Shown here: positions 1 to 24,371 of the stretch, in pieces | Layout: each line of letters starts with the position of its first letter | How positions within the stretch are numbered: the first letter of the stretch is position 1 | NCBI GenBank assembly: GCA_021158055.1 | Contig: JAGGVJ010000014.1 | Location: 1-24,371, forward strand | Reading direction: 5' to 3' | From: Candidatus Iainarchaeum sp. | GTDB taxonomy: Archaea; Iainarchaeota; Iainarchaeia; JAGGVJ01 | DNA length: 24,371 nucleotides | The notes under the pieces: generated by a model | Seen by the model: only the letters and a program-made list of their open reading frames with translations | What the model was told of the DNA's origin: nothing | Databases searched by the model: none | Made by a program: the position numbers and the translations under genes

Positions 1-836
1 ATAACTGCAAACGGTCGTTCGCCAACAGCTCTTTTTTTCGAAATTCTGTAATTCCTGTATTTTTGCTTAAACGTCAAATTTCCCCTCATCATATTTGCGT
101 TTCCTTTCGCTTTTGTTTTCGTTCTGGTGTACCATCTGTCACCGTACCGGACTTCGTTTTTGTCATCCAGGTTAATTTTACTGTCATGCACTGACGCTGT
201 TGTAACCTTATATTTTCTTATGAACTGCCTTTCCGAATCAACTTTCACGTGAGACTTGTAACCGTAATGCACCTGATTATTCTTAACTGAAAAAGTAGCG
301 TCCGCATCAATGTGTCGCTTTTGCTTTTCAGTATATTTAACCTTCTCGCCTTTCTTTTTCGCTTTTTTCTCTTTGTAGTGTCTTTTTTTGCCTAAATCCG
401 ATTCAATAAAAGTCGCGTCCTGAATAACCCCATTTTTAACAGCGTAACCTTTGGCATCAAGCTGTCTTTGAAGCTCGCTCCAAATCTTCCTGTCAACACC
501 CTCGTTTTTAAGACGCTCTCTTATCTTCCAAATCGTGCTGAAATCAGGAACGTTCTTTGGAAAATCAAGAAAATTACGAAAACTCAACCTGTCACACACC
601 TGAAACTCAAGCTCCGGGTCAGACAAACCATACCACGCCTGAAGAAGCATAACCCTCACAACCACCACCTCATCAGTATGCGGCCTCCCGCCACGCTCCT
701 TATCATCAAAAAACACACTTGAAACCAAAGGCACAAACGGAGCCCAATCAACCTTATTCTTCATCAAAGAAAGACGATCACCCAAACCACTCACTTTCTT
801 ATAACTATCCCTCAAAACAAACTGACTAAAATCCAC
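1..836 (-). CDS. IS5-family DDE transposase (DUF772 + DDE_Tnp_1 type), 3' end runs off the window
   Basis: Manual translation from GTG at 836 gives MDFSQFVLRDSYKKVSGLGDRL...GGRPHTDEVVVVRVMLLQAWYGLSDPELEFQVCDRLSFRNFL...VPDFSTIWKIRERL...IQDATFIE...HYGYKSHVKVD...TTASVHDS...GDRWY...KRAVGERPFAV, open to position 1. The GRP, LQxWYxLSD, PDxSTI, DAT, GYKxH, HD and ExxF motifs are typical of IS5. Missing from the ORF track because there is no stop inside the window. Confidence 0.92.
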   Translation of the reverse strand, partial: MDFSQFVLRDSYKKVSGLGDRLSLMKNKVDWAPFVPLVSSVFFDDKERGGRPHTDEVVVVRVMLLQAWYGLSDPELEFQVCDRLSFRNFLDFPKNVPDFSTIWKIRERLKNEGVDRKIWSELQRQLDAKGYAVKNGVIQDATFIESDLGKKRHYKEKKAKKKGEKVKYTEKQKRHIDADATFSVKNNQVHYGYKSHVKVDSERQFIRKYKVTTASVHDSKINLDDKNEVRYGDRWYTRTKTKAKGNANMMRGNLTFKQKYRNYRISKKRAVGERPFAV

Positions 837-906
837 ACCAACACCCCAATATTAATAAATACCAACACATATTACTACTTTACTAAAGGGGTTATTCAAA
901 ACTCTC
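1..906 (-). mobile_element. IS5-family insertion sequence (partial); candidate terminal inverted repeat at 888-906
   Basis: Transposase as above. Minus-strand GAGAGTTTTGAATAACCCC (906-888) lies about 50 nt upstream of the start and is bordered by TATA (907-910), a possible target site. The other end is outside the window, so the TIR is unconfirmed. Confidence 0.65.
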
Positions 907-931
907 TATAGTAAAGAGATTTATAACTTAT

Positions 932-2032
932 TCACAAGACATAACCATTTGCGTCCTCAATCAATCCAAATCCCGAACCTAATCCACTTGCATCAATATC
1001 AAGGTCTTCTATAAATATATCAGTAACTTCGCTTAAGTATTCGATATAAGTAAAAGAACCGATTTTTTCAAATACAAATTTATGGGAAGAATAAGACTTT
1101 AAAGAGGTGAAAAATTTCCCTTTATTTGCTGTAATTATCCATCGCGGATTATTTTTTCCGAATTTCTTTATGGTTAAATCTTTGAAGATATATTTTTTAT
1201 CTTTTTCATTATCGTAAAATGTAAGCACTGATGACAATTTGTGGTTAAATACTGATAGTTCTATTCTTGGCTCATAGTAAGTTATAATAGAACCGTTTGA
1301 AAATACGATTCTTCCCCAGTACCATGGAACAAAAGGACCGACCACAACAACTTTTTGAACATAGCATTTTCCAGAGAACTTTTTTTTATTTAACATTCCT
1401 GTAAAATCAAAGTATAAATCTATCAAGGTATAACCAGCGAATGATTTAAAATAATTGCTAAAACCAAAATGATCTGAATTATCTTTTGGTTTTGTTATTT
1501 TTAGATTTACAAGTTCTTTGTTATTCTTGGATATATTAAGGAAATAATCAGGAAACTTCCCTTTGTAATTTATTTTATATTGTTCATCAGAAGCTGTAAT
1601 GTTGTCAGGATTCATTGATATTGAACTTTTACCATCTAATATCAAATCTTTTTTATTATCATAAAACCAGACCGTCATATAACCATTTCTTCCGTTCTGT
1701 TTTCCGCATTTCACTTTTGTTTTATTTATTTTTATAATCTCCGAACTGTCTCCGAACATCACAAGAAGTTGTCTTTTGTCTTCGGGTTCTGTTGATGTAA
1801 ATTTCATAAACCAGTATTCTTTGCCGGTGGGGGGCAGATCTTCAAAACAAAAAAACATGGGGTCAATCTCGTGCGTAGAATTTTTTGTTTTTTTAAGTTC
1901 AATTAAGGACTTATACTTGGAATTAATCTGTTTGATTTTTTCTTTAAACTGCTTTTTTTCAATACTTGATAAGGTCTGGATATATTTATTTAGGGTATTG
2001 AATGCATCATCCTTCAGTTTTTTTATTTTCAT
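932..2032 (-). CDS. Uncharacterised protein, probable AttH/CrtC/tocopherol-cyclase-like double beta-barrel
   Basis: 366 aa with AAGGCGA SD-like site upstream. Basic helical N-terminus, then a beta-rich aromatic body with KEYWFMKF, FSGKCYVQK, PWYWGR and a C-terminal GFGLIE, resembling the EWWY / GxxYxD / WxW / GxGxxE landmarks of this superfamily. The fold call is an inference. Confidence 0.6.
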   Translation of the reverse strand: MKIKKLKDDAFNTLNKYIQTLSSIEKKQFKEKIKQINSKYKSLIELKKTKNSTHEIDPMFFCFEDLPPTGKEYWFMKFTSTEPEDKRQLLVMFGDSSEIIKINKTKVKCGKQNGRNGYMTVWFYDNKKDLILDGKSSISMNPDNITASDEQYKINYKGKFPDYFLNISKNNKELVNLKITKPKDNSDHFGFSNYFKSFAGYTLIDLYFDFTGMLNKKKFSGKCYVQKVVVVGPFVPWYWGRIVFSNGSIITYYEPRIELSVFNHKLSSVLTFYDNEKDKKYIFKDLTIKKFGKNNPRWIITANKGKFFTSLKSYSSHKFVFEKIGSFTYIEYLSEVTDIFIEDLDIDASGLGSGFGLIEDANGYVL

Positions 2033-2088
2033 ATTTTATCGCCTTTATTAAACTTAAAATCCGTTTTTTTTTTCTGTAATTTTTGGTT

Positions 2089-3582
2089 TTATGATTCAAT
2101 ATTCAGCGGTTTGCTGAATTTTTTTTCTACAATCGGCCTGTGAATATAATTATACGAGCAAAAAGGGATTATTCTATCATCGGGTGTGGAATAATGGACA
2201 ATGCAGCTCTGGACTCTCTGGCAGTCAAAATTATAACGGTCCATAAAATGCATAGCGCCAATCATCACTGATTTTTCGGCAAATATTTCCATCGCTTTTG
2301 CATCTCCTTTCAAAAAATTAATAATAAGTTTAGTTATATTCATTGATTTTGGCATTTTTGCTTTATCAACCAATTCAGGAATTTCTTTTATAATTTTAGC
2401 TATTGCCTTTACTTTCCAGATGCTGTGATTTTTTTCTTCATCTTCAGTTAGTTGCTTCATCAAATCAAAAAATCCGTTGACGTCAACGAATTTTGTTATC
2501 GGGGTTATTTTTTCGTCTTCTGCATAGATGTATGTTGCAGAACCGCAGGCAGGATGGCAGGATAATCTGCCCAGTCGCTTGTTGTGCCATCTTTCTAAAA
2601 ACAAATTCAACGGAACCACAAAGGGAACAGAATAAAAATCATCCGGTCCTATCTGTCCTTCTGTCTGTTTTTCAAGCAAATGCATTAAATCCGGCTGAGT
2701 GATTCTCATTTTCTTGAGATCTTTATTATCAACTCTTCCTGCAAATGACAGCGGCTGAAAATTTACCCCTCTGACAACATCGGCATTTTTTACAGCAAAT
2801 TTCACTATATCTCCTGCTTCTTTGTCATTGACGCCTCCGATCAATGTCGGGACCAGAACAATTTGCTTAAAATTCATCTGCCTGCAGTTTTCAATGACTT
2901 TCAATTTTGTTGGAAGCGCATTGAAACCGCGTATTGTATGGTATGGCTCTTCTGTAACTCCGTCAAACTGAAGATATACAGTATCTAAGCCGGCATTTTT
3001 TAAGGAAGTAATATAGCTTAAATCTTTTGAGATTTTTATCCCATTTGTGGCAATAAGAATATACAGGAATCCCATTTGTTTTGCCATCCTGATTATATCA
3101 GGTAAATCCTTACGCATTGTCGGTTCCCCTCCGGAAAACATGACTGCATTACAGCCAACGGGCTTTTCGTTTGTTAAATTGCGCAGCATTTTCCTTAACT
3201 GGTCCAAGGATGGTTCATAAACATAGCCGCAAGCTTCTGAATTGGCAAAGCACACAGGGCATCGTTGATTGCATCTGTTTGTCACATCAATAATGCCAAG
3301 GATCGTGGGGCTTTTATGATTGTTGCACAATCCGCAGTCATGAGGACAGTTATTTGTTGACAGGGTGTTTGGATTTTCCAAGCCTGTGTTGTCATATTTA
3401 TCTTTTAAAAATCTTTCAAATACCTTTGCATCCCCGTAATACAAGTCTTCAAAATCACCATGCTCTTTGCAGGTTTTTTTGATAAAAATTTTGTTGTCTT
3501 TTTCTTCCACTACTGCATCAATTGTTTTGTGGCATTCCGGGCACAATGATTTTGTTTTATAGGTCATTTTTTTTAGTTTCAT
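2089..3582 (-). CDS. tes: Radical SAM enzyme of the tetraether lipid synthase / GDGT-MAS (MJ0619) family
   Basis: N-terminal rubredoxin-like CPEC...CKEH, CPHDCGLCNNH auxiliary-cluster motif, radical SAM CNQRCPVC, FSGGEPT, YLQFDG, RGVNFQP, and C-terminal SCHPACG plus MHFMDRYNFDCQRVQSCIVHY...IPFCSYN. The 497-aa length fits the family. Confidence 0.85.
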   Translation of the reverse strand: MKLKKMTYKTKSLCPECHKTIDAVVEEKDNKIFIKKTCKEHGDFEDLYYGDAKVFERFLKDKYDNTGLENPNTLSTNNCPHDCGLCNNHKSPTILGIIDVTNRCNQRCPVCFANSEACGYVYEPSLDQLRKMLRNLTNEKPVGCNAVMFSGGEPTMRKDLPDIIRMAKQMGFLYILIATNGIKISKDLSYITSLKNAGLDTVYLQFDGVTEEPYHTIRGFNALPTKLKVIENCRQMNFKQIVLVPTLIGGVNDKEAGDIVKFAVKNADVVRGVNFQPLSFAGRVDNKDLKKMRITQPDLMHLLEKQTEGQIGPDDFYSVPFVVPLNLFLERWHNKRLGRLSCHPACGSATYIYAEDEKITPITKFVDVNGFFDLMKQLTEDEEKNHSIWKVKAIAKIIKEIPELVDKAKMPKSMNITKLIINFLKGDAKAMEIFAEKSVMIGAMHFMDRYNFDCQRVQSCIVHYSTPDDRIIPFCSYNYIHRPIVEKKFSKPLNIES

Positions 3583-3761
3583 ATTATATCACATCCATAT
3601 GATGTCGCATTAAGTAAACATAGGAAATTATTTTTCAAGTCGGCAACAGCACTGATTACGGGATTATCCGGATCATAAAAAGGTCTGCTTGCGCTCATTG
3701 TCATTAATAACATTGCAATAGCAGCAGAGGGGGTTAGCTTGTGTTTTATTTTATATTTCAT
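3579..3761 (-). CDS. Small 60-aa protein/peptide, translationally coupled to the radical SAM gene
   Basis: Its stop overlaps the rSAM start (ATGA, 3582-3579). It is preceded by the same AAGGCGA SD-like motif as the 366-aa gene and lies directly downstream of an operator candidate. Basic N-terminus, hydrophobic stretch and two C-terminal Cys. Confidence 0.6.
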   Translation of the reverse strand: MKYKIKHKLTPSAAIAMLLMTMSASRPFYDPDNPVISAVADLKNNFLCLLNATSYGCDII

Positions 3762-3810
3762 AATTATGTTCGCCTTATATAATATTGTCCCTATTTATTT
3801 GTTTTAACTT

Positions 3811-3830
3811 ATTTCAGTTTTTTGTGAAAT
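3811..3830. promoter_or_regulatory. Palindromic operator candidate ATTTCA-N8-TGAAAT upstream of the peptide-rSAM operon
   Basis: ATTTCAGTTTTTTGTGAAAT, 18/20 identical to the copy at 4344-4363. Confidence 0.7.
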
Positions 3831-3846
3831 TTAGGGCTAAAAAAAA

Positions 3847-4341
3847 TCACCCCAATAAATTCTTTATCTTTTCACCTGTAATTTTTTTCATGCTTATCAT
3901 TTTTCCAAACCAACCAAGATACATCTCAAGTTGTTTATATTCTGCAGTCAATCTTAACAATTTTGGATTTTTGTTTTTTTCATTTATCATATCCAAATGA
4001 TTGATAAGGGGACTGATATCGTGTTTTAATTGTCTTTTAATTAGTATGTTGAACGCTTCAATAAAGGATAACTCTAATTCGTATAGTTTTTCTCTTCCCG
4101 TCCCTCTAATAGACCTTATTAAATTTAATGATTCAAGAATTTTCAAACTAGGACTTACCAGACTTAAACTGTAATCTGTTTTCGTTGCTATATTTTTTTG
4201 AGAAAGAGGATATTCTGCAAATAAAAGCGTCGCCCATACTCTGCCGGCAGGTTCTCCGAGGCTCCACTGTTTGGAGATTTTTCCAGTCCGGTCAATAAAC
4301 TCTTTCTCAATTTTTGATATGTTTTGCTCCATTAGATTCAC
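3847..4341 (-). CDS. GbsR/MarR-type winged-helix transcriptional regulator
   Basis: QWSLGEPAGRVWATLLFAEYPLSQKNIATKTDYSLSLVSPSLKILESLNLIRSIRGTGREKLYE matches the GbsR-like pattern (WGxxxxxGRxxxxL...PLS..EI.....S...VS..L..L), followed by a C-terminal helical dimerisation region. Confidence 0.8.
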   Translation of the reverse strand: MNLMEQNISKIEKEFIDRTGKISKQWSLGEPAGRVWATLLFAEYPLSQKNIATKTDYSLSLVSPSLKILESLNLIRSIRGTGREKLYELELSFIEAFNILIKRQLKHDISPLINHLDMINEKNKNPKLLRLTAEYKQLEMYLGWFGKMISMKKITGEKIKNLLG

Positions 4342-4343
4342 AA

Positions 4344-4363
4344 ATTTCAGTTTTTAATGAAAT
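4344..4363. promoter_or_regulatory. Palindromic operator candidate (autoregulatory) immediately upstream of the regulator
   Basis: ATTTCAGTTTTTAATGAAAT lies between the regulator start and an AT-rich TATA-like stretch (about 4367-4386). Confidence 0.7.
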
Positions 4364-4616
4364 ATGTATAAATATATTTATAAATATTACTGTTTTCTGA
4401 ACGACAGGATTCCTCATAAATTATGAAGAACTCTTTATATTCTTATTTTAAAAAAGGAACCCATTGATCCTACGAACATTTACTCTCCTTTCGGTCAGGT
4501 CTTGAACCTGGGATAAACCAATAACTAAGGTTCGCTTTAAACAAGTTATGCAACAGAACCTCGAAAAAACACAATTAATTTAATACATTTAAGCCCAAGT
4601 TATAGAGGGCGATAGT

Positions 4617-5537
4617 ATTTCGTTTAAAGGAAGGAGCTTGATTTCAATATCTGATTTTTCAAGTAAGGAATGTGACAGGATTTTTGAGCTGGCGTCGGAG
4701 TATAAGCAGAACGGCGCTGAAAATGAGTGTTCCGGTAAGATTCTTGGAAGCGCGTTTTTTGAGCCGAGCACGAGAACGATGCTTTCTTTTCATTCGGCAA
4801 TGCAGCGTTTGGGCGGGAATGTTCTTGGGTTTTCTGACACGTCGACTACTTCTGTGAAAAAGGGCGAGTGTCTTGCAGACACGATGCGCACTCTTGCAGC
4901 TTATTGTGACCTGATGGTGATAAGGCATCCAAACGAGGGTTCTGCAAAACTTTCTTCAGAGTTTGCTTCTGTCCCGGTTATCAATGCAGGGGACGGGGGA
5001 AGAGAACATCCGACCCAGACTTTGCTTGATTTGTTTACGATAAAAGAGAATAAGGATTCTGTAAAGGGCTTGAATGTTGTCCTTTGCGGTGACCTTAAAT
5101 ACGGCCGCACAGTGCATTCTCTTGCCATGGCTCTTGCCGGGATGGGTGCAGATATAACTTGCGTGTCACCTCCCGAACTGAAAATGCCTGAATCAGTCAC
5201 TACGTGTCTTGAGAGAAAACACAAAGTAAGTGTGGTTGAAGAAAATGAATTGTCTTCTGCTGTGAAAGATGCTGACGTCTTGTACATGACAAGGATTCAG
5301 AAGGAGCGTTTTGGAAGCCCTGAAGAATATGCAAAGGTGAAAGACTGTTACGTGGTGAATAAGGAGATCATGTCAAAGGCAAATGAAAATATGCTTTTGA
5401 TGCATCCTCTTCCGCGGGTAAACGAAATTTCTCTTGATGTTGATTCTGACAAGAGGGCGATTTTTTTTGAACAGGCGCTGAACGGTGTTTTTGTTCGCAT
5501 GGCGCTTATTTCTTTGATTTTGGGGGTGAGGGATTGA
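4617..5537 (+). CDS. pyrB: Aspartate carbamoyltransferase catalytic subunit
   Basis: FFEPSTRT, IRHP, NAGDG, HPTQ, GDLKYGRTVHSL, YMTRIQKERF and HPLPR motifs. Start extended from TTG 4638 to a proposed ATT at 4617 to restore the conserved FKGR-x-LISI N-terminus. Confidence 0.96.
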   Translation: MSFKGRSLISISDFSSKECDRIFELASEYKQNGAENECSGKILGSAFFEPSTRTMLSFHSAMQRLGGNVLGFSDTSTTSVKKGECLADTMRTLAAYCDLMVIRHPNEGSAKLSSEFASVPVINAGDGGREHPTQTLLDLFTIKENKDSVKGLNVVLCGDLKYGRTVHSLAMALAGMGADITCVSPPELKMPESVTTCLERKHKVSVVEENELSSAVKDADVLYMTRIQKERFGSPEEYAKVKDCYVVNKEIMSKANENMLLMHPLPRVNEISLDVDSDKRAIFFEQALNGVFVRMALISLILGVRD

Positions 5538-5995
5538 GCCTGAAAGTGGATGTGATAGGGAACGGAACAGTTATTGATCATATTCCGGGCGGCCGGGGTC
5601 TTCTTTGCCTTAAGGTGCTTGGTATTGAATCAATTGACAGCCCGGTTATCCTTCTTTCAAACGTGTCTTCCAATAACAAGGGTGGAAAAAAGGATTTGAT
5701 TAAGATAGAGGACAGGTTTCTCACGCCAAAAGAGCACAACAAGCTTGCTATAATTGCCCCGGGCGCAACGGTCAATATAATAAATGACACGCATGTAACA
5801 GATAAAAGGCTGATTTCTGTTCCTGAAAAGTTTGTTGATGTGATTTGCTGCACAAACCCGAATTGCGTTTCAAACACGGAGAGTTATATTTCAAGCAGTT
5901 TTGCAGTTGAACGAAAGGAGCCGCTTGAAGTCCGTTGCAGCTATTGCGACAGGGTTGTTGGAGCAAAGCAGTTGTTGCGTCAGGTAATCGGTTAA
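5534..5995 (+). CDS. pyrI: Aspartate carbamoyltransferase regulatory subunit
   Basis: GTVIDHI, KKDLIKIE, ATVNII and the Zn-binding CxNPNCVS...RCSYC. Overlaps the pyrB stop (TTGA). Confidence 0.96.
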   Translation: MSLKVDVIGNGTVIDHIPGGRGLLCLKVLGIESIDSPVILLSNVSSNNKGGKKDLIKIEDRFLTPKEHNKLAIIAPGATVNIINDTHVTDKRLISVPEKFVDVICCTNPNCVSNTESYISSSFAVERKEPLEVRCSYCDRVVGAKQLLRQVIG

Positions 5996-6036
5996 TTTGT
6001 TGCGTCAGGTATGGGTTATTTATTGTTGCTGCAGGT
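5972..6036. repeat. Degenerate ~25-bp direct repeat duplicating the pyrI 3' end
   Basis: TTGTTGCGTCAGGTA at 5972-5986 and 5997-6011, with a degenerate third copy TTGTTGCTGCAGGT at 6023-6036. Confidence 0.6.
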
Positions 6037-6066
6037 GTCGTTGATTGCCCCTTTGCAGATAATCAG

Positions 6067-7314
6067 TTATCCTGTTAGGCAGTAGTTGACTTCAAGGAAG
6101 TTTTTCCTTAGTTCTTTGACGTCTTCTTTTACGTTTTTGTTTTCAATGACTGCTTTTTTTATGAGTTCTGCAATTTCAGTCATTTCGCTTTCTTTCATTC
6201 CCCACCGCGTCATTTCCTGTGTTCCGATCCTTATTCCGGCAGGGCTTTTCATTGTTTTTGAGTTTATTTTTTCACCGGGAATGAAGTTTTTGTTGAGGAT
6301 GATGTTCATTGATTCAAGAAGTTCTGCTACGTGTTTTCCGCCGCCGTGGCTTGTTGCGTCAAAGAGGACCTGGTGGCTTTGGGTGAATCCGTTGTTTTCG
6401 GCTTTCACGTCAAACCCGCGTTCAAAAAGTGCTTGTGCGAGCGCTTTTGCGTTTTTTATTGTCTGGGTTGCGTAGTCCTGTCCGAAGGTAATCATTTCCT
6501 GCGCGGTGACTGCAAGCGAGAACAGTTTGTGTTGGTGGAAGTTGCAGGTTATTTGAGGAAATATCTTGTTTTCTATTGCCTGCCATGTTTCGTTGTCTTT
6601 TGAACTCATCACGACGCCGCTTTGCGGTCCGGGAAATGTCTTGTGGGTTGATGACGTGAGTATGTCTGCTCCTTCCCGAAACGGGTCCTGAAATGTTTTG
6701 CCGGCGATTAACCCGAAAACGTGTGCAGCGTCATACATTACGTGCGCTCCGTGTTCTTTTGCGGCTTCCGAAAGCTCTTTTATGGGGTGGGGGAAGAGCA
6801 TGACTGAACCTCCGAACAGGACTATTTTGGGTTGCTTTTCCCTGATGAGTTTTTCTGTTGCGTCGATGTCAATGTTCATTTCCTGCGCGTCGAAGGGAAA
6901 GCTGGTTTCTTTTAACCCGATCAGCCCTGCGGTGCCGAATTTTGTGTGTGACACGTGCCCTCCGTTTTGAATTGCGCTTGTCATTATCCGGTCCCCGAAG
7001 TTTGCAGTTGCAGCAAAGGCGGCCATGTTGCTTTGGGTCCCGCTTAACGGGCGGAGGTCTGTGCACTTGCATTGAAAAAGGGTGTTGAAAAGGTTTTGCG
7101 TCAGCGAGTCTATTTCGTCTATGAATCTGCTTCCCTGGTAGTGGCGTGCCCAGGTTTTTCCTTCTGCGTAGCGGTGGGCTGCGTCGTTTAGATACATTTG
7201 GTCTGCAAAGGGAGAGGTGACGTTTTCCGAAGCGATTAAGTTAATGCATTCTGTTTTTCGCCAGTTGTCCTGGTTTTCTTTTATTTCTTTTATTTTTTGA
7301 ATGGTTGCGTCCAA
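6067..7314 (-). CDS. glyA: Serine hydroxymethyltransferase (archaeal type)
   Basis: INLIASEN, YAEG, LSGTQSN, GGHVSH, YDAAH, the PLP-lysine motif SSTHKTFPGPQSG and GIRIGT. Likely start is TTG at 7314 (GGGGA SD upstream) rather than 7359. Confidence 0.96.
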   Translation of the reverse strand: MDATIQKIKEIKENQDNWRKTECINLIASENVTSPFADQMYLNDAAHRYAEGKTWARHYQGSRFIDEIDSLTQNLFNTLFQCKCTDLRPLSGTQSNMAAFAATANFGDRIMTSAIQNGGHVSHTKFGTAGLIGLKETSFPFDAQEMNIDIDATEKLIREKQPKIVLFGGSVMLFPHPIKELSEAAKEHGAHVMYDAAHVFGLIAGKTFQDPFREGADILTSSTHKTFPGPQSGVVMSSKDNETWQAIENKIFPQITCNFHQHKLFSLAVTAQEMITFGQDYATQTIKNAKALAQALFERGFDVKAENNGFTQSHQVLFDATSHGGGKHVAELLESMNIILNKNFIPGEKINSKTMKSPAGIRIGTQEMTRWGMKESEMTEIAELIKKAVIENKNVKEDVKELRKNFLEVNYCLTG

Positions 7315-7351
7315 GTAATCCCCTGTATTTTTATAAGAAGTAAAAGGCGGG

Positions 7352-7387
7352 GATGGCAAGAGAACTAAGGATTAGGCTCTCACCATC
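7352..7387 (-). promoter_or_regulatory. RNA hairpin at the 5' end of the glyA leader
   Basis: Minus-strand GATGGTGAGAG pairs with CTCTTGCCATC (11 bp, two G-U pairs), with an inner CTAA/TTAG stem. A TATA-like TTTAAATA at 7418-7411 places the TSS near its 5' end. Confidence 0.5.
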
Positions 7388-7441
7388 TAAATTAGATATG
7401 AACAAAAATATATTTAAACTGTTTGATTTTTTTAAAGAATG

Positions 7442-7515
7442 TGGTGCACCGACGGGGAATCGAACCCCGGTAACAAGCTTGGAAGGCTTGAGTCATGCCG
7501 CTAGACCATCGGTGC
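7442..7515 (-). tRNA. tRNA-Gly (TCC), intron-less, CCA encoded
   Basis: GCACCGA/TCGGTGC acceptor stem, D arm TGGTCTAGCGGCATGAC, anticodon arm CAAGC-CTTCCAA-GCTTG, T arm CGGGG-TTCGATT-CCCCG and 3' ACCA. Confidence 0.97.
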
Positions 7516-7726
7516 ATTTGTTTAAATGTTTTATTTTTGAGTACTCTATATATGTGCTTTGAAAAAATAAAAACATTGCCCCTGCTTTCAATCAGTTGAA
7601 TAATTGAGAAATAGGCTTGACGGCTGTTGGTGCTGCCACCTGGTTGTTTGATGCCTGTTGCTGGCTATTGATAAGTATGACTAACTATTTTGACTGCCTT
7701 TGGTTGACAACACGCTTGTTTTGTTT

Positions 7727-7981
7727 TCAGTCAAGTATTTTGTCAGCGTATTTGTGGCTCAGTATTGCAAAGATGACAAAAATTGTTCCTATCCCGAAAA
7801 GTTCAAAAATTTGAATCAGTTGAATGTTTTTGAAAGCAATGCTAACAGGCACTCCCAAAGTTTCGATTCTTGAGACGTTTCCAAGAAAGTCCATCAGTGT
7901 AGTTACTCCAAAATAGAAATAAGTAGCTGATATAAACCCGTTTAAGGCAGTAATTATTTTTATTGCGAGTTCTTTTTCCAT
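7727..7981 (-). CDS. Small membrane protein (about 2 TM), unknown function
   Basis: 84 aa with ATG start and two hydrophobic segments. No family recognised. Confidence 0.6.
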   Translation of the reverse strand: MEKELAIKIITALNGFISATYFYFGVTTLMDFLGNVSRIETLGVPVSIAFKNIQLIQIFELFGIGTIFVIFAILSHKYADKILD

Positions 7982-8113
7982 AAATCCATTAAAGTATCGG
8001 GGTGTTTTTATTTGTTTTGGTTGTTGTTATTCTGCAGATTGATTGCCGCGGTTGGTTTTGTTGGTCTTAGGGTCGGTGTTTTTATTGCGTTTTTGTTTTG
8101 CTAATTATCCTGT

Positions 8114-8731
8114 TTATTGATTTTCCTTGTTATGCTTTGTTTTTTTCGCATGCAGGATGTATATAAGTATAATTACTGCGAGTAATGCAAGAATTATTCC
8201 GCTCAAAACTGTCGGGTTTGCTGCAAGAAAAAACAACCCGGTGGGGTTGGCTGTTTCGTTTAATTTTTCACTAAGTTCGTTTCCTTCCCGGCTGTTTTGT
8301 CCTGTTTCGGCTGCTTTTTCTGTTGCGTTCTTTAAGATTTCAGTATTTTCCACAGAAACACTGACAGGTATTTTTATGCCTGCCCTTACATCTGTTTTCC
8401 CGGAATCATTTGAGACAATGAAGAGAGTTGCCTTGAAGTTGCCTTTGATTTTCCCTAAGTCAAGTTGTATTGCTACTTCCGAGGTTTTCTCTTTTTCCAG
8501 TGAAAAGGCATTTGGAAAGGGGGTGATGGCATTTGAGTCAGAGTAGACAAGGTAATCTGATTTTTTTTCACTGTTATTTATTACATAAATTTTTTTCAAT
8601 AGGTCGTTTTCTGAATCAATGTGAACATCCAGATATGCAGGGGTTGCTGCGAGTCCTGCAGCGTTTGCATTGTCTGTTAATAAAAAAAGAAAAAAGAAAA
8701 GGAAAAAGAATTTTATTTTCATTTCGACCAC
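8114..8731 (-). CDS. Secreted Ig-like protein with C-terminal membrane anchor
   Basis: Signal peptide (KIKFFFLFFFLFLLTDNANA; probable start ATG 8722), a beta-sandwich-like region, a low-complexity linker, then TGLFFLA, a TM helix and a basic tail. Co-oriented 34 nt downstream of the 664-aa gene. Confidence 0.75.
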   Translation of the reverse strand: MVEMKIKFFFLFFFLFLLTDNANAAGLAATPAYLDVHIDSENDLLKKIYVINNSEKKSDYLVYSDSNAITPFPNAFSLEKEKTSEVAIQLDLGKIKGNFKATLFIVSNDSGKTDVRAGIKIPVSVSVENTEILKNATEKAAETGQNSREGNELSEKLNETANPTGLFFLAANPTVLSGIILALLAVIILIYILHAKKTKHNKENQ

Positions 8732-8765
8732 TTTTTTTGTTTTTCCTTTTCTGCCTTTATTTCCT

Positions 8766-10760
8766 TTAATCAGGGATTCCTGTGGCGGTTGCCCAGAAAG
8801 TCAATGTGCCTGTTTCTGTTCCTGTTCCAGAGTAATTTTCCGGCGTGTCAAGGCTTGTTGAAACGGTTGACTCGTGTACGAAGTCGCCGGGATCAGCTGT
8901 CAATCCCATGAGGAAGATGTCCCATGGGTTTGCATCCAGCAACAGGTTTTTTGTGTACAGTGTGCCTTCGCTGTCTGTCACTTCTGCTTCTATTTTCAGA
9001 TTCCATGACCCGCTGTTTTTCAGTGTCAGCTTTGTGCCTGAAACATTGTATCCGGGTCCGAATGAGCCGAAATCAATTGACAACGGGTTCACTGAAAAAG
9101 AAACAGCAGGGATGATTACTGAGGTCATCCGGACATCCGAGCTTGTTTGTTCTCCTCCGTCCACGCTGAATTCAAGTTTTTCGCTTCTAAAGTATTTGCC
9201 GTCGGGTTTTTCCGCGTAGACCTGTTTTGCGCCTCCGGAAGAAAATGTTATTGTCGCTGTTCCCAAGTCATCGGTTGTCTGTTCAGAGCTTGCGCCTTTT
9301 ACTGTCGCGCCTTCCAGCGGATGCCATTTGCCTTCGTCTTTGTGAAAGTATTCCACTGTTACGTCGACGTTTTCCCCTGCGTTAGCTTCTGTCGAACCGG
9401 CTGTTATCCTGAGCGCGCTTGCGTTCCAGTCCCCGTAAAACCACACTGCTTTTTCGTGCGGCGGGTTTGGCGGACTGCTTTCCTGCCATATGAAGCTGTT
9501 CACTGAAGTGAACCCGGTTGAATGGTAATCGACCCTTATGTTCCACCCGTCCAGTCCGCTTGCATCATATCCTGCCACGCCGTTCACGTAAAACCCCATT
9601 GCAGGGTACCATTCGTCACTGATGCTCACCGAAAAACTGTTTTCTTTTCCTGCCTGAAGCAATCCCATCAACAGGCTGGGTTCTGTCAGGGTGTATGTTG
9701 TCTGGCTGTTTGAAGACGTGAAGTCAATTGAGTCAGGCAGTTCTATTTCGGTGTCAAGGATTGTCTGGTCAGGTGCTTCTATCCTGATTGCCATTGTGTG
9801 GCTTGTTGCCTGCTGAATGGTTTTTACCGGGTGGGGTTTTCCAAGCAGTGCGTTGACGGCGTTTGCAGTGGTCCACCCGCTTGAAGTCAGTTCCGGATTA
9901 GCGTAAGGGTTGCTGAATCCCCCGTCTGCCTGCTGCCAGTCAAGAATGTAATCAACAGGGTTTGTGCCGTTTTTATCCCACTCGGCTGAAGTGGGGTCTT
10001 GTTCAACTGCTGCAATTGATTCAATTGCGTAAGAGGTTGAATCCGGGTTTGCCTGCCCCCATGAAACGAAGCCGGCGCTACTTGAGTGCTGTTGGGTTTT
10101 CAGATAATCTATTGCGTTCTCTATGTTTGTTTCCGTTTTTGGCTTTCCGGCTGAAACAAGGGCCATTATTGCGGTTGCCGTGCTGTCGGCGTCGCTTGAC
10201 TGGCCTGTGCCCCAGCTCCACCCGTTGTCTGTTCCCTGGTTTGATTCAATGAAATTGACCATTCCCTGTATTTCTGTTGATGAAGCAGGTTCTCCTGCGC
10301 AGATTAATGCGATTACTCCCCAGAAATCATCATTTAGCAGGGTTGAACTTCCCATTTGCGCTTCGCCGTGGTTGTACATTGATTTCAGTTTTGCAACATA
10401 GTCAAGCCCGTTGAAGTTTTTCGGGTCTTTGTCTGCTGCAACGATTGCAATGATCTGCCTTTCAAAGTCTGTTGCTGTCCTGCCTGGGTCATCAAACCAC
10501 AAGGCATCTTTTTTTATGCAGTCAACCAGTGAGTTGTCTCCTGTAGACCATTCGCTTGAGGAAGGGTCTTCACCTGCTGCTGTAACTGCGCTTATCACCC
10601 ATGCGCTTGTTGAAAATCCTCCGATGCACCCGTCGCTGTCCTGCTGTGATTTGAAATAATCCAGTGAGTTTGCTATTTCAGTGTCAGAGGCATTCATCGG
10701 ATAGGCATGAGCCCCGGCAGTCAATAGTAATATGACCAAAATACTTAATGCGTGTTTCAA
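8766..10760 (-). CDS. Secreted transcobalamin-like protein: prenyltransferase/squalene-cyclase-type alpha/alpha repeats + DUF4430-like domain + Ig-like and pilin-like C-terminal domains
   Basis: Signal peptide and TTG start with AGGTGG SD. Repeated (Y/F)xxxQxxDG(G)(F/W) helical-barrel motifs (YFKSQQDSDG, FIESNQGTDNGW, YLKTQQHSSSAGF, YILDWQQADGGF). Then GFYVNGVAG...DGWNIRVD...VWFY (DUF4430-like), PLEGATV...TDDLGTATITF (Ig-like) and a C-terminal GTLTFWAT. Confidence 0.78.
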   Translation of the reverse strand: MKHALSILVILLLTAGAHAYPMNASDTEIANSLDYFKSQQDSDGCIGGFSTSAWVISAVTAAGEDPSSSEWSTGDNSLVDCIKKDALWFDDPGRTATDFERQIIAIVAADKDPKNFNGLDYVAKLKSMYNHGEAQMGSSTLLNDDFWGVIALICAGEPASSTEIQGMVNFIESNQGTDNGWSWGTGQSSDADSTATAIMALVSAGKPKTETNIENAIDYLKTQQHSSSAGFVSWGQANPDSTSYAIESIAAVEQDPTSAEWDKNGTNPVDYILDWQQADGGFSNPYANPELTSSGWTTANAVNALLGKPHPVKTIQQATSHTMAIRIEAPDQTILDTEIELPDSIDFTSSNSQTTYTLTEPSLLMGLLQAGKENSFSVSISDEWYPAMGFYVNGVAGYDASGLDGWNIRVDYHSTGFTSVNSFIWQESSPPNPPHEKAVWFYGDWNASALRITAGSTEANAGENVDVTVEYFHKDEGKWHPLEGATVKGASSEQTTDDLGTATITFSSGGAKQVYAEKPDGKYFRSEKLEFSVDGGEQTSSDVRMTSVIIPAVSFSVNPLSIDFGSFGPGYNVSGTKLTLKNSGSWNLKIEAEVTDSEGTLYTKNLLLDANPWDIFLMGLTADPGDFVHESTVSTSLDTPENYSGTGTETGTLTFWATATGIPD

Positions 10761-10926
10761 GAAACCACCTGTTGCTTGTTTAAAATTTTTGATATGTTGT
10801 TTTTTTCAAAAAGATTATCAATGAAAAAGTTAACAAAAAGATAATATTTTCCAGAATACGAACTTTTTTAAACTACTCTTTTGGATAATAATTATTAGTT
10901 ATTAGTTAATGCTTGATTATTGATAG

Positions 10927-11448
10927 TTGGTGTCTGATTTGGATATTTTCAGGGTTTTGGGCAACGAGAACCGGAGAAAAATTTTGAAGCTCTTGTTTGA
11001 AGAAGAGTTGCATATCAATGGAATTGCAAAAAGGCTCGGTATTTCTGTGCCGGTTGTTTTTAAGCATGTAAAAGTATTGGAAGACAATGAATTGATTGAA
11101 AGAAAGAAAATCGGAAACATGCATGTTCTGAAGATAAGGAGCGCGTATGTTGCCACGATCAGGAAGGTTTTTAATGCGATTGAAAAATCCCATATGATAA
11201 AAGCGGAAAAAGGAGAGACGCTCCTGAGTGTTTTTAAGCGCGTTTCCGGAATCGGATTAAAAAAATCCAAGAACGGTTATTTTGTTGATAGTATTGACGG
11301 AAAAAAAGGTTTTTTTCTGTTTGAGGTAAATGGGAAGATTCCGAACAGGCCGCTGGAGAAGGTGGTGCTGAAGAAAAATTCGGAAGTAAGTTTTTATCGT
11401 TTGACGCCTGTTCTTGGAAAAATATTTGAGATAAACTTGACGGAATAG
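10927..11448 (+). CDS. ArsR/SmtB-type HTH regulator fused to a C-terminal DUF4430/transcobalamin-beta-like domain
   Basis: N-terminal IFRVLGNENRRKILKLL...IAKRLGISVPVVFKHVKVLEDNELI is an ArsR wHTH. C-terminal GETLLSVFKR...GYFVDSIDGKKGFFLFEVNGK...VLKKNSEVSFY matches the DUF4430 pattern (T.L..L...FV..I.G....W.F.VNG......L..GD.V.F). Confidence 0.78.
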   Translation: MVSDLDIFRVLGNENRRKILKLLFEEELHINGIAKRLGISVPVVFKHVKVLEDNELIERKKIGNMHVLKIRSAYVATIRKVFNAIEKSHMIKAEKGETLLSVFKRVSGIGLKKSKNGYFVDSIDGKKGFFLFEVNGKIPNRPLEKVVLKKNSEVSFYRLTPVLGKIFEINLTE

Positions 11449-11514
11449 CCGGTTTTCAGAAATAATATTTGACTACTGCAAACCCTTAAATCTATGTTTC
11501 GCTCTTTTTTTAGT

Positions 11515-13059
11515 GTGGCAGTTTGGGCTAAAAAATACGCTCCGGAAACTTTGTCCGAAGTGATTGGAAACGAGTATGCGCTCAAGAAACTGAAGAAGTG
11601 GGCTTTTTTGTGGAGTGAAGGCAATTCTCAGATGCCTTTGCTGCTTTCCGGGACTACCGGTGTGGGAAAGACTGCTTGTGTGTATGCTCTGGCAAAGGAT
11701 TTTGATTTTGATCTGCTTGAAACAAACGCGTCTGACACCCGCAAGAAGGATTTTGTTGAAAAGCTTCTTGGCGCGGCTTCCCAGTCTTCTACTTTGAGCG
11801 GCAGGAAAAGAATCATTTTAATCGATGAAGCGGATGGCCTGCAGGGAAATGCAGACCGCGGGGGGGCGTCGGCAATACTCAAGGTGCTGAAGGGTGCTTG
11901 TGTTCCTGTGATTTTAACTGCAAGTGATGCTTACGCCCGGTCTTTGCAGTTGATCCGAAAGGAATGCACGATTGTGAAGTTCAAGGAAGTGAATTACCAC
12001 GACATTGCATTGAGGCTGCTTTTTATTGCAAAAGAAGAGGGTGTTGCTGCAGAACAGGAGGCGGTTGAGGAACTGGCGCGGGATTCAAGCGGGGATGTGA
12101 GATCCTGCATTAACGATTTTCAGGTGTTGTGTGCAGGGAAAAAAAACGTGTCAAAGTCTGATTTGGATGTTCTGGGTTTTCGGAAGAGAAGCCAGAATGT
12201 CAAGGAAGCGATACGAATTGTGTTTAATTCATCGGATTATCAGGAGATTAGGTCAGCTAACTGGTCAACCAGCGTTGACCCTGATTTGTTCAAGAAATGG
12301 ATTGTTGAAAATGTCCCGTATGAATACGAGGGAGAAGATGTTGTTTCCGCATTGAATCAATTGTCTCGCGCTGATGTTTTTGACGGCAGGATCTTAAACA
12401 GGCAGTGTTACGGGTTTTTGAGGTATTCAAACGAACTGGTTACGGCGGGAGTTGCTTTCAGCAGGTCAAGGCAGTATGACGGGCAGTCAAGTTACAGGTT
12501 TCCGTCGTTTATACTGAAGCTTTCTGCTCAAAAGTCAACGAATGCGCTGAAAAAGGAAATCGGGTTAAAGATTTCATTAAAAAACCATGTTTCAGTAAGG
12601 GATGCTGTGGGTTCAACTTTGCCTTATCTTTCGCAGATGTTTGAAAAAGAAAGCATTGCGTGCGGTTTGACTGCTTTTTTTGGTTTTGATGAAAAAGAAG
12701 TCGCGTTTATAACTGGCAGGAACGTGGCATCTTCTGAAGTCAAAAAAGTGTGTGAAAAAGCAAGGGAAATTGAGCAAAACATTGTCAGGGAGCACATTCA
12801 TCTGTCAAAGAGTTCGTTTTTCTGGGGTGATGATCCTGTTTCCGGCGAGTTCAAACAGGAAAGTGGTAATGAAAGTGGGCTGTCTTCTGAAAGCAGTTCC
12901 CTGAACGTGGAAAACGCCGGTGCTGTACGCCGTTCCAGAAAAGGCGGAGCAGAAGATCAGGAAAGCAAGGACAGTTCTGAAGAAACCGCTCAGGAAAAAA
13001 CCGTTACTGATAGTGCGCGAGATTCTGATTCTGTTCAGACAAATTTGTTCGGGTTTTAA
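11515..13059 (+). CDS. rfcL: Replication factor C large subunit
   Basis: WAKKYAP, Walker A GTTGVGKT, ETNASD, Walker B LIDEAD, GDVRSCIND, LSRADVF and a C-terminal PIP box QTNLFGF after a low-complexity tail. Start is GTG 11515 or ATG 11494. Confidence 0.93.
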   Translation: MAVWAKKYAPETLSEVIGNEYALKKLKKWAFLWSEGNSQMPLLLSGTTGVGKTACVYALAKDFDFDLLETNASDTRKKDFVEKLLGAASQSSTLSGRKRIILIDEADGLQGNADRGGASAILKVLKGACVPVILTASDAYARSLQLIRKECTIVKFKEVNYHDIALRLLFIAKEEGVAAEQEAVEELARDSSGDVRSCINDFQVLCAGKKNVSKSDLDVLGFRKRSQNVKEAIRIVFNSSDYQEIRSANWSTSVDPDLFKKWIVENVPYEYEGEDVVSALNQLSRADVFDGRILNRQCYGFLRYSNELVTAGVAFSRSRQYDGQSSYRFPSFILKLSAQKSTNALKKEIGLKISLKNHVSVRDAVGSTLPYLSQMFEKESIACGLTAFFGFDEKEVAFITGRNVASSEVKKVCEKAREIEQNIVREHIHLSKSSFFWGDDPVSGEFKQESGNESGLSSESSSLNVENAGAVRRSRKGGAEDQESKDSSEETAQEKTVTDSARDSDSVQTNLFGF

Positions 13060-13154
13060 TGCATGAGTTTTTTTTATGTTTTTTTGTTCTGGCAGTAAAT
13101 TTTTGACAGGTTTAAATACTTGTCTTGTATTTTGTGTTTATTGGAGGTGAATAT

Positions 13155-13853
13155 ATGGCTTTTAGCGATATTTTCAGCACGATTCAAACGGGGGTTGTTG
13201 AGGCCACCCAGCAACTGGCTGTCCAGTTTGTCCAAGGAATTGGAGGGATAATCTGGCTTTTGCTTTTCCTGGTATTTGGATATATAGTAGCGTGGTTTGT
13301 TGCGGATGTGATTCTCAAAAGACTGCTTGACCTCATGAAAATCGAGGGAAGGATTAAGCAGGTTGGATTGCAGGACGCGCTTGTCGGATTTACTCTTACA
13401 GGGTTGATTACCGGGTTCACTAAGTTTTACATAGTACTCATGTTTTTGGGCAGTGCAGCTGAAACTTTTAAACTGTTGTTGTTCAACGACGTGATAAAAA
13501 CTTTGTTGTTTTACATCCCGTCCCTGATACAGGGTTTGGCAATTCTTGTTCTCGCGCTTTTCCTGGGTGATTTTATAACAGGAAAAATACGAAAATCAAA
13601 AACATTTCCTTTATCAGGATTGGTTGCAACGGTTATACAGGTAATAATCGCTTACGCTGCATTGGTAATGGCTTTGAATTTGATTTTCCCAAGTGTTGAC
13701 ATATCAATTCTTGTGAACATGTTCAATTTGTTCTTTGGAGCGTTGGCTGTTGGTTCGGGACTTGGTATTGCGATTGCTTTGGGACTGGGGTTAAAGGATT
13801 CTGTTGCCGCAATAGCAAAGAGAAAAGAGAAAGAAATCGAGAAAGCGCTTTAA
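13155..13853 (+). CDS. Multi-pass membrane protein, mechanosensitive-channel TM-helix (CmpX-like) family
   Basis: ATG at 13155 after GGAGGTGA. About 5-6 TM helices, with YIPSLIQGLAILVLALFLGDFI and GIAIALGLGLKD motifs. Confidence 0.75.
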   Translation: MAFSDIFSTIQTGVVEATQQLAVQFVQGIGGIIWLLLFLVFGYIVAWFVADVILKRLLDLMKIEGRIKQVGLQDALVGFTLTGLITGFTKFYIVLMFLGSAAETFKLLLFNDVIKTLLFYIPSLIQGLAILVLALFLGDFITGKIRKSKTFPLSGLVATVIQVIIAYAALVMALNLIFPSVDISILVNMFNLFFGALAVGSGLGIAIALGLGLKDSVAAIAKRKEKEIEKAL

Positions 13854-13878
13854 CAGGCGCTTTCTTTTTTTATTTTTT
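13840..13878 (+). terminator. Hairpin + poly-T terminator between convergent genes
   Basis: AGAAAGCGCTT-TAAC-AGGCGCTTTCT forms an 11-bp stem (one G-U), followed by T-runs. Confidence 0.6.
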
Positions 13879-13938
13879 AACTGTTTTTTTATTCTGAATT
13901 TTTTGCTTTTTTATTTTAAGTTTTGTTTTTTTGAAAAA

Positions 13939-15591
13939 TTAGCTGTTCCCTTGTTTTCCTGCCGGAAGCAGTTCTTCCGCGTCAAACTCGATTAGCGCGA
14001 CTGGCATTTCGATTTCAAAGTTTTCAAGAACTTCCGGGTGCACTTCTCCCATCACGCCGATGGTTTTTCCGTTCAGCAAAATGTTTACTGCGCGGCCGTT
14101 GATGAATGTCGGGTTGCTTGTTTTTTCCAGTTTTGCTTCAAGCCGGAACAGGTGAAATATTGATTCTGCAACTGATTTTATACAGGAAAAGTCTGCTTTT
14201 GATTCTGCGATGAGCACCGTGCACTTTCTTGTTGTCCTGCCGCCGTTTTGTTCCGGAACCATGCAGTCGGCAACTTCAAATATTTTTTGAGGGTATTTGT
14301 TGTGCTTGTTTCGCGAAAGGACGTCCATTAAGCTTGGGGCAAGAGTGTTCCTGCACACGCAGTAATCCACTGTCAGCGGGTTTTCTATTTCAACAACTTT
14401 TGATTCTGGCGAGTTCATTTTTTCAAATAGAAGTTCTTTGTTTGAAAGAATAAACGTGATGGTCTCCTGACACCCGAACCCGATGATTGCCTGCCTTAGT
14501 TTTCTTGAAAAAATCTCGAGTTCTTTTTCTTGTCCGATTCCCTGGACGTTTGGAATTTCCGGGTCAAAGTTTTCTATTCCAAATGCAATCGCTATGTCTT
14601 CGACAAGGTCAATGGCATGCATTACGTCTGTGCGGTAAGGCGGAACCCCCACAGAAAGCGTTTGCGGGTTTTCAACTGTTGCTTCAAATCTCATTTTTTC
14701 AAGGAGCCTTGCGGATTCTTTTATGTCAAGTGTTGTTCCGAGCATTTTGTTGATGTACTTGAGTGACAGGTTCATTTTCCTGTATTTGAGGTTTGGAAAT
14801 GTTTCTTTTCCGACTGTTGTTTCAACAAGGGTTGCATTTCTTTCAAAAAACGCGGTGACGACCATGTTGAGCGCCTGGTCAACCGCTGTTTTGTTTGTGC
14901 CTGTGATTTCAACAAACAAATTTTTTGTGTCAGGTGTTATTTTGGTGTGTTCCGAGTTGATTATGGGCGGAAAGCTCAGTACCTGCCCGGTGCTGTCAAT
15001 GATCATCGGCACAAGTTTGCCTGATTCGAGAATGTGCGCGTATTCGGTTCCTTTCGGGGTTTTTGTGAGTATTTCGTCTGCAGTCATTTTTTTGGCTGTT
15101 TCAAGCGGCACAAAAGAAAAGTCTCTTTTTACTGCTTTGTATGTGAGTGGAAAGCTTATGGTGTCAAGGTTGTGTATTCCGATTGCGACTTTTGAGCGGT
15201 TTCGCCCGTGTGTTATGTGAAGCTTTTCCTGTATCTGCATGATGCTTTTTATGAATTCGTCGCTCATTTCAATGTTTTTTACCGCCGCGCACGCAATGAA
15301 TTCCCGCACGTCTTTTGTGTTTGCATCAACTGAAACTTTCATGTTGCTTTTTTCAACTTTGTATTTGACTGGTCCTGTTTTTTCCCCGATGAATCCTGCG
15401 AGCGCCCGCGAGAACCCTTCAAGGCTTAAAAGGTCCGGCCTGTTTGGGAATACTTCCACTGTAAAATCGTCTCCTTGGTTTTCCTCCCATTCAGTTCCAA
15501 GCATTGGGACGCGGTCTTCGAGTTCTTTTATGGAAACATTTCTTCCGACAAATTTTGACACTTCGGTTCTGTTTAGTTCAATTACTGGCAC
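13939..15591 (-). CDS. pheT: Phenylalanine-tRNA ligase beta subunit (archaeal type)
   Basis: PNRPDLLS, QEKLH...GRNRSKVAIGIH, VLSFPPIINS, PPYRTDVMHAIDLVEDIAIA and GEVHPEVL. GTG start at 15591 after GGTGA (the track gives 15615). Confidence 0.95.
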   Translation of the reverse strand: MPVIELNRTEVSKFVGRNVSIKELEDRVPMLGTEWEENQGDDFTVEVFPNRPDLLSLEGFSRALAGFIGEKTGPVKYKVEKSNMKVSVDANTKDVREFIACAAVKNIEMSDEFIKSIMQIQEKLHITHGRNRSKVAIGIHNLDTISFPLTYKAVKRDFSFVPLETAKKMTADEILTKTPKGTEYAHILESGKLVPMIIDSTGQVLSFPPIINSEHTKITPDTKNLFVEITGTNKTAVDQALNMVVTAFFERNATLVETTVGKETFPNLKYRKMNLSLKYINKMLGTTLDIKESARLLEKMRFEATVENPQTLSVGVPPYRTDVMHAIDLVEDIAIAFGIENFDPEIPNVQGIGQEKELEIFSRKLRQAIIGFGCQETITFILSNKELLFEKMNSPESKVVEIENPLTVDYCVCRNTLAPSLMDVLSRNKHNKYPQKIFEVADCMVPEQNGGRTTRKCTVLIAESKADFSCIKSVAESIFHLFRLEAKLEKTSNPTFINGRAVNILLNGKTIGVMGEVHPEVLENFEIEMPVALIEFDAEELLPAGKQGNS

Positions 15592-15602
15592 GTTTTCACC
15601 TT

Positions 15603-17141
15603 TTATTTTGGCCATATAAAGGCATTTCTGGTTTCTTCCAGGTCGTTTGAGTAAAGCTGTTTTAAGCTGTCTATGTTGTAAACGTCAATTACCATCCTTT
15701 CAAACCCGGGCCCCCACGCAAGCACAGGTATGTCTTCTCCGAGGAGCGGGACAACCACTTCGGGCCGGAATATTCCTGCGCCCCCGAGCTCGAGCCATTT
15801 TTGCTTTTTCGGGTGAAATACTTCGATTTCAACGCTCATTTCAGTGTATGGAAAGTACGCCGGCCGAAACCGCGCCTGCGGAAACCCGAGTTTTGAAAAG
15901 AACCTTTTGAGGTATCCGAGAAGGTGCTTGAATGATGCGTTTTCGTCAACGACTATTCCTTCGACCTGATAGAATTCTGCCAGGTGGCTCCAGTCAATTG
16001 TTTCGTTTCTGAAAACCCGTCCCACTGAAAAGAATTTTGCAGGCAGGTCTTTTTTTGAGAGTGATGCAAGGGTTCGCGCTGAAAGGGAGGTGGTGTGCGT
16101 GCGAAGCACTGGTTTTTCTGATTCGCTTTTGCTCCATTTGTAGTTCCAGCCCGTTGATTCCATGTTGCCTCCTTTTTCATGGGTTTCATGCACTTTTTTG
16201 ACAAGCTCTTTGTTGTCGTTTGTTATTTTTTCCGGGTTTTTCAAAAAGAAAGTGTCCTGCATTTCCCGTCCCGGATGGTCTTGCGGGATGTAAAGTGAGT
16301 CAAATACCCAAAAGCTTGAGTCTGCCATGGGTCCGGTCATTTCTGTGAAACCCATTTCAAGCCAGATCTGTCTGGTGAACTCCAGCGCTTCGTACATGTA
16401 GTGCCTGCGTCCTGCCATGGCCGGGGGTGCTGGGGCGTCAGTGTTGTACGGGCGAAAGCTGGTGGTTTTCCATTTTTTGCTTTTGATTATTTTCGGCGTT
16501 AAAACGTTTATTTCTTCAGTTATTTCAATGCCTGTTGAAATGGCTTCCATGCCAAGTTTTGTAAGCAGCGCAGTTCGCGTTGTTTTTTCCCGCACCTGTA
16601 CAAGCCCTCGTTTCACAAGCGTGTCAAGGGTGCTTTTCAGTTCCGCGACATCGGGACCTGTGACTGTGCCCGGTTCAAGTATTTTCAGCAGTTTTTCTGA
16701 GTCGCTTGTCTTGTTGTTGTCTTTGAGTCCTTTTTCAGTTAATGAAATGTTTTTTCCTTCAAATTCTATCCAGCCGTTTTTTTTCATCCACCCGAGGGCG
16801 ATGTTCGGGTTTGAAATGTTTGCTTTTTTTGACAGCTCGTCAAGGGGTGCTTTTTTCAGTTCCGCGAGTGCGTTTAGCATGAGTTTTTCAGGAAGGCCAT
16901 TTTTCGCGTATTTTTCTCCTTCTTCTTTGAGTGAGTAGTATTCGTTTATTTTTTCTTCTATTTCCGCGAGTTTTTTTGAGGAGAGCCACATGGCTGCGTT
17001 CATAAGGGAGTTTTTTTCCAGCCCGCTTGATGTTTCCAGCTCTTCAATGTCTTTTTTTTTGCCTGCTTTGAGGCAAATCAGCAGTTTTTTTTCGTTTTGA
17101 TGAAGTTCTTTAATGAGTGATTTTAAGTCCAGACAAAACAC
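15603..17141 (-). CDS. pheS: Phenylalanine-tRNA ligase alpha subunit (archaeal type with N-terminal HTH domains)
   Basis: PQDHPGREMQDTF, LRTHTT, GRVFRNE...HLAEFYQVEG, FPYTEMS, WLELGGAGIFRPEV and AWGPGFER. Start may be CTG at 17132. Confidence 0.96.
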   Translation of the reverse strand: MFCLDLKSLIKELHQNEKKLLICLKAGKKKDIEELETSSGLEKNSLMNAAMWLSSKKLAEIEEKINEYYSLKEEGEKYAKNGLPEKLMLNALAELKKAPLDELSKKANISNPNIALGWMKKNGWIEFEGKNISLTEKGLKDNNKTSDSEKLLKILEPGTVTGPDVAELKSTLDTLVKRGLVQVREKTTRTALLTKLGMEAISTGIEITEEINVLTPKIIKSKKWKTTSFRPYNTDAPAPPAMAGRRHYMYEALEFTRQIWLEMGFTEMTGPMADSSFWVFDSLYIPQDHPGREMQDTFFLKNPEKITNDNKELVKKVHETHEKGGNMESTGWNYKWSKSESEKPVLRTHTTSLSARTLASLSKKDLPAKFFSVGRVFRNETIDWSHLAEFYQVEGIVVDENASFKHLLGYLKRFFSKLGFPQARFRPAYFPYTEMSVEIEVFHPKKQKWLELGGAGIFRPEVVVPLLGEDIPVLAWGPGFERMVIDVYNIDSLKQLYSNDLEETRNAFIWPK

Positions 17142-17266
17142 CTTTTCAGTTATAAATCAGTAAATATCTTTCAAGGTTGTTTATTTTAAGTTTTTGCTTT
17201 TTTGAATTATTGCAGGTGTTTTTGAAAAAAGCACACTTAATATGTGTTTGAGAACTATTTTAGGTT

Positions 17267-18094
17267 ATGGGGGTCATAAAAAACACCTGCAACCGCATGC
17301 AGTCAACAGCCAACAGTGTGTTTTTCAGGAAAAGCACAGGAAAGCGCTTTTATGAAATAGATGTTTTGAGGGGTATTGCTGTTTTGCTGATGATTTTTTA
17401 TCATGCTTTTTTTGATTTGAATTATTTTTTTGGCTTTGGTTTTGATTTGTGGTCTGGTTTGATCTGGTTTGTCGGAAGGTCTGCTGCGGTGTTGTTTGTT
17501 TTTCTTGTCGGGGTGTCTTTGACAGTCAGTTTTTCAAGGGCAAGTCAAAAAAGTTTTTTTGCGAAAAAAACAGGTATTTCAAACGAGGGGTTGTTTTTTG
17601 CTAAAAAGTATGTTTTGAGGGGTTTAGGGATTTTTTCATTGGGCTTAATAATAACGGTTGTGACGTTTTTGTTTGATTCCTCAAAAACAATTTATTTTGG
17701 GGTATTGCATTTTATCGGTTTTGCTGTTGCGTTTTCTTTTCCTTTTTTAAGGTTCAGACGATTGAATCTGGTGTTTGGGGTTGCATCAATTTTTCTTGGT
17801 TTTTATTTGTCAAAGATTGTTTTTGATTTTCCTTATCTTCTTTTTTTGGGTTTTCGCCCTTCTTTTTTTGCTTCTTTTGATTATTTCCCTGTGTTCCCTT
17901 GGATCGGTGTTGTGTTTTTGGGAATGTTTTTTGGCAACGTTTTGTATCCTCAAGGGAAGCGGTTGTTTTTGATACCTGATTTTTCAAAAAGTTTTGGTGT
18001 TTTTTCTTTTCTCGGGCGAAATTCTTTGGCGATTTATTTCCTGCACCAACCCGTGATTATTGCATTGATGTGTTTATTGTCAATATTGTTTTGA
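17267..18094 (+). CDS. DUF1624 / heparan-alpha-glucosaminide N-acetyltransferase-like membrane acyltransferase
   Basis: RFYEIDVLRGIAVLLMIFYH, FVFLVGVS, FGVLHFIG, DYFPVFPW and LGRNSLAIYFLHQP, with many TM helices. Confidence 0.85.
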   Translation: MGVIKNTCNRMQSTANSVFFRKSTGKRFYEIDVLRGIAVLLMIFYHAFFDLNYFFGFGFDLWSGLIWFVGRSAAVLFVFLVGVSLTVSFSRASQKSFFAKKTGISNEGLFFAKKYVLRGLGIFSLGLIITVVTFLFDSSKTIYFGVLHFIGFAVAFSFPFLRFRRLNLVFGVASIFLGFYLSKIVFDFPYLLFLGFRPSFFASFDYFPVFPWIGVVFLGMFFGNVLYPQGKRLFLIPDFSKSFGVFSFLGRNSLAIYFLHQPVIIALMCLLSILF

Positions 18095-18201
18095 TTTATT
18101 TTTGCTGTTTTGATTGATCTGCAATTTTGCTGATTGATAATTTTGGTTGATTGAAGCAATAATAATTTAAGAATCGTGTGTTTCTTCATAATTGTGGTTT
18201 T

Positions 18202-18708
18202 ATGAAAAAGTGTTTTGTTCTTGATGCTTCCGGGATAATCAATAGTCCGTTGTTTTCCCCGGGAAATGATTGTTTTTTGTGTCCTCCTGAAGTGATTTCT
18301 GAAATCAGGGACAGTCATTCAAGAAGTATTTTGGAGGCGTTGAAGGCTTCGGGAAATCTTGAGGTAAGAGAGCCTTTGAGCGATTCTGTTGAAAGTGTTT
18401 TGAAGCAGGCAAGGTCTACAGGGGACGTTTCTGTTTTGTCTGAAACAGATGTGAAGGTTTTTGCCCTTGCAATCGAAACAGGCAGTGTCTTGTTGAGTGA
18501 TGATTTTGCCTTGCAGAATGTTGCTTTGAAGATGAATGTTTGTGTTTTGTCTGCGTCGCACGGTGAAATAAAAAGAAAGGTGTCATGGGGGTTTCGGTGC
18601 GAGGGCTGCAACAGGAAGTTTCCCCTTGATTATAAGGAGAAGACCTGCAGTGTGTGCGGTTCAAAAATCAAAAGGTATGCAAAGCGTGTTTTCAGGCGTC
18701 GTCAGTGA
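18202..18708 (+). CDS. nob1: Nob1-family endonuclease (PIN domain + Zn ribbon)
   Basis: VLDAS, VISEIRD, TGD...LSETD, LLSDDFALQNVA and a C-terminal CEGC...CSVCGS. Confidence 0.88.
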   Translation: MKKCFVLDASGIINSPLFSPGNDCFLCPPEVISEIRDSHSRSILEALKASGNLEVREPLSDSVESVLKQARSTGDVSVLSETDVKVFALAIETGSVLLSDDFALQNVALKMNVCVLSASHGEIKRKVSWGFRCEGCNRKFPLDYKEKTCSVCGSKIKRYAKRVFRRRQ

Positions 18709-19594
18709 TGTCAAGCCCAAGGTCTTCGTTTTCCATGTTTTTTTCTTCTTTTCCGGTGTTGTGTTCTTCAACGTATTTTTCAAGGGTTTCCCGGATTTTT
18801 TTCCTTGAAAACACAACAAACAACAGCATGATTGCAAGAACGCCTGCGAGAATCAACGCGCGTTTTTCAAGGAAGTCAAAGATTTGATCCTGTATTTGGG
18901 TGACTTCTTCAGTTATCGGTATTTCCCAGGTGTATTCGAGGTTTATTTCGCTTGTTGTAATGTGCCCGCTCCAGGTGACTTTTGTGCTTGTACCCCCGCT
19001 TGGAGTGACTGCGTTTTCGGTTATGATGTAGCTTTCCGGCTTGATGTTTTTAAGAAGCTGGCTTCCTTCAGGGATTACCACTGACATGACGAAGTTTTTT
19101 GGGATTATGAACGAGCCGCTTTTTGTTTTAATGTTCAGTTTGCTTTCGTCGAATTTCATGTATTTTACGCGGTTTGTTTGCCCGGTAACTATTGACGGGA
19201 TAATTGCATCATATTCAATTGTCAGCATGACTGCGTTTCTGATCAGCTGGTTGTTTTCAATGTAAGGTGATGTCCTGTTGCTTAGGTTTTGCCGGTCTCC
19301 TGCTACAAAAAAGTCTATTCCCTGATTGAAGTTTTTCCAGCTGATTGTGTTTGAACCTGTTTTTTCAGCCAGTTTTTCAAAGTTGATGTAGTCGTTTTGG
19401 TTGCCGAGTTCAAAAAGAAATTTTTCGTTCACGTGTACAACGCCGTTTTCCTGCAGGTATATAGTGACTGAAGTGTTCATGAGGGTGTGGTTTATGGTAG
19501 TGTTTCCGTCAGTAAACAGTTCGGCGCCTGCAACTTGTGAAAGCAGTATTGCCGCCAGCAAAGCAATTATTTTTTTCATTTTATCTCCTGTCAA
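18692..19594 (-). CDS. Secreted, membrane-anchored hypothetical protein
   Basis: Signal peptide (MKKIIALLAAILLSQVAGA), beta-rich ectodomain, C-terminal TM helix and charged tail. Confidence 0.7.
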   Translation of the reverse strand: MTGDKMKKIIALLAAILLSQVAGAELFTDGNTTINHTLMNTSVTIYLQENGVVHVNEKFLFELGNQNDYINFEKLAEKTGSNTISWKNFNQGIDFFVAGDRQNLSNRTSPYIENNQLIRNAVMLTIEYDAIIPSIVTGQTNRVKYMKFDESKLNIKTKSGSFIIPKNFVMSVVIPEGSQLLKNIKPESYIITENAVTPSGGTSTKVTWSGHITTSEINLEYTWEIPITEEVTQIQDQIFDFLEKRALILAGVLAIMLLFVVFSRKKIRETLEKYVEEHNTGKEEKNMENEDLGLDITDDA

Positions 19595-19745
19595 AACATG
19601 GTAAGTGTGTGATTATATTGTCATGCTTGTCATGCGTAAATAGCATAACTTATTGTGTTTTATATATATTGATTTGATATATATATATTGAGTTTGCATA
19701 TACTATTAATAAGTATGTGAAACAGTCAATTACTGCCATTGAAAG

Positions 19746-20657
19746 CTAGATTTCGACTTCTTCCAGGTCTTCAGGCACAAATGATTCGTTGAATTCTTTT
19801 CTTGCTTCAAGTTCGAGAATCTGAATGTCGTCGTGGTATCTTGCGCTGACATGGATTAAGGCAAGCCTTTTGACATTTGCTTTTTTTGCCACTTCTCCTG
19901 CTTCGCCGGCAGTTGAGTGCTTGGCTGTGACTGCCCTGCTGCTCATTTTTTCAGCAAGGGTGGAGTCGTGAACTAAAAGGTCTGCGTTTTTTGCCTGTTT
20001 GATTGTTTCTTTTATGGGTCTTGTATCTGTTGCGTAAACTATTTTTTTCCCTGGTTCTTTTTTAAGCAGCACGTCTTCGGGTCTGATTGTTTTTCCTTTG
20101 AGCTTGATTGCTTTTCCTGTCTGAAGCGTTCCCCATAGTTTTCCTTTCGGGATGCCGAGTTTTTCTGCTTTTTTTTCATTTATTTTTCTCTGGTGCTTTT
20201 CTTCCAGGACGTAACCGAGGCATTCGATAACGTGGTCGAGTTCAAATGTGCGCACGAGAAAGCTGTCTTTTTCGTAGATTGTTTTTTCTCCGCGTATTTC
20301 CTTGACTTTCACTTCAAAGGTCTGCTCGTATTCTCCAAGCAGAAGGAGCTTGTTGACGATTTCTTTTGTCCCGGGCGGCCCGAAGACAGTCAGCTTGTGC
20401 TTTCTTCCAAAAAGCGACAGCGTCTGGAAGATTCCGGGAAGCCCGAGGAAGTGGTCTGCGTGAATGTGGCTTAAGAATAATGCCTCGCATTTGTAGAGCG
20501 ACAGTTTTGCTTTCATTGCCTGCATCTGCGCTCCTTCGCAGGCGTCAAACAAAAGGGTTTCGCCTTCAAGTCTTACGGCCATGGTGGTTGTGTGCCTGTG
20601 TTTTGAGGGCACTCCTCCTGAGGTTCCGAGAAAGACGACGTTCATCAAATAAGCCAT
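19746..20657 (-). CDS. rnz: Ribonuclease Z
   Basis: FLGTSGGVP, LFDACEG, SHIHADHFLG, exosite LGIPKG, DTRP, HDST, KHST and HVSARY. True start probably 20645-20648. Confidence 0.94.
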   Translation of the reverse strand: MAYLMNVVFLGTSGGVPSKHRHTTTMAVRLEGETLLFDACEGAQMQAMKAKLSLYKCEALFLSHIHADHFLGLPGIFQTLSLFGRKHKLTVFGPPGTKEIVNKLLLLGEYEQTFEVKVKEIRGEKTIYEKDSFLVRTFELDHVIECLGYVLEEKHQRKINEKKAEKLGIPKGKLWGTLQTGKAIKLKGKTIRPEDVLLKKEPGKKIVYATDTRPIKETIKQAKNADLLVHDSTLAEKMSSRAVTAKHSTAGEAGEVAKKANVKRLALIHVSARYHDDIQILELEARKEFNESFVPEDLEEVEI

Positions 20658-21607
20658 TCTCCGTTTTCCATGAGTTTTTTGTTGTCTGCAAAAACGCTTG
20701 GGTTGAGGATTATTCCGTCGTTGTGAAAGTTGCTTGCGTTTTTGCCGCCGAAGCTGGTGTTGTTTCCAAAGCCGATGTGAACTGAACCGAATATTTTTTC
20801 ATCATTCAATGTGTTTCCGACAAGCTTTGCGCTTTTGTTGGTCCCCACGCCGAATTCGCACACTACTTTTGCGTTTTCGTCTCCAGAGGCAAATATTTTT
20901 TCAAGCGCTTCTGCGTCTTTGCCTTGGCAGGAAACAACCCGTCCGTTTTTGACAACTGCTTTCGTCGGGAGGTTTACTGAACCGCCCATGGATTCAATTA
21001 CAATTGTTCCCTGTGCTGTCCCTTCAACTGGTGCCGCATAAATTTCCCCTGTCGGAAGGTTTGCGCAGTCCCTGGGATTCCTGCAGTCGCCGTCGTCTTC
21101 GTGAATTTCCCTCCCGGAGATGCTGAATGAAAGAAGGGTCCCTTGCGGCGAGGTTATCCTGATTTTGTCTGCGCCGTCCAGTGTGTTTTTCATTTTTTTG
21201 TTCAGGTTTTTGATTTCAGGGTAGTTTGCCTTGATTGGCCCGGTAAACATTTCTTTGCTGACGTTTGGCAGGGAAAGTCCTCTTGCCCCGTTTTTGTTTG
21301 CATTGATTCTTGCTTTTGTGTGGGTTAAGCTGAAGGTTGTGGGGAGAAAAAACACGTCGCATTCAAGCATTGCCTGGGCGACAAGTTTCGGGGGTTCTGC
21401 CCCGTCTGTTCCTGTGGGGGGAAACACAATGCTTTTCACGCTTGCCCCGAGCTCTGTTGCCGATATCCGAAACGCCTCACATATTTCTTTTTTGTTCCCG
21501 TTTGAAACGATTAGGACTTGTTCGTTGCTTTTGATTCCAAGGCAGTCGCGTGCGGCAATCGTTGTTCCTTCAAGGAGGCCGCTGTCTGTCGTGAATTTTT
21601 CTTTCAT
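20645..21607 (-). CDS. M29-family (aminopeptidase T / thermophilic metalloprotease) aminopeptidase
   Basis: GAEPP, SLTHT.AR, NLPTGEIYAAP, EFGVGTN, DEKIFGSVHIGFG and HND. Confidence 0.88.
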   Translation of the reverse strand: MKEKFTTDSGLLEGTTIAARDCLGIKSNEQVLIVSNGNKKEICEAFRISATELGASVKSIVFPPTGTDGAEPPKLVAQAMLECDVFFLPTTFSLTHTKARINANKNGARGLSLPNVSKEMFTGPIKANYPEIKNLNKKMKNTLDGADKIRITSPQGTLLSFSISGREIHEDDGDCRNPRDCANLPTGEIYAAPVEGTAQGTIVIESMGGSVNLPTKAVVKNGRVVSCQGKDAEALEKIFASGDENAKVVCEFGVGTNKSAKLVGNTLNDEKIFGSVHIGFGNNTSFGGKNASNFHNDGIILNPSVFADNKKLMENGEWLI

Positions 21608-21702
21608 GTTGATTCCCCGTTTTTATAGTTTTTTACTGTTTTTTATATGATTAGTTTAATGTGATTGATTTATATGGTTGATTTATATGGCATATTTTGT
21701 TT

Positions 21703-21786
21703 AGTATAAGTTAATCTATATAGAGTATAAGTTAATCTATATAGAGTATAAGTTAATCTATATAGAGTATAAGTTAATCTATATAG
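21703..21786. repeat. Perfect tandem repeat, 4 x 21 bp (AGTATAAGTTAATCTATATAG)
   Basis: Copies start at 21703, 21724, 21745 and 21766. Preceded by 2 x 13 bp TTGATTTATATGG (21665-21690). Confidence 0.95.
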
Positions 21787-21850
21787 TATAACTTAGTTCT
21801 TTTTAATTTTTAGATTTGCAATTATTTTTTTGTTTTGGGGGTGCGGTTTT

Positions 21851-22876
21851 TTGAAGGGTTTTGATTTTGAAGCGAGATTAAAAAATGTCAGGAAAAAGAT
21901 GGAGGAAAGCAAGGTTGACTGTGTGTTTTTTGCATCCGATAGCAGGCCTTCTCCGAATATTGTTTACCTGACAGGCATAAGGGACATTTGCCCGTTTTTT
22001 CTTCTCGTTACAAAAAAAAGTTCGTATGCATGGGTTTTTGACCACCAGTCAGAGCTTTTTGACAGTTCCTGGATAGACAATATTTATTCCCTTGATTCGT
22101 TTCAGGAAAACTTGAAAAAGACGATTAATCAGGAAAAAATAGAAAAACTCGGGTTTGATGATTCGTGGAGCAGGCCGTATTTTCTTTTCAAGCTTCAGAA
22201 GTACGGTAAAGTGATCCCTTTTTCAGAGCATATGTATTCCCTTCGCGAAAAAAAAGATGACCTTGAGCTGAAAATGCTTGCCAAGGCGTCAAAGATAACT
22301 CTTTCCGCAATAGATTCAGCGGAAATAGTTCCGGGAAAGACAGAAAACCAGATAGCAGGTGAAATGGAAGTTGCTGCAAGGTTTCTTGGAGCAAGCCTGG
22401 ATGCCTTTGAGCCGCTTGTGATCTCGGGAAAAAGGTCTTCTCTTCTTCATGGCCTTCCCTCAAACCAGGTGATTTCAAAAACTTCTTCTGTTCTGGTTGA
22501 TGTCGGCGCAAGAGTTGAAGGGTATTGCGGGGATTTTTCAAGAAGTTTTTGTTTTAAGGATTCAACAAGACAGGTAAAGGATGCAATTTTGGCAGTAGAG
22601 GAAGCAAAAAACAAAGCGGTAAAGGCTGCAAAAGTAGGGGTCACAGCCGGTGAGTTAAGTGATCTTGCACATCAGATAATTTGTGACTACGGTTTTGGGC
22701 AGTATTCTTTTGAAAGCCGTCATGCATTAGGTCATCAGGTGGGGCTTGAAGAACACGACGGTCCGCTTTTTGTTTATAAAAAAATTGAAAAAGGCATGGC
22801 GTTTACCATAGAACCCGGAATTTATGTCTCAAACAAGTTTGGAATAAGGTTTGAAGACGTTGTTTTAAAGTTGTAG
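21851..22876 (+). CDS. M24-family Xaa-Pro peptidase / prolidase
   Basis: Creatinase-like N-domain (NIVYLTG), LHG, DVGA...YCGDFSRS, HALGHQVGLEEHD, TIEPGIY and GIRFED. TTG at 21851 follows GGGGTG. Confidence 0.9.
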   Translation: MKGFDFEARLKNVRKKMEESKVDCVFFASDSRPSPNIVYLTGIRDICPFFLLVTKKSSYAWVFDHQSELFDSSWIDNIYSLDSFQENLKKTINQEKIEKLGFDDSWSRPYFLFKLQKYGKVIPFSEHMYSLREKKDDLELKMLAKASKITLSAIDSAEIVPGKTENQIAGEMEVAARFLGASLDAFEPLVISGKRSSLLHGLPSNQVISKTSSVLVDVGARVEGYCGDFSRSFCFKDSTRQVKDAILAVEEAKNKAVKAAKVGVTAGELSDLAHQIICDYGFGQYSFESRHALGHQVGLEEHDGPLFVYKKIEKGMAFTIEPGIYVSNKFGIRFEDVVLKL

Positions 22877-22940
22877 TTTAGTGATTGATGATTTGGTTTG
22901 GTTTGAGTTGATTTGATTTTAGTTTGGTTTAAGTGATTTT

Positions 22941-24239
22941 ATGGATTTGAGTGAAAAGCAGCAATGTGAATTGGCTAAAAAAATAGTTTCAATAATGAAT
23001 GTCGGTAAAAAGAAAAATACGCATGGCATAAACAAGGCAAAGAAAAAGTTCGGGTCGTGGATAAGTGATTTTGCAGAGAAGTTTTCAGAAAAGCATGTGA
23101 CTTTGAAAGTTGTCCGGAAAAGTTTTCCTCAAATGACAAAAGGGATTTGGGAAGAGTTGAAAAGCCCTCTTTTTGGCCCTTTTTTGTGGTCAAATGAAGG
23201 AAAGACAAAGGTTCTTGACCGCGTCGGAGAAACTGTTTTGATTCAGTACCACAATGAAAACGAGTTTATTGCAAGGCGGATTATGGACGAGTGCAGGAAG
23301 AAAGGAGCGCACCCGATGTGGATGTTGAGGGATTCGCTTTTATTGAAAGAATCATACGCCACTTCAACAAAACAGGCTCTTGAAGAACTTCCGCAGTTTC
23401 AGATTAATTTGTGGAAAAATGTGGACAAATTGATTCAGTTCCAGTTTGTTGACGACCCGTTTTGGAAAACAGGCATTGATCCAAAAAAACTCAGGCTTGG
23501 AACAGATATCGCAGAGCTTTACAGAAAAAACACGCAGAAATGGGACTGGCTTCTTGTTGGCTGGCCTTATCCAAAGACAGCGGAAGTGTTTGGGGTCAAG
23601 CCGGAATGGTTTTCAGATATGCTTTTTGAAGCGCTTGAAGCGTCGTTTTCAAAAGAGACGCATGTTGCGCAAGAGTATTATATGGATGAACTGAAGGGAA
23701 AAAGCACTGTCAGGATTGAACACGAAGACGGGACAGATCTGGTTTTGAGCGTTAAAGGAAGAAAACCGATGTGGGATCACACCGGTTCAGAAAAAGTAAA
23801 CAATTTGCCTTCAGGCGAAGTGTTTGTTGCACCGGTTGAGAACAGTGCTGAAGGGAAAATATTTTTTGAGAAGATTAATGTTTTAGGGCACGGTTTTGTT
23901 GAAGGGTTGTGGCTTGAGTTCAGGAATGGAAAGCTTGATTTGTTCAAAGCAAAGAAAAACGGGGAATTTTTAAAGGCATGGCTTGCTGAAAACACGCCGA
24001 GTACAAGAATTCCTGGCGAGCTTGGGATAGGTTGCAATAAATCTGCAAGGTATTCGGGTTTTATTTTGACTGACGAGAAGATTTTTGGAACAATCCATAT
24101 CGCATTGGGATTCAACGTGGAGTTCGGGGGCAAGAACAATGCTTCGGGCCACATGGATATGGTAAAGGACATGTCAAATGGAAAGATGTTTTTTGACGAA
24201 AAGCTTGTGATGGAAAAAGGACTCCCGGTAAAACGCTGA
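22941..24239 (+). CDS. M29-family aminopeptidase with N-terminal insertion
   Basis: GTDLVLSVKGR, NLPSGEVFVAP, GELGIGCN, DEKIFGTIHIALG and SGHMD. Confidence 0.85.
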   Translation: MDLSEKQQCELAKKIVSIMNVGKKKNTHGINKAKKKFGSWISDFAEKFSEKHVTLKVVRKSFPQMTKGIWEELKSPLFGPFLWSNEGKTKVLDRVGETVLIQYHNENEFIARRIMDECRKKGAHPMWMLRDSLLLKESYATSTKQALEELPQFQINLWKNVDKLIQFQFVDDPFWKTGIDPKKLRLGTDIAELYRKNTQKWDWLLVGWPYPKTAEVFGVKPEWFSDMLFEALEASFSKETHVAQEYYMDELKGKSTVRIEHEDGTDLVLSVKGRKPMWDHTGSEKVNNLPSGEVFVAPVENSAEGKIFFEKINVLGHGFVEGLWLEFRNGKLDLFKAKKNGEFLKAWLAENTPSTRIPGELGIGCNKSARYSGFILTDEKIFGTIHIALGFNVEFGGKNNASGHMDMVKDMSNGKMFFDEKLVMEKGLPVKR

Positions 24240-24265
24240 ATTTAAAGGAAAAATTTTTTATAAAG

Positions 24266-24371
24266 CCGGTCAAAAATATATGATCAATCAAGATCCGGAA
24301 CCAGTCAAAAATATATGATCAATCAAGATCCGGAACCAGTCAAAAATATATGATCAATCAAGATCCGGAAC
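24266..24371. repeat. Tandem repeat, 35-bp unit, at least 3 copies, truncated by the window end
   Basis: CC(A/G)GTCAAAAATATATGATCAATCAAGATCCGGAA at 24266, 24301 and 24336, with no spacers. Confidence 0.93.

Follow-up and report, generated by a model that had tools for sequence, protein, structure and literature searches.

A predicted lipid-remodelling operon built around a horizontally transferred Tes in Candidatus Iainarchaeum sp.

Why would an archaeal tes gene sit in an island with its own regulator, and what would the proteins of that island make together? We addressed these questions for a stretch of 24,371 nucleotides from Candidatus Iainarchaeum sp., called the window here. A preliminary description made from the letters alone had proposed positions 932-4363 as a self-regulated, horizontally acquired four-gene module that either remodels ether lipids, possibly host-derived ones, or turns the Tes scaffold to another substrate such as an adjacent peptide. 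The reading we favour, with a probability of about 0.6, is that of a lipid-remodelling operon, acquired by horizontal transfer and now lacking the transporter genes, in which Tes and a barrel protein would act on diether lipids.

Layout and composition of the locus

ORF calling on the window places four ORFs in the island, co-oriented as first described and all on the minus strand, beside a transposase gene:

3-836, minus strand: IS5-family transposase gene, cut by the contig end (NCBIfam NF033581, 163.6 bits against a cut-off of 140; Pfam DUF772 and DDE_Tnp_1)
932-2032, minus strand: barrel protein gene, 366 aa
2039-2045, minus strand: AAGGCGA, Shine-Dalgarno-like, 6 nt ahead of the ATG start codon of the barrel protein gene
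2089-3582, minus strand: radical SAM enzyme gene (tes), 497 aa, intact
3579-3761, minus strand: 60-codon ORF, 60 aa
3770-3776: AAGGCGA ahead of the 60-codon ORF
3847-4341, minus strand: regulator ORF, 164 aa from the GTG at 4341 or 161 aa from the conserved ATG at 4332

The island is AT-rich, as had been claimed, with a GC content of 0.334 compared with 0.409 across the window and 0.44-0.46 in pyrB, pyrI and glyA. A suggested check of codon profiles, run against the 807 genome ORFs of at least 150 aa, put the GC3 of the 366-aa gene, the regulator gene and the radical SAM gene at percentiles 2.7, 3.5 and 10.7, among the lowest 3-11% of the genome; pyrB, pyrI and glyA lie at 42, 48 and 89. Further AT-rich stretches are present elsewhere in the window and the genome. 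The AAGGCGA motif had been taken as common to the island's genes. Two of its four copies in the window do precede an ATG by 6-8 nt, one at the 60-codon ORF and the other at the 366-aa gene, but the motif is not enriched, since 3.2 copies are expected and 39 of 100 shuffles reach four.

The IS5 neighbour is present as a transposase fragment, and the element probably reaches to about position 909: window positions 798-909 are 87% identical to G000:C35:5959-6076 (G000 being the window's own genome), and several Logan contigs stop at 801-868. None of the relative loci compared has an IS5 next to the module, so its adjacency looks incidental.

The radical SAM enzyme

Placement of the enzyme in the Tes/GDGT-MAS family held up. 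This family (NF045702) includes MJ0619 of Methanocaldococcus jannaschii (PDB 7TOL/7TOM) and MA_1486 of Methanosarcina acetivorans. The enzyme scores 680.1 bits against the equivalog model (cut-off 450), has Pfam Radical_SAM and Zn_ribbon_HMPTM matches, and aligns over its full length to 7TOL with 580.6 bits (residues 6-494 against 21-509). The cofactor motifs are kept in this alignment as the preliminary description had noted, namely the rubredoxin-like CX2CX20CX2H, the N-terminal cluster CX3CX2C plus histidine, the radical SAM CX3CX2C, and the MHFM methionine equivalent to Met439 of MJ0619; the ligands of the four metal sites are retained as far as they can be checked. Judged by these alignments, the enzyme is a bona fide Tes/GDGT-MAS orthologue.

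A search for another tes turned up none. The window Tes is the only NF045702 match above cut-off in the 95%-complete genome, so it does not supplement a separate housekeeping tes. The companion search for ether-lipid genes found two GGGP synthases and three UbiA proteins, along with CarS, geranylgeranyl reductases, polyprenyl synthases and HMG-CoA reductase; no PF13685 match for G1P dehydrogenase was found in this 95%-complete genome. Because the genome has its own ether-lipid genes, the host-derived lipids suggested earlier as substrate need not be invoked.

The 60-codon ORF and the ancestral operon

The adjacent peptide had been offered as an alternative substrate, with the Tes scaffold repurposed as a RiPP-like maturase of the 60-residue product. 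The ORF is suitably placed for this, its stop overlapping the radical SAM start (ATGA) and an SD-like motif lying ahead of it. Its sequence, however, is a chimera of two other genes:

3640-3761, minus strand: 5' part, ~41 codons from the start of the gene of a 391-aa CARDB-domain protein, coding for its signal or transmembrane part, by tblastn and DNA alignment
3583-3639, minus strand: 3' part, the final codons of a gene for a LolD-like ABC ATPase and the native spacer upstream of tes, aligning to positions 5930-6000 of relative locus L012, which hold the ABC gene 3' end and intergenic spacer

By tblastn the ORF matches loci L011 and L012 at 62% over 37 aa and L015 at 47%. In L012 and L015, where the genes are intact, their products have CARDB, FtsX+MacB_PCD and ABC_tran domains. 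The ORF is absent from L009 and differently truncated in L013. These alignments identify the ORF as the fusion scar of a ~3-kb deletion of the CARDB, MacB-permease and LolD-like ABC genes, and we rejected the peptide as a conserved gene or substrate. No SPASM or RRE domain was found either, and the enzyme passes the Tes equivalog cut-off and has the lipid enzyme's full length. We regard the maturase proposal as refuted and give it almost no credence.

Four genes are also not the native complement. The fuller module in relatives has six: regulator, CARDB-domain surface protein, MacB/LolCE-type permease, LolD-like ATPase, Tes and barrel. There the genes for the LolD-like ATPase (TIGR02211, 234 bits, below the cut-off of 308) and the FtsX+MacB_PCD permease lie directly beside the barrel gene, an arrangement that resembles AttEFGH-type and LolCDE/MacB-type ABC systems. 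In Agrobacterium, AttH is associated with an ABC ATPase and FtsX-type permeases. Unlike those systems, the module has a CARDB protein in place of any known adaptor, its barrel has no signal peptide, and the window has lost the transporter.

Conserved synteny, which had been proposed as a check, was found for Tes and the barrel but not for the 60-codon ORF, which other copies of the module lack. Tes and barrel genes are adjacent in six of the nine distinct contigs with any module gene at 70% identity or more, although their order is reversed in L015. Distant copies (40-43% identity) link the two as well in L207, L228 and L283; the order is Tes-MMPL-CARDB-GT2-barrel in L207 and TrmB-Tes-barrel-ABC1 kinase, with MMPL alongside, in L228 from Methanolobus bombayensis. 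Other barrel family members adjoin UbiA, Caroten_synth, ABC1/UbiB or MacB-ABC genes, and Tes is absent within the fetched flanks of 72 of 80 genome and 70 of 78 metagenome barrel-family loci.

The barrel protein

The 366-aa protein has no Pfam or NCBIfam match at threshold. Its AF2 model (pLDDT 89.2, pTM 0.90) consists of an AttH/CrtC-fold double beta-barrel and three N-terminal helices, in agreement with the beta-barrel first described. On this model the protein is a cytosolic AttH/CrtC-fold double barrel; sharing the fold of isoprenoid hydratases and lipid binders, it is a candidate for either activity, as the suggested lipid-binding or hydratase partner would be. VIA-align gave Z scores of 21.7 for Fsa2, 21.0 for CghA, 20.8 for AttH NE1406 (2ICH), 20.7 for 7dmo, 19.1 for kievitone hydratase (7A0Q) and 17.5 for 25-phosphosteroid lyase (9FZN), and Foldseek returned the same structure set. 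The two-barrel fold is common to this protein, CrtC carotenoid 1,2-hydratase, kievitone hydratase, AttH NE1406, 25-phosphosteroid lyase, and the fungal decalin-forming Diels-Alderases Fsa2, CghA and Phm7. The likeness is one of fold; it spans about 255-293 aligned residues at 7-10% sequence identity and reaches no Pfam CrtC, Lipocalin_9 or DA model. Weak Lipocalin_9 matches occur in 3 of 40 family members, and Atlas neighbours carry CrtC, CrtC_C, DA_N or Tocopherol_cycl. The fold also includes non-hydratases, among them Diels-Alderases, a lyase and an AttH of unknown function.

A precedent for an AttH-like GDGT hydratase is Hgs, a recently described hydroxy-GDGT synthase (bioRxiv 10.1101/2025.10.20.683597). 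Hgs, as that preprint describes it, and the window barrel are alike in being non-rSAM proteins of the AttH/CrtC hydratase type, each with its gene next to that of a radical SAM lipid enzyme, in anaerobic archaea from hydrothermal sediments; for both the expected chemistry by analogy would be the addition of water to an isoprenoid double bond, giving a tertiary alcohol. The partner gene differs: hgs overlaps ted, which encodes a B12-rSAM tetraether desaturase, whereas the window barrel gene is paired with tes. No ted gene lies beside it, and the single B12-radical-SAM gene of the genome is on another contig. Unlike Hgs, the family of the window barrel has at its N-terminus a helical extension of 60 residues and matches no Pfam model, and the two are likened by fold superfamily, not orthology. 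The Hgs homologues reported there are mostly from Methanobacteriota and Bathyarchaeota, with 0 occurrences of DPANN in the available text.

The barrel could instead be a non-enzyme, a cytosolic carrier or chaperone of lipids, which would keep the hydrophobic chains covered and pass the diether to Tes, so that only plain GDGT or macrocyclic archaeol would form; in the ancestral six-gene operon it would hand the product to the MacB/Lol-type ABC machine. The lipocalin-like double barrel is a fold suited to binding; links of the family to lipid handlers (MacB-ABC, MMPL and ABC1/UbiB) are more widespread than those to Tes; and L186 and L187 keep the barrel without Tes. However, the 24 columns invariant among 40 homologues, with charged and aromatic residues that include E72, Y73, W74, W122, Y224, Q226, K227, W237, W239, R241 and E359, are more suggestive of an active site than of a greasy pocket. 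Most of the closest characterised folds, too, belong to enzymes that act at isoprenoid ends, several of them on the terminal isoprene unit of a substrate resembling a lipid. We consider a pure carrier possible but rather unlikely.

Regulator and operators

The upstream part of the island contains these elements:

4374-4384, minus strand: TATA-like box TTTATAAATAT of the regulator promoter, function presumed
4344-4363: putative operator O1, ATTTCA-N8-TGAAAT, 10 nt downstream of the TATA-like box and 11 nt upstream of the regulator ATG
3847-4332, minus strand: winged-helix regulator (MarR/TrmB/ArsR/GbsR-like), 161 aa, weak profile matches
3811-3830: putative operator O2, ATTTCA-N8-TGAAAT, between the regulator gene and the downstream genes

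All profile matches of the regulator are sub-threshold (DUF7343, E 0.0045; HTH_metalloreg, E 0.001; CudC, E 0.0023) and its AF2 model is poor (pLDDT 63), while its Atlas neighbours carry HTH_5, TrmB or MarR_2. The ATG at 4332 is kept in six of six copies, as is the TATA core TTATAA in six of six aligned upstream regions. The palindrome occurs three times in the window and in none of 100 shuffles. O1 and O2 occupy the two promoter regions and both recur in relatives: O1 is conserved in L012, L009 and L186 with a degenerate left arm in L015 and L013, and O2 is identical in L012 and L009 with one or two changes in L015 and L013. The duplicated operator was therefore real. A repressor of its own, with a conserved palindrome over its promoter and another ahead of the structural genes, bears out self-regulation of the module, and the winged-helix protein is probably an autorepressor. 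The third palindrome lies at 16522-16541, inside pheS.

Horizontal transfer

Compared with five genomes (G215-G219), the window genome has module proteins that are far closer than its markers: Tes is 77-88%, the barrel 76-83% and the regulator 72-89% identical, versus 34-45% for PheS and 35-42% for PheT. The window Tes belongs to a shallow clade (71-100% identity) whose next relatives are at most 56% identical. In its own GTDB class, 10 of 41 genomes have a Tes above cut-off; these are 40-44% identical to the window Tes and branch elsewhere in the tree. The phylogeny that had been called for thus separates the window Tes from own-class Tes, and an AU test rejects one clade for them (p = 9e-18). 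No close barrel orthologue was found in 215 class genomes, the best being 33% identical. Because of this identity contrast, the tree incongruence and the low GC3, the island reads as horizontally acquired, as had been proposed, on the basis of two marker proteins and of MAG bins, some clearly mislabelled.

An ordinary, vertically inherited housekeeping tes with incidental neighbours would instead require the transfer to be a MAG-binning or chimeric-assembly artefact. This would suit the presence of a single Tes in the genome and the implausible labels of several relative contigs; the near-identical contigs L011 and L012 are labelled Methanosarcinales and Bathyarchaeota. Host contamination is also raised as an explanation for DPANN Tes in the available text of Zeng et al. 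2022 (PMC8941075). Against this, the island shares its 24-kb contig with pheS and pheT, for which the best matches with a title come from DPANN at 51-52%, and independent Logan contigs of two runs span 3777-8000 without differences, bridging the regulator, pyrB and glyA. The module also lies on 98-kb and 167-kb contigs of L013 and L015 in a different context. The distant same-class Tes, the same identity pattern in three module genes and the low GC3 argue further against vertical inheritance, which we consider very improbable.

Proposed function

In the transferred, lipid-remodelling operon that we favour, a ~3-kb deletion has taken out all three transport genes, and what remains of them is a fusion ORF without meaning. 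The repressor would silence the operon and release it on a signal that is plausibly related to lipids. Tes would then couple chain termini of the cell's own archaeol-type lipids to give GDGT or macrocyclic archaeol, and the barrel protein would act on the same isoprenoid chains. It most likely would hydrate a residual double bond to a tertiary alcohol, yielding hydroxylated diethers or tetraethers by analogy with Hgs as its preprint presents it, or it may only bind and present the chains.

What sets this Tes apart from MJ0619 and MA_1486 is its place in an operon that is under repressor control, moves horizontally, and pairs it with an AttH-fold protein and, ancestrally, with a MacB/Lol-type ABC system; its host is a 1.15-Mb DPANN genome for which the Tes product is predicted. 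The function is most likely the regulated conversion of diether lipids to tetraethers, possibly hydroxylated by the putative activity of the barrel.

A Tes operon with a putative dedicated regulator

The island at 932-4363 is laid out on the minus strand, with the remains of an insertion sequence to its left:

Features of the island and its left flank (window coordinates)
3-836: fragment of an IS5 transposase, left of the island, running off the contig
932-2032, minus strand: barrel-protein gene, 366 aa
2089-3582, minus strand: radical SAM (Tes) gene, 497 aa
3579-3761, minus strand: 60-codon ORF, 60 aa; its stop overlaps the next start
3847-4341, minus strand: regulator gene, 164 aa from a GTG, or 161 aa from an ATG at 4332 that is kept in six of six copies

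The 497-aa radical SAM protein matched the NCBIfam equivalog model for the tetraether lipid synthase Tes (NF045702) at 680.1 bits, against a cut-off of 450, over model positions 1-485 of 486. Its Pfam domains are Radical_SAM and the HMPTM zinc ribbon, and residues 6-494 align to the M. jannaschii enzyme GDGT-MAS (MJ0619, PDB 7TOL) with 580.6 bits. The ligands named for that enzyme by Lloyd et al. (2022, PMC9433317) are C9X2C12X20C33X2H36, C73/C77/C80 with a histidine, the CX3CX2C motif, and Met439. In the window protein the rubredoxin-like iron site CX2CX20CX2H is present, with C14, C17, C38, and H41 aligning to MJ0619 C9, C12, C33, and H36. Across an alignment of 40 sequences, the N-terminal auxiliary [4Fe-4S] site is invariant (C79, C83, C86, and H89, matching C73, C77, C80, and the histidine), as are C104, C108, and C111 of the radical SAM CX3CX2C motif. 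In the C-terminal cluster region, M444, H445, F446, and D448 of the MHFMD segment are invariant, M444 being the equivalent of the labile Met439, and so are C346, C460, and C475. Thus all named ligand residues are invariant or nearly so in this alignment, and by sequence the protein is a true Tes. Enzymes of this family build biphytanyl chains, in GDGT or macrocyclic archaeol, out of saturated diether lipids, and the same activity is predicted for the window protein.

The window Tes is the single match over the NF045702 cut-off in the Candidatus Iainarchaeum genome (1.15 Mb in 45 contigs, 95% complete; the window is contig C27), where 14 other radical SAM matches score 62.7 bits or less. The genome also carries ether-lipid genes for two PcrB/GGGP synthases, three UbiA proteins, CarS, three geranylgeranyl reductases (GGR), two polyprenyl synthases, and HMG-CoA reductase; a search for a G1P dehydrogenase (Fe-ADH_2, PF13685) found no match in this 95%-complete assembly, with the rest of the archaeol pathway present. 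A second, very AT-rich lipid cluster (C33:40504-43809, loci L077 and L081; GC3 0.19-0.26) lies at a contig end, contains genes for a V4R-domain protein, a GGR-like protein, a UbiA prenyltransferase, and a TrmB regulator, and adjoins two polyprenyl synthase genes and a GGR gene; some of the genes that the host uses for its own ether lipids may likewise be of foreign origin. Elsewhere, C28:46263-54006 holds at least seven radical SAM matches within 8 kb and looks like a dense radical SAM gene cluster.

The palindrome ATTTCA-N8-TGAAAT occurs three times in the window and was absent from 100 shuffles. The first operator copy has a TATA-like box 10 nt ahead of it and the regulator ATG 11 nt beyond it; the second lies between the regulator gene and the structural genes. 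Both copies are kept in the related loci L009, L012, and L186 and are recognisable in L013 and L015. Because the putative operator sits between the TATA-like box and the ATG of the regulator gene, we infer autorepression, and the palindrome-promoter geometry predicts that the regulator is an autorepressor. The duplicated operator noted in the preliminary description is borne out by a palindrome at the regulator's own promoter and ahead of the structural genes that is conserved in relatives, which supports the proposed dedicated repressor. A third exact palindrome falls at 16522-16541, inside pheS, where the shuffles had predicted none, and is probably there by chance. Family matches of the regulator were all below cut-offs; its Atlas neighbours were of the MarR/TrmB/ArsR/GbsR type with scores of 0.93-0.95, and its AlphaFold2 model (pLDDT 63) was too poor for a fold search. 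The heptamer AAGGCGA, put forward earlier as a shared motif of the island, showed no enrichment in the window. Bacterial scans, which are ill-suited to an archaeon, returned 18 promoter-like sites in the window versus 17.8 expected and 6 terminator-like sites versus 2.1 expected.

The 60-codon ORF marks a lost transporter

Three related loci, L011, L012, and L015, carry three genes between the regulator and tes:

Genes between regulator and tes in L011, L012, and L015
First, after the regulator: CARDB protein, 391 aa
Second: FtsX+MacB_PCD permease, 408 aa
Third: ABC ATPase, 231-251 aa; best NCBIfam match LolD, 234 bits, below the cut-off

The 60-codon ORF of the window matches just the 5' end of the CARDB gene (~41 codons), and at ~3640/3639 the window DNA passes over into the final codons of the ABC gene, followed by the native spacer upstream of tes. 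Since the ORF jumps from CARDB 5' codons to ABC 3' codons, ~3 kb was deleted in the window. At L013 the scar is shorter and of another kind, and L009 has no scar and lacks the ORF altogether; because the window, L013, and L009 differ in this way, the transporter was lost at least three times. The idea that the adjacent 60-aa peptide is a substrate of the enzyme is thereby refuted, as the ORF is a deletion chimera of the CARDB and ABC genes. Likewise, a RiPP precursor paired with a radical SAM maturase was rejected, the supposed precursor gene not being conserved. What had been described as a four-gene island stands as a Tes operon with a regulator and a barrel gene, but it is a decayed six-gene module and the peptide is not a gene.

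The six-gene modules of L011 and L012 (JAIWAJ010000043.1 and JAIVYS010000012.1) are nearly identical, yet the metagenome-assembled genomes are labelled Methanosarcinales and Bathyarchaeota, respectively, and the L012 module is flanked by genes for Complex-I/hydrogenase-like subunits. Either the contigs were mis-binned or the module is again shown to be mobile.

The operon was acquired horizontally

Among 47 genome loci with relatives of the radical SAM protein, 7 were 77-87% identical and the next 49%; in the protein collection, 10 clusters (its own included) were at least 70% identical to the window Tes and all others 56% or less. The proteins of the module were compared with two housekeeping proteins across five other genomes that carry it:

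Protein identity between the Candidatus Iainarchaeum genome and genomes G215-G219
Tes: 77-88%
Barrel protein: 76-83%
Regulator: 72-89%
PheS: 34-45%
PheT: 35-42%

For all three module genes G215 is the closest to the window genome. Genomes G216, G218, and G219 are close kin (PheS 93%), and G218 and G219 share one location of the module, flanked on one side by a Na+/H+ exchanger-TrkA gene and on the other by a P-type ATPase gene. Within the GTDB class of the window genome, a Tes over the cut-off was found in 10 of 41 sampled genomes and was 40-44% identical to the window Tes, and no barrel orthologue above 33% was found among 215 genomes. A Tes tree of 74 rows (IQ-TREE quick search; 10 near-duplicate rows and loci with fewer than 400 aligned residues were left out) placed the window Tes inside a 100%-supported clade of 11, which nests among Tes of Methanosarcinales, Methanocellales, and Hydrothermarchaeota and away from the same-class DPANN Tes. 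Constraining the two DPANN Tes groups to be together lowered the log-likelihood by 179 units (p-AU 9e-18), for a grouping that was chosen once the tree was known. The island genes are also deviant in base composition, with GC3 percentiles of 2.7, 3.5, and 10.7; module loci of relatives have a GC of 0.31-0.39. Vertical branching with the tes of close relatives, the outcome that was to count against transfer, was looked for, and the same-class sequences branch elsewhere. Identities, tree, and composition agree with the earlier proposal, and these comparisons argue that the island was acquired horizontally.

Tes homologues in DPANN metagenome-assembled genomes have been regarded as unexpected, and host origin or contamination has been suggested in the account of Zeng et al. 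(2022, PMC8941075). To the right of the island lie pyrB, pyrI, and glyA, and farther on pheT, pheS, and more housekeeping genes; the best titled matches of the window PheS are DPANN archaea at 51-52% or below. In Logan contigs from two runs of a single hydrothermal-vent study, positions 3777-8000 are covered with no differences, and as far as can be judged the island is truly joined to the chromosome. Because Tes shares a contig with DPANN-type pheS and pheT and independent assemblies bridge the junction, at least this DPANN genome encodes Tes, obtained by transfer. Logan contig depth was 10.4 and 13.8 over the island against 14.1 and 19.1 over the flanks (about three quarters), and the contigs of both runs break at 3777-3790 and 801-868. 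The island could therefore be not fixed in the population, a claim that contig depth is too weak to carry; strain heterogeneity, or merely a repeat or GC effect, could produce the dip and breaks. Run X3 contained 90-97% island fragments and no pyrBI, yet also a glyA-like piece, and shows nothing firm.

No relative locus contains the IS5, whose fragment is specific to the window genome, and no integrase or flanking repeat was seen near the island; the sole tRNA gene in the window is a tRNA-Gly (7442-7515). Another isoprenoid-type fold is encoded a few kb from the island at normal GC (0.49), namely a 664-aa protein (8766-10760, minus strand) with matches to the squalene-hopene-cyclase C-terminal domain and the prenyltransferase alpha-alpha toroid (E 1e-11 and 2.5e-8). 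A pyrB-like gene (28-35% to the window PyrB) lies ~2.5 kb upstream of tes in many Methanomicrobiales-labelled loci (L018-L022, L025, L026, L032, L041, and L054), and in the Bathyarchaeota-labelled L023 and L024 a pyrI homologue lies ~1.5 kb downstream of tes; the window island likewise abuts pyrBI. This proximity is either coincidence or an old neighbourhood.

The partner protein has a hydratase-type fold

The 366-aa protein matched no Pfam or NCBIfam family (Pfam: 0 families at E 0.01), including the CrtC (PF07143), Lipocalin_9 (PF17186), and DA_N/DA_C models, and a PDB sequence search gave chance matches only. Its AlphaFold2 model, built with 40 homologues, reached a pLDDT of 89.2 and a pTM of 0.90 and comprises three N-terminal helices followed by ~24 strands, without a signal peptide. 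A structure search with this model against all representatives placed six solved entries at Z 17.5-21.7, with the next row at Z 8.3: Fsa2, CghA, AttH NE1406, the 7dmo pericyclase, kievitone hydratase, and 25-phosphosteroid lyase. Foldseek agrees. The modelled protein has the two-barrel lipocalin-like fold of the AttH/CrtC-like hydratase superfamily. Traces of this kinship in sequence are faint: with E values up to 1 allowed, Lipocalin_9 picks up 3 of 40 family members (best E 0.0066), a minority of members have Atlas neighbours with CrtC, CrtC_C, DA_N, or Tocopherol_cycl, and the KEYWF of the 366-aa protein is an EWWY-like stretch aligning to a CrtC-family protein with an hhalign probability of 1%. 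Acidic residues that do not vary in the family include E72, D209, E331, and E359. Thus, of the hydratase or lipid-binding partner proposed earlier, the hydratase-type fold is supported, while the function of the barrel and its contact with Tes are only inferred.

The barrel family is small: a word-indexed profile search gave 102 proteins and an exhaustive one 204 representatives (E ≤0.001), among which 10 remote relatives bore uninformative names. Its members are found in DPANN-labelled metagenome-assembled genomes, Altiarchaeota, Micrarchaeota, and Methanosarcina/Methanolobus. Across nine distinct close-relative contigs, Tes and barrel genes are adjacent in six, once in opposite order; Tes occurs without the barrel in one and the barrel without Tes in two. 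In the wider family, Tes lies within the fetched flanks of 8/80 genome loci and 8/78 metagenome loci, several being the same records. Beyond the close clade, independent pairs at 40-43% identity occur as Tes-MMPL-CARDB-GT2-barrel with two MacB genes, CARDB, and ABC opposite (L207/L281), as TrmB-Tes-barrel-ABC1 kinase with MMPL alongside (the Methanolobus bombayensis type, in L228 and three metagenome contigs), and in L283. These distant instances are spread over three subclades within one 99%-supported clade (FastTree, 82 family members). Other members neighbour UbiA, Caroten_synth, ABC1/UbiB, or MacB-ABC genes. Judged by gene neighbourhood, the family is consistently placed in isoprenoid lipid handling, with Tes an optional partner. 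Two tandem distant paralogues (~28-32% identity) at C39:2238-4422 (L265) in the window genome show no lipid context, lying between scpA and an endonuclease III/scpB pair.

A described precedent for the barrel protein is Hgs, an AttH-like hydratase represented by GBSed_1000338311 and by the gene overlapping DRO69_02625, with T. kodakarensis as the host used for its expression. Hgs forms OH-GDGTs by acting on double bonds that Ted, a B12-radical SAM enzyme, puts in, and hgs overlaps ted; homologues of Hgs are listed mainly in Methanobacteriota and Bathyarchaeota, and that account as consulted in part does not mention DPANN (Garcia et al., bioRxiv 10.1101/2025.10.20.683597). Compared by description rather than by sequence, the window barrel gene differs in being without the defining ted adjacency, its neighbours being tes and the IS5. 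The only B12-radical SAM gene of the genome sits away from the island on contig C14 (11528-14227, L271); it encodes 899 aa, and its best NCBIfam matches (PhpK, HpnJ, BchE, and 'lipid biosynthesis B12-binding/radical SAM') all fall well short of their cut-offs. A barrel-protein profile found nothing in three Bathyarchaeia genomes. Among 251 Bathyarchaeia genomes PF17186 was found in none and PF07143 in one, in a protein with no B12-radical SAM neighbour that aligns to the barrel protein over one short motif only.

Implications

The island is a Tes operon that was acquired horizontally, is probably under repressor control, and includes a partner with a hydratase-type fold. In the literature searched we found neither an operon of Tes with an AttH-like protein nor a transfer of tes between DPANN lineages described, and three points are apparently new as far as our searches show: that tes travels as a regulated operon, that an uncharacterised AttH-fold family is its recurrent companion, and that its operon lost a Lol/MacB-like transporter on at least three occasions. 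A broader reading, to which we give roughly a one-in-five chance, traces back to a Methanosarcinales-like methanogen a self-regulated cassette that combines a CARDB surface protein and a Lol/MacB-type lipid extractor with Tes and an AttH-fold hydratase. Moving horizontally among unrelated DPANN, this cassette would allow archaea with small genomes to make hydroxylated membrane-spanning lipids from their own or a host's diethers without Ted. If so, the 366-aa family would represent a further and independent kind of synthase for hydroxy-tetraethers (or hydroxy-archaeol), and DPANN would truly be among the producers of GDGT and OH-GDGT biomarkers. In any case, tes and the barrel gene offer a two-gene construct on which a Ted-independent route to hydroxylated ether lipids can be examined, and the findings bear on which organisms make GDGT and OH-GDGT proxies in anoxic sediments.

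Follow-up and report, generated by a model that had tools for sequence, protein, structure and literature searches.

Bacterial cobalamin riboswitches are RNA leaders whose regulons comprise cobalt ECF transporters, BtuF-type proteins, salvage and chelatase genes and surface B12 binders. The B12-dependent transcription factors CarH/LitR and AerR, which are mainly light sensors, use a PF02310 domain. Transcobalamin (TC), intrinsic factor (IF) and haptocorrin, the animal B12 carriers, are secreted proteins in which an alpha/alpha toroid is followed by a small beta domain (PF14478). Prokaryotic extracellular proteins of the toroid and DUF4430 types, associated with uptake, are represented by Lsa1839/Lsa1840 of L. 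sakei (10.1101/864751); there the beta and alpha parts are two split proteins, heme is the proposed ligand, and the account of them describes no transcription factor with this domain. Fusions of an ArsR-like winged helix-turn-helix (wHTH) with an SLBB domain were reported in Methanosarcina by Burroughs, Balaji, Iyer and Aravind in 2007 (Biol Direct 2:4; PMC1796856), who predicted them to be one-component transcription factors for B12, its precursors or other ligands. A reviewer of that paper questioned corrinoid specificity and the authors allowed other ligands. No experimental study of wHTH+SLBB regulators was found in a literature search.

Here we describe a regulator with the same two-domain architecture in Candidatus Iainarchaeum sp. 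The analyzed window is the 24,371-nucleotide contig JAGGVJ010000014.1. Three open reading frames were located where the original prediction had placed them, and all sequence motifs it had quoted were found: GYFVDSIDG (residues 117–125), FFLFEVNG (129–136) and VSFY (154–157) in the regulator, and GFYVNGVAG (389–397), GWNIRVD (405–411) and VWFY (439–442) in the 664-aa protein encoded on the other side of a 166-nt spacer (10761–10926). The regulator may in fact start at GTG 10930 or TTG 10939, since its relatives begin with MDIF/LDIF. The 664-aa gene is followed on the same strand, after a 34-nt gap, by a 205-aa gene that is probably co-transcribed with it; the 205-aa product is homologous to the N-terminal part of a 489-aa protein from locus L045 (BLASTP E 9e-12), which also has a DUF4430 domain according to Pfam. 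An Rfam scan of the window revealed no family at gathering score except a tRNA (7445–7515), and nothing relevant to a riboswitch was present in 10600–11100 at E≤10, in agreement with the original reading of the intergenic region.

Table 1. Features of the regulator locus, in window coordinates
Feature	Position	Strand	Description
Downstream gene	8114-8731	-	205 aa; signal peptide, Ig-like domain, C-terminal membrane anchor
Secreted toroid protein ORF	8766-10760	-	664 aa; transcribed divergently from regulator
Two C-terminal beta-sandwich domains	8769-9413	-	residues about 450-664; AF2 secondary structure
DUF4430-like beta domain	9426-9701	-	residues about 354-445; hhalign and ortholog L045
Alpha/alpha toroid domain	9837-10709	-	residues 18-308; Pfam Prenyltrans/SQHop_cyclase
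Direct repeats CAAAAAGATTAT and CAAAAAGATAAT	10807-10818 and 10834-10845	+	repeat search (family D2)
TATA-like element TTTTTTAAA	10864-10872	+	starts 20 nt upstream of operator
Putative core palindromic operator GATAATAATTATTAGT	10884-10899	.	conserved in related intergenic regions
Regulator ORF	10927-11448	+	173 aa
ArsR/SmtB-type wHTH	10927-11187	+	residues 1-87; Pfam HTH_5 E 5.5e-9
DUF4430/SLBB putative sensor domain	11188-11445	+	residues 88-173; transcobalamin beta-domain type

The C-terminal domain of the regulator was assigned to DUF4430/SLBB, as had been proposed. The Pfam PF14478 match (11212–11397, residues 96–157) scored 22.3 bits with the window's own protein, just below the 23.8 cut-off, and 23.4/23.9 bits in a scan of the host genome; at E≤0.01 the model was matched by 13/13 members of the regulator family (best E 2.9e-7). 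The AF2 model of this domain shows a helix, a beta-hairpin and two further strands with pLDDT of ~80–89. Three null results weigh against the corrinoid reading: the C-domain profile found no solved structure at E<0.1, structure searches with the whole model returned wHTH proteins only, and the ESM Atlas gave no usable match. Pfam detected no PF02310, the Rossmann-type B12-binding domain, in the regulator. Thus, like CarH/LitR and AerR, it would be a protein regulator with a (here putative) corrinoid ligand, but one using a beta-grasp domain in place of PF02310.

The 664-aa protein, whose N-terminal residues 1–19 were judged by eye to be a signal peptide, has the toroid-plus-beta layout of intrinsic factor and transcobalamin that had been suggested for it, as structure alignments and hhalign indicate. 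Foldseek ranks haptocorrin (4kki, E 1.2e-6) first for its model; alignments with TC, IF and haptocorrin span ~406–443 columns, those with cyclases and prenyltransferases mostly ~280–390. By VIA-align the model matches haptocorrin 4kki with Z 19.6 and TC 7qbg with Z 19.5, and intrinsic factor alignments cover residues 17/19 to 445 with 308–311 positions aligned. The toroid itself is structurally nearer squalene-hopene cyclase (1sqc; Z 24.9, rmsd 2.9, 265 aligned) than TC, IF or haptocorrin (Z 19.5–20.6), which weighs against the corrinoid reading. The protein differs from the animal carriers in its 9–15% identity to them, in this nearness of the toroid to terpene cyclases, in the two added beta-sandwich domains and in a lineage-specific 36-residue insert in the beta domain (401–436, pLDDT <50 in the AF2 model). 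Pfam Cobalamin_bind had no match in the window protein and was reached by a Thermoplasmatales homolog (L053; 25.2 bits, cut-off 25); CarboxypepD_reg matched weakly in 3/11 members of the 664-aa family. Corrinoid capture is its putative role.

The claim that both proteins contain the same small domain held up when approached through intermediates and failed in direct comparison. BLASTP between the two sequences (E 3.5) and hhalign between the two family profiles (probability 0.25) were not above chance. DUF4430 has no Pfam match in the window 664-aa sequence and is matched by only 1/11 members of its family (E 5.1e-4). The protein has an ortholog in L045 with 36% identity, in which DUF4430 occupies residues 364–429 (E 1.7e-10); this stretch aligns to residues about 369–445 of the 664-aa protein. 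A profile built from five secreted DUF4430 proteins matched the 664-aa family with hhalign probability 95.5 (E 1.6e-8), from residue 354 through the quoted motifs, and the regulator family with probability 58 (E 9.9e-5) over residues 86–157. Pfam, the ortholog and the intermediate profile thus give indirect sequence support to a domain common to both proteins.

A conserved putative operator, GATAAT-N4-ATTAyC-N6-GrTAAT, was found just downstream of the TATA-like element before the regulator gene, a putative promoter of that gene. The best tripartite match is 10872–10899 on the minus strand. With a 16-nt matrix trained on the phylum only, own locus left out, the window operator is the top match in the 1.15-Mb host genome (19.1 bits). 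It is also genome-best at 25.5 bits with a 28-nt matrix, whose iterative training on the very regions later scored weighs against the reading. The operator is present in 25/25 divergent intergenic regions, and the ~20-nt spacing from the TATA-like element recurs in nine related loci. The 16-nt matrix at ≥11 bits matched 17/58 non-DPANN upstream windows versus 17/1098 control windows; the 28-nt matrix at ≥16 bits gave 88 matches in 80 loci versus 2 in reversed sequence. GATAAT occurs three times in the 166-nt spacer, versus 0.12 expected at the genome rate, and the two direct repeats look like the "spacer + GATAAT" third half-site, so that they may be additional half-sites. No second convincing operator was found in the host genome, which weighs against the reading, and none at ≥10 bits at a separate DUF4430 lipoprotein locus on host contig C34.

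In other lineages extra operator copies stand 20–50 nt upstream of cbiM (L030, L055, L058, L067), of BtuF-like genes (L062, where two such genes flank cbiZ, and, divergently, L041), of DUF4430 genes (L053, L079 and, divergently, L078) and of a DUF2162-ExbB-DUF2149-CobN operon (L065, L069). The last two loci hold Methanosarcina relatives recovered in our search of genome contigs, which yielded 210 relatives of the regulator; 13 close homologs were found as well. The family is not confined to DPANN and is widespread in archaea, including Methanosarcinales, ANME-1 and Thermoplasmatales. For the 664-aa protein 10 homologs were found, five on contigs equal in size to those bearing regulator homologs; a divergent toroid gene is kept beside the regulator in 24/30 phylum loci. 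The expected linkage to DUF4430, cobalt or corrinoid genes was seen within three genes of the regulator homolog in 31 of 74 loci. A DUF4430/toroid cluster adjoins it in 17, CbiM/CbiQ/ABC genes in eight, Peripla_BP_2 in three and a tetrapyrrole methylase in two, while CbiZ and CbiN occur at one locus each. The 37/74 loci without a cobalt- or corrinoid-related neighbor, 13 of which have an ADP-ribosylglycohydrolase gene upstream, weigh against the corrinoid reading. The host genome (94.9% complete) contains a B12-binding radical SAM enzyme; CobS, a PduO-type adenosyltransferase and NrdJ were not found in it.

We consider it somewhat probable that the locus encodes an autorepressor that responds to corrinoid, together with an extracellular corrinoid scavenger under its control. 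The regulator would be a one-component transcription factor in which an ArsR-type wHTH is joined to a beta-grasp SLBB/DUF4430 sensor. Most likely, a dimer binds the palindrome GATAAT-N4-ATTAyC, often with a third GrTAAT half-site predicted 6 nt beyond it. At a putative operator that follows the TATA-like element in its own promoter by ~12 nt, the bound protein would occlude the transcription start, and the gene would therefore repress itself. From the same short region it may also set expression of the divergent operon, that is, of the secreted protein with its two-jaw layout of the intrinsic factor/transcobalamin kind and of the membrane-anchored Ig-like protein. A corrinoid (cobamide or cobinamide) is the most likely ligand. 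When corrinoid is sufficient, the liganded regulator would switch off the scavenging genes and, in methanogens, ANME and Thermoplasmatales, also cobalt uptake (cbiMNQO), BtuF-type proteins, cbiZ salvage and the CobN-containing operon. Classical ArsR proteins leave DNA once liganded, opposite to what control of uptake genes requires, and this weighs against the reading.

The same regulator and operator could respond to another tetrapyrrole or precursor scavenged by the secreted protein, such as heme, coenzyme F430 (methanogens/ANME) or sirohydrochlorin/cobyrinate intermediates. Heme uptake was proposed for the transcobalamin-like alpha/beta proteins of the L. sakei ECF operon (10.1101/864751), and SLBB archaea, according to PMC1796856, often make their own B12 and may scavenge "a distinct metabolite". 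One of the two methylase-linked regulators (L015) adjoins HemA/HemB/HemL, early steps common to all tetrapyrroles. Nickel could also use a CobN-type chelatase and CbiM-type transporters, and another locus (L051) adjoins NikR_C and NicO. F430 is ruled out as a general ligand, since the family is also found in the non-methanogens DPANN and Thermoplasmatales. The CbiZ (cobinamide salvage), CbiN and BtuF-type genes at operator-bearing promoters are corrinoid/cobalt-specific, and the sole solved beta-domain relatives with this layout bind cobalamin. We regard another tetrapyrrole as unlikely.

A Co2+ or Ni2+ sensor of the ArsR/SmtB kind, with the metal on the wHTH (e.g. at conserved histidines) and DUF4430 as an accessory or oligomerization module, is very unlikely. 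The regulator shares Pfam family and DNA-binding fold (Z 12–14) with CzrA, SmtB and CadC: VIA-align gave Z 14.1 for CzrA (1r1u_A; rmsd 2.1, 89 aligned) and Z 13.7 for SmtB, and among family models the N-domain fits the metalloregulator model HTH_metalloreg of NCBIfam best (52.5 bits, cut-off 55). Across 75 sequences His29, His47 and His66 vary little or not at all, and cobalt transporters and the CobN operon are preceded by operator copies. However, the same 75 sequences show no conserved Cys, nor is there a conserved His/Asp/Glu in the C-terminal helix 72–86, which we take to be the place of the SmtB/CzrA alpha5 metal site. His47 lies in the recognition helix, where DNA contact is a simpler explanation. 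A metal sensor leaves unexplained the strict conservation of the beta-grasp domain in 13 close and 74 distant members and the pairing with secreted DUF4430 proteins. Unlike ArsR/SmtB metalloregulators, the protein has an extra C-terminal ligand domain and predicted targets in uptake rather than efflux.

That the B12 link is only homology-deep, with the toroid protein serving a host-dependent archaeon at its cell surface or in binding lipids or terpenoids and the regulator domain binding an unrelated molecule or protein partner, accords with terpene cyclases and prenyltransferases being nearest to the toroid (Z 22–25), partial Pfam TED_complement matches in relatives, housekeeping genes around the locus in the window (SHMT, PyrBI, RFC, PheST) and absence of B12 context at half of the family loci, but is highly improbable given the occurrence in distant lineages of the same operator before cbiM, BtuF-like and cbiZ-linked genes, the toroid-then-SLBB order that fits intrinsic factor over residues 17/19 to 445, and a B12-binding domain protein in 31/33 phylum genomes with the regulator versus 123/182 without it (a manual count over genomes not independent of each other).

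The corrinoid-responsive autorepressor thus remains our preferred reading, and the original interpretation, a sensor controlling a surface-capture protein, is partly supported, with corrinoid binding and ligand-dependent DNA binding as its conjectural elements. Its claim of novelty was overstated, because Burroughs et al. (2007) had published both the architecture and the one-component prediction. That work was purely computational, and its treatment of the fusions gives no operator, regulon or DPANN members; the present locus adds a divergent toroid+DUF4430 partner gene, a defined conserved operator and a predicted regulon. The operator and regulon make the 2007 prediction concretely testable.

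The regulator contains a domain of the B12-carrier type and lies head-to-head with a secreted carrier-like protein; therefore, it probably plays, as an archaeal protein, the part that the B12 riboswitch has in bacteria. The predicted targets resemble riboswitch regulons in that they include surface B12 binders and a cobalt ECF transporter as well as BtuF-type proteins and genes for salvage and chelatases, whereas the sensor would be a protein on DNA and not an RNA leader. If this is true, a DNA-bound protein regulator would be the archaeal analogue of the bacterial cobalamin riboswitch.

The regulator and the secreted 664-aa protein are encoded by divergent genes, whose positions are listed in the table. 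Genes for SHMT, PyrB/PyrI, the RFC large subunit, PheS/PheT and peptidases form housekeeping flanks in the window. All sequence motifs quoted for the two proteins in the original prediction were found in the window proteins. The locus had also been described as lacking a riboswitch, and an Rfam scan agreed with this: there was no cobalamin match at the gathering score in the window, and none at E ≤ 10 in 10600-11100. A bacterial sigma-70 and terminator scan was uninformative, the host being an archaeon.

Features of the regulator locus and its tRNA neighbour
Feature	Position	Strand	Basis
tRNA gene, flanked by the SHMT and 205-aa genes	7445-7515	-	Rfam, 63.6 bits
Gene, 205 aa	8114-8731	-	ORF
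Gene, 664 aa	8766-10760	-	ORF
Intergenic spacer, 166 nt	10761-10926		
Regulator gene, 173 aa	10927-11448	+	ORF

The N-terminal half of the regulator is an ArsR-type winged helix-turn-helix (wHTH) domain. It was matched by Pfam HTH_5 with 36.2 bits (cut-off 22, E 5.5e-9), as were 13 of 13 regulator family members, and scored 52.5 bits with the NCBIfam model NF033788 (HTH_metalloreg), slightly below the cut-off of 55. Using VIA-align, the regulator model superposes on CzrA 1r1u_A (Z 14.1, rmsd 2.1, 89 aligned residues) and matches 8qkf_B (Z 13.7); Foldseek matched it to 6cdb_A (E 5.5e-6). Canonical ArsR/SmtB metal sites are made of alpha3N Cys or alpha5 His/Asp/Glu residues. Such sites are absent from the family: in 75 sequences, only columns 29, 47 and 66 contain at least 30% Cys/His, helix 72-86 has no such column, and no conserved Cys column is present anywhere. 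Histidines 29, 47 and 66, located in the wHTH (10927-11187), show conservation of 1.0, 1.0 and 0.95 across the 75 family members. These histidines may be DNA contacts, metal ligands or ligands of corrinoid cobalt. At the level of sequence, their conservation and the missing canonical sites make a plain metal sensor less likely and are compatible with contact between a histidine and the cobalt of a corrinoid. The CarH/LitR-type B12-binding domain (PF02310) had no match in the regulator at E ≤ 0.1. A longer, 413-aa form of the regulator in the representative library (P0037) carries about 185 extra residues N-terminal to the HTH+DUF4430 unit.

The C-terminal half scored 22.3 bits against Pfam DUF4430 (PF14478), slightly below the 23.8 cut-off; when the genome was scanned, the scores were 23.4/23.9 bits. 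PF14478 was matched by 13 of 13 family members at E ≤ 0.01, the best value being 2.9e-7, and hhalign aligned five secreted DUF4430 proteins with regulator residues 86-157 (E 9.9e-5, probability 58). The AF2 model of the regulator (mean pLDDT 82.8) has a helix at 99-105, a hairpin at 109-114/117-123 and strands at 129-134 and 154-159. Burroughs et al. 2007 define the transcobalamin-like SLBB clade by a beta-grasp in which the helix is followed by an inserted beta-hairpin, and the modelled order of helix, hairpin and strands is consistent with this definition. The matches listed for the whole regulator model (Foldseek against pdb, VIA-align against pdb_via_wide) were all wHTH proteins. The C-domain profile had no match below E 0.19 among PDB sequences, and no usable match was obtained from ESM Atlas with residues 88-173.

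The 664-aa protein starts with a signal peptide (read by eye). Its residues 18-308 form an alpha/alpha toroid (Pfam Prenyltrans/SQHop) with Z of 24.9 to squalene-hopene cyclase and 19.5-20.6 to haptocorrin, transcobalamin and intrinsic factor. In the AF2 model the toroid is followed by a beta domain at about 354-445 and then by two beta-sandwiches. Haptocorrin was the best Foldseek match of the model, and intrinsic factor aligns across both the toroid and the beta domain (model residues 17/19 to 445, 308-311 aligned). Pfam revealed no PF14478 match in the 664-aa sequence itself. An ortholog from L045 (L-numbers designate fetched loci), 36% identical to the 664-aa protein, matched PF14478 at residues 364-429 (41.7 bits, E 1.7e-10), and this region was mapped onto the 664-aa protein by BLASTP. 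Profile comparison by hhalign of the five secreted DUF4430 proteins with the 664-aa family gave a probability of 95.5 (E 1.6e-8) and spans the motifs originally quoted. Pfam Cobalamin_bind (PF01122) was not found in the 664-aa protein; homologs from L053 and L011 scored 25.2 (cut-off 25) and 17 bits.

It had been claimed that the two divergent proteins share one small domain. Direct comparison of the window proteins was not significant (BLASTP E 3.5), and profile-profile alignment of the two families gave nothing; the claim therefore rests on the intermediate profile and ortholog, which provide good sequence-level evidence for a common domain.

The regulator was detected at E ≤ 1e-10 in 33 of the 215 genomes of the phylum. 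A divergent toroid-family gene is present in 24 of the 30 phylum loci returned (1.5 kb fetched), and two of the six negatives end at a contig edge. In genome_contigs, 210 relatives were confirmed, of which the best 80 were kept; ORF calling combined with the profile recovered a full-length regulator in 74 of these 80 loci, and the remaining 6 were left out. Hosts include Iainarchaeia and other DPANN, Methanosarcinales, ANME-1, Methanoperedens, Methanocellales, Thermoplasmatales and Hydrothermarchaeota. Seventeen clusters (50% identity) of the representative library match the regulator at E < 1e-30. The sole close-relative locus in metagenome_contigs, L086, has a spacer identical to that of L088. 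Three short contigs titled Chloroflexi, Thaumarchaeota and Falkowbacteria (L003, L012 and L014) carry a DPANN-type regulator, a divergent toroid gene and an Iainarchaeia-type operator; they are probably archaeal and were mis-binned.

The survey of neighbours covered genes up to three places away from the regulator in the 74 loci, which come from related and thus non-independent genomes; Pfam was run on neighbour cluster representatives only, with other members assigned by BLAST single linkage. DUF4430/toroid proteins were found in 17 loci, CbiM/CbiQ/ABC ATPase in 8 (with CbiN and PDGLE in L067 and CbiZ in L072), Peripla_BP_2 proteins of the BtuF type in 3, and tetrapyrrole methylases in 2 (in L015 with HemA/HemB/HemL too). 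NikR_C with NicO (L051) and a DUF4430+DUF4198 protein (L034) occurred in one locus each. The linkage looked for in the original prediction was observed, with clear cobalt, corrinoid or DUF4430 neighbours in 31 of 74 loci by hand count. DUF2162-MotA/ExbB-DUF2149 genes are present in 6 loci, followed in L065 by a 1662-aa CobN. Inclusion of this CobN-linked operon raises the count to 37 of 74; nothing comparable was found in the other 37, which include 13 with an ADP-ribosylglycohydrolase gene upstream and four from Methanimicrococcus with genes for DUF2207, LemA and biotin.

Other genes of these loci were also recorded. An ADP-ribosylglycohydrolase gene (PF03747, representative E 4.8e-73) precedes the regulator, in the same orientation, in 13 ANME-1/Methanosarcinales-type loci (L017, L018, L024, L025, L027, L029, L031, L035, L036, L037, L040, L042 and L043), directly adjoining it in 11. 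Secreted PQQ_2-type beta-propeller proteins, some with CARDB/dockerin, adjoin the regulator at L028:6124-7890, L034:1362-2900 and L056:770-2326; BtuG, a surface B12-binding protein of Bacteroides, is a beta-propeller also. A 642-aa ParA/NUBPL-type P-loop ATPase encoded at L008:3969-5897 is split by an intein (Intein_splicing E 6.7e-15).

Alignment of the spacers of the closest relatives revealed a TATA-like TTTTAAA followed, after about 12 nt, by GATAATAATTATTAyC, often with GrTAAT 5-6 nt further. This putative operator is present in 25 of 25 divergent spacers, counting both L086 and the identical L088. With a 16-nt matrix built on 16 phylum sites, the window locus being left out, the window site at 10884-10899 was the best in the whole host genome (19.1 bits). 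When the same matrix was applied to non-DPANN loci, 17 of the 58 windows upstream of regulators reached at least 11 bits, compared with 17 of the 1098 control windows; real secondary sites account for part of the latter. A 28-nt matrix is partly circular because it was refined iteratively on upstream regions; with this matrix 51 of 74 loci exceed the 99th percentile of random windows, and 88 matches of at least 16 bits were found in 80 loci, compared to 2 in reversed sequence. The operator typically ends no more than 30 nt from the regulator start codon and would overlap the expected transcription start, the classical position of an archaeal repressor.

Extra operator copies were found at cbiM in L030, L055 (6 kb from the regulator), L058 and L067; at BtuF-like genes in L062 (two sites with cbiZ in between) and L041 (divergent, shared); and at DUF4430 genes in L053, L079 and L078 (divergent in the last). 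Copies were also present at the DUF2162-ExbB-DUF2149-CobN operon in two Methanosarcina loci (L065, L069), at genes of secreted beta-propeller proteins in L034 and L028 (divergent in the latter), and, in L028, in the interval separating a PKD/cohesin protein gene from a family-less one. In bacteria, cobalt transport, BtuF, salvage, chelatase and surface binders are controlled by B12 riboswitches.

The host genome (1.15 Mb, 45 contigs, 94.9% complete) is the sole representative of its order within the collection, and close homologs bear Micrarchaeota/DPANN labels. Its only further intergenic operator candidates, on contigs C15 (C15:2343, 17.1 bits) and C42 (C42:419, 17.9 bits), were discounted because the adjoining genes have no Pfam family. 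Three tandem GATAATTGTTACTATT copies with 24-nt spacing in an intergenic region of contig C22 (C22:5634-5697) are weakly operator-like (13.5 bits each) and probably have nothing to do with the operator. A second DUF4430 system is located on contig C34 (C34:3353-4577, L085), where the gene for a lipoprotein-like DUF4430 protein of 144 aa (73.2 bits) overlaps the last part of the one for a 288-aa multi-pass membrane protein without a Pfam family; no operator was found at this locus. The membrane protein may be the transporter of the second system, and its homolog (phmmer E 9.5e-30) is encoded downstream of the toroid gene in L010.

Corrinoids are heavily used in archaea, in methanogenesis and by B12-dependent radical SAM enzymes. 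The host genome encodes an 899-aa B12-binding radical SAM enzyme; CobS, PduO-type adenosyltransferase and NrdJ had no match in this 94.9% complete assembly. Within the phylum, a B12-binding domain is present in 31 of 33 genomes with the regulator versus 123 of 182 without it (hand count of non-independent genomes).

The architecture, originally taken to be new, and the B12 prediction are already in Burroughs et al. 2007. The available text of that work defines the SLBB superfamily, links secreted toroid+SLBB proteins to CbiO/CbiQ, and describes ArsR-like wHTH+SLBB fusions in Methanosarcina, predicted to be B12-responsive one-component factors. Searches of the literature on DUF4430, SLBB+ArsR, transcobalamin-like proteins and archaeal B12/cobalt regulators revealed no experimental follow-up and no report of an experimentally tested B12-responsive regulator of the wHTH+DUF4430 family; the review PMC8123684 does not mention an archaeal regulator. 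No paper was found on DUF6580, and the papers listed for DUF2149 deal with heme/iron in Bacteroidetes and Porphyromonas or, in a few cases, with unrelated subjects. According to preprint 10.1101/864751, the transcobalamin-like proteins of L. sakei are proposed to bind heme. The M. mazei ArsR-type protein MM2441, tied to corrinoid methyltransferase genes (PMC3510493), is unlikely to be a characterised member, judged by gene layout: its gene is second in an operon of two and overlaps the first, unlike the Methanosarcina loci studied here.

We propose, as the most likely mechanism, that the regulator, a wHTH+SLBB protein, would bind the GATAAT-N4-ATTAyC palindrome as a dimer, repress its own promoter and tune the divergent scavenger operon according to corrinoid. 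That the liganded form would be the one on DNA is guessed from what control of uptake would require, and this sign would be opposite to that of classical ArsR proteins. The B12-sensing interpretation is plausible and reinforced by the operator and regulon evidence. A broader reading, offered tentatively and with the odds somewhat against it, is that the family is the long-postulated archaeal B12 regulator, a protein equivalent of the cobalamin riboswitch, with the corrinoid clamped between beta-grasp and wHTH and thereby switching operator binding. Invariant His29 or His66 could then contact cobalt, similarly to the alpha domain of transcobalamin. On this reading, the target of the regulator in host-dependent DPANN would be an extracellular transcobalamin-like scavenger, and its targets in methanogens would be cobalt uptake, corrinoid salvage and the CobN operon. 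In 2003 Rodionov and colleagues reportedly assigned a 'CBL-box' to a hypothetical B12 regulator of archaea, and the operator may be this box.

The 16-28-nt operator, the defined promoter layout and candidate targets in culturable Methanosarcina and Methanimicrococcus make the proposal testable. Should the family be the sensor, this would account for the way in which archaea adjust cobalt uptake, corrinoid salvage and scavenging to the supply. B12 sensing would then have a third mode, by a beta-grasp, besides those by RNA aptamers and by Rossmann-type B12-binding domains, and genome-reduced DPANN archaea would possess a dedicated regulated system for taking the cofactor from their host or community.
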